Assembly (NCBI GenBank): GCA_046351515.1
Contig: JAXLYJ010000005.1
Coordinates: 306,892 to 370,891 of the forward strand
DNA from: Polyangiales bacterium
GTDB taxonomy: Bacteria > Myxococcota_A > Polyangia > Polyangiales > Ga0077539
Reading direction: 5' to 3'
Length of the DNA: 64,000 nt
Positions within the stretch are counted from its first letter, which is position 1. Each line of letters begins with the position of its first letter. The notes under the pieces are model-generated. The model did no database searches, was not told the origin of the DNA, and saw nothing but the letters and a program-made list of their open reading frames with translations. The position numbers and the translations under genes were made by a program. Shown here in pieces: positions 1-64,000 of this stretch.

Positions 1-12
1 TCGCGCGCGCAC

Positions 13-870
13 TCACCGCGCCAGACAGCCGCCCTCTCGCGCCGTGCGCTCGATCTCGCTGAACACCGCTTGCCGCATCTCGTCCGGGATCGAGTGACCG
101 ACGCCCGCAAACGACCGCAGCGTCGCGTCCATGCCTTGTCGCGCGAGCGCGTCGATCGTCGTGCGCGCGCCGATAATCGGCATCCGCTCGTCGGCCTCGC
201 CGTGAAACGCTCGCACCGTCGGTCGCATGCCCGCCGCCCGCGTCACGCCGCGGTTCTCGAGCGGCAGCCGCCCGCCGATCGGCATCACGAGCCTGACGTC
301 CAAGTTGCCGCGCGCCGCGATCGCGAACGAGACCATCCCGCCCTGCGAAAAGCCGAGGACGATCGGCTTTCCGCAGCGGCCTGCGTCGAGCTTGCTCCGC
401 ACGCGCGTGGCGATGGTCGTCGCGGCGCGGTCGATGGCACGCGCGACGGACTCTTCGCTTCCGCCGGGAAGCCACCACGCAAACCCGTTGCCGAACGACT
501 CGGTCCCGCGCATCGCGAGCACTCGCGCAGAGACCGGCGTCGCGCGCAGCCAGTTCACGAAGCTCTCGGGCGTGTCGCCGAGCCCGTGGATCGCGATGAT
601 CACCACGCGCCCCGCCGGCCCCGGATCGGGCCCGACGAGCACTTCGACGTACTCGGACTGCCCTGGCGCAGTCGGAGCGCTTGGCGCAGCGGGTTGCGGT
701 TGCGGCTGCGGTTGCGGTTGTGCGACCGGTCGCGCCGACGGCGCGGGCGTAGGTTGTGCGCTGCTCGGGCTGCGATGCTCAGCGCTGTTAGCGGGCGCTG
801 GATCGCGACACGAGACCAGTGCGACGAGAGAGAGGACAGCGATACGCGCGCTCACGGTGCGCGCATTCAA
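13..870 (-). CDS. Secreted phospholipase/carboxylesterase-family alpha/beta hydrolase (lipoprotein-like signal, (PQ)n linker)
   Basis: 285-aa ORF. N-terminal signal with Cys (LVALVSC). GFSQGG nucleophile-elbow motif and HGxxD, typical of the PLCE/carboxylesterase fold. PQPQPQPQP low-complexity linker. Confidence 0.7.
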   Translation of the reverse strand: MNARTVSARIAVLSLVALVSCRDPAPANSAEHRSPSSAQPTPAPSARPVAQPQPQPQPQPAAPSAPTAPGQSEYVEVLVGPDPGPAGRVVIIAIHGLGDTPESFVNWLRATPVSARVLAMRGTESFGNGFAWWLPGGSEESVARAIDRAATTIATRVRSKLDAGRCGKPIVLGFSQGGMVSFAIAARGNLDVRLVMPIGGRLPLENRGVTRAAGMRPTVRAFHGEADERMPIIGARTTIDALARQGMDATLRSFAGVGHSIPDEMRQAVFSEIERTAREGGCLAR

Positions 871-932
871 GCACAGGCCTCGCCCCGACGGAGCGCCGTT
901 CGACGCACCACCGATCGCGCGCTTGTGCCACG

Positions 933-2564
933 ATGAAGCGATCGCTCATGGCTCGTGTTCGCATCCCTGAAACACCGACGCCGCCCGCGTCGACGCGCGC
1001 TGCATCGAGCCCGCCGCGGCTCAAGTCCGCGGTTCGACCGCGCGTCGTGCGGTCCGGGGCTTCGGCGATCGCAGCGCTGTGCTCGCTCGTCGCTGCATGC
1101 GTAGGACGAATCAGCGATCCGTCCATGGACGCGAGCGCAGATCGAGCCCTGACCGACGCGGTCGTCGACCGCTCGATCGATCGCAGCCTCGGGGACGGGA
1201 CGATCGGCGATGTGGCGGCGGACGTTGGAGAGTGCGGCGCGAGCGGCGCGCGTTGCGAGGGCCGCTGCGTCACGCTCGCGGACGACGTGAACAACTGCGG
1301 CGAGTGCGGGCGCGTCTGCGCGGTTCCTCGCGCGACCGCGCGGTGCACGAACGGAGCGTGTCGTGTTGCGACGTGCGAGACGGGCTTCGGAGACTGCAAC
1401 CTCGACCCGACGGACGGCTGCGAATCGTGGCTCGGATCCACGGTCAACTGCGGGCGATGCGGTAACGTGTGTGACGTCGCGAGGCCGTTCTGCGACGAGG
1501 CGCAGCGCGTGTGCAGCACGGGTTGCGACGTTGGGCTCGCGCGTTGCGGCGCGCTCTGCGTCGACACCCGCGCGAGCGTCGAGCACTGCGGAGGTTGCTC
1601 GCGCGCGTGCTCGTTCGCCAACGCGACGGCGCGGTGCGACGCGGGCCGCTGCGCGCTCGCCGCGTGCAATCCGGGCTTCGCAGACTGCGACGCAAACGCC
1701 TCCAACGGCTGCGAAACCGCCCTGGGAACGCCCACCAACTGCGCGCGTTGCGGCGACCGCTGCGACGCCACGACGCCCGTGTGCGACCTCGTCGCGCGAA
1801 GCTGCACCAACGGCTGCTCTGCGCCGACCACCCGCTGCGGCGGGCTGTGCGTGGACCGCGCGAGCTCCATCGATCACTGCGGCGCGTGCGACAACCGCTG
1901 TCTCTATCTCAACGCAACGGCGCGCTGCTCGAGCGGGACGTGCTCGATGGACGCTTGCCTCGTCGGCTACTCGGACTGCGATCGCAGCGCGGCCAACGGC
2001 TGCGAGGTCGAGACCGCGCGCTCGCTCTCCAACTGCGGCCGCTGCGGACAGCTGTGCGCGCCGGCCAACGCCGTCGCCGTGTGCTCGAGCGGACTGTGCG
2101 CGTACTCCTCGTGCAACGCGGGCTTCGCCGACTGCGATCGCAACGTGGCCAACGGCTGCGAGACCTCGCTCTCGACCAGCGCAACCCACTGCGGCGCCTG
2201 CGGCAACACGTGCAGCCCCATCAACGCGACCGCGCGCTGCGTCGGCGGAGCGTGCTCGTACAGCGCCTGCAACGCGGGCTTCGGAGACTGCGATCGCAAC
2301 GCCGCCAACGGCTGCGAGACCTCGATCGCCTCGTCGCTCACGCACTGCGGCGCCTGCGGACGCCCGTGCGTCGTGCCCCACGCGATCGCGCAGTGCGCCG
2401 GGGGGCGCTGCGACTACCGAGAGTGCCTTGCGCCGTACGCAGACTGCGATGGTGACCGCTCGAACGGCTGCGAGACGGACACCACGTCCTCTGCGCAGCA
2501 CTGCGGAGCGTGTGGCACACCGTGCGCCGCGCCTCGCTCGTGCCTCGCTGGAATCTGCCGTTGA
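933..2564 (+). CDS. Secreted cysteine-rich tandem-repeat protein (about 48-aa 8-Cys modules, HCGxCGxxC...GFxDCDxNxxNGCE)
   Basis: ORF 819..2564. The first ATG (933, MKRSLMARV) precedes a hydrophobic lipobox-like segment (SLVAACVG). It contains at least 10 tandem modules with invariant Cys spacing and recurring CGxCG, NATARC and NGCE(T) motifs. Confidence 0.65.
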   Translation: MKRSLMARVRIPETPTPPASTRAASSPPRLKSAVRPRVVRSGASAIAALCSLVAACVGRISDPSMDASADRALTDAVVDRSIDRSLGDGTIGDVAADVGECGASGARCEGRCVTLADDVNNCGECGRVCAVPRATARCTNGACRVATCETGFGDCNLDPTDGCESWLGSTVNCGRCGNVCDVARPFCDEAQRVCSTGCDVGLARCGALCVDTRASVEHCGGCSRACSFANATARCDAGRCALAACNPGFADCDANASNGCETALGTPTNCARCGDRCDATTPVCDLVARSCTNGCSAPTTRCGGLCVDRASSIDHCGACDNRCLYLNATARCSSGTCSMDACLVGYSDCDRSAANGCEVETARSLSNCGRCGQLCAPANAVAVCSSGLCAYSSCNAGFADCDRNVANGCETSLSTSATHCGACGNTCSPINATARCVGGACSYSACNAGFGDCDRNAANGCETSIASSLTHCGACGRPCVVPHAIAQCAGGRCDYRECLAPYADCDGDRSNGCETDTTSSAQHCGACGTPCAAPRSCLAGICR

Positions 2565-2631
2565 TTCGGCGTTCAACGCGCGGCGCGCGTTGAGCCCGCC
2601 GCGCGCGATCGGTATCGTTCGGGACGCTGAG

Positions 2632-4446
2632 ATGTCTTTTCTCGTTCGAGCATCGTCGCGCGGGTTCGCGGGCGCTTCGCGTCGCGCGTCGCTGCGGTCG
2701 GTCGCCTCGGCGGCGCTCTTCGCGCTCGCCCACTGCGCGCTTCCTCACGCGGCCTTTCGCACAGACGCCGAGGTCTCGGACGGGACGCTCGCCGACGGAC
2801 CGTGCGGAGCCGGCTTCGTTCGTTGTGGAACGCAGTGCGTCTCGATCAACGTCGACCCGTCGAACTGCGGCGCGTGCGGCAACGGCTGCTCCGTCGCCAA
2901 CGCCGTCGCTCGATGCACCGGCGGAGCGTGCGGCGTCGAGCGCTGCCTCGACGGCTTCGGCGACTGCGACAACAACGCCGCCAACGGCTGCGAGACGCGG
3001 CTCGACTCGACCGATCACTGCGGCGCGTGCGGGCGTCGCTGCGACGGGAGCACGCCCAACTGCGACGCGCTCACCCGCGCGTGCGTGACGGGCTGCTCGC
3101 CGCAGCAAACACGGTGTCAGGGCGCGTGCGTCAACCTCCTCAGCGACCCATCCAACTGCGGCAGTTGCAGCAACGCGTGCTCGCTGCCCAACGCGACCGC
3201 GGGATGCTCTGCGGGCGCGTGCGTGATCGCCTCGTGCCTCGACGGATTCGCGGACTGTGACGGAAACGCGGCCAACGGCTGCGAGGTCACGCTCGGCACC
3301 GCGTCCAACTGCACGCGCTGCGGCGACGCATGCAGCGGATCGACGCCGGTGTGCGGCGGTCGCGCCGCGGGATGCGCCAGCGGATGCACGGGCAGCACCG
3401 TGCGCTGCGCAATGGACTGCGTCGACGTCACCACGAGCAGCGCCCACTGCGGTCGCTGCAACAACGCGTGCGTCCTGCCCAACGCCACCTCCTCGCGCTG
3501 CGAAGGCGCCGTTTGCCGTCCGACCACGTGCGCCGCCGGCTTCGGTGACTGCGACGGCAATCCGCTGAACGGCTGCGAGACGGACCTGCGCACCTCGACG
3601 ACCCACTGCGGAGCCTGCGGCGCGGGCTGCGCGCCGCCCAACGCGACCGCGCGATGCTCGATGGGCATGTGCTCGTTCTCGAGCTGCAACGCAGGCTTCG
3701 CCGACTGCGATCGCATCGTCTCCAACGGCTGCGAGACCAACACGAACACGAGCATCACCCACTGCGGCGCGTGCAACGCGGCGTGCACTCCCTCCAACGC
3801 GACCGCCGTTTGCTCTGGCGGATCGTGCGGGTACGGCGTCTGTTCGGCCGGCTTCGCCAACTGCGACGGCGTCGCGCGCAACGGGTGCGAGGTCGACACA
3901 CGCATCTCGCTCACCAACTGCGGGGCCTGCCGCGTCGATTGCCGACGCCCTCACGCGAGCACCACCTGCGAGAGCTCAGCGTGCGTGCTCGGCGCCTGTG
4001 ATCCCGGCTTCGGCAACTGCAACATGATCGCAGCGGACGGCTGCGAGGCGGACTTCGCGACCAGCGTGCTGCACTGCGGAGGCTGCGGCAACGCGTGCCT
4101 CAGCCGGCCCAACTCGACGCCCCTTTGCGCTTCTGCAGCGTGTACGTTTCGGTGCGTCGCGGGCACCGGCGACTGCAACGCGATGCCCGCGGATGGCTGC
4201 GAATCGTTGCTCAACGACCTCGGCAACTGCGGCGCCTGCGGACGGACGTGCGCGTTGGCCAACGCGACCGCTTCGTGCTCGACCAAGGCGTGCTTGATCG
4301 TGAGCTGCGACCCAGGCTTCGCCGACTGCAACGGCCGCCCCGCGGACGGCTGCGAGACGCCGCTCGGCACCGCGATGCACTGTCTTTCGTGCGGCAACGC
4401 GTGCACCGCCGCACAGACGTGCACGAGCGCCGGCTGCCGCCCCTGA
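2632..4446 (+). CDS. Secreted cysteine-rich tandem-repeat protein, paralog of 933..2564
   Basis: In-frame ATG at 2632 (MSFLVRASS...) inside the 1363..4446 ORF, whose upstream part is a frame artifact. Signal-like N-terminus (AALFALAHCALP). About 12 repeats of the same 8-Cys module (NCGACG...NGCE). Confidence 0.65.
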   Translation: MSFLVRASSRGFAGASRRASLRSVASAALFALAHCALPHAAFRTDAEVSDGTLADGPCGAGFVRCGTQCVSINVDPSNCGACGNGCSVANAVARCTGGACGVERCLDGFGDCDNNAANGCETRLDSTDHCGACGRRCDGSTPNCDALTRACVTGCSPQQTRCQGACVNLLSDPSNCGSCSNACSLPNATAGCSAGACVIASCLDGFADCDGNAANGCEVTLGTASNCTRCGDACSGSTPVCGGRAAGCASGCTGSTVRCAMDCVDVTTSSAHCGRCNNACVLPNATSSRCEGAVCRPTTCAAGFGDCDGNPLNGCETDLRTSTTHCGACGAGCAPPNATARCSMGMCSFSSCNAGFADCDRIVSNGCETNTNTSITHCGACNAACTPSNATAVCSGGSCGYGVCSAGFANCDGVARNGCEVDTRISLTNCGACRVDCRRPHASTTCESSACVLGACDPGFGNCNMIAADGCEADFATSVLHCGGCGNACLSRPNSTPLCASAACTFRCVAGTGDCNAMPADGCESLLNDLGNCGACGRTCALANATASCSTKACLIVSCDPGFADCNGRPADGCETPLGTAMHCLSCGNACTAAQTCTSAGCRP

Positions 4447-4500
4447 GGGGGGAAGACGTCCACTCCCGCGCGACGCGGATTTCCGCTATACGCACGGCGC

Positions 4501-5385
4501 ATGAGCGACGACAAATCGCCGGTGGTTTCTGCGTTCGCCGAGCTGCGCGAGTTCTTCACGCTGCGTGACGCCGAGGGGGCCGCGCGCTCGCTCGGCGAAG
4601 AGCACGCCGCCGCGAGCCGCGCGCTGCGCGTGGCCGCGCAACGGGTCCGCGCCGCGCAGAGCCTCGCGCAATCGGGGCAACGAGCGGAGGCCGAGCGCGT
4701 TCTTCGCGAGTCCATCGCCTCCCTCGACGCCGCGCGCGAACGTTGGCCGGCCATCGCGCCGCTGGTCGGCGAGCTTCCTGCGATCGAGCCCGGCGAAGAA
4801 GCCCTCGATGAAGAGATGGACGACGCCCGCGTCGAGGCGTTGGAGCGCGCCCTCGGCCAGGCGTCGCGCGCGGTCGCGAAGATCGACGGCGTCGTGGCGG
4901 ACAAGCGGGGGCGGTTGGCGGCGCGCGCGCGGCGCAACGGCGTCGTGGCCGCGGCGCTCGTCGTGGCCATCGGCGGCGCCTGGCGGCAGGCGCGGGTCGT
5001 CAAGCTCACGCCGCGCGCCTCGGCGACGTTCGGTGCGCAGTACCTGCCGGCCAACGCCACGGACGGATACATCGCGACGAACTGGCTCCTTCCCGACGGA
5101 ATGACGGGCTGGCTCGAGGTCTCCTTCGACCGCCGGCGAGTCTCGACGCTCGAGATGACCAACGTGCAGAACCTCTCGCACTACGGAGCCGCTGAGACCA
5201 CAGTCGAGTTCTACGCGGGCGAGCGAATGCTGCGATCGATGGAGGTCTCGATGCGCTCGACGGTGAACACGGCGATGCCAGCGAAGGTCAACGTTCCTGT
5301 GCGCGACCCGATCGACCGCATTCGCATCCACGTGCGAACGTTTCACGACCTCGGCGGAGGCTTGAGCGAGGTGGTCGTTCGATGA
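4501..5385 (+). CDS. Hypothetical membrane-anchored protein with C-terminal discoidin (F5/8 type C)-like domain
   Basis: 294 aa. Coiled-coil-like N-terminus, one TM segment (VVAAALVVAIGGAW). C-terminal GWLEVSF...V..L motif resembles galactose-binding-like domains. Its stop overlaps the next start (ATGA). Confidence 0.5.
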   Translation: MSDDKSPVVSAFAELREFFTLRDAEGAARSLGEEHAAASRALRVAAQRVRAAQSLAQSGQRAEAERVLRESIASLDAARERWPAIAPLVGELPAIEPGEEALDEEMDDARVEALERALGQASRAVAKIDGVVADKRGRLAARARRNGVVAAALVVAIGGAWRQARVVKLTPRASATFGAQYLPANATDGYIATNWLLPDGMTGWLEVSFDRRRVSTLEMTNVQNLSHYGAAETTVEFYAGERMLRSMEVSMRSTVNTAMPAKVNVPVRDPIDRIRIHVRTFHDLGGGLSEVVVR

Positions 5386-5912
5386 CCTCGGTGTTCTCCA
5401 AGCGAGGGCTCGCTTCGGTGCTCGCGGCGCTCGCGGCGCGGGTGCAGAAGCTCGCTCCCGAGCCGAGCGTGCCGCGCAGCGCGCTCGCGCTGGTCTTGAT
5501 TGTGTGCGCAAATATCATCGGAGTGGCGGCGCTCTACCGCACGAGCAAGCGGATCTTCTCGCCGATGCTGCACGAGCCCGAGCCGTCGCCCATCCCTCAG
5601 CGCACCTCGATGGAGCGCTTCGGAATGACCGAGACCGTGCGTCGCGAGGTGTTTCGCGAGCTCGCCGACGCTGAGATCAACGAGCGTCGCCGCGCGATCA
5701 CGATGAACACCTGGGGAGGGCACGCGTGGTCGCGCGAGGACGACCTCGGCTACGTCCAGCGCGCGCGGGCGAGGGAGGTGGCCGCTCGCTATCACCTCTC
5801 GTTGACGCAGATGTACCTCGTGCTCGACGAGGGGATTCGCAATCGATGGCCGGGCCCGGATGGACAGCCGTTGCGAGCGACGAGCGAGCCCATTTCGTTG
5901 AGGAGCGAGTGA
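5382..5912 (+). CDS. Hypothetical protein (one TM segment), translationally coupled
   Basis: 176-aa ORF. ATGA overlap with the upstream gene and TGATG overlap with the downstream gene. No recognisable motifs. Confidence 0.45.
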   Translation: MTSVFSKRGLASVLAALAARVQKLAPEPSVPRSALALVLIVCANIIGVAALYRTSKRIFSPMLHEPEPSPIPQRTSMERFGMTETVRREVFRELADAEINERRRAITMNTWGGHAWSREDDLGYVQRARAREVAARYHLSLTQMYLVLDEGIRNRWPGPDGQPLRATSEPISLRSE

Positions 5913-7771
5913 TGGCAGCGACCAAGAACGTCGTCGCGGACGAGCTCTCGGTCCACCGCGTCGCGCCCGAAGGTGGGCGGTGGACGGACTGGCTCTTCGC
6001 CGTGGTGTGGGTGCGGCTCGCGGTGTTTCTCGCGGTGCTCCACGAGGTGGTCCCGTGGCTCTTTCAAAACTCGCGCAACCTGCTCGAGTACATGGACGAC
6101 CACCAGTTTTACAGCTGGGAGATCGCCAACAAGATCACCGTCCTTCGCTACCACCAGCTCCCCGCGTGGAACCCGTACTGGTGCGGCGGCACGCTCGGCG
6201 TCGCGGCGCCCGAAGACATCTTCTTCGCGCCCGACAACCTGCTTCGGTTGTTTCTCGACGTCGGCATCGCGCGGCACCTCTCGGTGATCCTGGGCATGGT
6301 GCTCGCGGCCGAAGGGACGTTTCGCCTCTCCCGTGCCGCGGGCTCGTCGGGGTTCGCGTCGATGTGCGCGGCGTTCGTGTACGCGATCAACACGATCTTT
6401 CCGCTGTGGATCTCGAACGGGTTCTTCAACTTCATCGTCGGCTTCGGGCTCATGCCGTGGGTCGGCTGGTGCTTGATCATCGGCGTCGAGAAGCCCGCGT
6501 ATCGCCTGCTCGGCGGGTTCTTCATGGCGTGGATCTTCTTGAGCGCCGGGACGTATCCGGCGCCGTACACGCTCATGCTCGTCGGCGTTCTCACCGCCTC
6601 GCTCTCCGTCGCGTACGCGGGAAAGGGGCCCGGCCAGTGGCGACGACCGTTCGAGAGCGCGATCGTGCTCGGCCTGGTGTTCGCGCTGCTCGCGGCGGCG
6701 AAGTTCGTCCCGCTGATGCTCTTTCTCAAGCAGTTCAGCCGCACGTGGAACCCGATCGAGTCGTTCTCCGCGCAGACGATCCTCGCGAATTTCACCGTCC
6801 TGCACGCGCCCGTCCTCGTGCTCGCGGGGCTCGCGCCGCTCACCCGTGATCGTTGGGCGGTGATCTTCACCATCGCGATCGGCGTATTCTTCGTGATGGC
6901 GATGGGCGACTTCGACCCGGTCGCGCCGTATCACTTGATCAAACAAGTCCCGCTCTTCAAGCAGCTGCGCTCGCCCGAGCGGCACGTGATCTTGGTGTTC
7001 TTGTTCGTCGCGCTGAGCGCCGCGCGCACGATCACCGCGATCGAAGACTGGATCCCGCGGTTTCTCTCTTCGATCGTCGCTCGCAAGCCGCTCGAAGAGC
7101 TGCCCGCTCCGCTTCGCTTGTCCTTCGTCGCCGCGGGGACGCTCGCCGTCGCGCTCGCGTTCGGCCCGAAGTTCGTCGACCTCGTGAAGAGCTGCGGTCC
7201 CACGTACGCGACCGTGCTCTACACCTTCGAGCCGCCGCGTCGCTTCGAGCAGGACTTTCGACAGCACCGCGGAAACCGCCGGGACGGCCACGTCTTTCCC
7301 GCGATGAACATGGGCTCGATCTACTGCATCACCGGCATCCCCGTGCCCGAGTCCCCAGCGCTGCGCGCAGACCTCGCGCAAGAAGAGTTCGCGCTAGATC
7401 CGACCAGCGCCACGGTCCGGCGGCTCTCGTGGTCGCCCAACGAGATCGTCCTCGACGTCAACGCCTCGCGCCGCGCTCGCGTGATCGTCAACCAGAACCA
7501 CCATCACCATTGGCGCAGCAGCGTCGGGACCGTCGTCTCGCACGAGCGACTGCTCGCCGTGGATGTTCCGCCGGGACACCACCGGTTGGTCCTTCGCTTC
7601 GTCGACCGCGCGCTGCAGCTCTCGGTCACCGTGTCCGTGCTGACCTTGCTCGCGCTGATCGCCTTCGCGAGCTACGCGACCGCGCGCTGGGCGAGGGCGT
7701 GGATCACCGCGCTGCGCGGCGCGCTCTTCTCCGCACCCAAACCCACGAACAACGAGGAGCCCGGCGCGTGA
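5912..7771 (+). CDS. Polytopic integral membrane protein (YfhO/GT-C-like putative glycosyltransferase, 10 or more TM segments plus periplasmic C-domain)
   Basis: Internal ATG at 5912 (MAATKNVV) in ORF 5726..7771. Many hydrophobic helices with W, F and Y-rich loops. C-terminal soluble domain, then a final TM segment. Architecture resembles YfhO and ArnT families. Confidence 0.55.
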   Translation: MAATKNVVADELSVHRVAPEGGRWTDWLFAVVWVRLAVFLAVLHEVVPWLFQNSRNLLEYMDDHQFYSWEIANKITVLRYHQLPAWNPYWCGGTLGVAAPEDIFFAPDNLLRLFLDVGIARHLSVILGMVLAAEGTFRLSRAAGSSGFASMCAAFVYAINTIFPLWISNGFFNFIVGFGLMPWVGWCLIIGVEKPAYRLLGGFFMAWIFLSAGTYPAPYTLMLVGVLTASLSVAYAGKGPGQWRRPFESAIVLGLVFALLAAAKFVPLMLFLKQFSRTWNPIESFSAQTILANFTVLHAPVLVLAGLAPLTRDRWAVIFTIAIGVFFVMAMGDFDPVAPYHLIKQVPLFKQLRSPERHVILVFLFVALSAARTITAIEDWIPRFLSSIVARKPLEELPAPLRLSFVAAGTLAVALAFGPKFVDLVKSCGPTYATVLYTFEPPRRFEQDFRQHRGNRRDGHVFPAMNMGSIYCITGIPVPESPALRADLAQEEFALDPTSATVRRLSWSPNEIVLDVNASRRARVIVNQNHHHHWRSSVGTVVSHERLLAVDVPPGHHRLVLRFVDRALQLSVTVSVLTLLALIAFASYATARWARAWITALRGALFSAPKPTNNEEPGA

Positions 7772-8229
7772 GCGACCACCCCTTTCGGTGCCTGTTTCGC
7801 GTGCGGTTCGCCGAGGTCGACGCGCAGCGAATCGTCTTCAACTCGCGCTACGGCGAGTACACCGACCTCGTCGCTGGCGAGCTGTTCTGCGCGATGTTCT
7901 CGGTCTCATCCGCGCGAGACACGATCGACACGCGGCTGGTGAAGCAGACCACGCAGTGGCGTCGACCTGCGCGCTTCGACGACGTGCTCGAGGCGCGCGC
8001 GTGGCCGAGCCACATCGGCACAAGCTCGTTCACGATTCGCACTGAGTTTCGTCGCGAAGGCGAAGAACAGCTGCTCGTCGAGGTCGAGACCGTGTACGTC
8101 GCGATCGACTCCGAAGGCATCGGCTCGCGGCCGCTCAGCGAGCACGAGCGCGCGTGCATTCACGGGGGAGCGCGCGGAGTCGTCGTCGACCTCTCGGGCC
8201 CGCGACGAAGCGCCCTCGTCGAGCGCTGA
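7768..8229 (+). CDS. Acyl-CoA thioesterase, 4HBT/hotdog fold (YbgC/FadM-like)
   Basis: GTG at 7768 overlaps the upstream stop (GTGA). Protein FRCLFRVRFAEVDAQRIVFNSRY...TVYVAID is the classic 4HBT motif (RVxxxDxD...vfn). Confidence 0.7.
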   Translation: MSDHPFRCLFRVRFAEVDAQRIVFNSRYGEYTDLVAGELFCAMFSVSSARDTIDTRLVKQTTQWRRPARFDDVLEARAWPSHIGTSSFTIRTEFRREGEEQLLVEVETVYVAIDSEGIGSRPLSEHERACIHGGARGVVVDLSGPRRSALVER

Positions 8230-8278
8230 CCGTGGCCACGAGCTTCGGGATGCTCGTCGTGTCGCGTGCGCTCGAGGC

Positions 8279-8758
8279 TCAGAGCAGCGCGGCGATGTCC
8301 TTCTCGATGGCCTCGGGCGTGTCGTTCGGCCCGTAGCGACGAACGATCTTGCCGCTGCGGTCGATCAAGAACTTCGTGAAGTTCCACTTGATCGACTCGG
8401 TGCCGAGCAGGCCGGGCGCCTCGTGCTTGAGGTATTGGTACAGCGGCGCCGCGGTAGGACCGTTGACGTCGATCTTCGAGAACATCTTGAACGAGACGCC
8501 GTAGTTGCGCTCGCAGAACGTCGCGATCTCGTCCGCGCCGCCCGGCTCCTGCTGCCCGAACTGATTGCAAGGAAAGCCCAGGATCTCGAGCCCCTTGTCG
8601 TTCAGCTTCTTGTGCAGCGCCTCGAGGCCCTTGTACTGCGGCGTGAACCCGCACTTGCTCGCGGTGTTCACCACGAGCAGGACCTTGCCTTCGAACTGCT
8701 TGAAATCAACGGGGCGACCGGTCAGGTCGTCCATCGTGAACTCGTGAATCTTCGCCAT
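8279..8758 (-). CDS. gpx: Glutathione peroxidase
   Basis: 159 aa. Motifs VVNTASKCGFTPQY and LGFPCNQFGQQEPG, with WNFTKFLIDRSGKIV, are diagnostic Gpx/BsaA signatures. Confidence 0.9.
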   Translation of the reverse strand: MAKIHEFTMDDLTGRPVDFKQFEGKVLLVVNTASKCGFTPQYKGLEALHKKLNDKGLEILGFPCNQFGQQEPGGADEIATFCERNYGVSFKMFSKIDVNGPTAAPLYQYLKHEAPGLLGTESIKWNFTKFLIDRSGKIVRRYGPNDTPEAIEKDIAALL

Positions 8759-8818
8759 GTGCGCGCCCGTACGCTCGCGCGGGGCAAGAAGTTTCGCCAG
8801 TCCCCCGAAGCGGTGATT

Positions 8819-9052
8819 TTAGCCGGACTTCTTGCGCGCTTTTTCGAGCAGCTCGCGGACGAGATCCGAGCGCGTAAACGCGGTCCCTTCATCGTCCTTC
8901 GCGCTGGTCTGCTTCTTCGCCTGCGCGTCGAGCCACTTCACCAGCGCCGAGGGAAGCGTCACGTGAACGCGCATCGGAGCGTCGATCTTGGCGGGTCGGC
9001 CAGCGCCCGGACGAGCGCCGCCATGCTTCTTCTTGGGAGTCTTGGCCTTCAT
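8819..9052 (-). CDS. Small basic DNA-binding protein, ribbon-helix-helix (CopG-like) with AT-hook-like GRP motif
   Basis: ORF 8819..9091. Likely start MKAKTPKKK. RPGAGRPAK (AT-hook-like), then RVHVTLPSALVKWLDAQA...SRSDLVRELLEKA, which is RHH-like. Confidence 0.4.
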   Translation of the reverse strand: MKAKTPKKKHGGARPGAGRPAKIDAPMRVHVTLPSALVKWLDAQAKKQTSAKDDEGTAFTRSDLVRELLEKARKKSG

Positions 9053-9116
9053 GCAGCGCACGATTGTGGCCGCTTTGGTTGATTGATGCACACGAAATCG
9101 CTGCGCGCTCCGGCGC

Positions 9117-9955
9117 TCAGCGCGCGGTCAAATCTACAGAGTACAGCACTCGCGGCCGTAGGGAAAACTCCGGCGCAATGCGCTCGTAGAACGCGGCCAC
9201 CGCCTCGTCCACCCAAGGCACGCACGCGCGCTCGAACCCTCGCTCGGCGAGGTCTCGCAGCGCGCTTTTCGCCACGGCCGCGCCCCACCCACGGCCCCGC
9301 GCGCTCGCTCGTGCTCCGAGCGGACCGAAGGTCCCCGCCGCTGCGCAGTGCCCCGAGTGCGCAGCAAACGCTGCGATTTCTCTGTCCGATCGCGCTACGA
9401 AGAGCCCGCCGCGCCCGAACGCCGCCCGCGCTTCGTCCGCCCACGCCTCGGAGAAATCTGCGCGCACCCACCGCGCGAGCTCCCCGAACGCGTCGTCGTC
9501 ACAGACGCGCTCGACCGCCGTCGCGACCGTGGGCTCGGGCGGCTGCACCCCGCGCGTGGTGACCCACAAATCAAGATGCCGCGATTTTTCCTGCCCGCCG
9601 AGCGATCGAAACGCGAGCTCGTCCTGTGAACCCACAGACACCCCCGAGCGCAGGTACCACCGCGGCGGTCCACCGGACCACAGCCGCGTCGCGCCGAGCG
9701 CTCGACACTCCTCCGCGAGCCGCTCGATCCGCACTCGCTCCGAGCTCGCTCCCGCTGCTCCGAGCAGCCATGCCCTCGTCCCCTCGATCACCGCGATCGC
9801 TGCGCCCGAGTCGTCGTCGATGACCGCGCACAGCGAGGCGCGATGCGCCGCGACGAGCTCCTCGGTGATCTCTCTCTCGATCGAGCGCGCGAGCGATTCG
9901 TCTTCGATCCATCGCGCGACCACGGCCTGCGCGGCGCGTTCGAGTGCGGTCATCG
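9117..9955 (-). CDS. GNAT-family N-acetyltransferase (two-lobed)
   Basis: C-terminal 279 aa of ORF 9117..10547. The N-terminal part of that ORF overlaps yjbQ on the opposite strand and was rejected. GNAT motif A-like [34 protein letters not shown]. Confidence 0.5.
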
Positions 9956-10019
9956 CGACCAACGGTCGCACACTCTTGATCGCCGCGCGCGCCCGCGCTC
10001 GGTGCAACACTGCGCGCCC

Positions 10020-10454
10020 ATGAAGAGCCACCGAAAGATCCTGGTCTTGCACGTCCCGGCGCGGACGGGCTTCGTCAACATCACCGAGCAAGTGCGCGAG
10101 GCTGTGCGCGAGAGCGGAGTTCGAGAAGGACTCTGCCTCGTCAACTCGATGCACATCACGTCGAGCGTCTTCATCAACGACGAAGAGTCCGGGCTCAAAC
10201 AAGACTACCTGCGGTGGCTCGAGAAGCTCGCGCCGTTCAACGCCGGAAGCGACCCCAACAAGGGCGGCTACCGCCACAACGCGACCGGCGAAGACAACGC
10301 TGACGCGCACATGAAGCGGCAGATCATGGGGCGCGAGGTCGTCGTCGCGATCACGAACAGCGCGCTCGATTTCGGGACGTGGGAGCAGATCTTTTACGGC
10401 GAGTTCGACGGCCTTCGCGACAAGCGCGTGCTCATCAAGATCATCGGAGAGTGA
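10020..10454 (+). CDS. yjbQ: YjbQ/UPF0047 family protein (secondary thiamin-phosphate synthase-like)
   Basis: Internal ATG ([25 protein letters not shown]...). Motifs [24 protein letters not shown] and [19 protein letters not shown] are strongly conserved YjbQ signatures. Confidence 0.85.
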
Positions 10455-10458
10455 GCGA

Positions 10459-11712
10459 TCAGCGCCCGATGTCGCGCCACTGGGCGTCGCCGTACGCGAG
10501 TTGACCGCTCCACTCGGCGAGCGAGACGCCGTCGATTCGCGTGGCAAATTGCAAGTCGGTCATCAGCCACGTGTGCACGTTGCCCGGGATCATGAAGGTC
10601 TTGAACGTCGCGAACTCCCCGCCGATGTTCGTGCGCAGCTCCAAGAGCGCCGTCGTGAAATCCCCCGGCGGAAAGATCCCCGGCGCGTTGCACGACGGAT
10701 TGTACCCGTAGCTCATGAACGTCCGGATCACCTCGTCCCAGTCCGACGAGATGAGTCCGAAGCGCCGATCGGGGTAGCGCCGCAGGACGAAGCGCAGCGT
10801 CTCGAGCATGGACGCGTCGGGCGCGCGGCAAGCGACGCAGCCCGCGGGCATGGTGTTCGTGAGGTTCCACGCGGCGCGAAACTGGTTCATCAAGCAGGGC
10901 TTGAGGTACGTCGATGAAAAGATGGGCCCAGAATCATCGAGCAGGTGCACCGGCGTCGGCGCGAACACGCGCGCGGTGCGGTCGTAGTTCCACGCGGCGC
11001 CGAAGCCTCCGGCGCTCGATCCTGCGATGACGACCGAGCCCAGCGACGGAAACGTTGCTCGGATCCGCGCGAGAAACTGCCCCATGTTTCGGTAGCCGAG
11101 GTGCGCGCGCCCCGTGACCGCCGAGCGCTCGACGTCCCCGCCGTGAATGTCTCCCGAGCAGTACGGAATGAAGACGTAGTTCCAGCTCGCGAAGGGGTTG
11201 TTGTTCGCCGCGCGGTTGAAGGTGCCGCCCGAGCCGAGCGCGACCAGGACCGTGCGAAACGTCGCTTCGTTGAAGCCATCAGCGTGCAGCGTCCCGACCG
11301 CGCACGTCGCCGCGTCGAAGCACGCCCCGCCGCCTTCGAGCACGATGAGCAGGCGGTTCGAGCCGCGCGAGAAGTTCACGCCGAACCCCGTCGGCGTCCC
11401 GTTCATGCAGCGCGCCTCGGGGACGGGGACCCACTGCCACGCCTGCCCATTCGGCACGACCGGCGCTCCGACCGGCGGCTCTGCGGGGGGCTGCGGCCCG
11501 GGATCCATGCTGTCTGCGCCCACGTCGGCGCTCGCATCGGACGGCGCGAAGAACACGTCTTCGAACGGCGGCTCTTGGACATCGGGCGCGCTGTCACCGC
11601 CCACGTTCGCGCGATCCGTGCTCGCGTCGCGACCGACGATCGACGGCGCTCCGCACGCGAACAACAGCGCCGCGAAGAGCGAGAACAACGCACGAGACAA
11701 AGGGCACCGCAT
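10459..11712 (-). CDS. Secreted pectin-acetylesterase-family (PAE/Notum-like) hydrolase, lipoprotein
   Basis: Likely start MRCPLSRALFSLFAALLFACG (lipobox). LIVLEGGGACFDAATC, YCSGDIHGG and GSSAGG match PAE family motifs. Confidence 0.6.
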   Translation of the reverse strand: MRCPLSRALFSLFAALLFACGAPSIVGRDASTDRANVGGDSAPDVQEPPFEDVFFAPSDASADVGADSMDPGPQPPAEPPVGAPVVPNGQAWQWVPVPEARCMNGTPTGFGVNFSRGSNRLLIVLEGGGACFDAATCAVGTLHADGFNEATFRTVLVALGSGGTFNRAANNNPFASWNYVFIPYCSGDIHGGDVERSAVTGRAHLGYRNMGQFLARIRATFPSLGSVVIAGSSAGGFGAAWNYDRTARVFAPTPVHLLDDSGPIFSSTYLKPCLMNQFRAAWNLTNTMPAGCVACRAPDASMLETLRFVLRRYPDRRFGLISSDWDEVIRTFMSYGYNPSCNAPGIFPPGDFTTALLELRTNIGGEFATFKTFMIPGNVHTWLMTDLQFATRIDGVSLAEWSGQLAYGDAQWRDIGR

Positions 11713-11854
11713 CGAGCGCCGATGTTGGCATGCACGGCTCGGCGTGGCGCGGATCGACCGCCGCGCGCGAGCGGAGAAAACAAAAAGCCCCCGAGTGTCT
11801 CCACTCGAGGGCTCTTTGTTTTGTGCGGTGCGTCTCACTCGCTCCGCTCGGCTT

Positions 11855-11929
11855 TGGCGATCCCAACGGGACTTGAACCCGTGTTACCGACGTGAGAGGC
11901 CGATGTCCTAACCGCTAGACGATGGGACC
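11855..11929 (-). tRNA. tRNA-Glu (anticodon CUC)
   Basis: Hand-folded cloverleaf on the minus strand: GGTCCCA acceptor, anticodon loop CTCTCAC, T-loop TTCAAGT, discriminator G plus CCA. Confidence 0.8.
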
Positions 11930-11979
11930 AATTTCAGAGCGCTCCGTACCTCGAATGGTGTTCGTTGTACATTGCGATC

Positions 11980-12053
11980 TGGCTCGGGGACTAGGATTCG
12001 AACCTAGATAGACGGAGCCAGAATCCGTCGTCCTGCCGTTAGACGATCCCCGA
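11980..12053 (-). tRNA. tRNA-Gln (anticodon CUG)
   Basis: Minus-strand cloverleaf: TCGGGGA acceptor, anticodon loop TTCTGGC, 4-nt variable loop, T-loop TTCGAAT, G73 plus CCA. Resembles E. coli tRNA-Gln. Confidence 0.8.
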
Positions 12054-12179
12054 ATTGGATCTCTTGTTCGCTCACGCTGTTTCGTGAGCGGGGCGGTCTT
12101 GTATCTACCAGGAGCCGGGGTGTCAAGCATCGATGTCGAGAAAAAATCTCGGTCCGTGTTCGACCTGCAATTCCGCAGC

Positions 12180-13079
12180 TCAAATGCTCGTCACGAAGCG
12201 CTCGATCCTCGCCCACATCTCGGGGTGAACGCCCTCGGCGCCCAGCGTCACGCCGTGCGCGCTCGCGTTGTCGTACCGCTCGACCTCGAGCAAGAGCGCT
12301 CCGCCATCGTCCCCGCTCGCCTGCTGCTGCACGTCTCGCATCGCGTCCGACGCGCTCGTGTCGCCGCTCGCGGCGATCAACAACACTCGCTTTCGCGCTC
12401 GCAGCGCCTGCAGCAAGGGCGCCACCAACTGAATGCCTCGCGCCTCGGAGGACGGAGAGATCAACACGAGGCCCGCGACCGGCGCCCCCGAGCGCGCCGC
12501 GTACAGCGCCGCTGCCGTCGCTCCGATGCCCGAGCCCACAATCACGATCTGCGTCGTCCCGACGCGCTGGCGCAGGTAGTCCACGGCCGCGGCGACGTCG
12601 TGCTCGAGCCCCATCCACCGCGCTCGATCGTTGCCAAACGCGGTCCAGCGCAGCGTCCCGTCGTTGCTGTTCGTGCTCTCTCCGTGGCCGCGCAGGTCGA
12701 CGGCGAGAGTGCTGACGTGGTTGCGCCCTCGCTCGACGTCGTTGATCGGCCCCGCGATGCGCGGAGCGAACCGCGCCCACTCCCCGCGATTCGATGAGAG
12801 CTGATGGACGAAGAGCACCGCCGCGCCGCCGCGCCGCCGCAGCCGCAGGTCGCCGACGAGCGTCCAGCCGTCGGCGGTCGAAAACCGAACCAGCTCGGGG
12901 TCGGGCGCCGTCGCGTCGGGTGCTTCTCCGTTGGGACCTCGCGGACCGGCGTCGTTCGTCGAGCCGCTGCGTTGAGAGCAGGCGCTGAGCGCGATGCACA
13001 ACACGCTCAGGTTGAGCCACAGGCTGGTCACGCGCGAAGTGTACACTCTCGGACCGCATGGCGCGCACCGCTGCGGCAC
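12180..13079 (-). CDS. Secreted alpha/beta-hydrolase-fold lipoprotein
   Basis: 299-aa ORF. Lipobox CIALSAC, HGESTN and GSGIGA nucleophile-like elbow. Start uncertain: ATG 13079 overlaps the divergent cinA-like start, and GTG 13031 is an alternative. Confidence 0.5.
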   Translation of the reverse strand: MPQRCAPCGPRVYTSRVTSLWLNLSVLCIALSACSQRSGSTNDAGPRGPNGEAPDATAPDPELVRFSTADGWTLVGDLRLRRRGGAAVLFVHQLSSNRGEWARFAPRIAGPINDVERGRNHVSTLAVDLRGHGESTNSNDGTLRWTAFGNDRARWMGLEHDVAAAVDYLRQRVGTTQIVIVGSGIGATAAALYAARSGAPVAGLVLISPSSEARGIQLVAPLLQALRARKRVLLIAASGDTSASDAMRDVQQQASGDDGGALLLEVERYDNASAHGVTLGAEGVHPEMWARIERFVTSI

Positions 13080-13831
13080 TCGTGATCGGCAACGAAGTTC
13101 TGTCAGGAAAAATCCAGGACACCAACTCGAACGACCTCGCTCGTATGCTCCGCTCGGCCGGGGTCGAGCTGCGTCGCATCGTCACCGTCCCCGACGAGCG
13201 CGCCGTCATCGCCCACGCGCTCAACGAGCTTCGCGCGGCCGTCGACGTCGTCGTCACGTCTGGCGGCATCGGCCCCACACACGATGACGTCACCATCGAG
13301 TCCGTCGCCCTCGCGTTCGGCCGCCAAACGGTGCGCGACCCTGCGCTCGAAGCCGCGCTGCGCGCGCACTACCAAGAGCGCTGCACCGACGAACACCTCC
13401 GAATGGCCTCGGTCGTCGAGGGAACGATGCTCTTGCGCGGCCAGGACGGCCGCGCGCCGTGGCCCGCGATGCAAGTGGGCAACGTCTTCGTTTTGCCAGG
13501 AATTCCTCAGCTATTTCGCGCGCAGCTGGACCTGATTCGACCCGCTGTCGCCAACGCTGAGCGCTCGTTCGCGTACGCGTGCGTCGTGTGCCGCGGCGAC
13601 GAGCCGTCGCTCAAGCTCGACATCGACGCGGTGGTCTCGGCGTTCGACGACGTGTCCATCGGAAGCTATCCGCGCTGGTACGCAGACGACGCGAGCGAGG
13701 GGCTCGACGGTTTTTCCGTGAAGGTCACGTTCGACGGCGAGCAGCGCGAGCGCGTGGACGCCGCAGCCCGCGCGTTCGCCGCGCGCGTCGACCCTGCGCG
13801 CCTCGTGCGCGTCGAGCACGGCGGGCGCTGA
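13058..13831 (+). CDS. CinA-like/MoaB-MogA molybdopterin-binding domain protein
   Basis: ALVIGNEVLSGKIQDTNSN...VVVTSGGIGPTHDDVT is the canonical MoCF-biosynthesis/CinA N-terminal domain signature. Confidence 0.7.
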   Translation: MARTAAALVIGNEVLSGKIQDTNSNDLARMLRSAGVELRRIVTVPDERAVIAHALNELRAAVDVVVTSGGIGPTHDDVTIESVALAFGRQTVRDPALEAALRAHYQERCTDEHLRMASVVEGTMLLRGQDGRAPWPAMQVGNVFVLPGIPQLFRAQLDLIRPAVANAERSFAYACVVCRGDEPSLKLDIDAVVSAFDDVSIGSYPRWYADDASEGLDGFSVKVTFDGEQRERVDAAARAFAARVDPARLVRVEHGGR

Positions 13832-13888
13832 GCATCGACCGCAGGGCCCGTGCGAACGGCCCGCGTTTGTGCTAGCGATCCGTTCGCT

Positions 13889-14470
13889 ATGCGCTCGTTG
13901 TTTCTCTCGCTCTCGGTCTTCGCGATCGCGGCCTGCTCGCAGCCGCAGCCCTCGTCGCTCTCGGTCCGCGCGGATCCGCGCCCGACCGCGGCGCAGCCCT
14001 CGCAGCCTGCACACAACCCGCCGAGCGCGCAGGGCGGGACCGCGCAGATCGGTCACGCAGACCCGCACGGAGAGAGCAACCGCGCGCCATCGCTCCCAAT
14101 CGTGCCCGGAGGCACCCGACGCTTCGGCGAGCCGCTCGCAGCGGACGCGACGCGCACCACGCTCGACCAGGCGCTGCGCACGCACGAGCAGCTCCGCGAT
14201 CGCGCCGTCCGCGTCGACGGACAGATCGTCGCGGTGTGCCAGCACCAGGGCTGCTGGATGGAGATCCGCGACGGAAGCACGCAAGCCCACGTTCGGATGC
14301 ACGGGCACAGCTTCTTTCTCCCGCGCGACGTCAATGGAAAGCGCGCTTCGATGTCCGGCACGATCGTCGCTGCGCACCCGCCCACGGAGTGTGACGAGAG
14401 CGCGCGCGCGGCCACCGGGCAAGTCGCGCAGATCGAGTTCGACGCGACGGGCGTCGAGGTCTACGACTGA
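13889..14470 (+). CDS. DUF4920-like lipoprotein
   Basis: Signal plus lipobox (LSLSVFAIAACS). C-terminal QIVAVCQHQGCWMEIRDG...HSFFLPRD resembles DUF4920. Confidence 0.55.
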   Translation: MRSLFLSLSVFAIAACSQPQPSSLSVRADPRPTAAQPSQPAHNPPSAQGGTAQIGHADPHGESNRAPSLPIVPGGTRRFGEPLAADATRTTLDQALRTHEQLRDRAVRVDGQIVAVCQHQGCWMEIRDGSTQAHVRMHGHSFFLPRDVNGKRASMSGTIVAAHPPTECDESARAATGQVAQIEFDATGVEVYD

Positions 14471-14507
14471 TCAGCGCTTGGGGATCGCTCGTTGGGGGGG
14501 CACGGAC

Positions 14508-15745
14508 TCACGGACGAACGCGCACGCTCTGACCGAGCGCCGTCGTGATCGCCGGCATGCGCTCGCGGGAGATGCGCTCGTCGGCGTGGCGCATTGGAGC
14601 GACGTGCATGTCGCTGGAGAAATTCACGTTCCACGTCGCGACGGCGGACATCGAGACCAGAGAGAGCTGGCCGCCTTCGCCGACTTCGAACTGCACGCGC
14701 AGCAGCGCTCCGTCGCGCGTTCGCGGGTCGTACATGATCCCGAGCGGGTCGTCCGCCGCCCTCGCAGGAAGCCCTGCGTGCCATGCGCTTCCGAAATTCG
14801 AGAGCAGGTTGCCCAGCGAGTACGCGATCACCGCGTCTCCGCGCGGGCTCGTCGTGCGCTCGACCGTTTGCAAGACGCTCGGCCCCGCGCCCAGCACCAG
14901 GTCTGCTCCTGCGTCGATGAAGCGTCGCGCGAGCGCCCGCTGGTTGGCGTTGGGATTGGCCGCGCGATCGCGCCCCCAATGCGCGCACACGACCACGACC
15001 TCCGCGCGCTCGTGCGCGGTTCGCAGCGCGTCGAGCACTCGTTGGAGGTCCCTCGCGACGAACGCGCGCGCGTCAGCCGCACCAGGCGCAAACGCAGATC
15101 GCTCGGTGTATCCCAGCACTGCGACGCGCACTCCATCGCGCTCAGTGACCCACGGCGTGTACGCGTCGTCTTCCGAGCGGCCCGCGCCGATCGCCCCGAG
15201 CTGCGCTTGATCCAAGGCGTCGATGGTCTGCTCGAGTCCTTCGGGCCGTTGATCCATCGCGTGATTGGTCGCGAGGACGACCGCGTCGAAGCCCACTCGA
15301 GAGAGGTTGCGCGCGAACGTCGGATGCCCGCCGAGCGCAGGGTTGTCTCCGACCCACGGCGTGCGAGCGCTCACCGTCAGCGGCCCCTCGAGCGGAACGA
15401 TTGCCACCTCGCGCGGCGTGATGATCGGCGCCAGCCTGGTGAGCATGTACGCGAGCCCGCCCATCTCTCGGTACGACTGCGCGAGCTGAACGACGTGTCG
15501 ATGCAGCACGATGCTGCCCGTCGAGGTGACCACCACTCGGCGCGGACCCGCGGGTGCGGCGGGCGCGGCGTCTTCGATGGCGGCATCGGGCTCGTCGTTC
15601 GGCTCGACGACGTCGGGTACGGCGACCGCGGCTTCGACCACGGGCGAGGGCGCGGCGGCGTCGCGCGCCGGCGTTCGGCTGCACGCTGCGAACAACGTCG
15701 CCGCGAGCGGCGAGAGGCTTCGGTGATTCAACGCTCGAAACATCG
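14508..15745 (-). CDS. CapA/PgsA-family metallophosphatase-like protein (poly-gamma-glutamate capsule synthesis family)
   Basis: Internal start MFRALNH with lipoprotein-like signal. VLATNHAMD, VVVCAHWG and AYSLGNLLS are CapA (PF09587) motifs. Confidence 0.7.
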
Positions 15746-16681
15746 GTCTGGAATCTGTTGTTGGTGCCGAACGAGCTCCGTCGCTCGAACCAGTCGATCG
15801 GTCACAGGGTCGTGGTAGCCAGAGACCGCAGTCACGCCTTCGACCGCGGAGCTCCAGTAGCGATTGTGTCGGTGCATCCAGAGCTCGCGCGCGTACTTTC
15901 CGAAGACGCTCGCGAGCGAGATGGCGGGCTCGCTCGCGTCGCCGTCCATCACGAACGCCAGCGTTCCGACGGACGAGACGAAGTACTCGGATCGCTCGCG
16001 TCGCTCGCACTCGGTGCGCACCAACGCGAAGCGAGACGAGAGCGCCTCGTGGTACTTCGCGCGCGCGCCCACCTTTCCGAGCGAGGCTTCGACGAGCGCG
16101 TCTCTGGGGGCGAGCGCTTGCACGAGCGAGAGCATCGCGTCGAGGTCGACGTCCATGCGCGAGCGGCCTCGCGCCTTTTGCTCGTTGATCCGCCCTGCGC
16201 ACTGCACGGACACGCGCACCGCCTCGATCGCAAACCCGCGGTCTTTGAGCGCCTGCGCACGCTCGCGATCTTCGTCGCCGATCGCTCCCTCGAACGCGGG
16301 CAGCGGCACCGCGTCGTCGAAGCAGATCTTGGGCGCCACGCCTTCGGGGCAGAGCGCTCTGAGCGCCGCGCCGCTCTCGATCGTCGTGAGCCCTGCAAAT
16401 TCAGTGAGCGATCGCGGTTTCTCTCCGCAGTGAACCTCGAGCATCGCGAGCACGCGCGACTCGATCGCCTTCATGCTGCCGTGCGCGCAGAGCTCCTTGG
16501 AGTCGCCGATCCCCGCGCGCTCGACGGCGCGAAAGATCGCCTTTCGGTCGCGCAGCTTCGAGCGGTCGACGCGCACCCGCACTCCTGTCACGGTCATGGG
16601 CCCGAGCCGGGACCCGAGCCCGTTCTCGTCGACGCCCAACAGGATCGCTTCTTCGCTCACAACGGCGACGATGGGTACCAC
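15728..16681 (-). CDS. Divergent RNase HII-like protein
   Basis: N-terminal GVDENGLGSRLGPM and DSKEL align to RNase HII DEvGRGpl and DSKkL catalytic motifs. The rest of the 317-aa protein is diverged. Confidence 0.5.
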   Translation of the reverse strand: MVPIVAVVSEEAILLGVDENGLGSRLGPMTVTGVRVRVDRSKLRDRKAIFRAVERAGIGDSKELCAHGSMKAIESRVLAMLEVHCGEKPRSLTEFAGLTTIESGAALRALCPEGVAPKICFDDAVPLPAFEGAIGDEDRERAQALKDRGFAIEAVRVSVQCAGRINEQKARGRSRMDVDLDAMLSLVQALAPRDALVEASLGKVGARAKYHEALSSRFALVRTECERRERSEYFVSSVGTLAFVMDGDASEPAISLASVFGKYARELWMHRHNRYWSSAVEGVTAVSGYHDPVTDRLVRATELVRHQQQIPDRCFER

Positions 16682-16810
16682 AATGCGAAGCCCCCGCCGT
16701 CACCGGAACCTTCGTGCCGCGACGGTTGTCTCGTCGCTCTGTTCTTCGCAAAGCTCCCGCCGACGCCGCGCGTCTCTCGCGAGCCGTCTCTGTCTCAGCC
16801 GAGGTCCCTC

Positions 16811-18031
16811 ATGAAGCACTCTGCCTTCGCATTGCTCCTGCTCGCAGCCAGCGCGAACGCCTGCGCGACCACCGCTCCATCGCGCGCAACCACCGCAGCC
16901 AACACGCTCTCGGCGACGCGCGTTCGATCCGTGCAGGGCCCCGAGTTCAGAGTGGTCGGACGCGCGGACGGCTCGGGGGACGCATACGACGCGCGGCTGC
17001 TCTTCGAGCGCGCCGCGACCGCGCTGCAGACCCGGCGCTACGATGAGGCCGTCGCAGACTACGACCGGCTGATCCGAGAGTTTCCCCAGTCGAACCTGGT
17101 CGCCGCGTCGCAGTTCAACCGCGGACAAGCGTTTCAGAGCACCAACCGCGCGCCCGAGGCCATCGAGGCGTACACAGCTTCGGCGTCCGTGGCGCAGGGC
17201 AGCAACAACGACCTGGCTCGGGACGCTTGGTTTCGCGTGGCGGCCGTCGGTGAGAGCGCGAACCGACCGGCGGACATCATCACGGCGACGGATCGAGTGC
17301 TCGCGCTGCCAAGGATTTCGCTGGTCGATCGCGTCGAAGCGCTCGGCCGACAAGCGGCGGCGAGGCTCGCGCTCGGCGATCGACCGGGCGCCGCGCGCGT
17401 GGCGCAGGACGCGGTCTCGCTCGCGCCCACGGTCGAAGCGGTGAGCGCGCTCGGGGACGACACCTTCATCGCGCAGGCGCGGTTCGTGTTGGCCGAGGTC
17501 TCGAGGCTCGAAGGGGCGGCGATCACGATCCGCATCGACGCGCCGGACGCTGAGCTCAACCTCGCGATCGAGCGACGGGTGCAGCACGTGACGCACGCGC
17601 ACGTGCTCTACAACGACGCGATCCGCGTCGGAAACCCGCACTGGGCCGCGGCGTCGGGCTACGCGATCGGCGAGATGTACCGCGCGCTGTATGGGGCCAT
17701 CGTCGAGACCCCGCTGCCGTGCGACTGGGAAGAGCCCGCGATTCGCATCTATCGGCAACGCACGGGGACGCGGCTGCGTCCGCTCGTTCAAGGCGCGCTT
17801 CGGGCGTGGGAGGCCACCATCGGAATGGCTCGTCGCAACGCGATCGCCGACAACGCGTGGGTTCGACGCGCGGACGAGCAGGTCGAGTCGCTGCGCAACC
17901 TCGTGTTGCACGGGCCTGATCCGGCCCTGTTGCGCCCCGCGAGCAACTGCCTCGCGCCGAACAGCGCGAACAGCGCGAGCTCGACGAGCACTCAATCCAC
18001 GCCCTCGAACGTGAACGCCGCGCGGCCGTAA
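16811..18031 (+). CDS. TPR-repeat lipoprotein
   Basis: ATG 16811 (MKHSAFALLLLAASANACA) inside ORF 15554..18031, whose 5' part overlaps two minus-strand genes and is an artifact. YDEAVADYDRLIREFP and similar TPR-like helices. Confidence 0.6.
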   Translation: MKHSAFALLLLAASANACATTAPSRATTAANTLSATRVRSVQGPEFRVVGRADGSGDAYDARLLFERAATALQTRRYDEAVADYDRLIREFPQSNLVAASQFNRGQAFQSTNRAPEAIEAYTASASVAQGSNNDLARDAWFRVAAVGESANRPADIITATDRVLALPRISLVDRVEALGRQAAARLALGDRPGAARVAQDAVSLAPTVEAVSALGDDTFIAQARFVLAEVSRLEGAAITIRIDAPDAELNLAIERRVQHVTHAHVLYNDAIRVGNPHWAAASGYAIGEMYRALYGAIVETPLPCDWEEPAIRIYRQRTGTRLRPLVQGALRAWEATIGMARRNAIADNAWVRRADEQVESLRNLVLHGPDPALLRPASNCLAPNSANSASSTSTQSTPSNVNAARP

Positions 18032-18103
18032 AAACTATTCGTCGATGAGTCTTGACATGGCCTCATCACGGAAGTAGTAACCGCGGCCTCCAACGAGCGA
18101 GCT

Positions 18104-18176
18104 GCTGGCGTAGCTCAATCGGTAGAGCGCCAGTTTTGTAAACTGGTGGTTGTGGGTTCAAGTCCCGTCGCCAGCT
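18104..18176 (+). tRNA. tRNA-Thr (anticodon UGU)
   Basis: Cloverleaf GCTGGCG..., anticodon loop TTTGTAA, T-loop TTCAAGT. No encoded CCA. First gene of a thrU-tyrU-glyT-thrT-tufB-like cluster. Confidence 0.8.
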
Positions 18177-18222
18177 CTGAAACAGCAGCACGCAGCGACA
18201 CTGGGCTTGCGTGACATTTTCT

Positions 18223-18308
18223 CGGAGAGTTGCCCGAGCGGCCAAAGGGAGCAGACTGTAAATCTGCCGGCTTATGCCTACGGTGGTTCGAATCCACCAC
18301 TCTCCACC
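18223..18308 (+). tRNA. tRNA-Tyr (anticodon GUA)
   Basis: GGAGAGT acceptor, anticodon loop CTGTAAA, long variable arm (class II), TTCGAAT T-loop, A73 plus CCA. Confidence 0.85.
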
Positions 18309-18316
18309 ACTACCAA

Positions 18317-18392
18317 CGCGGGAGTAGCTCAGTTGGTAGAGCGTCAGCCTTCCAAGCTGAATGTCGCGGGTTCGAATCCCGTCTCCCGCTCC
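18317..18392 (+). tRNA. tRNA-Gly (anticodon UCC)
   Basis: GCGGGAG acceptor, anticodon loop CTTCCAA, TTCGAAT T-loop, CCA encoded. Confidence 0.85.
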
Positions 18393-18396
18393 ACAC

Positions 18397-18472
<76 letters not shown>

Positions 18473-18790
18473 TCAACCGCGAGTCGGGAGGGACTCGCAT
18501 CGCGACACGAGCGCGACGATCGCAGCGAAAGCAGCGGTCCGATCGCTCATCGGTTCGCGTGCGAGCCGTCTGAGCTCTCTTCGCCTGTGCGAGCGCGAAG
18601 CGAGAGCGAGCATTCGCGGGACGTACGGCCACAGAGGCCGCGCTGCTCCGTCACGGTGACGGATTCAACAACACAGCGCTGACCTCTGTCGTCGATCACG
18701 TCGCGTACGCGTCGCAGCGTCGCGCGTTTCTGCATTGGGGCAGGGGCGGCGGCGAGGCCACCGTGCGCGCGCATCGCAGGAGAAGCTCCA

Positions 18791-19987
18791 ATGAGCAAGG
18801 AGCGGTTCGAGCGCAGGAAGCCCCACGTCAACGTGGGAACCATCGGCCACATCGACCACGGCAAGACCACGCTGACGGCGGCGTTGAGCGCAGTGCTCAA
18901 GCGTCGCTTCGGCGGAGCGTACGCAGTGAAGGACTACGCTGCGATCTCGAAGGGCGGAACCGTTCGCGACGAGACCAAGACGGTCACGATCGCCTCGGGT
19001 CACGCCGAGTTCGAGACGCGCAAGCGTCACTACGCGCACGTCGATTGCCCGGGCCACGCCGACTACGTGAAGAACATGATTACGGGCGCGGCGCAGATGG
19101 ACGGGGCGATCCTCGTCGTCTCGGCGCTCGACTCGATCATGCCTCAGACCCGCGAGCACGTTCTGCTCGCGCGTCAGGTGGGCGTCGATCGAATGGTCGT
19201 GTTCATCAACAAGTGCGACGCGGCCGAGGACCCCGAGATCATCGACCTCGTCGAAATCGAGGCGCGCGAGCTGCTCACGCGCAACGGCTTCGACGGCGAC
19301 GGAGCTCCTGTGATCCGCGGCGCTGCGTTGCCTGCGTTGCGCGGCGACGCGCGGTGGGAAGACTCCATCGTGGCGTTGGCCGAGGCGCTGGACGAGTACG
19401 TGGTTCCGCCCGAGCGCGACGAGCGCGGGGCGTTTCTGCTCTCGGTCGAGGACGTCCACTCGATCCGCGGCGTCGGAACGGTCGTCACCGGCCGCGTCGA
19501 GCGCGGCGTCGTTCGCCCCGGCGACAACGTTGAAATCGTGGGTCTCGAGGACCGCCCTCGAACGACGGTCGTGACCGGCGTCGAGATGTTCAAGAAGACC
19601 CTCGACGAGGCGATCGCCGGAGACAACGTCGGCGTGGTCTTGCGCAACGTGGCTCGCTCGGACATCGAGCGTGGCCAGGTCGTCGCCGCTCCTGGAAGCG
19701 TCACGGCGAAGCGCAAATTCACCGCTGAACTCTACGTCCTTACCAAGCAAGAAGGCGGACGGCACACTCCCTTCGAGAGCTCGTACCGCCCGCAGTTCTT
19801 CATCCGCACCGCCGACGTCACCGGAACGGTCCGCTTGCTCGACCGCGAGCACGCATCGCCCGGCGACACGGTCAACATCGAGGTCGAGCTCACCGAACCC
19901 ATCGCGCTTGAAGCGAGCACTCGCTTCGCGATCCGCGAGGGCGGCCACACCGTCGGCGCGGGCCGCGTGACGGCGCTCGTGAGCTGA
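18791..19987 (+). CDS. tuf: Elongation factor Tu
   Basis: 398 aa. Contains GHIDHGKTT (G1), DCPGHADY (G3), NKCD (G4) and all three EF-Tu domains. Confidence 0.97.
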
Positions 19988-19998
19988 GCACCCACGCC

Positions 19999-20039
19999 CG
20001 CAGGCTCGTGAAGGCGACGCATTCTTCATCGAGCCTGCG
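19999..20039 (+). terminator. Possible stem-loop downstream of tuf (10-bp arms cgcaggctcg/cgagcctgcg, 21-nt loop)
   Basis: Inverted repeat read directly from the sequence. The following tract is only weakly U-rich (cgtttctcc). Confidence 0.25.
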
Positions 20040-20074
20040 CGCGTTTCTCCTGCGCGTGACAGACTCGCGCACCG

Positions 20075-21109
20075 ATGGCCGTTGTTCGTCCCTCGACATG
20101 CGTAGCGATCGTGGGGGACGAAGCTGATGGAGCGCTGCGGCTCGTGCGCGCCGTCACTCAGCGCGCGGTGCGTTCGGTCGACGTGGCGATGGATTTCAAC
20201 CCGCCGATGGATGATGGCGGGGCGTTCGAGATCGTCGAGACCGACAAGCGTCGATACCTGTTCGTGCGAAGCGGAGATGACGGGCTCGCGGCGGTGCCCC
20301 GCACGTTCGACGCGGTGGTGCTCGCGTTGAGCGCCGAGCGTTCGGTGACGGCGAGGACGCGCGAGCTGGTATTCGAGCTCTCGTTGACGCATCGCGGACC
20401 GCTCGTCGTGGTGATCTCGGGCTGCGAGTCGGCGAGCGGCGAACCCCACCTCGTCGAGATCGAAGCGCGCGAGCTGCTCGATCAGTTCGGCTTCGACGCG
20501 GACGCAGTCGCGTGCGCGAGGATGCACGGGCTCGACGCGTCCGAGTGGCTCGCATGGCTCGACGATCACGCCTCCGTGTGCGCAGCACCACTGGAGCTCC
20601 CGCTGATCGCACGCGTCGAGCGGCAGAGCTATCGCGGCGCGATGCAGCTCGGCCTCGCGCAAGGCAGGATCGAACGGCGAGCGAAATACCAGGCACTCCG
20701 AGGTGCGATCGCGCTGCCGTGCGCGTTCGAAGAGAGCACGCTCGTCAGTCGAAGCGCGGCGTCATTTGGTGTCGGATCACTGGTCGCGCGCCCCAGGCAA
20801 ACGGGGCTCGAGCCGTCCGATTGGGTGGTGGACGCGTCCATCGCTCGCTCGATCCAGCGGCTTCGCGCGGCGCTGATCGTGACCGAGCCGCTCCTTGATG
20901 GATTGAGCGCCGAGCCGCTGTCGATCGAGTGGGGCAGCAATCGCGTGGACATCGCGCTCGAAGTGCAGCGCGTGTTCGCGGGTGATCGTCTCGCGCTGGT
21001 GACGGTGCGCTCGGACGAGCCGTTCTTCGCCATCGAGAGGGCGGGCGCGACGGTGGTTTCTCGGTTCGAGTTGGAGCGCATCGGCCGCGTTGTGTTCGCG
21101 TCGGACTGA
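20075..21109 (+). CDS. EF-Tu paralog with degenerate GTPase motifs (pseudo-GTPase, tuf-like)
   Basis: 344 aa, collinear with tuf. G1 GHIDHGKT is replaced by GDEADGAL, G3 DCPGH by RSGDD, and G4 NKCD by SGCE. Yet [10 protein letters not shown] is identical to tuf (28 of 30 nt identical). Domain 2 (PLIARVERQSYRGAMQLGLAQGRIERR against [25 protein letters not shown]) and domain 3 (FAIERAGATVVSRFELERIG against [19 protein letters not shown]) are clearly homologous. Confidence 0.6.
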   Translation: MAVVRPSTCVAIVGDEADGALRLVRAVTQRAVRSVDVAMDFNPPMDDGGAFEIVETDKRRYLFVRSGDDGLAAVPRTFDAVVLALSAERSVTARTRELVFELSLTHRGPLVVVISGCESASGEPHLVEIEARELLDQFGFDADAVACARMHGLDASEWLAWLDDHASVCAAPLELPLIARVERQSYRGAMQLGLAQGRIERRAKYQALRGAIALPCAFEESTLVSRSAASFGVGSLVARPRQTGLEPSDWVVDASIARSIQRLRAALIVTEPLLDGLSAEPLSIEWGSNRVDIALEVQRVFAGDRLALVTVRSDEPFFAIERAGATVVSRFELERIGRVVFASD

Positions 21110-21211
21110 GCGATCGCAGCTGAAAATGCTCGATGACGCGCCAGTTCGTCACAGCCCCCTGGACGGCGCCACGATGATGCGCTACATGACCGCTCCGCTT
21201 CGAACAAACCC

Positions 21212-21376
21212 ATGGGGTCCAAGAGTGATCGAGTCGCCGTGACGCTGGTCTGCAGCGTGTGCGGAACAAGAAACTACAAGACCTCGCGGTCGAAGCGGCC
21301 GGACGCAAAGCCGGTGGAGCTGAAGAAGTTCTGCAAGACGTGCAACGCTCACACGACGCACGTCGAGACGAAGTGA
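21212..21376 (+). CDS. rpmG: 50S ribosomal protein L33
   Basis: 54 aa, below the 60-aa cutoff of the ORF track. MGSKSDRVAVTLVCSVCGTRNYKTSRSKRPDAKPVELKKFCKTCNAHTTHVETK has the Cys4 zinc ribbon, and the KTxxN...KKFCxxCxxHxxHxETK signature is typical of L33. Confidence 0.85.
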   Translation: MGSKSDRVAVTLVCSVCGTRNYKTSRSKRPDAKPVELKKFCKTCNAHTTHVETK

Positions 21377-21405
21377 AGAAGCTCCGATCGTAGAGTGGAA
21401 TAGAT

Positions 21406-21478
21406 ACGGGACTAGCTCAGTCGGTAGAGCAGCGGATTCCAAATCCGCAGGTCGTGGGTTCGAGTCCCTCGTCCCGTG
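21406..21478 (+). tRNA. tRNA-Trp (anticodon CCA)
   Basis: ACGGGAC acceptor, D-loop AGTCGGTA, anticodon loop TTCCAAA, G73. Sits in the conserved rpmG-tRNA-Trp-secE-nusG arrangement. Confidence 0.85.
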
Positions 21479-21521
21479 CAAGAATCAATACCAGTTGTGA
21501 CCCTGTAGGAGCCTCCTAGCC

Positions 21522-21908
21522 TTGTCCACGCAGACTGAACAACGCGCGCCAGCCTCGCTCCAGCTCGGAGTGCAGAAGTACCTGTACACTGGGTATTTCG
21601 TGGGCGGCGTGATCGTCGCGTGGTTGGTTCACAACATCGTCGACAAGGCGTGGGACGGACACGACGGAGTCGCGTCGCTGATCGGCGTTGTCGCCGGCAT
21701 CCTCGCTGTCGTGTGGGCTTGGAAGAACGAGCGCATTCGCACGCTCTCCAAAGAGATCATCGACGAGCTCGCCGCGGTGAGCTGGCCGACGAAGCAAGAG
21801 ACGCAGACCGCGACGTTCATCGTGTTGGTGACGTCGGTCGTGGCGGCGGGCGTGATCTTCTTCATGGATCGCGTGTGGGGTTACTTGACCGAGTGGCTGG
21901 TCAAGTAG
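21522..21908 (+). CDS. secE: Preprotein translocase subunit SecE
   Basis: C-terminus ELAAVSWPTKQETQTATFIVLVTSVVAAGVIFFMDRVWGYLTEWL is the conserved SecE TM3 core. Two extra N-terminal TM segments. Confidence 0.85.
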   Translation: MSTQTEQRAPASLQLGVQKYLYTGYFVGGVIVAWLVHNIVDKAWDGHDGVASLIGVVAGILAVVWAWKNERIRTLSKEIIDELAAVSWPTKQETQTATFIVLVTSVVAAGVIFFMDRVWGYLTEWLVK

Positions 21909-22186
21909 CGCTCGACGTCGAGCGAGCGGTGTCGGGGGCGACAAACACAGGGTGAGCGCTGAGCGGCGTTCACCCTGCGTGCATTTGAGGGGCGAAAATC
22001 TCGCGGCGTCGCTGGTGACATGGCCGACGGTGCGTGCTAGAAACCGCGTCCCTCGCACGGGGACGTTGTTGGTCCTCGCGTCGTTCACCCAATGGTGTGC
22101 GTGAGCGACGCGGGTGATTTCTCTGTGCGGCCGAAGCAGAACACGCCGTGTGAAGAGCACGGTGCGAACGTGAACGAGGCGCGCCC

Positions 22187-22720
22187 ATGGCGATGCGGTA
22201 CTACATCATTCAGGCGTACAGCGGCTTCGAAGGCCAGGTGAAATCCAGCCTTCAAGAGCGCATCAAGAACGCAGGCATGCAGAAGTTCTTCGGCGAGATC
22301 CTCGTTCCGTCGGAAGAAGTGCAGGTCAACCGCAACGGCAAGTCGCGCACGGAGAAGCGCCGCTTCTATCCCGGCTACGTGTTCATCCAGATGGAGATGA
22401 ACGAGCAGACCTGGCACCTCGTGAAAGAGACGCCGAAGGTGACTGGCTTCATCGGCGATCAGAACCCGCAGGTCGTGAAGGACAAGGATATCCAAGTCAT
22501 CCTCGACCAGATGGAGAAGGGCACGTCGCCGACCGCGGTGCGCGCGCACTTCGACGTGGGCGATCAGGTCCGAGTGATCTCTGGCGCGTTCGCGAACTTC
22601 TCGGGGACCGTCGAAGAAGTGAAGGCCGACCGACAGAAGGTGAAGGTCATCGTTCCGATCTTCGGCAGGCCGACGCCGGTGGAGCTCGGCTACAACGAGG
22701 TCGAGAAAATCACCGCGTGA
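22187..22720 (+). CDS. nusG: Transcription termination/antitermination factor NusG
   Basis: 177 aa. N-terminal NGN (YIIQAYSGFEGQV...FYPGYVF) and C-terminal KOW (GDQVRVISGAFANFSGTVEEV) domains. Confidence 0.95.
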   Translation: MAMRYYIIQAYSGFEGQVKSSLQERIKNAGMQKFFGEILVPSEEVQVNRNGKSRTEKRRFYPGYVFIQMEMNEQTWHLVKETPKVTGFIGDQNPQVVKDKDIQVILDQMEKGTSPTAVRAHFDVGDQVRVISGAFANFSGTVEEVKADRQKVKVIVPIFGRPTPVELGYNEVEKITA

Positions 22721-23008
22721 ATCTGCGACAAGCTCGCTGGAGCTCTGGCGCTCTCCCGATTGCGCGTGAAAAAAGTGCATGAGGGGGCTTGGACACGGCG
22801 CGAATTTGCGGTAGACGGCCGCCCCCGTTGTTCGTGAGAACAGCCGGTGCTCTTCATCACTGCTGACTTAGACGATTCGTGATGCACAGCACGACCCGCG
22901 CAGCACCCGCCGCTGCGATCTTGGGATTGTGCGAGGCCTCTGGTGAGCGACGCTCGATGCGCGAGCAGGTCGATCGCCGAAGCCGCTAGCAGAACTTCGA
23001 GGACGACC

Positions 23009-23434
23009 ATGGCGAAGAAGATTGTTGGACAGGTCAAGATTCAGGCTCCGGGTGGAGAGGCCAAGCCAGGCCCCCCGATCGGACCGGTCCTCGGCGCCGC
23101 CGGCGTGAACATTCCGATGTTCATCAAGGACTTCAACGCGAAGACCGCGGGACAGAAGGGCATGACGATCCCGGTCGTCATCACTGTCTATTCGGACAAG
23201 AGCTTCACGTACGAGCTCAAGACCCCGCCCGCGTCGGTTCTTCTGGTGAAGGCGCTCGGCAAGGACAAGGGCAGCGCGAAGCCGAACCGCGACAAGATCG
23301 GCAAGCTTCCGATGTCGAAGATCACCGAGATCGCGAAGCAGAAGATGCAGGACCTCAACTGCGACGACCTCGAGGCCGCCAAGCGAATGATCGCTGGGAC
23401 CGCGCGCTCGATGGGCATCGACGTCGAGGGCTGA
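23009..23434 (+). CDS. rplK: 50S ribosomal protein L11
   Basis: [46 protein letters not shown] is a canonical L11 N-terminus. Confidence 0.95.
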
Positions 23435-23669
23435 GAAGTTTCATCGGTGACCTCGGGGCTCTGGTTCACGACGAGTGACGAGGGCTTCGAGAGCAGACGA
23501 CACGGGATGCTCGCGCATCGGGTCGTCGTGCTTGTCACCGAGCGAGTCGCGCGAGCGGTCAAGGACCACCGACGGTGTCTTCGCAATGGTGCGGAGGGTC
23601 GCGGTGGGAGGCCTGGTGAGTGATCGGGCGACGAGCGCGCTCACAGAGCCAGTCCGCAGGAGGAGTTGA

Positions 23670-24383
23670 ATGGCGAAGATCTCCAAGAAGCGCCAGTCGA
23701 TCAATAAAGAGGTCGACACCACGAAGCGCTACTCGCTCGACGAGGCAGCGGCTCTCGTGAAGAAGGGCGCGAAGGCGAAGTTCGACGAGACCGTCGAGAT
23801 CGCCGTGCGTCTCGGGGTCAACCCGAAGCACGCCGATCAGATGGTCCGTGGCGCCATCGTGCTGCCGCACGGCACCGGTCAGACGGTTCGCGTGCTCGTG
23901 TTCGCGAAGGGTGACAAGGCCAAGGATGCGCAGGCTGCGGGCGCCGACCACGTCGGTGCTGAGGAGCTCGTGCAGAAGGTGGCCGACGGCTTCCTCGATT
24001 TCGACCGCGTCATTGCCACGCCGGACATGATGGGTCAGGTCGGAAAGCTCGGTAAGGTCCTCGGTCCCCGCGGACTCATGCCGAACCCGAAGGTCGGCAC
24101 CGTGACGTTCGACGTGACGAACGCGGTGCGCGAGTCGAAGGGCGGCAAGGTGGAGTACCGTGTCGAGAAGGCGGGCATCGTGCACGCGCGTCTCGGCAAG
24201 GCGAGCTTCACGGCCGACGCGATCCGCGAGAACGCGAGCGCGCTGGTGGCTGCACTGGTCCGCGCCAAGCCCCCGAGCGCGAAGGGCACGTACCTCAAGA
24301 GCATCACGCTCTCGACGACGATGGGCCCTGGCGTGAAGGTGGACACGGCGGCGTTCACTGCATCGAAGTCTGAGGAGGCCTGA
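23670..24383 (+). CDS. rplA: 50S ribosomal protein L1
   Basis: 237 aa. [33 protein letters not shown] is L1. Confidence 0.95.
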
Positions 24384-24384
24384 G

Positions 24385-24963
24385 ATGAACCGCACCGAGA
24401 AGACCGCGAAGATCGCGGAGATCAAGGCGAAGTTCGACAAGGCGATCTCCGTCGCGCTGGTGGATTTCAAGGGTCTGTCGGTCGCGCAGGTCAGCCAGCT
24501 CCGTCGCGAGTTCAAGAAGGAGAAGGTCGAGTACCGTGTGATCAAGAACACGGTCATTCGTCACTCTCTGAAGGACTCGGCGTACGAGAAGCTGGTCGGC
24601 GACCTCTCGCCGGATCGCAAGAACAGCACGAGGGCTCACGCTTCGCTCCGTGGAATGACGGGCGTCGCGTTCTCGTACGAGGATCCGGCGGCGGCGGCCA
24701 AGGTTCTTCTGAAGTTCCAGAAGGACCAGGGCGACAAGGCCAAGTCGATGAAGGTCAAGACCGGCTTGTTGTCGGGTGACCTCATCGAGGCGGACGCGCT
24801 GTCGAAGGTGCCGGGTCTCAAGGAGACGCAGGCTTCGATCTACGGCATGCTGTTGGCTCCGGCCGCTGAGATCTACATGTCGCTTGTGGGTCCGGGCGCG
24901 ATGATCGTCGCCCTGCTCGAAGCGCACGTGGCGAAGCTCGAGGCCGAAGGCAAGACGGGCTGA
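24385..24963 (+). CDS. rplJ: 50S ribosomal protein L10
   Basis: 192 aa. Starts 1 nt after the rplA stop. Typical L10 N-terminus ([30 protein letters not shown]). Confidence 0.9.
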
Positions 24964-25139
24964 TTGCGCTCCGAGGTTCCCGCGCACGTCAGTGGAACCT
25001 CCGCTCTCGAGAAACGGTTCTCGAGAGTCGTCGAAGTGACCCCCTCAAGTTTGATCGCTCCGAAGCGCACACCGAAGCAGTTGAATACGTGGGCGTGAAA
25101 TTCGGGGCCTGAAGAAGAGTTCAAAAGGAGATTCTCAAA

Positions 25140-25517
25140 ATGGAAACGCAGCAGCTCGTCGACACGATCAGCAAGCTCACCCTCAAGCAGGCGGCGGACC
25201 TCGCGGCCGAGCTCAAGAAGTCGCTCGGACTCGAAGGCATCTCCTTCGGCGGCGGCGGCGGCGGCAACGCGGCTCCGGCCGCGGCGGCTGCTCCGGTCGA
25301 GGAGAAGACGGAGTTCACCGTCGAGCTCACCGGCGCTGGCGCGAAGAAGATCGACGTCATCAAGGTTGTCCGTGAGATCACCGGACTCGGCCTGGGCGAG
25401 GCGAAGGCTCTCGTCGAGGGCGCGCCGAAGGCTCTCAAGGAGAACATCGGCAAGGCCGAGGCCGAGGACATCAAGAAGAAGCTCGAGGGCGCTGGCGCCA
25501 CGGTCACCCTCAAGTGA
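25140..25517 (+). CDS. rplL: 50S ribosomal protein L7/L12
   Basis: 125 aa. Gly/Ala-rich hinge and [30 protein letters not shown]-terminal domain. Confidence 0.95.
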
Positions 25518-25581
25518 TCCGAGCCCGTCGCAGGCGTTTGCTGAGTGAGCATTCACTGAGCTCGTGACCGGCGACACTGTA

Positions 25582-25660
25582 GAGGCGACGCAACGTGAGC
25601 ACTCGTGATGAGCGAGCGCGAGCGGGGTGTCGCCTCTCTGCTTTTCTCCCGCAGCGCTCG
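25582..25660 (+). terminator. Possible bidirectional terminator between convergent rplL and the sulfotransferase gene (8-bp inverted repeat gaggcgac/gtcgcctc followed by tctgcttttctcc)
   Basis: Inverted repeat plus T-rich tract seen directly. The loop is large, so the structure is uncertain. Confidence 0.25.
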
Positions 25661-25682
25661 CCACGGTCGTCGCGCGGGCAAA

Positions 25683-26876
25683 CTACGACGTCGAGCGCCG
25701 CTCGAACGGCTCGAGGCGACGACGCAGCGTTTCGTCATCGAGGCCGAAGTCGCTGAGCGCGTGCTTGTGCGCGCCGTGCCGGTGCTTGGGATGCTCGGCC
25801 GCGTACCGCCTCGCGTCGGCGAAATGCGCCTCGCCCCAGCCCATCGCGAAGCGCTCGTTGATCGCGCGAACGACGGACACTGGATCGCTCGTCAGCGCTT
25901 CGTACTCGACGTCGAGCCGCTGTTCAGCAGGCAGCCACGATCGTGCTTCGAGCGACGCGCGCAGGGTGCGTTCGCAGTGATCGAGCGCCTCCCGCCCGAC
26001 CGCGCGCGGGTCGGACTCGCGCACGATCGGCAGGCGAACGCCGTGAATCAAGCTGCACAACGACGAGACGCACGCGTCGAGCGCGCGGTGGCACTCGACG
26101 ATGCGCGCGTCGGGGTACGCCTCGATCAGCGCTCGCAAGAACAACACGTGCGAGGGATCTTTGAGCACCCACGTTGGTTGCTCGTCCCGCTGCCAGAGCT
26201 GCAGCAGCGATCGATGCTCGCGGTACGCGAAGCTCACATCTGCGGTCGCGAGCCAGCGCTGATAGCGCTCGGCGGGGGGGCTCGCGGGGAAGATTCCGCT
26301 GTTCTCGAGGATGAAATGGCACTCGTCTGGGCTCGTCGCTTCGACGTCGTGGATGAGCCGGACGTGAGGCGCCGCTGCGTAGAAGAGCGCCATGTCACGC
26401 GCGCACTGCTCGACGCGGTCGTCGTCAGCGCGGTCTGCGATGGGGCGATACAGCTCGAACAGCTTCGGCGAGCGCGCTCCCTCGATCGAGGCCAACATGC
26501 GCTGCAACAGCGTGGTGCCCGTTCGAGGCAGGCCGAGGATGAAGATCGGCGGCGCGATCGGGCGTGTGGATCCGGCGGCCGATCGCGCGCGCTCGACGTG
26601 CAGCCGATTGATTAGCGCGCGCAACACTCCCTGCCGTGTGAGCTTCGCTCCGAGCCACGTGAGCTGGTCGGTCTCAGCGACAGACTCGAGCAGCAGTTGG
26701 ATCGGTGTCTCGAAGTCGCGCGCGCCGAAGTCACTGAGATTCGTCACACGCCGCGCTTCGGCGCAGAGCTCGTCGAGCGTGGATGAGTTGGTGTTCAAAC
26801 CGATTCGTCGGCCTTGTTCGAGGACGGTGTTGGCGACGCGAAACCATCGCGGAAGATCGCTCTTTTGCCAGGTCAT
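25683..26876 (-). CDS. Sulfotransferase-family protein (PAPS-dependent, Sulfotransfer_3-like)
   Basis: 397 aa. ILGLPRTGTTLLQRML is the 5'-PSB PAPS-binding loop. Later RxxxDP and HRALDACVSS regions are consistent with bacterial sulfotransferases. Confidence 0.65.
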   Translation of the reverse strand: MTWQKSDLPRWFRVANTVLEQGRRIGLNTNSSTLDELCAEARRVTNLSDFGARDFETPIQLLLESVAETDQLTWLGAKLTRQGVLRALINRLHVERARSAAGSTRPIAPPIFILGLPRTGTTLLQRMLASIEGARSPKLFELYRPIADRADDDRVEQCARDMALFYAAAPHVRLIHDVEATSPDECHFILENSGIFPASPPAERYQRWLATADVSFAYREHRSLLQLWQRDEQPTWVLKDPSHVLFLRALIEAYPDARIVECHRALDACVSSLCSLIHGVRLPIVRESDPRAVGREALDHCERTLRASLEARSWLPAEQRLDVEYEALTSDPVSVVRAINERFAMGWGEAHFADARRYAAEHPKHRHGAHKHALSDFGLDDETLRRRLEPFERRSTS

Positions 26877-27072
26877 CTGTTGTCCGAGGGAGTCTTTGCG
26901 GCTGCACGGATCGCCGCCGTTCGCGCACGCGCCGCTGTGCGGCGTCGCTCGATGATCGTCGCGAGTGAACCATCTTCATCATCAACGCGAGCGCGTTCGT
27001 AACGATCGGAAATGCCGCGTCACGCGCTGTTCGCGCTCGACGCTCGCGTGTTGCGGCATACGCGCAGTCACG

Positions 27073-28461
27073 GTGTTTACGTCGCTCTTCAAGCGCTCGA
27101 ATCGCGCGTCGCTCCCGCGGGTCGCGCGACTCTCATCGAAGGTCCTTCACGCTGCCGTCGACGCGCACGGCGCGCACGCGTGGGCGGTGCTCGCGCGTGA
27201 GCACGGCGGCTCGTTTGTGGCATCGACGGGCGAGCTCTGCACTGCCGAGCCCGCGCTCGTCGAGTCGTTCTTGATGCACCGCGCGCACACCGAACACCGC
27301 GCGAAAGCGTACCGGCTCGCTGCGAAGGCGATGCCCGGCGCGGACGGGCTGCTCTTTCAAGACGGAGAGCCGTGGAAGGAGCAGCTCCGCGCGGTGATGC
27401 CGATCTTTCATCACGAGCGCATCGACGCGTTTGCGGCGACCGTCGCAGACACGCTTCGCACGTTTGCGCGACGCGCTCCCGATGGAGCGGACCTGTACCA
27501 CGCGATCACCGAGGCGAGCGCGGAGATCGCGCTGAAGGTCCTGCTCGGGCTCGATCCAGCGAGCGGTCCGGGCCTCGCGGTTCGCGAGCAGCTCGTTTCG
27601 TACAAGCTCGAGACGATGCGCGTCGATCGTTCGATGCGACTCGATGTGCTCGGCGGTCCGCCGATCGAAGCGGTGCTCGCCGCGCCGCGCGTCCTGCGCT
27701 CGATGCTGACGTTGCGCGATCGAGTGGCGATCATTCGCGACGAGCTCGCGCGAGCGAGGCGCGCCGGGATGCTCGATGACACGATCGTCGCGGTCGCCAA
27801 CGTCGCCGCGGACGAGCAGCGCTTCGCGGATTGGATCAATCACCTGTACGGCGCGTACAACGCCGTCGACTACGAGCTCACCGCGGCGCTCGTGTGCCTC
27901 GCGCGTGCGCCCGAGTGGATCGAGGCGCTGCGAGACGAGCTCGACGCGCAGCCGGCCGCCGCTCGCGCGGATCATCGCTCGCTCGCTGCGCTGCCGGTGT
28001 TGCGCGCGATCGTGCGAGAGACCGAGCGCGTGTGCCCCGTCGCAAACGCCGTGTTTCGTCAGGCGGGAGAGCGCTTCGAGTGCCAAGGCGAGTCCTTCGC
28101 CGAGGGCACGCAGGTGATGCTCAACCTCTATGCGCTCATGCGTCACCCTGACCATTGGGAGGAGCCGGATCGGTTCGACCCGAGCCGCTGGATCGGTGAG
28201 CGCGAGGCGAAGATCGCGGAGCGAGCGTTTGTTCCATTTCTCGCGGGGCCGCGACGATGCTTCGGGCGGACGCTGGCCGAGCTCGTGTTGCACGTCGGGC
28301 TGTCGACGATCGTGCGCGAGTTCGACGTCGTTGCGCGCGCCGATGGCGTCGACGTCACCGGACATTTCATCCCGAGATTCGAGCGCCCGATCGCGTTCGA
28401 GTTGCGCGAGCGCGTGAGCTCACCCTCGTCGATCGGCTCGCGCTCCGCGGATCGATGCTGA
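27073..28461 (+). CDS. Cytochrome P450
   Basis: ORF 26965..28461. FVPFLAGPRRCFGRTLAELVL is the heme-thiolate loop (FxxGxRxCxG). ETERVCP is the ExxR K-helix motif and AVDYELTAA is I-helix-like. Start uncertain: GTG at 27073 is proposed. Confidence 0.8.
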   Translation: MFTSLFKRSNRASLPRVARLSSKVLHAAVDAHGAHAWAVLAREHGGSFVASTGELCTAEPALVESFLMHRAHTEHRAKAYRLAAKAMPGADGLLFQDGEPWKEQLRAVMPIFHHERIDAFAATVADTLRTFARRAPDGADLYHAITEASAEIALKVLLGLDPASGPGLAVREQLVSYKLETMRVDRSMRLDVLGGPPIEAVLAAPRVLRSMLTLRDRVAIIRDELARARRAGMLDDTIVAVANVAADEQRFADWINHLYGAYNAVDYELTAALVCLARAPEWIEALRDELDAQPAAARADHRSLAALPVLRAIVRETERVCPVANAVFRQAGERFECQGESFAEGTQVMLNLYALMRHPDHWEEPDRFDPSRWIGEREAKIAERAFVPFLAGPRRCFGRTLAELVLHVGLSTIVREFDVVARADGVDVTGHFIPRFERPIAFELRERVSSPSSIGSRSADRC

Positions 28462-29804
28462 GCAGGTCGGCCATGACGAGTGACTCTGTCGTTCGGGCGA
28501 GCGCGACCGCGCGGCGCTCTGCGCTGTTTGTGTGCATTCCGCTCGTGGGGCACTGCAACCCGTTGATCGCGCAGGCCAAGGCGCTGCGCGCGCGTGGATT
28601 TCGCGTGGCGATCGCGTCGTTCGCCGAGCTGCGCGCGCACGTCACCGCCGCGGGCGTCAGCTTCGTCGACCTCGGGCCCACGCCCGGAGGCGCGACGGCG
28701 ATGAGCGATGTCTTCGAGCGAGCGAGCGCGGCGCGGAGCTTCTTCGCCTCGTCGAAGTTGCTGCTCGAGTGGACGCTCTCGCTGTGGACGCCGCTGTTCG
28801 ACGCGCTCGTCGCGCAGATGCGAGTCGACCGTCCGTCGGTCTTGATCGCGGACCTGATGACGAGCGGAGCGATGGACGCCGCCGAGGCGCTCGACGTGCG
28901 GCTCGTGGTCAACAACGCCGACCTGCTGCCGGCGCTTTCGCTAGGGCTTCTGCCGGTGGCGGACGATGTTCCGCCGCTGTTTTGGGGGCGATCGAGGCGC
29001 TCGATCGGCGCCAAAGAGAAGCTCGCGATCGCCGCCCTTCGATCGATCGCCGTCCGTGAAGCGACCCGCACGGTGGGCGCGACCTTGAATCAACTGCGGC
29101 GGAGTCGAGGGCTGTCGGCGCGCGATGTACACGCGCGGCTCGCGGGAACGTTTGTGATCACGAATTCAACGTTCGCCATCGAGTACCCGCGTCCGTTGCG
29201 GGCGAGCATGGTGATGCTCGGACCGATGCTCGATCGCGACGAGCCTCGGGAGCTCGGCGAGCTCGGCGACTGGTTGAATCGCCCGGAGCCGGTCGTGTAC
29301 GCGAACCTCGGGACCATCGTCGCGCCTGACCGTGCGCTGCTCGATCGGATGAACGACGCGTTTGCGAGGCTCTCTGCGCGGGTCCTGTGGACGCTGCGCC
29401 CTGCGCTGCGCGAGCGATTGCGGCGGCCGGTGGCGAGCAACGTTCGGCTCGTCGAGCGCGTGCCGTCGATGCGAGCGGTGCTCGCGCACGAGCGGGTTCG
29501 TGCGTTTGTGAGTCACTGCGGCGTCAACTCGGCGCACGAGTCGCTGTGGGAAGGGTGCCCCATCGTGGGGCTCGGCGTGTTCGCCGACCAAGACGACATG
29601 GCGTGGAGAGTCGAGGACGCGGGCGTCGGCGTGAGGCTCGATTCGCGCAAGGCGAGCGCGATCGAGATCGCTTCGGCGATCGAGCGCGTGATGCGCGACG
29701 AGTCGATGCGCGCGCGCGCTCGCGAGGTGCGCGCGAGCTTCGAGGCAGCCGGCGGGGCAGAAATGGCGGCGTTGCTCATCGAGCAGTGCGCCGCGCGCGA
29801 ATGA
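28455..29804 (+). CDS. GT1-family UDP-glycosyltransferase (macrolide-GT/CrtX/Rgt-like)
   Basis: ATG overlaps the P450 stop by 7 nt. N-terminal FVCIPLVGHCNPLIAQAKAL and C-terminal FVSHCGVNSAHESLWEGCPIVGLGVFADQ (PSPG-like donor box) are GT1/MGT signatures. Confidence 0.8.
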   Translation: MLSRSAMTSDSVVRASATARRSALFVCIPLVGHCNPLIAQAKALRARGFRVAIASFAELRAHVTAAGVSFVDLGPTPGGATAMSDVFERASAARSFFASSKLLLEWTLSLWTPLFDALVAQMRVDRPSVLIADLMTSGAMDAAEALDVRLVVNNADLLPALSLGLLPVADDVPPLFWGRSRRSIGAKEKLAIAALRSIAVREATRTVGATLNQLRRSRGLSARDVHARLAGTFVITNSTFAIEYPRPLRASMVMLGPMLDRDEPRELGELGDWLNRPEPVVYANLGTIVAPDRALLDRMNDAFARLSARVLWTLRPALRERLRRPVASNVRLVERVPSMRAVLAHERVRAFVSHCGVNSAHESLWEGCPIVGLGVFADQDDMAWRVEDAGVGVRLDSRKASAIEIASAIERVMRDESMRARAREVRASFEAAGGAEMAALLIEQCAARE

Positions 29805-29820
29805 AAGACAGAGAGGAACA

Positions 29821-32079
29821 GTGACGATGAGCGACGAGCTTGCCCGCGGAACAGCGGCGATTCCTTCGGACTGGCCTGGGCGAGGGCCGATCGACCTCGC
29901 GGTGCACGACCTGCCTCACGCTTCGTCTTCGGTCGAGTGGTGGTACGTCAACGCGCACGTCGAGACGGACAAGGGCGCGAAGCTCTCGGTGTTCGCGAGC
30001 TTCTTCGTCGTGACGGTGTCCGACGAGGACGCCGCGCGAACGGGCAGCAAACATCGGCACTTCGTGACGTGGGCGGTGATCGACCCCGAGCGCAGAGCGT
30101 ACGTGGCCGAGGCGCTGCTCGACCCGAAGACGCCCGCCGATGGCATCGAGCGGCTCGATCGCGGAGAAGGTTCGACGGACGTCCGAATTCGGCGCGCGAT
30201 GAGGGAGATGTTCGAGCGAGGAGGCGTTCCGAAGCCAGATCGTCTGCTGCGCACATCGAGCGTGGCGACGGATCGACTGGCGATCGCGATGGACGCGCAG
30301 CGGTTTACGAAGCTCGACGACGGGAGGTATCGCTTGGAGCTCGCGTCGAGCGACGGCGCGACGGGCGCGACGCTCGATTTCTCCCTCGAGAAGCCGGTGA
30401 TTCGCCACGGAGACGACGGCGTCGTCGCGGGCTTCACGGTGAAGCGAATGTTCTACTACTTCGTTCCTCGCTGCGGCGTGAGCGGCACCGTTCGCGTCGC
30501 GGGCGAAGAGCAGCGCGTGGTGAGCGGTCGCGGCTGGTACGACCACGAGTTTGGCGAGCACGCGTCTGGCGCGGCCGGCAAAGAGCAGTCCGTCGCGTGG
30601 AACTGGATCTCAGCGCAGCTCGATGACGGCACCGACGTGAGCGCGTACGAGACCTACGACGAGGGCGATGGAAACAAGCCGCTCGAGCGCCGCGTGGTGA
30701 TCATTGCCGCGGACGGAGCACGCACGGTGCACAGTGATTTCACGCTCGAATCGTCGGAGCCGTGGACGAGCACACGCACGTTCAACGCGTACCCGACGCG
30801 TTGGAAGCTCACGGTGCCTTCGGCTGACCTCGTGATCGACGCGCGCGCGGCGTTCGTGGCCCAGGAGTTTTGCACGCTGCTGTCCCCGCCGGCGTTTTGG
30901 GAGGGACGCATGGACATCCGCGCGAATCGCGCGGGCATCGAGGTGCAAGGCGTCGGGTTCGTCGAGCGGTCGGGGATGCAAGAGTCGACCACGCTCGATC
31001 GCTTCTTCACTGCGGTCGGTCGCGAGTCGCGTCGCGCGGTGGATCAGCTCATCCCGGCGAGGCTCGAACGGCAAGACCTCGTGCGACTGTTCGCGAGCGA
31101 GCGTCACGCGGATCACATGAACGGGGTCGACGCCGAGCAGCTCTCGGCGGTGCTCACTCGTCCGGTTCGCGACATCGCGCTGCGCGGCGGAAAAGCCTGG
31201 CGCTCGTTCGCGCTGCTCGCCTCGCTCGACATGGTGGGCGGCGACTCCGAGCGGCACCGGCACTGGCTCGCGTTTCCTGAGCTGCTGCACACGGGGAGCT
31301 TGATCCTCGACGACGTTCAGGATCGAAGCGAGGTGCGTCGCGGCGGTCCGTCGCTGCACCGGTTGATCGGCGAGCCGCTCGCGATCAACGCGGGCAGCGC
31401 GTGCGCGTACCTCGCGCTGCTCGTCGGGCTGAAGGACGAGATGACGGCGGACGTTCGCGTGCGCGTTCACGAAGAGTTCTTTCAGGCGCTTCGCGCGGCG
31501 CACGCGGGGCAGGCGCTCGACATCGCAGGGTTGCATCACTTGCTTCCCGTGGTCGTCGAGAGCGGCGACGGAGCGCTGCTCGAAGAGCGGGTGAGGGCGA
31601 TCCATCGACTGAAGTCTGCGATTCCGCCGGCGGCGCTCGCGCGCGCGGCGGTGCACATTGCCGGAGGAACGCGGGAGCAAGAAGCGGCGCTCGACGCGCT
31701 CTTCGACGCGTTCGGCGTGGCGTTTCAAGGGATGGACGACGTGCTCAACCTCCGCGGCTTCGAGGGCAACCTCAAGGATCGCGGCGAGGACGTCGCTGAA
31801 GGAAAGGTCACCGCGCCCGTGGCGAAGGCGATGAGCCGGCTCGCGCTCGAGGGGCGCCGCGAGCTGTGGGCCATTCTCGATTCGAGCACGAGGGACCGCG
31901 CGAAGATCGACCGAGCGATCGCGTTGATGGAGTCGTGCGGCGCGATCGACGCGGTCGAGCAAGAAGCGCGTTCGTTGATCGAGACGACGTGGGAGCGCGT
32001 GGCGCCGGTGTTCGAGGACTCGCTCTCGAAGCTGATGATCCGCTCGTTCGGCTGGTACATCCTCGAGCGGCACTACTGA
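29821..32079 (+). CDS. Fusion protein: N-terminal CrtC/AttH-like carotenoid 1,2-hydratase-like lipocalin domain plus C-terminal trans-polyprenyl diphosphate synthase domain
   Basis: GTG start with AGAGAGGA RBS. N-terminal SVEWWYVNAHV...SFFVV matches the CrtC/AttH signature. C-terminal LILDDVQDRSEVRRGGPSLH (FARM), GQALD, FQGMDDVLN (SARM variant DDxxN) and AEGKVT match the isoprenyl diphosphate synthase fold. Confidence 0.65.
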   Translation: MTMSDELARGTAAIPSDWPGRGPIDLAVHDLPHASSSVEWWYVNAHVETDKGAKLSVFASFFVVTVSDEDAARTGSKHRHFVTWAVIDPERRAYVAEALLDPKTPADGIERLDRGEGSTDVRIRRAMREMFERGGVPKPDRLLRTSSVATDRLAIAMDAQRFTKLDDGRYRLELASSDGATGATLDFSLEKPVIRHGDDGVVAGFTVKRMFYYFVPRCGVSGTVRVAGEEQRVVSGRGWYDHEFGEHASGAAGKEQSVAWNWISAQLDDGTDVSAYETYDEGDGNKPLERRVVIIAADGARTVHSDFTLESSEPWTSTRTFNAYPTRWKLTVPSADLVIDARAAFVAQEFCTLLSPPAFWEGRMDIRANRAGIEVQGVGFVERSGMQESTTLDRFFTAVGRESRRAVDQLIPARLERQDLVRLFASERHADHMNGVDAEQLSAVLTRPVRDIALRGGKAWRSFALLASLDMVGGDSERHRHWLAFPELLHTGSLILDDVQDRSEVRRGGPSLHRLIGEPLAINAGSACAYLALLVGLKDEMTADVRVRVHEEFFQALRAAHAGQALDIAGLHHLLPVVVESGDGALLEERVRAIHRLKSAIPPAALARAAVHIAGGTREQEAALDALFDAFGVAFQGMDDVLNLRGFEGNLKDRGEDVAEGKVTAPVAKAMSRLALEGRRELWAILDSSTRDRAKIDRAIALMESCGAIDAVEQEARSLIETTWERVAPVFEDSLSKLMIRSFGWYILERHY

Positions 32080-32099
32080 GCGAGAGCGAGAACGACACC

Positions 32100-33143
32100 G
32101 TGATCGCGACATCGCTCAGCGCTGAGGACGACCTTCGCCACGCACACGGCGACGATCCTCACTGGAACGAATCGTTCTATTTCAATTTCTTCGACGCCGA
32201 CCGCGGCCTCGGCGGCTTCACGCGCATCGGGTTTTCTCCGTCGCGCGGCGTGGTGGACATGGTCCTGTGTGTCTATCGCCCGAGCGGCGGCGTGCTCGTC
32301 GTGCGCAGGGTCGCGCCGTTTTCAGCGCTGAGTGAGCGGCGCTCGCTCGTCGAAGTGGGGCCGCTGCGATTCGAGTGCGTCGAGCCTCTGCATCGTTGGC
32401 GGCTGTTCTTCGCGGGCGACGCGTTTTCGATCAGCGATCCAGCGGTCGTGCTCGCCCTGACGAGGCACGGGCTCGTGGATGTCGCGCGGGCGGGGCTCGC
32501 GATCGATCTGGAGTTTACCGCGCTTCATCCAGTGTACGTGTTTCCGAAGCTGCCGCAGCGGAGGATGTCGCTCGGCGAGTCGCTCGGCGCTCGGCGGTCG
32601 TTTGGGGACATCGTCGCGCGGGCCAGGAGGGTTCCGGCGCGGCTCGCGAGCGCCGTGAAGATGCGAGACAACCATCACTTCGAGCAGGCGGGGCGCGTGC
32701 GCGGGCTCGTCGCGATCGACGGCGAGCGAGTCTCGATCGACGGCACGGGGATGCGCGATCGATCATGGGGCCTTCGCGATTGGACGGTGCCCACGCGCTG
32801 GTGGTGGATCAACACGCAGTTCGGCGACGACCTCGCGTTCAACGCGTTTCGCATTCACCTGTTCGGCTACGACGCGTGGGGCGGCTACGTGTGGAACAAC
32901 GGTCGTCTCAGCACGCTCGGCGATTGGAAGCGCCACGAGCGACAAGACGGCACCGCGTTGCTCACGTTGCCCGCCGAAGACGGCGCGGTGCACGAAGTGA
33001 TCGTCGAGCGACTCATGCCCGTCCCGTTCTCGATCAGCGAGCCCGGGTTCGACACGGTGCTCGACGAGGCGATCGCGAGGTTTCGATGGAACGGGCGGGC
33101 GTCGCTCGGCATCGACGAGAAAATGGAGCGTGTTTTTCCATGA
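32100..33143 (+). CDS. Hypothetical protein, possibly second CrtC/AttH-like beta-sandwich domain protein
   Basis: ORF 31866..33143. Proposed GTG 32100 start just after the upstream stop. HWNESFYFNFFD...WWWINTQFGDD aromatic-rich beta motifs. Its stop overlaps the next start (ATGA). Confidence 0.4.
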   Translation: MIATSLSAEDDLRHAHGDDPHWNESFYFNFFDADRGLGGFTRIGFSPSRGVVDMVLCVYRPSGGVLVVRRVAPFSALSERRSLVEVGPLRFECVEPLHRWRLFFAGDAFSISDPAVVLALTRHGLVDVARAGLAIDLEFTALHPVYVFPKLPQRRMSLGESLGARRSFGDIVARARRVPARLASAVKMRDNHHFEQAGRVRGLVAIDGERVSIDGTGMRDRSWGLRDWTVPTRWWWINTQFGDDLAFNAFRIHLFGYDAWGGYVWNNGRLSTLGDWKRHERQDGTALLTLPAEDGAVHEVIVERLMPVPFSISEPGFDTVLDEAIARFRWNGRASLGIDEKMERVFP

Positions 33144-35830
33144 GCATCCTGATCGACCTCTCGAGCGAGCGCGCGCGTGACGTCGCGCAGGTGGGTTCGA
33201 AGGCCTGCTCGCTCGCCTCGCTCGCGCGCGAGGGCTTTCGGGTCCCCGCCGCGGTGGTCGTCGACAGCGCAGCGTTCGACCGCGCGATCGACGCGCTGGG
33301 CTTGCGCGAGGCGCTCGTCGCGCTGCACGAGGACCGCTCGATCGACGAGCCATCGCTGCGCGAGCGAGCGACGGAGATCCAAGCGTGCATCCGCCGCTCG
33401 AGCCTCGAGCCACCGCTGATCGACGCCGTCCGCGCGTGGGTCACCGACGAGAGCGCTCGTTGGGCGGTGCGCTCGTCAGCGATCGCCGAGGACCTCGGCG
33501 ACGCGAGCTTCGCGGGCGTGTACGAGTCCGTGCTCGGAGCGCGGGGAGCGGACGCGGTCATCGACGCGATCCGGCAATGTTGGGCGTCGTTCGTCTCTGC
33601 GCATGCGATCTCGTATCGAAGGCGGCACGCGACGACGAACTTTCGCGGCGCGGTCCTCGTGCAGGCGCTGATCGACGCGGATGCTGCAGGCGTCGCCTTC
33701 ACGCGAGAGCCGACGACGGGCGCGACGGACGTCGTCGTCATCGAGTCGACGCGCGGTCTGGGCGAGGCGCTCGTCTCGGGGCACGTCTCGCCGGACGCGT
33801 TTTGGGTGCGCAAGCGCGACGGGGTGATCCTACGATCACGCATCGTCGAGAAGCGCTCGGCGACGAGGCTCGCTCCGCAGGGAGTCGAGCTCGTGGCGCT
33901 CGATGAGCGTCAGTCTTTCGCTGCGTCGATTGACGATCGAACGGCGCGCGCGATCGCCGCGGTCGCAACGCAGATCGAGCGTGTTCGCGAGCGCTGCGTC
34001 GACGTCGAGTGGGCGACGGCCGGCGGAGCGCTGTGGGTGCTGCAGGCGCGCGCGATCACCGCGGGAGCGTCATCGCAAGACGCGCGGACCAGCATCGACG
34101 TGAGCGACGACTTCGTCCCTGCGTTGCAGAGCAAAATCGATCCGCGCTTCGTCTGCTACTCGCGAGGAAACATCGGCGAGGTGCTCCCTGGCTGCGTGAC
34201 CCCCCTCGCGTTCAGCTTGTCGGTCCCGCCGCTCGAGCATGCGTTTCGGTCGATGGGCGCGAGCACGGGAGTGCTCCCGGCGCTCGGCGAAGAGCCGGTG
34301 ATCCTCGGGATGTTCTTTCATCGGTTGTACTTGAACGTGAGCGTGTTTCTCGCGATGGCCGACGCCTCGCCGGGAGCGTCACGAGACGCCGTGTACGAAG
34401 AGCTCGTCGGGCCAGTGAGCGAGCGATCGTCGGCGTTCAAGTGGAGCGACCTTCGACCGTCGCGCATCAAGCAAGGCCTGCGCGTGTGGGGCGCCGCGCT
34501 CGCGCAGGACAAGCGCGCGGAGTCCGACCTGGCCGAGTGCGTGCGCGAGCTCGACCGAGAGCGAGCGAGGATCGACGAGTTTCCTCCAGAGCAGTGGGCG
34601 TTGGATCGATTTGTGTCCGAGCCGCTGCTGGTCGCGAGGCGCTCGCGCGCGGTCGACGTTCACATCGTGATCTCGCAGGGGGCGTCGTCGAACTATCGAT
34701 TCTTGAAGGAGCAGTGCGCGAAGCACCTCGGCGACGAGCGCGGCTCGCTCGCAGCGTTGTTGGTCTCGGGAATCGGCTCGCTGGCGAGCGCGGATCCTGC
34801 GGTCGCGATCGACACGCTCGCGCGAGAAGCGCTCGCGCACGCGACGGTCCGGGCGCTGTTCGAGCACGAACACGACGATCGAGCGCTGTGGTCCGCGCTG
34901 CAAGCGAGGCGAATGAGCGACGAGGGGGCCGCGGCGTTTCTGCGCGCCTTCGAGGTGTTCTTGGTGAGGCACGGGCACCGAGGCGTGGGCGAGGGAGATT
35001 TTCGCAACGCGACGTGGCGCGAAGAGCCCCCGCGCGTGCTCGCGTTCGTGCGTGCGCAGCTCGCGACGGGCGGCGTCGAGGCGAGCGCGCGGCTCGATCG
35101 GCAGCGCGCGTTGGCTGAGCGTGCTCGCGCAGAGAGCGCGGCGCGGATCGGCGCGTTGAGTCGATCGGTGTTCACGGCGGTGCTTCAGGGCTCGCTGCGG
35201 TACCTGCGCCTGCGCGAAGAGAGCAAAGACGTCGTGATGCGCTTCGGTGATCTGACGCGTCGAGTGGTGCGCGCGTTGAGCGCGCGGCTGGTCGAAGCGC
35301 AGCGGCTGCACACCGAGGACGACGTGCACTTTTGCACGGTGAACGAGCTGCTCGCGATGGCGAGGGGCGAGCTCGACCGAGAGCAGATCGAGTCGATCGT
35401 GGCTGCGAGGCGGGCGGACTTCGCTAGGTGCGAGGCGATCGACGTTCCCAAGCTGATCGAGGGAAGGGCGCGGTGGATACGCGCGCAGGCTCGAGAGGCT
35501 CCGTCGGGGGCGCTCGCGGGGGTGGCGGCGAGCGCAGGCGTCTTCGAGGGAACCGCGCGGGTGCTGAGCGATCCGTCCGACGGAGCGCGGCTCGAGAAGG
35601 GCGACGTGCTCGTCGCGCCGGTGACCGACCTCGCGTGGACGCCGCTGTTTTCACGGGCGGGCGCCGTGGTGGTCGAGGTCGGCGGGCTTCTGTCCCACGG
35701 CAGCGTCGTGGCGCGCGAGTACGGGCTGCCGGCGGTCGTGGGCGTCGCCGGAGCGCTCGGGGTGATTCGCGATGGCGCGCGCGTGCGGGTGGACGGCGAT
35801 CGCGGCGAAGTGACGGTGCTCGCCCCCTGA
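33140..35830 (+). CDS. PEP-utilizing-enzyme family phosphotransferase with rifampicin-phosphotransferase-like architecture (PPDK_N ATP-grasp, central domain, C-terminal phosphohistidine swivel domain)
   Basis: ATG 33140 inside ORF 32375..35830. N-terminal VGSKACSLASLAREGFRVPAAVVV...WAVRSSAIAEDLGDASFAGVYES is the PPDK/PpsA N-terminal ATP-binding domain. C-terminal GDVLVAPVTDLAWTPLFSRAGAVVVEVGGLLSHGSVVAREYGLPAVVGV is the mobile His domain. There is no C-terminal TIM-barrel, which resembles rifampicin phosphotransferase (Rph) rather than PpsA. Confidence 0.7.
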   Translation: MSILIDLSSERARDVAQVGSKACSLASLAREGFRVPAAVVVDSAAFDRAIDALGLREALVALHEDRSIDEPSLRERATEIQACIRRSSLEPPLIDAVRAWVTDESARWAVRSSAIAEDLGDASFAGVYESVLGARGADAVIDAIRQCWASFVSAHAISYRRRHATTNFRGAVLVQALIDADAAGVAFTREPTTGATDVVVIESTRGLGEALVSGHVSPDAFWVRKRDGVILRSRIVEKRSATRLAPQGVELVALDERQSFAASIDDRTARAIAAVATQIERVRERCVDVEWATAGGALWVLQARAITAGASSQDARTSIDVSDDFVPALQSKIDPRFVCYSRGNIGEVLPGCVTPLAFSLSVPPLEHAFRSMGASTGVLPALGEEPVILGMFFHRLYLNVSVFLAMADASPGASRDAVYEELVGPVSERSSAFKWSDLRPSRIKQGLRVWGAALAQDKRAESDLAECVRELDRERARIDEFPPEQWALDRFVSEPLLVARRSRAVDVHIVISQGASSNYRFLKEQCAKHLGDERGSLAALLVSGIGSLASADPAVAIDTLAREALAHATVRALFEHEHDDRALWSALQARRMSDEGAAAFLRAFEVFLVRHGHRGVGEGDFRNATWREEPPRVLAFVRAQLATGGVEASARLDRQRALAERARAESAARIGALSRSVFTAVLQGSLRYLRLREESKDVVMRFGDLTRRVVRALSARLVEAQRLHTEDDVHFCTVNELLAMARGELDREQIESIVAARRADFARCEAIDVPKLIEGRARWIRAQAREAPSGALAGVAASAGVFEGTARVLSDPSDGARLEKGDVLVAPVTDLAWTPLFSRAGAVVVEVGGLLSHGSVVAREYGLPAVVGVAGALGVIRDGARVRVDGDRGEVTVLAP

Positions 35831-35842
35831 GCGCTGCGCGGC

Positions 35843-36190
35843 TCAGTTCTGCTGGCTCGCGGGCAGCTGCTCGGCCATGAACTCGAGCCCCTGACGGGTG
35901 ATGAGGAAGCGGACCGTTCCGGTTCCGCGCTCGGTGTCGATCGTGGCTTCGAAGGCAGGGCCGCCGACGGTGCCGAGCATCATGTCGCGTCGGAGGTTGT
36001 CGATCTTGCCCTGAACGAGCGGAGCGTTGATCTTGGCGCTGCCTGTGTCCGTTCGGTACAAGTCCCAAGCGGCGTCGAACAGGATGCGAGCGAGCGAAGA
36101 GCTGAGCGGCTGTGTGCTGAAGAGCACGGAGATCAGCCGCCATTTGAAGTCGTCGTCGGGGGAGGGGGCGTCGTTCGAGTCGTCTTGCAT
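35843..36190 (-). CDS. Hypothetical small protein (115 aa) upstream of and divergent from rpoB
   Basis: ORF only. No motifs recognised. Codon usage is consistent with the genome. Confidence 0.35.
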   Translation of the reverse strand: MQDDSNDAPSPDDDFKWRLISVLFSTQPLSSSLARILFDAAWDLYRTDTGSAKINAPLVQGKIDNLRRDMMLGTVGGPAFEATIDTERGTGTVRFLITRQGLEFMAEQLPASQQN

Positions 36191-36559
36191 TGGGCGACAG
36201 AATCACTGTGAGAATTTCGAGGAAATCACGGGGACCGCAAAGAGCGGGCCAGGGGGGCTTGCACGCGTGGTGCGGCCGGGTTAGAAGGCCGCTCCCTCGT
36301 ACTTGCCAGTGTTGTCACTGACGAGGCCGAGTCCGTTAGCCCTGAACTGGAGGAGACGAGAGGCCGCAGCAGAAGCGTTGCAAGTCGACAGCATCGCCCG
36401 ACCGATCGTCCGAGTCATACTACTCCGAACGGAACCGGCGCGCCGCAGCGAAGAAATCGCCTGAAAATCTTCAGGCAACTTCACGCTGCAGCACGGTTGC
36501 CGACCCTTGTGAGCTCTTCTCGCTGAGCCTCTCTCTCCCGACCCGTGCAGAGAGGATCC

Positions 36560-40750
<4,191 letters not shown>

Positions 40751-40781
40751 TTTCTCGAGGACTTAGAAAGGACACACCCAC

Positions 40782-45413
<4,632 letters not shown>

Positions 45414-45506
45414 TGCGCGGTCGCTGAGCCGCTGCAAGGGGGAGGCGGTCGGCGTGACAGCCATGGGGGAGGCCGAGCGTTCGCGCGTCGTGGCAAGATC
45501 CGCGGC

Positions 45507-46217
45507 GTGAACGCTCGCTCGCTGGTGTGCTCATCCGCCGTGATCGTCGCGCTCGTCGCGTGTCGCGAGCCCGCGCAGACGCCCACCAACGGCACCGTCG
45601 TGGCGCGCGCGCCGGTCGAGCCTCCGCCCTCGCGCGACCGCGGCACACACAATCAAGATGCAAGCGAAAACACTGATCGAATCGGCGAAGCTCCGAGGGG
45701 CGTCGACGCGATTGCCGGCCTGCGCTGCTCGCTCTCGAGGCAGGGCAGGCTGAGCCCGGTCGGAGAGTTTGGCGCAGAGGACGTCAACGACGATCGGGTG
45801 CTCGACCTGGTCGAGCGCGTTCCGGCGGTGTACGCGCAGAGCGCGGGAGGGCTGCTGATCGCCTCGACCGCGCGGCGCGTGTCCTTGCCGTGGCCTCGCA
45901 TCGCGCGAGGAGAGCGTTGTGTCATCGACGATCCTGACGCGAGGGCGTACGCGCGGCGAATGTGCCCTTCGCGCCCGCTCACGTACTTTGCGCGTCGCCC
46001 CGGTGCGCAACCTTCCGTCGAGGACTCGCAGGCAGAGGCGCTGCGAACCGTGGCCTGCGCGCGGGCTTGGGGCGTCGAGGTCACGGCGATTGTTCGCTCG
46101 CTCGACGCGATCCGCCGGGCGGGAGCGCTGCCCGAGGGGGTTCAATTCGACGCGCTCGCGGCGTTTGCGCGGCAGCTCAATCCTCCGTGGATCCTGTCGA
46201 ACGCGAGCACACGCTGA
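45507..46217 (+). CDS. Hypothetical secreted lipoprotein-like protein carrying one QCP..VACARxWG module
   Basis: Signal-like N-terminus (SLVCSSAVIVALVAC). The motif ALRTVACARAWGVEVTAIVRSL is shared with the next gene. Confidence 0.45.
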   Translation: MNARSLVCSSAVIVALVACREPAQTPTNGTVVARAPVEPPPSRDRGTHNQDASENTDRIGEAPRGVDAIAGLRCSLSRQGRLSPVGEFGAEDVNDDRVLDLVERVPAVYAQSAGGLLIASTARRVSLPWPRIARGERCVIDDPDARAYARRMCPSRPLTYFARRPGAQPSVEDSQAEALRTVACARAWGVEVTAIVRSLDAIRRAGALPEGVQFDALAAFARQLNPPWILSNASTR

Positions 46218-46280
46218 CCGAGCACGCGCCGCCCTCCTGGGTTGGCGGTCGAGCGGTGATGGCCACAGCGCAGGTTCGCT

Positions 46281-48416
46281 TTGGACCGCTGCGGGCCTCA
46301 TCACGGGCTCGGGTTGCTGCGGAACACCCCGGCCCTGTGTCATCGTTGCAGAGTCGTGCAACGCCCTCGACCGTCGTTCGGCTTCTTCGCGGAGCGTTCT
46401 GGCTTCGGGTCGCTTCGAGACCGTCGCTCGCTCGCGACGGTCGCGGCCGCGCTCGCGCTCGTCACGCGCAGCGCAGTGTCCTCGGCGCAAGCGCAGCCAC
46501 GGGTCACGGCGCCGAGCGCGGCGACGAGCGCCTGCAACGCTGCACAACGCGGGTTCTCCGCGGCGGTTCACGCTGCGCAAGCGAGGCTGCGACCCGCTCG
46601 AAGCGGGACGGTCTCGACGTGGCCGTTCAACCAGTGCCTCGCCACGCAGCACGGCGTGTGGCGACTGACCGTGGATGATCCCGTGGTGCGCGCGACGTCG
46701 TACGGCGCGGTGCTCGCTGGAGGCACGGTGAATGCGGTGTTCTACACGGCCACCGGCGCGGCGATCCGTGCGCCGCACGAGCTCTTGGCTGAGCACGGAG
46801 CGGTCGCGACTCGGCCCTCGGGCGCGGTCGTCGGGGTCGAAGATCTCGACGCTGACGGAGCGGCCGAGCTGCTGCTGCAGACGGGACCGACGCCCAATCG
46901 CTCGATGCGCGCGCTGACCGTGCGCAACGGCGCGATCGAAGTGCTCACGCTTCGATCGACGATCAACGTGAACGCCGTGGCGAGCGTCGATCACGATGAG
47001 CGCCGCGAGCTCGTCGAGTACGTGCGATTTCAGCCGCCCTCGAGCTGCGAGCAAGACAGTCCGGCGGTGCGCGCGGTCGAGGCGCTGACGATCGCGGCGT
47101 TTCACGACGGCGGCGCGTTTCGCGCCGATGGCGATCAGGCGCGGGCGCTGTTGCGCGGTCAGTGTCCCGAGCGGCCGGCGGTGATCGTCCCGCATCAGGG
47201 CATCAACAACAGCAACGCCGACGAGGTGTTCGAAGAGGCGATGCGGCGCGTGGCGTGCGCGCGCGTTTGGGGGATGAGCGCTGAGGCGATCGCGAGGACG
47301 TTTCCATCACGATGGCCGACGGTTTGGAGCTGCGTGACGCCCGCCGTGGTCACCGCGTTTGCCGCGAGTATTCGACCGCCGGTCACGCTCGCGCCGATGC
47401 CTCGCGTGACGCTCGCCGCCGACGCAGAGACGCACGTCGAGGGGATCGACGTGGATGATTTCGTACCCGAGGGACGAGCCACAGACGAGGCGCTTGCAAA
47501 CGTTACGCGCGCGTGCCGAGCGAACGAGACGCGCGTCGCAGCGACGTACGCCGCGCTCATTCGCCAATCGAGACAGAGCCTGTCGCAAGACGAGCTCGAC
47601 GACTTCTTCGGGCACTACGGCAATTGTTTCGTCGGTGAGTCGCGCGACGCGTGGGTCTCGACCTTTGTTCGAATGCGCTGGGATCCGTCGGCCTCCGACG
47701 ATGAGCCCGGAATCCGCGGAACGGGCCGCGTCGCGTACCTCGGCGCGCGCGCGACGCTCTTCGACGCTCCGACGACGATCGAGCGCTTGTACGACAGCTC
47801 GACGTTGCGGCAGGTCTTCGCCACGTACGATTTCGACAACGACGGGATGAGCGAGGCGATCGTGCGCAGCTACAGCTCGTCCAACGAGTCCGAGGGTGAT
47901 TCGACGATCGAGATCATGACGGCGCGGGGAGGTTCGGTGCACGCGTACGAGCCGCAGGGCGGCGTTCCAGAGTTCGAGCGCATGATCGACTACGACGACG
48001 ACGGACGACCGGACCTGTTCAACTTTCGCTCGTTTGTGCTCACGTCCGACGACGAGGGCGGCGCGGTGTACGGCCTGAAGACGATCGCTCACGGTCGCAA
48101 CGACGGAACGTTCTCTTCGGACGACACCGTGGCTCGCGATTTCGTCCGCGCGCAGTGCCCCGCGCCCCCCGAGCGCCTCGTCCAGCTCGAGGGCGGTGAC
48201 ATCGACCGCAGCGTCACGTTCAACGCGATCCTCTGCGCGCGCTTCTACGGCGAGAGCTCCGAGCGCCTCGTGCATCGATTGTTCGCCGACACCGCGCAGT
48301 TGGAAGACGGAGACCGCGCGTGGCTTCGCGTCGCCGCGCAAGCAGCGCTCTGGCGTACGCCGTTCGCGCTCATCGCCCCGTCGCCGACCGCTGCGCGTGG
48401 CGCGAATCGCCCGTGA
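46281..48416 (+). CDS. Large hypothetical secreted protein (possible Tat-like signal RRSLATVAAALALV) with two QCPxRP...VACARxWG modules and DxDxDG Ca-binding-like loops
   Basis: ORF. True start uncertain. Motifs AMRRVACARVWGMSAEAIART, FNAILCARFYGESSERLVHR, QCPERP and QCPAPPERL. DFDNDGMSE and DYDDDGRPD are FG-GAP/EF-hand-like loops. Confidence 0.45.
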   Translation: MDRCGPHHGLGLLRNTPALCHRCRVVQRPRPSFGFFAERSGFGSLRDRRSLATVAAALALVTRSAVSSAQAQPRVTAPSAATSACNAAQRGFSAAVHAAQARLRPARSGTVSTWPFNQCLATQHGVWRLTVDDPVVRATSYGAVLAGGTVNAVFYTATGAAIRAPHELLAEHGAVATRPSGAVVGVEDLDADGAAELLLQTGPTPNRSMRALTVRNGAIEVLTLRSTINVNAVASVDHDERRELVEYVRFQPPSSCEQDSPAVRAVEALTIAAFHDGGAFRADGDQARALLRGQCPERPAVIVPHQGINNSNADEVFEEAMRRVACARVWGMSAEAIARTFPSRWPTVWSCVTPAVVTAFAASIRPPVTLAPMPRVTLAADAETHVEGIDVDDFVPEGRATDEALANVTRACRANETRVAATYAALIRQSRQSLSQDELDDFFGHYGNCFVGESRDAWVSTFVRMRWDPSASDDEPGIRGTGRVAYLGARATLFDAPTTIERLYDSSTLRQVFATYDFDNDGMSEAIVRSYSSSNESEGDSTIEIMTARGGSVHAYEPQGGVPEFERMIDYDDDGRPDLFNFRSFVLTSDDEGGAVYGLKTIAHGRNDGTFSSDDTVARDFVRAQCPAPPERLVQLEGGDIDRSVTFNAILCARFYGESSERLVHRLFADTAQLEDGDRAWLRVAAQAALWRTPFALIAPSPTAARGANRP

Positions 48417-48565
48417 GCGCTCGGCGATACGCCGCATCCGCGAACCGCTGACCCCCGCGATGTCACAGCGGCTCTGCCTTCGGTTGGCGACACGCGACTC
48501 AGAGATCTCCGCATATTTCCCAGGAGATTGCTCGTGGCGTGCAGTCCTTCCGGCCGGGCTCCGCG

Positions 48566-49956
<1,391 letters not shown>

Positions 49957-49960
<4 letters not shown>

Positions 49961-50552
49961 CGACTCGCGTCTGTCTCGATCGGCATCGCCTTCACGCGCG
50001 CAGAAATCGCACGAAAATCAGGGTGCTTCGCGTCGCGCAAGAGGTCGAACACGACCGTCTCTGCAGTGGTGATCTTCGCGCCGCACTCGCGGAGCGTCTC
50101 GAGCGCGACCCTCTTGCACTCAGGGTCGCGCGAGGCGACGGCGTCGAACGGGACATGCACCTGGTAGCCCTTGTGAAGGAGATCGCGCACCGTTTGAAAC
50201 ACACACACGTGCGTTTCCATTCCAGTCACGATGACGGTGCGCGCGTCGACGAGCGCGAGCGCGTCGGTGACACCCTTCACGCAGCACGCTGAGAACTGCG
50301 TCTTCTCGAACACGGGCACGTCGAACGCGTCGAACATCGCGCGCACCGCCGGAACGGTGTTTCCCAGGCCCTTGGGGTACTGCTCGGTCGCCACGGTGTG
50401 CACCTTCAGCAGCCGCGCGGCTTCGAGGAGCAGCTCGTGCGCTGCCACGATCCGGCGCTGATGCGGCGCTGGCATCGCAGGCAGAAGGCGTTCTTGCACG
50501 TCGACCACGAGCATCGTCGTGCGGTGAGGATCGAGCTTGAGTGCGTCCATGG
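49957..50552 (-). CDS. Isochorismatase-family (cysteine) hydrolase
   Basis: Internal start MDALKLDPHRTTMLVVDVQ inside ORF 49957..50811, whose upstream part overlaps rluA-like and was rejected. VDVQxxL plus VTGMETHVCVFQTVRD match the isochorismatase fold. Its stop overlaps the response-regulator start (ATGA). Confidence 0.7.
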
Positions 50553-50583
50553 CCCGTGGATCGTAGTACAGTCGCGTCGCTGC

Positions 50584-51312
50584 TTGGCTGAGATCGAGAC
50601 GCTCTACGAGGACCGCGCGATCGTCGCGGTGCACAAGCCCGCGGGCTGGACGGTGATCCCTGCGCGAGACGAGCCCGAAGAGCGATGTCTGCGCGCTCGG
50701 CTCGAAGCCTCGCGAGGCGAGAAGCTCTGGGTGTGTCACCGCATCGACCGAGACACGAGCGGCGTCGTGCTCTTCGCGCGCACCGCAGAGGCGCACCGCT
50801 CGGTGAACCATGGGTTCGAGTCGCGCTCGGTCTCCAAGCGCTACGCGGTCTTCGTCCGCTCATCGAGCGCGCTCGCCGACTCGGGCGCGATCCGCGTCGC
50901 GCTGCACAGCGCGCGCAAAGGAAAGATGCGACCCGCGCTCGACGGCGAACCGGACGCGCTTTCAGCAGAGACCCACTGGGAGCTCATCGCCGCTCGCTCG
51001 GCGAGCGTGGGGTTTGTCTCGCGGCTCGAGGCCCGACCGAAGACCGGGCGACAGCATCAGATCCGCGTGCATTTTCGCTGGATGAACGCGCCTCTCCTCG
51101 TCGACTCGCTCTACGGCGCCGCTTCTTCGCGCGCCGATGGTGAGCTCGGCGAGGGCAGCCCCGCGCTGTCGCGACTAACGCTGCACGCCTCGAGCCTGAC
51201 GCTCGCGCACCCGACGAGCGGCGCGCCGCTCACGATCGACGCGGCCCTGCCCGAAGACCTCGCCGCGCTCGACCGCTGGATCGTCGACGGTCAATCGAAG
51301 CGCTCGGAGTGA
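50584..51312 (+). CDS. RluA-family pseudouridine synthase
   Basis: HRIDRDTSGVVLFA (catalytic Asp motif) and GRQHQIRVHF are RluA/RsuA family signatures. TTG 50584 start proposed inside ORF 50398..51312. Confidence 0.75.
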   Translation: MAEIETLYEDRAIVAVHKPAGWTVIPARDEPEERCLRARLEASRGEKLWVCHRIDRDTSGVVLFARTAEAHRSVNHGFESRSVSKRYAVFVRSSSALADSGAIRVALHSARKGKMRPALDGEPDALSAETHWELIAARSASVGFVSRLEARPKTGRQHQIRVHFRWMNAPLLVDSLYGAASSRADGELGEGSPALSRLTLHASSLTLAHPTSGAPLTIDAALPEDLAALDRWIVDGQSKRSE

Positions 51313-52001
51313 ATTCGCTCTCGCGAAAACCCGAGCTCGCCCTTCAAGACGGCGCGCACTTCTTTGACCATTCGCTGCAGCCCGCAGACGTACGCGTCCA
51401 CGTCGCCGCCGAGCTCGTTCACGAGCTCTCTGCAGTGGGTCTGCACGTAGCCGCGTCGACCGCTCCATGACTCGTCGGCGCGAGAGAGCGTGGGGACGAA
51501 GCGAAACCGCGCGGGGTGCGCGCGCTCGAGCGCCTCGAGCTCGTCGCGATACAGCAAATCACGGTCCGATCGCACGCCGAGCAGCAGCGTGAATCGCTCG
51601 TCGCACTCTCGATCGGACAGCGCGGAGAGCAGCATCGATCGCAGCGGCGCGAGGCCCGTGCCCGTCGCGATCATCAGCGCCGGGCGAAGCACGGGGTCGA
51701 GCGTGAAGAAGCCTTGCGCGTGCGAGATCTCGAGCGACGCGCCGTCGGCGAGCGTGTGCAGCGCCGTTGATCCAGGGCCGCCTTCGACGCGCGTGACCGC
51801 GATCTCGAACTGTCCGTCGGCGCGGGGAGGGGAGGCGATCGAGTACGATCGCGTCACAAACTCCTGGTTTTCGACAGGGATTCTGAGAGAGACCCACTGA
51901 CCTGCGACGAACGAGAAACCCTCGCCTGGGTCGAGCGTGAGCTCGCGAACGTTGTGTGTGAGCGCTCGTGTCCTGGCCACGCGCGCGGTGCGGAGAGACA
52001 T
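51291..52001 (-). CDS. Ferredoxin-NADP reductase-like FAD/NAD(P)-binding oxidoreductase
   Basis: RSYSIAS (RxYS FAD motif), MIATGTGLAP (NAD(P) motif), C-terminal YVCG. Likely start MSLRTARV. Confidence 0.75.
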   Translation of the reverse strand: MSLRTARVARTRALTHNVRELTLDPGEGFSFVAGQWVSLRIPVENQEFVTRSYSIASPPRADGQFEIAVTRVEGGPGSTALHTLADGASLEISHAQGFFTLDPVLRPALMIATGTGLAPLRSMLLSALSDRECDERFTLLLGVRSDRDLLYRDELEALERAHPARFRFVPTLSRADESWSGRRGYVQTHCRELVNELGGDVDAYVCGLQRMVKEVRAVLKGELGFSRERIHSERFD

Positions 52002-52057
52002 CGCGCGGGACGATAGCGCCTTCGCGCGCCGGGCCAAGGCGCGCGTGAAGCGCGAGT

Positions 52058-52750
52058 TCAGAAGCGACCCGAGAGCCCGATCGAGGCGCTGCGCGGGTCG
52101 AGAGAGGCGTACGGCGCGACGGTGGTGAGCGCGGCGCGAAGGCGATCATCGCGCAGGTCCAAGCGGCTCGCGATGGCGATGGACGCGTACCAAACGGCGT
52201 TTGTGGCCATCGACGCGGCGAACAGGTGGTTGATCGCGGGCGTGACGTCTTGCGGAGGCGTGGCCCACGCGGCGGCGGCCCAGGCTCCGTGGCCGAGCGC
52301 GGCGAGGCTGAAGAACGCGGTTCCGATCCACGCGGCGCCGCCCTCGGGCCCGCGCGTGGGACGGCTAAACGGAACGACCGCGAAGATCGTCCCTGTGAGC
52401 GTCTGAAGCACGCCGTTGATCGTCCAACCCACGGAGTATCCGACGAGGTTGCTGTGCGGCGGTGCCTGGGTCGCCGCGTAGATTCCCCCGACGAGCTGAG
52501 GCGCGCCGATGGTGAGCGTCACTCCAGCGAAGGCGCGCCAACCGCGGGTATACGCCTCGTCCGAGCGCTGCCTCTCGCGCCAGCGCAGGGCGCTTCGATA
52601 GCGTTCGATGCAGGCGTTGTTGTCGGCGAACGTGCAGTCCGTGGTGGACGGAAGGTCCAAGCCCGTCTGCGCGAGCGCGTTCGAGGCGAGCCACGAAGAC
52701 GAGATCGCGAGCGAAACAGCAGAGAGGGCCACGGTCGCAACGAGTCGCAT
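52058..52750 (-). CDS. Hypothetical secreted protein, possibly small outer-membrane beta-barrel (C-terminal Phe)
   Basis: Signal peptide MRLVATVALSAVSLAISSSWLASNALAQ. Alternating aromatic/aliphatic pattern. Terminal ...SIGLSGRF. Confidence 0.4.
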   Translation of the reverse strand: MRLVATVALSAVSLAISSSWLASNALAQTGLDLPSTTDCTFADNNACIERYRSALRWRERQRSDEAYTRGWRAFAGVTLTIGAPQLVGGIYAATQAPPHSNLVGYSVGWTINGVLQTLTGTIFAVVPFSRPTRGPEGGAAWIGTAFFSLAALGHGAWAAAAWATPPQDVTPAINHLFAASMATNAVWYASIAIASRLDLRDDRLRAALTTVAPYASLDPRSASIGLSGRF

Positions 52751-52812
52751 TTGCCCGTCAAACGCCGGACGAGCGCGACGCTTACACCCCTGACCGCTGC
52801 TTCGACACCCTC

Positions 52813-54849
52813 TCAGTCGAAGGTGACAGTGTTGATTTGGCCCGCGGACACCGAGACGTTTTGTGTGCGAATGCGCGCCGGCGGCGTGAGGCAACGAACG
52901 ACGTGCTCACCGGCGTCGAGCATGAGGCGAACCGGAGCGCGCCCTGCTCGTCGACCATCGACGCTGACCTCGCACTGCGAGGCGCTGGTGATCATGAGCG
53001 AGCCGGTGGTGCTCGAGGCCCGAGCGCTGCTTCCGTTGCGCGCGTTGCGAGAGGGCTCGCTCGTGCGGGCGACGCTGCTGTCCGCGTTGTTGCTCGTCTC
53101 GGGCGAGGTCGTGCGCGCGGCGATGGCTGCCGTGTTGACGTCGGGGTTCGCTTGCGGAGGGTCGCGATCGACCGTCGGCGTTCGCGTCGCTTGGGGCTGC
53201 GCGGGCTGTTGCTGCGGCTGCGTGGGCTGCGGCTCTGGCGCTTGCTGCACGGGCGTCGCGCGGAGCTGCACGGGAACGGTGTGGTTCTCGTTGGGCAGCA
53301 GCGTGAGCTGGAGCGAGTCGAACCCAGGCGCAGTGACCTCGATGGCGACCGGCGCGTTGGAGCGGGGTACGAACGCGGTGTTCGACCCGTAGATCGGCAC
53401 GCCACCGACGACCAGCCGTGCGTTGGGCGGCAGCCCGACGAACGTGAACGTCACCGTCGCGGACGGCGTCGAGTTGGTGCTGTGCGGCGTGGGGCGGGAC
53501 ATCATGTACGCCGCGAACGCTCCGCCGAGGATCGCGATCGCGACGAGCACCGCAGCGATGATCGCGTTGCGCGTGCGATTGGGCCCGGTGAAGAGCGCTG
53601 CCGGGCCGCGCGTGGTCGAGTTGCGCTGCGAACGCCCCGCGCCCGCGAGGGGCAGGAGCTTCGGCGACTTCTGGCTCGTGTCGGGATCGATCGAACGAAC
53701 GGTGGTCGGAACGTCTTCGTTCGTCGTGTCGTAGAGCGAGACGGCGGCGGGCGTGCGCACGGTGTCTCCGCCGAACTCGAAGGCGGGATCCTTCGGCACG
53801 GGCGGAGAGGAAGACACTGCCGGCGCGAGCGGCTGGGGCTCAGGCAGGTGCTGCGGAGCCTTGAGCACTTGCATCGGGACCGAGGCGTACTCGCGGTGAC
53901 GCTCGATGAATTGGCGGATGTCCGCGAGCATCTCCGAGGCGTTGGTGTACCGTTTGACGCGGTCTTTTTCGAGCGATCGATCGACGATGCGCGACAGCTC
54001 GAGCGGCACGTCGAACTGCGAGAGCGACGGGTGCGGCTCGGTGATCACCTTGACGATCTGATCGTTGTACGTCTCACCGTCGAACGGAACGCGTCCCGCC
54101 AGGCACTCGTACAGCACCACTCCCACCGCCCAAAGGTCCGCGCGCGCGTCGAGGTTGCGCTCGCCGCGGGCTTGCTCGGGGGACATGTAGTGCGGCGTTC
54201 CGACGGTGGTGTTGGTCTGCGTCACGTTGAGCGCGACGCCATCGCCGGGGTTGATCGCCTTGGAGATTCCGAAATCGAGGATCTTGACGTGCTGCTCGCC
54301 GGTGACCGAGCGCGTGAGATAGATGTTCTCGGGCTTGATATCGCGGTGAATGATCCCCTGCGCGTGCGCGACGGCGAGCGCCTGCAGCACCTGCGCGATG
54401 ATCGTGATCGTGTCCGCGACGTCGATCCGTCGCTGACGCATGAGCAGCGTCGCGAGGTCGTGCCCGTTCAACAGCTCGAGCACGAGGTACAGCGAACCGT
54501 CGCTGTCTTCTCCGGCGTCGAGCACCTCGACGACGTTGGGGTGCTGGATTCGCCCAGCCGCTTGCGCCTCGTTGATGAACCGCTTGGCCGCGTCGCCGGT
54601 CTGGCGATGGTGCGCGTGCAGGATCTTCACCGCGACGCGTCGGCGCGTCATCGCGTGCTCGGCCTCGAACACGACGCCCATGCCGCCCCGGCCCAGGATG
54701 CGAAGAAGTCGGTACTTGCCTGCGACGACAGATCCGATTTCGCGTTCGATCGCGGCTGCAGACAAAGGTGAGGCTCCTCCGACGAAACGTCGCTGGGCAC
54801 GACGGCCAGCTTGCGCACGAACATACCCCGGTCGCAGCCCGCGAGTCAT
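52813..54849 (-). CDS. Serine/threonine protein kinase with TM segment and C-terminal PEGA domains
   Basis: GRGGMGVVFEA...VAVK (ATP site), HRDIKPENI, DFG, GTPHYMSPE. TM segment AIIAAVLVAIAILGGAFAAYMM. Pro/Gln-rich linker and PEGA-like C-terminus. Confidence 0.85.
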   Translation of the reverse strand: MTRGLRPGYVRAQAGRRAQRRFVGGASPLSAAAIEREIGSVVAGKYRLLRILGRGGMGVVFEAEHAMTRRRVAVKILHAHHRQTGDAAKRFINEAQAAGRIQHPNVVEVLDAGEDSDGSLYLVLELLNGHDLATLLMRQRRIDVADTITIIAQVLQALAVAHAQGIIHRDIKPENIYLTRSVTGEQHVKILDFGISKAINPGDGVALNVTQTNTTVGTPHYMSPEQARGERNLDARADLWAVGVVLYECLAGRVPFDGETYNDQIVKVITEPHPSLSQFDVPLELSRIVDRSLEKDRVKRYTNASEMLADIRQFIERHREYASVPMQVLKAPQHLPEPQPLAPAVSSSPPVPKDPAFEFGGDTVRTPAAVSLYDTTNEDVPTTVRSIDPDTSQKSPKLLPLAGAGRSQRNSTTRGPAALFTGPNRTRNAIIAAVLVAIAILGGAFAAYMMSRPTPHSTNSTPSATVTFTFVGLPPNARLVVGGVPIYGSNTAFVPRSNAPVAIEVTAPGFDSLQLTLLPNENHTVPVQLRATPVQQAPEPQPTQPQQQPAQPQATRTPTVDRDPPQANPDVNTAAIAARTTSPETSNNADSSVARTSEPSRNARNGSSARASSTTGSLMITSASQCEVSVDGRRAGRAPVRLMLDAGEHVVRCLTPPARIRTQNVSVSAGQINTVTFD

Positions 54850-54980
54850 CAGGGGAAGTCACCGCCGACCAAACCCGCCATTTCGCACAGCGGTCGGCCG
54901 GCTTTTCGTCCACTTTGTCGCGCCTGCCCTGCGCTTTGATCGAACGAGCGTCAGCGTGAATCGTCGCCTTCGCTGCCCGT

Positions 54981-56102
54981 TTGCGTCACGATCGCCGCTC
55001 GCTCATGGCTCCGAGACTGCCCGTTCTCGCGTCGCGCGCCGACGCGACCCGCGCCTGTACGTTTTGCCCGAAGCTCTGTCGACCGGCGTGTCCCGTCGCG
55101 ACGGTGACCGCCAACGACGCGCTCTCTGCGTGGGGGATCATGGGCGCTCTGCACGCGGTCGCCTCGGGCGCGAAGAGCGCCGACGCCGAGACGTTGGCCT
55201 CGTCCTACGCATGCACGGGCTGCGAGCACTGCCAATCGCACTGTGAGCTGTCCGTCGACGTCGCCAGCGCGGCGCTCGAGGCGCGCTCCGTCGCGCACAG
55301 CAACGGAATGGAGCCCGAGGCAGTGCGGTCCTTCGTCGCGGAGCTGCCCGCGCGCGCAGAGCGGGTGCGTGCGCTCGCAGAGCGGATCGGCGCGGTCGAC
55401 GCGGCCCCGACCGGCGTCGTGCTCTTCGCGGGGTGCACGATGGTCGCGACCGCCCCGAGCCACGTCGCGGCCGCGCAGCGCGCGATCGAGCGGCTGATCG
55501 GTCCGATTTCGCTCGTGGCGGACCTGTGCTGTGGAGCTCCGTGGTTGGAGGCCGGGGACGTCGATGGGTTTCGTGCGCGCGCTGAAGCGCTCTCGGACCG
55601 AGTTCGTCGGGCGAGCGCCGTGATCGCGCTCGATCCTGGCTGCGTTCACGCGATGCGCGTCCGAGCTCCGCAGCTCGGGGTCAACGCTCGATCGATGGAG
55701 TGGCTCGAGCAGTTCTTTTTGCAGCGAATCGAGCGACTTCCGCAGAGCGCCCTGGCCGCGATGGGCCGCTTCGCCGTTCACGACTCGTGTCGCGCGGGGC
55801 GTGGGCTGCGCTCGTACGACGCGCCGCGCGCGGTGATCGAGCGGCTCACCGGCGTTCGCCCCATCGAGCTCGCGATGAACCGAGAGCGCTCGCAGTGCAG
55901 CGGCGGCGGCGGTCTGTTGCCCGTCACGTCGCCCTCGACGGCCGATGCCATCACCGACGAACTCGCGTTGCTCGTGCGCGACTCGGGCGCCGACCACGTC
56001 CTCGTGGGCTGTCCCACCACCAAGCACAGACTGACGCGCGTCGGCATCTCGGCCTTTACGTTGAGCGATCTGTTCTGCGAACTTGGGCGAGGAGAGGCAT
56101 GA
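54981..56102 (+). CDS. (Fe-S)-binding oxidoreductase with CCG-type cysteine-rich domains (GlpC/LutA/HdrD-like)
   Basis: CTFCPKLCRPACP and CTGCEHCQSHCE ferredoxin-like motifs, plus two CCG motifs (CCGAPW, CSGGGG). Its stop overlaps the next start (ATGA). Confidence 0.6.
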   Translation: MRHDRRSLMAPRLPVLASRADATRACTFCPKLCRPACPVATVTANDALSAWGIMGALHAVASGAKSADAETLASSYACTGCEHCQSHCELSVDVASAALEARSVAHSNGMEPEAVRSFVAELPARAERVRALAERIGAVDAAPTGVVLFAGCTMVATAPSHVAAAQRAIERLIGPISLVADLCCGAPWLEAGDVDGFRARAEALSDRVRRASAVIALDPGCVHAMRVRAPQLGVNARSMEWLEQFFLQRIERLPQSALAAMGRFAVHDSCRAGRGLRSYDAPRAVIERLTGVRPIELAMNRERSQCSGGGGLLPVTSPSTADAITDELALLVRDSGADHVLVGCPTTKHRLTRVGISAFTLSDLFCELGRGEA

Positions 56103-57043
56103 CGCAACGCAAGAGCATTGACGTGGTGGTGAACCCTCGCGCGGGCGCAGGTCGCGCCGCGAGGCTCGTGGGTGACCTCGTTCGAGAGCTCGCGCGGCGC
56201 GGCTGGGACGTGGAGGTTCACCGCACCGAACGCCCGGGACACGGCGGGGTCATCGTCCGAAAGCTCATCGACGGCGGCGCCAAGACGATCGCGGTCATGG
56301 GCGGCGACGGCTCGTTTCACGAAGGCGCGCAGGGCCTGCTCGACCGCGAAGGAAACCTCGATGTCCGCGAGGCCACGCTCGCGTTCGTGCCGGCTGGGAC
56401 GGGCGGTGACCTCAAGAAGACCCTCGGCGTTCCGGATGATCCTGCGGACGTGGCGAAGTTCATCGACGAGGCGAGGCCGCGCAAGATGGACCTCGGCCAG
56501 CTCGATCATCGATCGCACGAGGGGCACGAGGCGCGTCGGTTGTTCGTCAACATCGCGTCGTTTGGCGTCGGCGGTCTGGTCGACAAGCTCGTCAACGAAG
56601 GGCCCAAATGGCTCGGCGGAAAGGCGACGTTCTTCCTCGGGACGCTGCGCGCGAGCCTCGCGTACAAGAACGTGAAGGTCCGCGTCGAGTGCGACGGCGA
56701 GCCCTTCTACGACGGCCCGATGTACGCGATCTCCGTCGCCAATGGCCGCTATTTTGGCGGCGGAATGATGATCGCTCCCGACGCAGACCCGTTCGACGGA
56801 ACGTTCGAGGTCATCGCGCTCGGCGACATGGGCCGCGTGCAGTCCACGCTGCTCGCGACGAAGATCTACAAGGGCTCGCACTTGCAAGAACCCCTCGTGA
56901 GCCACCGCCGCGCCAAGGTCGTACGCGCCTTCGCGACCGGCGTCGAAGACTGCTTGCTCGACGTCGATGGCGAAGCGCCCGGCAAGCTCGACGCGACGTT
57001 TACAGTGCTTCCTTCAGCGGTCCCCGTGTTGGTGCGCGCTTGA
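56099..57043 (+). CDS. Diacylglycerol-kinase-catalytic-domain lipid kinase (YegS/BmrU family)
   Basis: VVVNPRAGAGRA...IAVMGGDGSFHEGAQGL...GTGGDL are DAGK_cat signatures. Its stop overlaps the next start (TTGA). Confidence 0.75.
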   Translation: MTQRKSIDVVVNPRAGAGRAARLVGDLVRELARRGWDVEVHRTERPGHGGVIVRKLIDGGAKTIAVMGGDGSFHEGAQGLLDREGNLDVREATLAFVPAGTGGDLKKTLGVPDDPADVAKFIDEARPRKMDLGQLDHRSHEGHEARRLFVNIASFGVGGLVDKLVNEGPKWLGGKATFFLGTLRASLAYKNVKVRVECDGEPFYDGPMYAISVANGRYFGGGMMIAPDADPFDGTFEVIALGDMGRVQSTLLATKIYKGSHLQEPLVSHRRAKVVRAFATGVEDCLLDVDGEAPGKLDATFTVLPSAVPVLVRA

Positions 57044-58641
57044 CCGACGAAGGCCGCCAGCGCGCGCTGCGCTACCTCGCCGCGGCGGCCTCGGGCACGA
57101 CGCTCTATCTCTCTGCGCCGCCGTTCAAGCTCTGGCCGCTGTGCCTGTTGGCCGCGACGCTGCTCGCGTGGGCCGTGCGAGAGCAGCGCGCGCGCTCAGC
57201 GTTTGGCCTGGGTTTGGTCGCGGCGATCTTCTACTGGATCTTCGCCGCGCCGTGGCTGGTCGCGACGGTCACGCGCTTCACCGGCCTGCCCACGATCGCC
57301 GCCGTCGTGCTGTTTCTTCTCTACTGCTTCGGTCAGTCGCTGATGATCGCGATCCAGTGCGCGATCGCTGCCTCGATTCGCGCGGTGGTGGGCGCGACCA
57401 TCGCGGTCGCGCTGAGCGCGCTGTTCTGCGAGCGCTACATCTCGGCGGTCTTTGCCTGGCAATTCGCGGCGCCGCTCGTCGAGTCTCGCTGGCTCCCGCA
57501 GCTCGCGGACGTCGTCACGGTCTCGGGCGTCTCGGCGCTGTTGCACGCGTGCGCGACGGCCTTTGTCGCGTGGGCGAGCGAGCGCCGCGCGGGAGCCGTG
57601 CAAGCGAGCACTCGGCGCACCGCGATCGTGATGGCCGCGCTGTTCGCTGGGTGGGTGGGCTACGGCGCCGTTCGTGCGACGCAGTTCGCGAGCGCCGAGC
57701 AGCGGCCCGCGGTGCGCGTGGCGCTGTTGCAACCGGCGGTTCCGCCGCTCGTTCGCTGGGACGAAGCCGCAGCGGCGTCGATCCTCGCGAAGCTGCACGC
57801 GCAGACGACGCAGGCGATCAACGAGCGGCCCGACCTCATCGTGTGGCACGAGGGCGCGTACCCGTATGTCCTTCCGCACGAGGCCTCCGTCGATGGCCTT
57901 CGCGCTCCGCCCGCGTATCCGGTGCGAGAGGCACCGCCGATCGTGTTTGGGCTGATGAGCGCGGGCGTCGGGATGGTGCGCTACAACGGTGTGTTCTTGC
58001 GAAACGAAGACGCGACGCTCTCGCGTCCCGTCGCGAAGAGAGCGCTCGTCCCGTTCGGCGAGTCCGTCCCGCTCGCGAGCACGTTGCCCTGGTTGGCGCG
58101 GCTGTTCTCTCAGTCTGGCGGAATCTCTCCGGGCACCGGCAGCCCCATCCTTCGCACGCGCTCGGGCCTGGCGCTCGGGATTCTCATCTGCTTCGAAGAC
58201 ACGCTCGCGCACGCCGCGGCCGACGCCGCAGACGGGGCGCTCATCGTCAACCTCACGAACGACGGTTGGTTCGACTCGCCCACGGCGCTCGAAGAGCACT
58301 TGCTCATGGCTCGCTGGCGCTCGATCGAGCTTCGCCGCGAGACCGTCCGCGCGGTGAACACCGGCGTTTCGGGGCGCATCGACGTGCTCGGTCAGATGGC
58401 GACGCGCGGACCGGTGAACCGCGAAGCCGTGCTCGTGGTGACCGCGCGCACGTGGGACACGCGCACGCTCGCCCCGCACTTTGCGCGCTGGGGCGGCGCG
58501 CTCGCCGGGCTCGCGATCGCGGTTTGCTCGGTGATTCGCTGGCGATCGCTCCGCGCCGCGCGCGCCGAAACCCCTCCCGCGTCGAGCGAGGCGCCAGCGA
58601 CCGAGCCTCGAGCGCCCGATGTCACGGAGCCTCCGCTGTGA
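57040..58641 (+). CDS. lnt: Apolipoprotein N-acyltransferase
   Basis: N-terminal 6 to 8 TM segments, then a CN-hydrolase domain with E-K-C triad context (VWHEG, ILICFEDT, NDGWF). TTG start proposed inside ORF 56608..58641. Confidence 0.8.
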   Translation: MTDEGRQRALRYLAAAASGTTLYLSAPPFKLWPLCLLAATLLAWAVREQRARSAFGLGLVAAIFYWIFAAPWLVATVTRFTGLPTIAAVVLFLLYCFGQSLMIAIQCAIAASIRAVVGATIAVALSALFCERYISAVFAWQFAAPLVESRWLPQLADVVTVSGVSALLHACATAFVAWASERRAGAVQASTRRTAIVMAALFAGWVGYGAVRATQFASAEQRPAVRVALLQPAVPPLVRWDEAAAASILAKLHAQTTQAINERPDLIVWHEGAYPYVLPHEASVDGLRAPPAYPVREAPPIVFGLMSAGVGMVRYNGVFLRNEDATLSRPVAKRALVPFGESVPLASTLPWLARLFSQSGGISPGTGSPILRTRSGLALGILICFEDTLAHAAADAADGALIVNLTNDGWFDSPTALEEHLLMARWRSIELRRETVRAVNTGVSGRIDVLGQMATRGPVNREAVLVVTARTWDTRTLAPHFARWGGALAGLAIAVCSVIRWRSLRAARAETPPASSEAPATEPRAPDVTEPPL

Positions 58642-59306
58642 GCACCCGCGGCGCGAGTCGCAAGAAGCTGCGCATCGGCGCGCTCGAAGAGCGCACAGGT
58701 CTCACTCGCGACGCGATTCATCACTACGTTCGCGAGGGGTTGGTGCCGCCGCCCGAGAAGACCAGCGCGACGGTGGCGTGGTTCGATCAACGACACGTCG
58801 CGCGTCTGCGATCGATTCGCGTTCTTCGTGACGAAGGGTTGCCGGTCGCCGCGGTCAAACGATTGCTCGAGGATCCGGCGATCGCGGCGATGAGCGGTGA
58901 GCAGCTCGCGGCGCTCGCGAGGTCACTGGTGGCTGTGGGACTGCGAGAGGTGCCGCGCGCGTCGGTGTGCGACGAGCGCGGTCGATCGCTCGCGTCGGCG
59001 CTGCGCATGGCGGACCGTGTCGACGAGAATCCCGCGCTCGCCGACGCGCTCAACGCGCTGTCGTCATCGCTGACGCCGGCGCTGATGGTCGCGCTCGAGC
59101 GCGAGGTCATGCCTTCGCTTCGAACCACGGCGCGCGCCTACGTTGAAGAGCAGCGGACGTTGGACAACGAAGTGACCGCGCGCGTCGCAGCGACGGTGGC
59201 CGAGCGCATCGGCGCGCTGTTCACTGCGGCGCTCGCCGAGGCGCTCACCGCGCGCGCGCTCGCGTCGCGCAAGCGGACCCTCTCGGGCGGCGGTCGCAAA
59301 GCGTAA
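58638..59306 (+). CDS. MerR-family transcriptional regulator
   Basis: GTG overlaps the lnt stop (GTGA). LRIGALEERTGLTRDAIHHYVREGL is the MerR HTH. Confidence 0.7.
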   Translation: MSTRGASRKKLRIGALEERTGLTRDAIHHYVREGLVPPPEKTSATVAWFDQRHVARLRSIRVLRDEGLPVAAVKRLLEDPAIAAMSGEQLAALARSLVAVGLREVPRASVCDERGRSLASALRMADRVDENPALADALNALSSSLTPALMVALEREVMPSLRTTARAYVEEQRTLDNEVTARVAATVAERIGALFTAALAEALTARALASRKRTLSGGGRKA

Positions 59307-59326
59307 TTGTTGTACCTTCCCGGCCC

Positions 59327-60193
59327 ATGACGAACGCATCGAACAAGGGTCGCGTCGCGGTGCTCGGCGCGGGAACGATGGGCGCAGGGATCGCTCAAGT
59401 GGCTGCCATGTCGGGCTACGCCGTGTCGCTCTTCGACGTCTCCTCGGCGCAGATCGAAAAGTCGTTGGCTGCCACGGCGCAGTCTCTCGACAAGCTCGTG
59501 GCGAAAGCGAAGATCGACGCTGCGGCGAAGGACGCTGCGCTCGCTGCGATTCAGCCGTTCGCTGACGTCTCGAAGGCGGTCGAAGCGGCGACGGTGGTGG
59601 TCGAGGCCGTGCCCGAGCGGATCGAGCTGAAGCGCGAGTTGTTTCACGCGGTGGATCGCGCTGCTCCGTCAACGGCGCTGCTCGGGACCAACACCTCGTC
59701 GCTCTCGATCACGGAGATCGCGTCGGTCGTGAAGGACCCTTCGCGCGTGGTGGGGTTGCACTTCTTCAACCCAGTTCCGGTGATGGAGCTGCTCGAGGTG
59801 GTGAAGGGCGTTCGAACGAGCGAGGCGACGGTCGATGCCGCGCTCGCGTTCTCGAGGTCGCTCGGTAAGACGGCGATTGTTGTGAGGGATTTTCCTGGGT
59901 TTGCGACGTCGCGACTCGGCGTGGCGATCGGCGCCGAGGCGATCCGAATGCTCGAGCAAGGAGTCGCGAGCGCCGAGGACATCGATCGCGCGATGGAGCT
60001 CGGCTACCGACATCCGATGGGGCCGTTGAAGCTCACGGACCTCGTCGGGCTCGACGTGCGGCTCGCGATCCTCGAGCACTTGCATCGAGAAGTGGGCGAG
60101 CAGTTCAGGCCCCCGGCGCTGCTGCGGCAGATGGTGCGAGCGGGAAAGCTCGGCAAGAAGTCCGGCGAGGGCTTCTACAAGTGGCCGCAGTGA
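59327..60193 (+). CDS. hbd: 3-hydroxyacyl-CoA/3-hydroxybutyryl-CoA dehydrogenase
   Basis: VAVLGAGTMGAGIAQV Rossmann motif, HFFNPVPVMELLEV, and C-terminal dimerisation domain. Confidence 0.9.
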   Translation: MTNASNKGRVAVLGAGTMGAGIAQVAAMSGYAVSLFDVSSAQIEKSLAATAQSLDKLVAKAKIDAAAKDAALAAIQPFADVSKAVEAATVVVEAVPERIELKRELFHAVDRAAPSTALLGTNTSSLSITEIASVVKDPSRVVGLHFFNPVPVMELLEVVKGVRTSEATVDAALAFSRSLGKTAIVVRDFPGFATSRLGVAIGAEAIRMLEQGVASAEDIDRAMELGYRHPMGPLKLTDLVGLDVRLAILEHLHREVGEQFRPPALLRQMVRAGKLGKKSGEGFYKWPQ

Positions 60194-60197
60194 ACGC

Positions 60198-61394
60198 TTA
60201 GCGACGCGGATCGGGGCGGCCGATCACGCGGGGGCAGTTCGGACCGACGCACGCGTTCACGCGGGGCACGTTGAGGTTGACCGTTCCGCCCGCGGCAGCG
60301 GAGTTGATCGTCGTGGCTGCGGTGCCGGTCGTGCGAACGGTGGTCGCTGTGCCGTTGGTCGTCGCGGCGGTCGCAGAGATGGTGGTCGAGCCCATCTGCA
60401 CGTTGCTGCCGGTGTTCACGACGGCCGCAGCGGTTCCAGGGCGAACGCTGTTTCCTCCGACCGAGACGACCGTGGTGCCGCCCGTGTTCACGACAGGGGT
60501 GTTGGCGACGGCCGTGGCGTTGTTGCTGACGACCACGCCCGTTCCGCGGACCGGAACGGCGCCGTTCACCACGACGTTTCCAGTGGTGCCCGCGACGCCG
60601 CCGGAGGTCGTGACCACCGCGCCCACGGGGCGACCCGTGGCCGTGACGACGGTGGTGTTTCCGACGGGAACCGCAGCGTTTCCAGTGGTGACTACCGCGG
60701 GGCCGCCCGTCCCAACGTTGGTGCTTCCGCCCGTCACGACGACGGCGCTGCCGCCGACGCTGCCCGAGGCTCCACCCGTGACGACCACGGCGCTGCCTCC
60801 AACGGGACGCGCGGTCGCCGTTCCACCGGCGGGAACCCAGCCCGTCGGCGTCCCGCCGTTGACCACCACGGTGCTGCCCTGCGTGGGAACGTTTCCGTTC
60901 ACGATGACAGTGCTTCCCTGCGTGGGGACGTTTCCATTCACAACGACGGTGCTTCCGCCGACCGGCTGCGCCACAGGGCCGCCCGAGTTGACGACCACCG
61001 CTCCGCCGCTCGAGACGGGCGTCGCGTACGGCCCCACCGGCTGCACGTTCGCGGGGCGCCAGTAGCCAGGATAATACTGGCCGCCCTGGTAGACCGGGCG
61101 CTGCCAGACCGTTCCCGGTCGCGGCATCTCCCAGTGGCCTTCGACCCACACCCACGAGCCGCCACGCCAGTCATGGTAGCCGTCGACCCAAACGCCACCC
61201 GCGGGCTGCGGCGGGCGCTCCAGCTGCACGTTCACCGTCGTTTGCGGAGGCGGAGGCTGCGTGACGGTCACCGCCGTCGGAACGCTGTCGTAGTACACGT
61301 CCGACGAGACATCGCCGCGCACCGTGTAGAAGCACGCGGGCGTCAGCGACGAAACCAAAGCGAGCGCGCCAGTCAGCAGAGCAGATCGGTTCAT
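60198..61394 (-). CDS. Lipoprotein with N-terminal WxxGxW-type repeats and a long Gly/Thr/Val-rich repetitive region
   Basis: Likely start MNRSALLTGALALVSSLTPAC. GVWVDGYHDWRGGSWVWVEGHWEMPRPG (YxWxxGxW). Then VVVNGNVPTQGSTV-type imperfect tandem repeats. Confidence 0.55.
   Translation of the reverse strand: MNRSALLTGALALVSSLTPACFYTVRGDVSSDVYYDSVPTAVTVTQPPPPQTTVNVQLERPPQPAGGVWVDGYHDWRGGSWVWVEGHWEMPRPGTVWQRPVYQGGQYYPGYWRPANVQPVGPYATPVSSGGAVVVNSGGPVAQPVGGSTVVVNGNVPTQGSTVIVNGNVPTQGSTVVVNGGTPTGWVPAGGTATARPVGGSAVVVTGGASGSVGGSAVVVTGGSTNVGTGGPAVVTTGNAAVPVGNTTVVTATGRPVGAVVTTSGGVAGTTGNVVVNGAVPVRGTGVVVSNNATAVANTPVVNTGGTTVVSVGGNSVRPGTAAAVVNTGSNVQMGSTTISATAATTNGTATTVRTTGTAATTINSAAAGGTVNLNVPRVNACVGPNCPRVIGRPDPRR
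60870..60960. repeat. Imperfect 39-bp tandem repeat (2.3 copies) inside the lipoprotein gene, encoding VNGNVPTQGSTV(I/V)
   Basis: ggtgct[g/t]ccctgcgtggg[a/g]acgtttcc[g/a]ttcac[g/a]a[t/c]gac read directly at 60870..60908 and 60909..60947, with a partial third copy. Confidence 0.6.
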
Positions 61395-61570
61395 CCTTCG
61401 TTCTCTCTTGTTGGAGGACGCGCTGTTATACGCCGGGGCGCGACGAATCATCCAATGCCCCCGTTGGCTCGTTGACTCGCCGGCACATTTCCCCAGTTCT
61501 CGCGCGGCGAAGTTGAGTAGCGTTGCCCCGCTCGACGCGCACGCGCAGCCCCTCGCAAGGAGATTCTCTG

Positions 61571-62770
61571 GTGACGAACACGGTCTACATCCTCGACGCG
61601 CTCCGAACCCCGATCGCTCGCTACAAGGGCGCGCTCGCGCAGGTGCGCCCCGATGATCTGGCGGCGCACGTGATCCGCAGCCTCTGCGCGCGCAACGCTC
61701 GCGCGAGCGAGCGCGTCACCGAGGTCGTGTTCGGCGCGACCAATCAAGCAGGCGAGGACAACCGCAACGTCGCCCGCATGGGAGCGTTGCTCGCGGGGCT
61801 GCCGTACGAGGTCACCGGCGTGACCGTCAATCGCCTGTGCGGAAGCGGCCTCGAAGCGCTGCAATCCGCGGCGCGCATGATCGCGACCGGCGAGCACGAC
61901 TGCGTGATCGCCGGCGGCGTCGAGAGCATGACGCGCGCGCCGTTCGTGATGCCCAAGGCGCAAGATGCGTTCGATCGCACGCCGCCCAAGGTGCAGGACA
62001 CCACGATCGGCTGGCGCTTCGAGAACCCGAAGATGGCCGAGCGGTTTCCGCTCGAAGGCATGGGCGAGACGGCAGAGAACGTCGCTGCGCAGAAGAGCAT
62101 CTCGCGCGCGGACCAAGACGCGTTCGCGGTCGAGTCGCACCGGCGCGCGGTCGCTGCGGCCGAGCGCGGAGCGTTTCGAGACGAGATCGTCGCCGTCGAG
62201 ATCGCGCAGAAAAAGGGCCCCGCGATCGTGTTCGACCGCGACGAGTGCCCGCGCGCCGACGCCTCGCTCGAGGCGCTGGCGAAGCTTCAGCCCGTGTTTC
62301 GCAAGGGAGGGAGCGTCACCGCGGGCAACAGCTCGCCGATCAACGACGGGGCATCGGCGCTGTTGGTGGTGAGCGAGGCTGTGGTGAGAGAGCTCGGCGT
62401 CGAGCCGCTCGCGCGCGTGGTGGCGAGCTCGGTCGCTGGTGTCGAGCCGAGCGTGATGGGGTTGGGGCCGATTCCTGCGGTGCGAAAGCTGCTCGCGCGC
62501 ACTGGATGGACGCGCGAGTCGATCGACACGCTCGAGCTCAACGAGGCGTTCGCCGCGCAGGCGCTCGCGTGCGTGCGCGAGCTCGAGCTCGATTCAGCGA
62601 AGGTGAACCCCGACGGCGGAGCGATCGCGCTCGGTCATCCCATCGGTTGCTCTGGCGCGCGCATCGTCGCGACGCTGGTGCATCGCATGAAGCGCGAGGG
62701 TCACAAGCGCGGGGTCGCGTCGCTGTGCATCGGGGTCGGGCAGGGGATCGCGTCGGCGTTCGAGCGCTGA
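61571..62770 (+). CDS. Acetyl-CoA C-acyltransferase (thiolase)
   Basis: [11 protein letters not shown] (active-site Cys), [21 protein letters not shown]. The first ATG at 61523 gives an atypical 16-aa extension, so the proposed start is GTG 61571 ([15 protein letters not shown]). Confidence 0.9.
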
Positions 62771-62774
62771 GCGC

Positions 62775-63350
62775 TCAGGCTGCCGCGCGGAGGCGCTCGC
62801 GCAGGGCGGTGCGCGCGCGGTGCAATCGCGAGCGAACGCTGCTCTCGGTGGTCTCGAGTCGATCGGCGAGCGCTTGCAGCGCAGAGCCTTCGACGTAGTG
62901 CTCGAGCACGACGACGCGCCACTGCTCGGGCAGCTCGGCGACCGCTTCTTCGAGCATCGCGCGCTGGCGGTGCGCTTCGACGCGGTGGTCGGCGCGCTCG
63001 GCCCACTCGCCGCTCGAGGTGAACGCCGTCGCGTGCACAGACTGTTCGACCTCATTGAGGTGATCGTCGAACGAGGCGTAGCGACGACGGCGCTCGCTGC
63101 GCATGCGCATGAGCGCGGCGTTGGCGGTCACGCGATAGAGCCACGTCGAGAACTGCGAGTCGCCGCGGAAGGTGTGGAGGCGACGGATGACTTGGAGCAG
63201 CGCGTCCTGCACGAGGTCCGCGCGGTCGTGGGGAGCGATCGGGAAGCGCTGCACCTGTCGCTCGACCACCGGTCGGTAGCGCGTCAGGAGCGCGGAAAGA
63301 GCGGAACGATCGCCCTGTCGAGCTTTTTCAACGAGTTGAATATCGCTCAT
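62775..63350 (-). CDS. ECF (group IV) RNA polymerase sigma factor
   Basis: Region 2 (DRADLVQDALLQVIRRLHTFRGDSQFSTWLYRVTANAAL) and region 4 (VVLEHYVEGSALQALADRLETTESSVRSRLHRARTALRE). Confidence 0.8.
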   Translation of the reverse strand: MSDIQLVEKARQGDRSALSALLTRYRPVVERQVQRFPIAPHDRADLVQDALLQVIRRLHTFRGDSQFSTWLYRVTANAALMRMRSERRRRYASFDDHLNEVEQSVHATAFTSSGEWAERADHRVEAHRQRAMLEEAVAELPEQWRVVVLEHYVEGSALQALADRLETTESSVRSRLHRARTALRERLRAAA

Positions 63351-63581
63351 GTGTGCGGCCGAACCGCTCGTTGAAGCAACCGTTGTTTCCATCGTGTTCG
63401 AGACTACGTCGCTTCAAATACAGGCGTTACGGAGAATCGACACAAGGTGGCGAAAAACAGAGTTCGAGCGGAATAGTCGATTTGAGTGTTTGTTGGTCGA
63501 AATTCGTGAACGGTTTTGGAAGACCCCAACGAGCGTGTCGGAACCGACCGAGTCCGTGGTGTAGCCTCGGCTGCGTCGGCG

Positions 63582-63986
63582 ATGAGCAAAGAGCTGGTTT
63601 CACGGGTCGAGGCGTTTCTTCAAGCCAGGGACTGGGTCACGACCCGCCTGGGCGACACGACGATCCGATCGAGCTTCAAAGTGTCGCGCGGGACGATGTA
63701 CCCGCTCGTCACGACGTGCGACGCGAGCTGGGTGAAGCTCGCGGTGGTTCCGCTCGGTCGCCTGCCGCCTGACCTCGTGAAGGCCGAGAAGCTGTACTCC
63801 CAGCTGCTTCGATGGAACGGCGAGATCATGTTCGCGCGCTTCTCTCTCGACGAGGACGGCGACGTGATCTTGTCCGTGGAGTTTCCCGTGAAGGACTTGG
63901 ACAACAGCGAGCTTGGCGACGCGCTCGACGTGCTCACGTACTACGCGAACAAGTACGGGCCCGACATCAAAGCGACGATCGCCTGA
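63582..63986 (+). CDS. YbjN-like (putative sensory transduction regulator / T3SS-chaperone-like fold) protein
   Basis: Approximately 135 aa, with an acidic C-terminus. Pattern TRLGDTTIRSSFKVSRGTMYPLVTT...EKLYSQLLRWNGEIMFARFSLDEDGDVILSVEFPV resembles the YbjN family. The call is weak. Confidence 0.4.
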   Translation: MSKELVSRVEAFLQARDWVTTRLGDTTIRSSFKVSRGTMYPLVTTCDASWVKLAVVPLGRLPPDLVKAEKLYSQLLRWNGEIMFARFSLDEDGDVILSVEFPVKDLDNSELGDALDVLTYYANKYGPDIKATIA

Positions 63987-64000
63987 GGCGCATCACTCGG

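Follow-up and report, generated by a model that had tools for sequence, protein, structure and literature searches.

The 896-residue protein encoded at positions 33140..35830 (+) of the window, which is the whole 64,000-nucleotide stretch of DNA analysed, belongs to a widespread, uncharacterized gene pair that combines a kinase with a protein whose homology points to a phosphate-removing lyase. In the reading that we favour, with a probability of approximately 0.55, a dikinase with the fold of rifampicin phosphotransferase (Rph) and a partner resembling 25-phosphosteroid lyase (25-PSL) would act in a terpenoid operon by phosphorylation followed by C–O cleavage. Its direct support comes from the domain architecture, the conserved catalytic residues, the coupling and fusion of the genes, and the relationship of the partner to 25-PSL.

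Architecture and catalytic residues of the kinase

Translation of the open reading frame yields the 896 residues of the original prediction, including the motif EVGGLLSHGSVVAREYGLPAVVG, and Pfam recovers the predicted N- and C-terminal domains. The ATP-grasp domain (33185-34084, +) matches PPDK_N over residues 16–315 (E 7e-68), the long central domain (34085-35593, +) is assigned to acceptor binding, and the C-terminal swivel domain (35594-35806, +), carrying the putative phospho-histidine, matches PEP-utilizers over residues 819–889 (E 1e-21). The model built with AF2 has a pLDDT of 90, and its best full-length match in Foldseek is Listeria monocytogenes Rph (RPH-Lm; PDB entry 5HV1, E 4e-46). 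Among PDB entries, Rph ranks first by sequence as well as by fold, with a full-length profile alignment at E 3e-213. As had been proposed, the domains are ordered as in Rph and not as in PEP synthase.

Residues of the kinase were mapped with hmmalign onto RPH-Lm, for which the roles of the ATP-site, acceptor-transfer and phospho-histidine residues were taken from PMC4844700. At the ATP site, Lys21, Arg111, Ser130 and Glu290 correspond to Lys22, Arg117, Thr136 and Glu297 of RPH-Lm. The Arg692-Glu693-x-x-Lys696 motif (35213..35227, +; codons checked) corresponds to Arg666, Glu667 and Lys670, which Rph requires when it passes the phosphate on to the acceptor in the second phosphotransfer (PMC4844700). 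Arg692 is invariant, and Glu693 and Lys696 are each retained by 90% or more of the family. His853 (codon 35696-35698, +, also checked) aligns with His825 of RPH-Lm, is invariant across 39 homologues and is the predicted phospho-carrier. By homology to Rph, the protein is very probably an active ATP-dependent dikinase, and it very probably shares the Rph chemistry, in which ATP would be converted to AMP and Pi with formation of a phospho-acceptor.

The lyase-like partner and its pairing with kinases

The preceding gene (32100..33143, +; start most likely GTG 32100) encodes a 347-residue DUF7065/DUF7064 protein with a double β-barrel resembling 25-PSL. Positions 33137-33146 read TCCATGAGCA, and the kinase ATG at 33140 overlaps the TGA of the upstream gene at 33141-33143 (ATGA, 33140-33143). 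The overlap had been noted originally and is real, but the upstream frame had been taken for a CrtC/AttH-like protein; Pfam assigns DUF7065 and DUF7064 to it, and the CrtC/AttH domain is encoded by the gene before it (29827-32079).

Sequence profile and fold comparisons both identify the DUF7064 protein as a remote homologue of 25-PSL. Searched against the PDB, the family profile matches only the 25-PSL entries 9FZN, 9G2I and 9G4C (E 1.4e-12), and an RDRSWGvR motif is common to the profile and 25-PSL. The AF2 model (pLDDT of 89.9) has 25-PSL as its top Foldseek match (E 5e-13), with 9G4C, 9FZN and 9G2I ranking above Diels-Alderases and kievitone hydratase; the identity is 17–20% and the TM-score approximately 0.6. 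His193 and Glu195 are invariant in the DUF7064 family and are not common to 25-PSL in the alignment, so the chemistry of the DUF7064 protein could differ and be that of a hydratase, cyclase or isomerase.

A DUF7064 gene adjoins the kinase gene in all ten of the independent related loci examined. In L001, L002/3, L004, L009/10, L011, L012, L013 and L014 the genes mostly share a 4-nt overlap; the ten also include two remote pairs, one with reversed gene order and proteins 31–32% identical (L017/18) and one in an archaeal-looking context with 27% identity (L019/20). Both functions also occur in single polypeptides: in the 1178-residue P0218, the N-terminal ~865 residues align to the window kinase (29% identity, E 2e-92) and the C-terminal ~300 residues to its partner (29% identity, E 2e-44), and P0201 and P0205 likewise combine PPDK_N with DUF7065/7064. 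In P0332 and P0265, the lyase-like domains are joined instead to APH/EcKL kinases, which have an unrelated fold; the fusions to two kinase folds tie the domain to a kinase in general and not to one kinase family. Two kinases approximately 31% identical to that of the window (L015 and L016) stand without a DUF7064 neighbour, and none was found for the sampled kinases outside the paired branches. It is very likely that the kinase and the DUF7064 protein are functionally coupled.

The closest described precedent is the ATP-dependent dehydration of a tertiary isoprenoid alcohol by the 25-hydroxysteroid kinase (25-HSK) and 25-PSL of Sterolibacterium denitrificans, in which phosphorylation by an ATP-dependent kinase precedes the lyase, whose substrate is a tertiary isoprenoid phosphoester (PMC8449060, PMC11061730). 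The proposed logic, in which a kinase acts before phosphate elimination, the isoprenoid context, the homology of the partner, and the fusion of some DUF7064 proteins to APH/EcKL-type kinases are all in common. However, 25-HSK is an ADP-forming 40-kDa protein of the ‘phosphotransferase family’, unlike the 896-residue dikinase of the window; the Sterolibacterium genes are unlinked (PMC8449060), whereas those of the window overlap; and the steroid system serves anaerobic catabolism rather than a biosynthetic context with a polyprenyl synthase, P450, glycosyltransferase and sulfotransferase.

A second comparison is provided by Mycobacterium tuberculosis, where Rv3169 is co-transcribed with Rv3168 and repressed by the TetR regulator Rv3167c (PMC5340868). 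This operon resembles loci in the kinase clade (L009-L011) that encode TetR, FadL (Toluene_X), the lyase-like protein, the kinase and a flavin/Fe-S oxidoreductase, a context that suggests that a hydrophobic alcohol is taken up and degraded. The window DUF7064 protein matches the NCBIfam family named after Rv3169, although below the cut-off (84.5 bits against 150). Rv3168 is presumably an APH-type phosphotransferase, unlike the dikinase here.

The terpenoid operon and a proposed two-step route

The pair closes a co-directional operon of five genes. The first encodes a cytochrome P450 (26965..28461, +; Pfam) and the second an MGT/UDPGT-family UDP-glycosyltransferase (28473..29804, +; Pfam and NCBIfam; start at 28455 or 28473). 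The third (29827..32079, +) encodes a fusion of an N-terminal, hydratase-like CrtC/AttH-type double lipocalin and a trans-polyprenyl diphosphate synthase, with Pfam matches to CrtC, Lipocalin_9 and polyprenyl_synt and PDB matches to GGPP synthases and AttH (2ICH); DDVQD and DDVLN form the first and second Asp-rich motifs of the synthase. A sulfotransferase gene (25683..26876, −; Pfam) diverges from the P450 gene at a distance of 88 bp. The lipocalin–synthase fusion is encoded immediately before the pair not only here but also in L001, L002/L003 and L013, and P450 homologues lie beside the pair in L001 and L013; an orthologous glycosyltransferase is encoded downstream in L001 and is fused to the kinase C terminus in P0015; a sulfotransferase gene also follows the kinase in L013. 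P450, glycosyltransferase, sulfotransferase and methyltransferase genes recur around kinase–DUF7064 pairs. The operon probably yields a modified polyprenoid that is glycosylated and/or sulfated. The evidence favours the fallback offered in the original prediction, namely that the kinase is coupled to the upstream frame and acts on a terpenoid, with that frame now seen to encode a relative of 25-PSL.

In the proposed mechanism, the ATP-grasp domain would load the β-phosphate of ATP onto His853, releasing AMP and Pi as expected from homology to Rph, and the swivel domain would ferry the phosphoryl group to the central domain; there, Arg692, Glu693 and Lys696 may assist transfer to a hydroxyl of a lipophilic small molecule. 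The dikinase would convert a poor leaving group to a phosphate ester; the most plausible acceptor, which we propose tentatively, is a tertiary isoprenoid alcohol. The DUF7064 partner would then break the C–O bond and expel phosphate, giving an alkene or another carbocation-derived product, and the module would serve the P450, the glycosyltransferase, the lipocalin–synthase fusion and the divergent sulfotransferase. Phosphorylation followed by elimination or ionisation of the phosphate is, on balance, the sequence of steps that we slightly favour. The group-transfer potential of a tertiary phosphoester is approximately that of ATP, which makes the ADP-forming 25-HSK reaction fully reversible (Keq 0.34; PMC8449060); a dikinase spending two anhydride bonds would be expected to render the phosphorylation irreversible.

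As a counterpoint, the known steroid system employs an APH-type kinase and no dikinase. A futile cycle would also arise if the CrtC-like domain did no more than hydrate the terminal double bond and elimination then regenerated the original trisubstituted alkene, so that another regiochemistry, another substrate hydroxyl or a cyclisation must be assumed.

The phosphate might instead stay on the final terpenoid or act as a handle for export or regulation, with the DUF7064 protein catalysing a different step. It would then be no phospho-lyase but a member of the CrtC/AttH and Diels-Alderase fold class that acts as a hydratase, cyclase or isomerase. The fold does also resemble kievitone hydratase and the pericyclases Fsa2, Phm7 and CghA (Foldseek), its RDRSWG motif falls opposite WxDHEFG when aligned to the CrtC/AttH domain, and the identity to 25-PSL is low. 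We nevertheless regard this as unlikely: the nearest relative by both sequence and structure is a phospho-lyase and not a hydratase, and it is difficult to see why DUF7064 should be fused or adjacent to two unrelated kinase folds in bacteria, and probably in archaea, if it did not use the kinase product directly.

Ligase and rifampicin-resistance alternatives, and the position beside rpoB

Among relatives with the Rph architecture, the prodiginine ligases PigC, RedH and HapC are members of the same superfamily with a C-terminal catalytic histidine and a biosynthetic rather than a resistance role. A similar ligase would use ATP to phosphorylate a carbonyl or enol oxygen and so activate it for C–C or C–N condensation with a second substrate, and the mechanism is common to the family (PMC13534948). 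The NCBIfam models for PigC and RedH score the kinase as well as the Rph models do (366 and 356 bits), but these values fall well short of the respective cut-offs (1300 and 1350), and scans with Pfam detected no pyrrole or bipyrrole biosynthesis genes in the operon. Prodiginine ligases couple two substrates and are not known to have or need a lyase-like partner, which is invariant here. A ligase function is improbable.

The original prediction placed a rifampicin-phosphotransferase-like enzyme approximately 730 nt upstream of rpoB and called that position striking. The distance is confirmed, with the kinase stop at 35830 and the rpoB ATG at 36560 separated by 729 nt, but the two genes are not direct neighbours. 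Between them lies a conserved 115-residue frame on the opposite strand (35843..36190, −), which converges on the kinase gene across a gap of 12 nt, diverges from rpoB at a distance of 369 nt and has no match in Pfam or NCBIfam. It separates the operon, which is situated between rplL and rpoB, from rpoB and stands outside the kinase–lyase module. The same order towards rpoB recurs in L014, where the kinase is 78% and the 115-residue protein 93% identical; rpoB is absent near the kinase in every other related locus examined, and the position looks incidental.

A true Rph that shields RNA polymerase from beside its target gene would fit the gene order, the annotation of several metagenomic relatives as ‘rifampicin phosphotransferase’, the status of Rph as best PDB match, and the features shared with RPH-Lm (PDB entries 5FBS, 5FBT, 5FBU and 5HV1-3): an ATP-grasp domain, a large helical central acceptor domain, a C-terminal swivel histidine and the catalytic residues. 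The proposed comparison with Listeria Rph recovers His825 and the Arg-Glu-x-x-Lys motif, but not the drug site. All six drug-site residues checked are changed (Q336→G, Q337→E, Y351→S, V368→L, T523→S and G527→A), and the central domains are only 16.6% identical. The kinase scores 348.6 with NCBIfam RIF_Ptrans_rph (cut-off 999) and 229 with NF000283 (Rph; cut-off 1700), and the PigC, RedH and ‘PEP synthase’ models score it equally or better. In a crude neighbour-joining tree, Listeria Rph groups with Bacillus proteins, whereas the kinase falls in a separate clade, paired with DUF7064 genes and here translationally coupled into a terpenoid operon. RpoB itself keeps the ordinary rifampicin-sensitive residues at the equivalents of D516, H526 and S531. 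With models, drug site, clade and neighbourhoods all against it, placement on account of rpoB is not upheld; a true Rph is very improbable, and the gene is probably not a rifamycin-resistance determinant.

Some annotations assign a role in central metabolism, as a conventional PEP synthase or pyruvate phosphate dikinase, in line with the PPDK_N and PEP-utilizers domains and with matches to PEP synthase models and PDB entries, but this is refuted by the domain architecture: Pfam detects no PEP-utilizers_C TIM barrel, as had been predicted, only 7 residues follow the swivel domain, the histidine domain is C-terminal rather than central, and the NCBIfam PEP_synth score of 280 is well under the cut-off (740). 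A predicted protein of a Polyangiales metagenome-assembled genome matches the kinase with 100% identity, and the GC3 of the kinase gene (0.85) is similar to that of the adjacent genes.

Architecture and catalytic residues of the kinase

The gene at 33140–35830 (+) encodes an 896-residue protein, as the original prediction described and as translation and Pfam analysis bear out, and its ATG overlaps the stop codon of the upstream gene (ATGA), which was verified in the sequence. The domain order had also been read correctly: Pfam, profile alignment and Foldseek agree on an ATP-grasp domain, a central domain and a C-terminal swivelling phosphohistidine domain, with no TIM barrel. Pfam places PPDK_N at residues 16–315 (E-value of 7e-68) and the PEP-utilizers swivel domain at residues 819–889 (E-value of 1e-21); no PEP-utilizers_C TIM barrel was detected by Pfam, and only seven residues follow the swivel domain. 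The motif quoted in the original prediction is present, with His853 as the putative phosphohistidine. A Polyangiales MAG (490-kb contig) contains a predicted protein of identical sequence.

A search with the kinase identified the Listeria monocytogenes rifampin phosphotransferase (Rph-Lm) as the best solved relative by sequence. The single-sequence alignment is limited to the two ends of the kinase (E-value of 1e-74), whereas a profile of 39 homologues aligns end to end (E-value of 3e-213 with 5HV1, positions 4–891). The AlphaFold model of the kinase is confident (pLDDT of 90) and is matched by Rph over its whole length (Foldseek E-value of 4e-46, 24% identity), whereas PEP synthase and PPDK match it in the ATP-grasp and swivel parts only. 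Identity as a PEP synthase or PPDK is excluded by the architecture, in which the C-terminal PEP/pyruvate-binding TIM barrel is absent and the histidine domain is not central; the score against the PEP synthase model TIGR01418 is 280, compared with a cut-off of 740.

The alignment to Rph-Lm proposed with the original prediction was made through the family profile, with the Rph-Lm sequence rebuilt from a printed alignment whose numbering agrees with the structure paper for each of the 14 residues that it names. The phosphohistidine H825 is conserved as H853. The residues of the first phosphotransfer (K22, R117, T136 and E297 in Rph-Lm) correspond to K21, R111, S130 and E290, and those of the second (R666, E667 and K670) to R692, E693 and K696; the roles of these residues were established for Rph-Lm (PMC4844700). 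K21, R111, S130, R692, E693, K696 and H853 are common to the whole superfamily alignment and therefore do not discriminate between Rph and other members. By homology, the protein is predicted to be an active enzyme of the mechanistic class that comprises Rph and PigC, a prodiginine ligase of the same superfamily.

The DUF7064 partner and its association with kinases

The gene directly upstream of the kinase (32100–33143, +) most probably starts at GTG 32100, giving 347 residues, as in its homologues. The earlier description of its product as CrtC/AttH-like holds for the fold but not for the family: Pfam assigns DUF7065 and DUF7064 rather than CrtC, and the nearest relative is a lyase. A profile of 17 family members searched against the PDB (E-value ≤ 10) matched the 25-phosphosteroid lyase (25-PSL) of Sterolibacterium alone (9FZN, 9G2I and 9G4C; E-value of 1.4e-12), and the motifs YFN-F and RDRSWGvR are common to both families. 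The AlphaFold model of the partner (pLDDT of 89.9) likewise has 9G4C, 9FZN and 9G2I as its best Foldseek hits (E-value of 5e-13, TM of about 0.6, 17–20% identity), followed by the double-barrel pericyclases Fsa2, Phm7 and CghA and then by kievitone hydratase of the CrtC family. Sequence profile and predicted structure thus both identify the partner as a remote homologue of 25-PSL. The DUF7064 barrel fold is one that pericyclases also have. An hhalign comparison of the DUF7064 family with the AttH domain encoded next to it gave a weak local match (probability of 26%, E-value of 7e-4), which was taken solely as a hint on motif correspondence. Within the literature library searched, no paper on DUF7064, DUF7065 or a dikinase–DUF7064 pairing was retrieved.

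In all of the retrieved loci with a kinase 35–78% identical to that in the window (L001, L002/3, L004, L009/10, L011, L012, L013 and L014), a DUF7065/DUF7064 gene lies directly upstream, usually with a 4-nt overlap. A second search, started from distant DUF7064 proteins, yielded two further loci. In L017/18 the gene order is reversed, the kinase comprises 925 residues (31% identical) and the two genes overlap by 32 nt. In L019/20 (L019:1–3379) the upstream partial ORF encodes PPDK_N and PEP-utilizers domains (27% identical), and the pair adjoins genes for fibrillarin and ribosomal protein S15 (S15/S13_N); this locus is therefore probably archaeal, and the module apparently occurs in more than one domain of life. 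Adjacency was thus found in 10/10 independent loci, the sample being these ten and a handful of fusions rather than a census. No DUF7064 partner was found beside the kinases of other branches (L005, L006, L008, L015 and L016), L007 contained no DUF7064 match, and a single-protein scan of genome contigs recovered just four distant Actinomycetota kinases, all of them without the partner.

An exhaustive profile search identified 1239 representatives of the DUF7064 family (E-value ≤ 1e-10), several of which are fusions. P0218 consists of a complete Rph-like dikinase followed by DUF7065/DUF7064 and aligns collinearly with the kinase and the partner of the window (29% identity to each; E-values of 2e-92 and 2e-44, respectively), and P0201 and P0205 join PPDK_N to DUF7065/DUF7064. 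In P0332 and P0265, DUF7065/DUF7064 is joined, in either order, to kinases of the APH/EcKL type. The sequences of these two proteins suggest that the steroid-type kinase–lyase cascade also exists as single polypeptides, and the Rv3168–Rv3169 operon of Mycobacterium tuberculosis may be its two-gene version.

Taken together, the adjacency, the translational coupling, the reversed gene order and the fusions to kinases of two unrelated folds provide strong genomic evidence that the DUF7064 protein uses the product of the kinase. Alternatively, the kinase could phosphorylate its substrate stably, with the DUF7064 protein acting at another step as a hydratase or cyclase; this arrangement would account poorly for the kinase–DUF7064 fusions, and we regard it as fairly unlikely.

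Several kinase relatives carry other extensions. In P0015 (L002:10001–13999, L003:4871–8869), a protein of 1332 residues, the kinase C terminus is fused to a UDP-glycosyltransferase, which links those two pathway steps. Many relatives, among them P0025, P0026, P0029 and P0039, have the same three Pfam domains in 1300–1550 residues, with large extra regions or possibly duplicated modules.

The pair also occurs in a second type of locus, in L009–L011 (L009:7132–17035), together with genes for a TetR regulator, a FadL/Toluene_X outer-membrane channel, an Fer4 (Fe–S)/CCG protein and two FAD_binding_4 proteins. This gene content suggests an operon for the breakdown of a hydrophobic compound, and it fits the activation of a hydrophobic alcohol. 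A link to the Sterolibacterium delta-24 desaturase was considered and rejected, as that enzyme is CtmAB-like and not an FAD_binding_4 protein (PMC11061730).

Isoprenoid setting and proposed reaction

In the window, the pair is preceded on the plus strand by genes for a cytochrome P450 (26965–28461), a glycosyltransferase (about 28473–29804) and a fusion protein in which a CrtC/AttH double lipocalin is joined to a trans-polyprenyl synthase domain (29827–32079). The five genes are tightly packed, with successive gaps of about +11 or −7, 22, 20 and −4 nt, and a divergent sulfotransferase gene (25683–26876, −) lies beside them. The CrtC/AttH–synthase fusion is conserved (L002:6689–8962, L013:2615–4876 and L001:2–910) and stands directly upstream of the kinase–partner pair in the window, L001, L002/3 and L013. 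The synthase domain carries DDVLN in place of DDxxD as its second Asp-rich motif, invariant in the four homologues. Small residues precede its first motif (GSLILDDVQD), pointing to a medium- or long-chain product, or to a non-standard reaction. P450, glycosyltransferase and sulfotransferase genes recur around the pair. Hydration of a terminal prenyl double bond to a tertiary alcohol is the reaction of CrtC-family enzymes, carotenoid 1,2-hydratase and kievitone hydratase among them.

These comparisons establish a kinase with an intact Rph-type catalytic apparatus, locked genetically to a 25-PSL homologue, the pair lying inside an isoprenoid operon; functional statements about it are drawn from homology and genomic association. 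In Sterolibacterium, an ATP-dependent kinase places a phosphate on the tertiary alcohol at C25 of the cholesterol side chain, and elimination of this phosphate gives the delta-24 alkene (PMC8449060, PMC11061730). The 25-hydroxysteroid kinase (25-HSK), a 40-kDa member of the 'phosphotransferase family', produces ADP in a reaction that is fully reversible (Keq of 0.34; PMC8449060), because the group-transfer potential of the tertiary phosphoester is about that of ATP. The module described here resembles 25-HSK/25-PSL in having a lyase component remotely homologous to 25-PSL and in the coupling of kinase and lyase, which is known here from gene adjacency and fusions alone. It differs from the steroid cascade in its tight gene linkage and, in the window, its biosynthetic setting, and also in the fold of its kinase, an 896-residue PPDK_N/swivel-histidine dikinase; as this kinase is not of the 25-HSK type, the module is a variant rather than a member of the 25-HSK/25-PSL class. 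The kinase shares its dikinase, swivel-histidine mechanism with Rph and PigC, whereas its acceptor domain, partner and gene context are unlike those of Rph.

By homology with Rph, His853 would be charged with the beta-phosphate of ATP at the ATP-grasp domain, AMP and Pi being released, and would pass the phosphate to an acceptor held in the central domain. This acceptor would be a hydroxyl of a lipophilic isoprenoid intermediate, with a tertiary alcohol as the likeliest candidate, since CrtC-family enzymes make such a group and a CrtC/AttH domain is encoded directly upstream. The DUF7064 protein would then break the C–O bond, giving a net ATP-dependent dehydration or another carbocation outcome; the product would be hydroxylated by the P450, glycosylated by the glycosyltransferase and sulfated by the sulfotransferase. 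A dikinase could sensibly take the place of an ADP-forming kinase, since the expenditure of two anhydride bonds would pull the reversible phosphorylation forward, as PEP synthase does to drive PEP formation; the very high group-transfer potential of tertiary phosphoesters would explain why such an enzyme is useful for hydroxyl removal. Hydration followed by elimination to the same alkene would be futile, so that the regiochemistry, the hydroxyl or the outcome (for example, cyclization) must differ from the simplest scheme.

A bolder, speculative proposal, which we consider decidedly improbable as it stands, is that the pair constitutes a new start of terpenoid carbocation chemistry: an omega-end tertiary alcohol of a polyprenyl chain, made by the fused CrtC/AttH-like hydratase domain, would be converted by the dikinase to a high-energy phosphate ester and ionized by the DUF7064 barrel, with cyclization or an uphill double-bond shift preceding decoration by the P450, glycosyltransferase and sulfotransferase. 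If so, this route to a terpene cation would depend neither on the loss of diphosphate nor on protonation, and it would assign a general function to a branch of the Rph superfamily that is large, unexplored and present in both bacteria and archaea.

The kinase–lyase module is coherent and testable, and appears to be undescribed. The Rph superfamily is a large group with unexplored substrates (PMC4844700), and the pairing with a 25-PSL relative gives one of its branches a concrete, testable candidate function, the ATP-driven activation and removal of a hydroxyl. The pair also marks an undescribed type of terpenoid–glycoside cluster with the CrtC/AttH–polyprenyl synthase fusion in uncultured Polyangiales and other bacteria.

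Relation to Rph and the rpoB neighbourhood

PigC-like condensation, in which phosphorylation would serve the coupling of two substrates rather than an elimination, lacks any supporting gene context. The PigC/RedH equivalog cut-offs are not reached (NF052631, 366 versus 1300; NF052632, 356 versus 1350), and this function is very unlikely. The literature search retrieved no paper on Rph-like or PigC-like enzymes in terpenoid pathways.

The original prediction framed the gene as a rifamycin-resistance determinant beside its target, a framing that finds no support in the NCBIfam scores, the residues at the drug site or the phylogenetic tree. The Rph equivalog models score far below their cut-offs (NF041857, 348.6 versus 999; NF000283, 229 versus 1700); equal or higher scores, all far under cut-off, were obtained with the PigC, RedH and several 'PEP synthase' PRK06241 models. 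The kinase is 31% identical to Rph-Lm across the ATP-grasp domain and 49.5% across the swivel domain, but only 16.6% across the central acceptor domain. None of the six rifampin-site residues mapped is conserved (Q336 to G346, Q337 to E347, Y351 to S361, V368 to L398, T523 to S550 and G527 to A554), although alignment confidence in this region is low and single-residue equivalences in the central domain are approximate. In a quick, crude neighbour-joining tree on BLOSUM distances, Rph-Lm groups with Bacillus proteins (P0080), apart from the clade of the query kinase, P0002–P0024, P0027 and the L017 kinase. A true Rph, despite the catalytic residues in common, fails these discriminating tests and is extremely improbable. 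The sequence comparisons thus argue for an enzyme that works like Rph and should not be filed as Rph; public annotations name proteins of its clade 'rifampicin phosphotransferase' or 'PEP synthase', and these would inflate resistome surveys if they were counted as resistance genes.

The proximity to rpoB is real, with 729 nt between the kinase end and the rpoB start (ATG 36560), close to the 730 nt first given; the two are nevertheless not direct neighbours, since a 115-residue ORF (orf115; 35843–36190, −) lies between them. The kinase is convergent with orf115 and orf115 is divergent from rpoB, so that kinase and rpoB do not form one transcription unit. The order DUF7064, kinase, orf115, rpoB recurs in the sole close relative (L014, a 4.6-kb contig with a kinase 78% identical), and rpoB proximity was found in no other related locus examined. 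The closeness to rpoB is most plausibly accidental, reflecting where this operon lies in one lineage. One unrelated superfamily member adjoins nusA–infB. Self-resistance to an RNA polymerase inhibitor was also considered and rejected, as RpoB has an ordinary rifampicin-region sequence and rpoB is the single housekeeping copy in the tuf–secE–nusG–rplKAJL–rpoBC array.

The rplKAJL–rpoBC array is near-universal and normally compact. In the window, the order is tuf, tRNA, secE, nusG, rplK, rplA, rplJ and rplL, then rpoB and rpoC. The rplL–rpoB interval (25518–36559) is split by approximately 11 kb comprising the terpenoid operon, the divergent sulfotransferase gene and the small minus-strand ORF; rplL ends at 25517, and the distance from rplL to orf115 is approximately 10.7 kb. 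A foreign origin of the insert was considered, and no sign of recent transfer was seen: the operon genes have GC and GC3 values like those of the rest of the window, so the insert does not look recently acquired, and an Rfam scan, in which tRNAs were the sole matches, found no flanking tRNA. A promoter and terminator scan of 25400–36700 gave nothing beyond chance level.

The orf115 product has no Pfam or NCBIfam match; its gene, on the strand opposite to rpoB, is separated from the rpoB start by 369 nt. Identity to the L014 counterpart reaches 93%, compared with 78% for the adjacent kinase, which indicates stronger constraint on orf115. Another insertion in the conserved array is a 344-residue ORF (20075–21109, +) between tuf and tRNA–secE–nusG, with high GC3 and no Pfam match. 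RpoB itself (36560–40750) is long, at 1396 residues after correction of the start to ATG 36560. Its rifampicin-resistance-determining region has ordinary sensitive-type residues, and the Pfam domains Rpb2_1 and Rpb2_6 are stretched over about 500–560 residues each, which points to large lineage-specific insertions.
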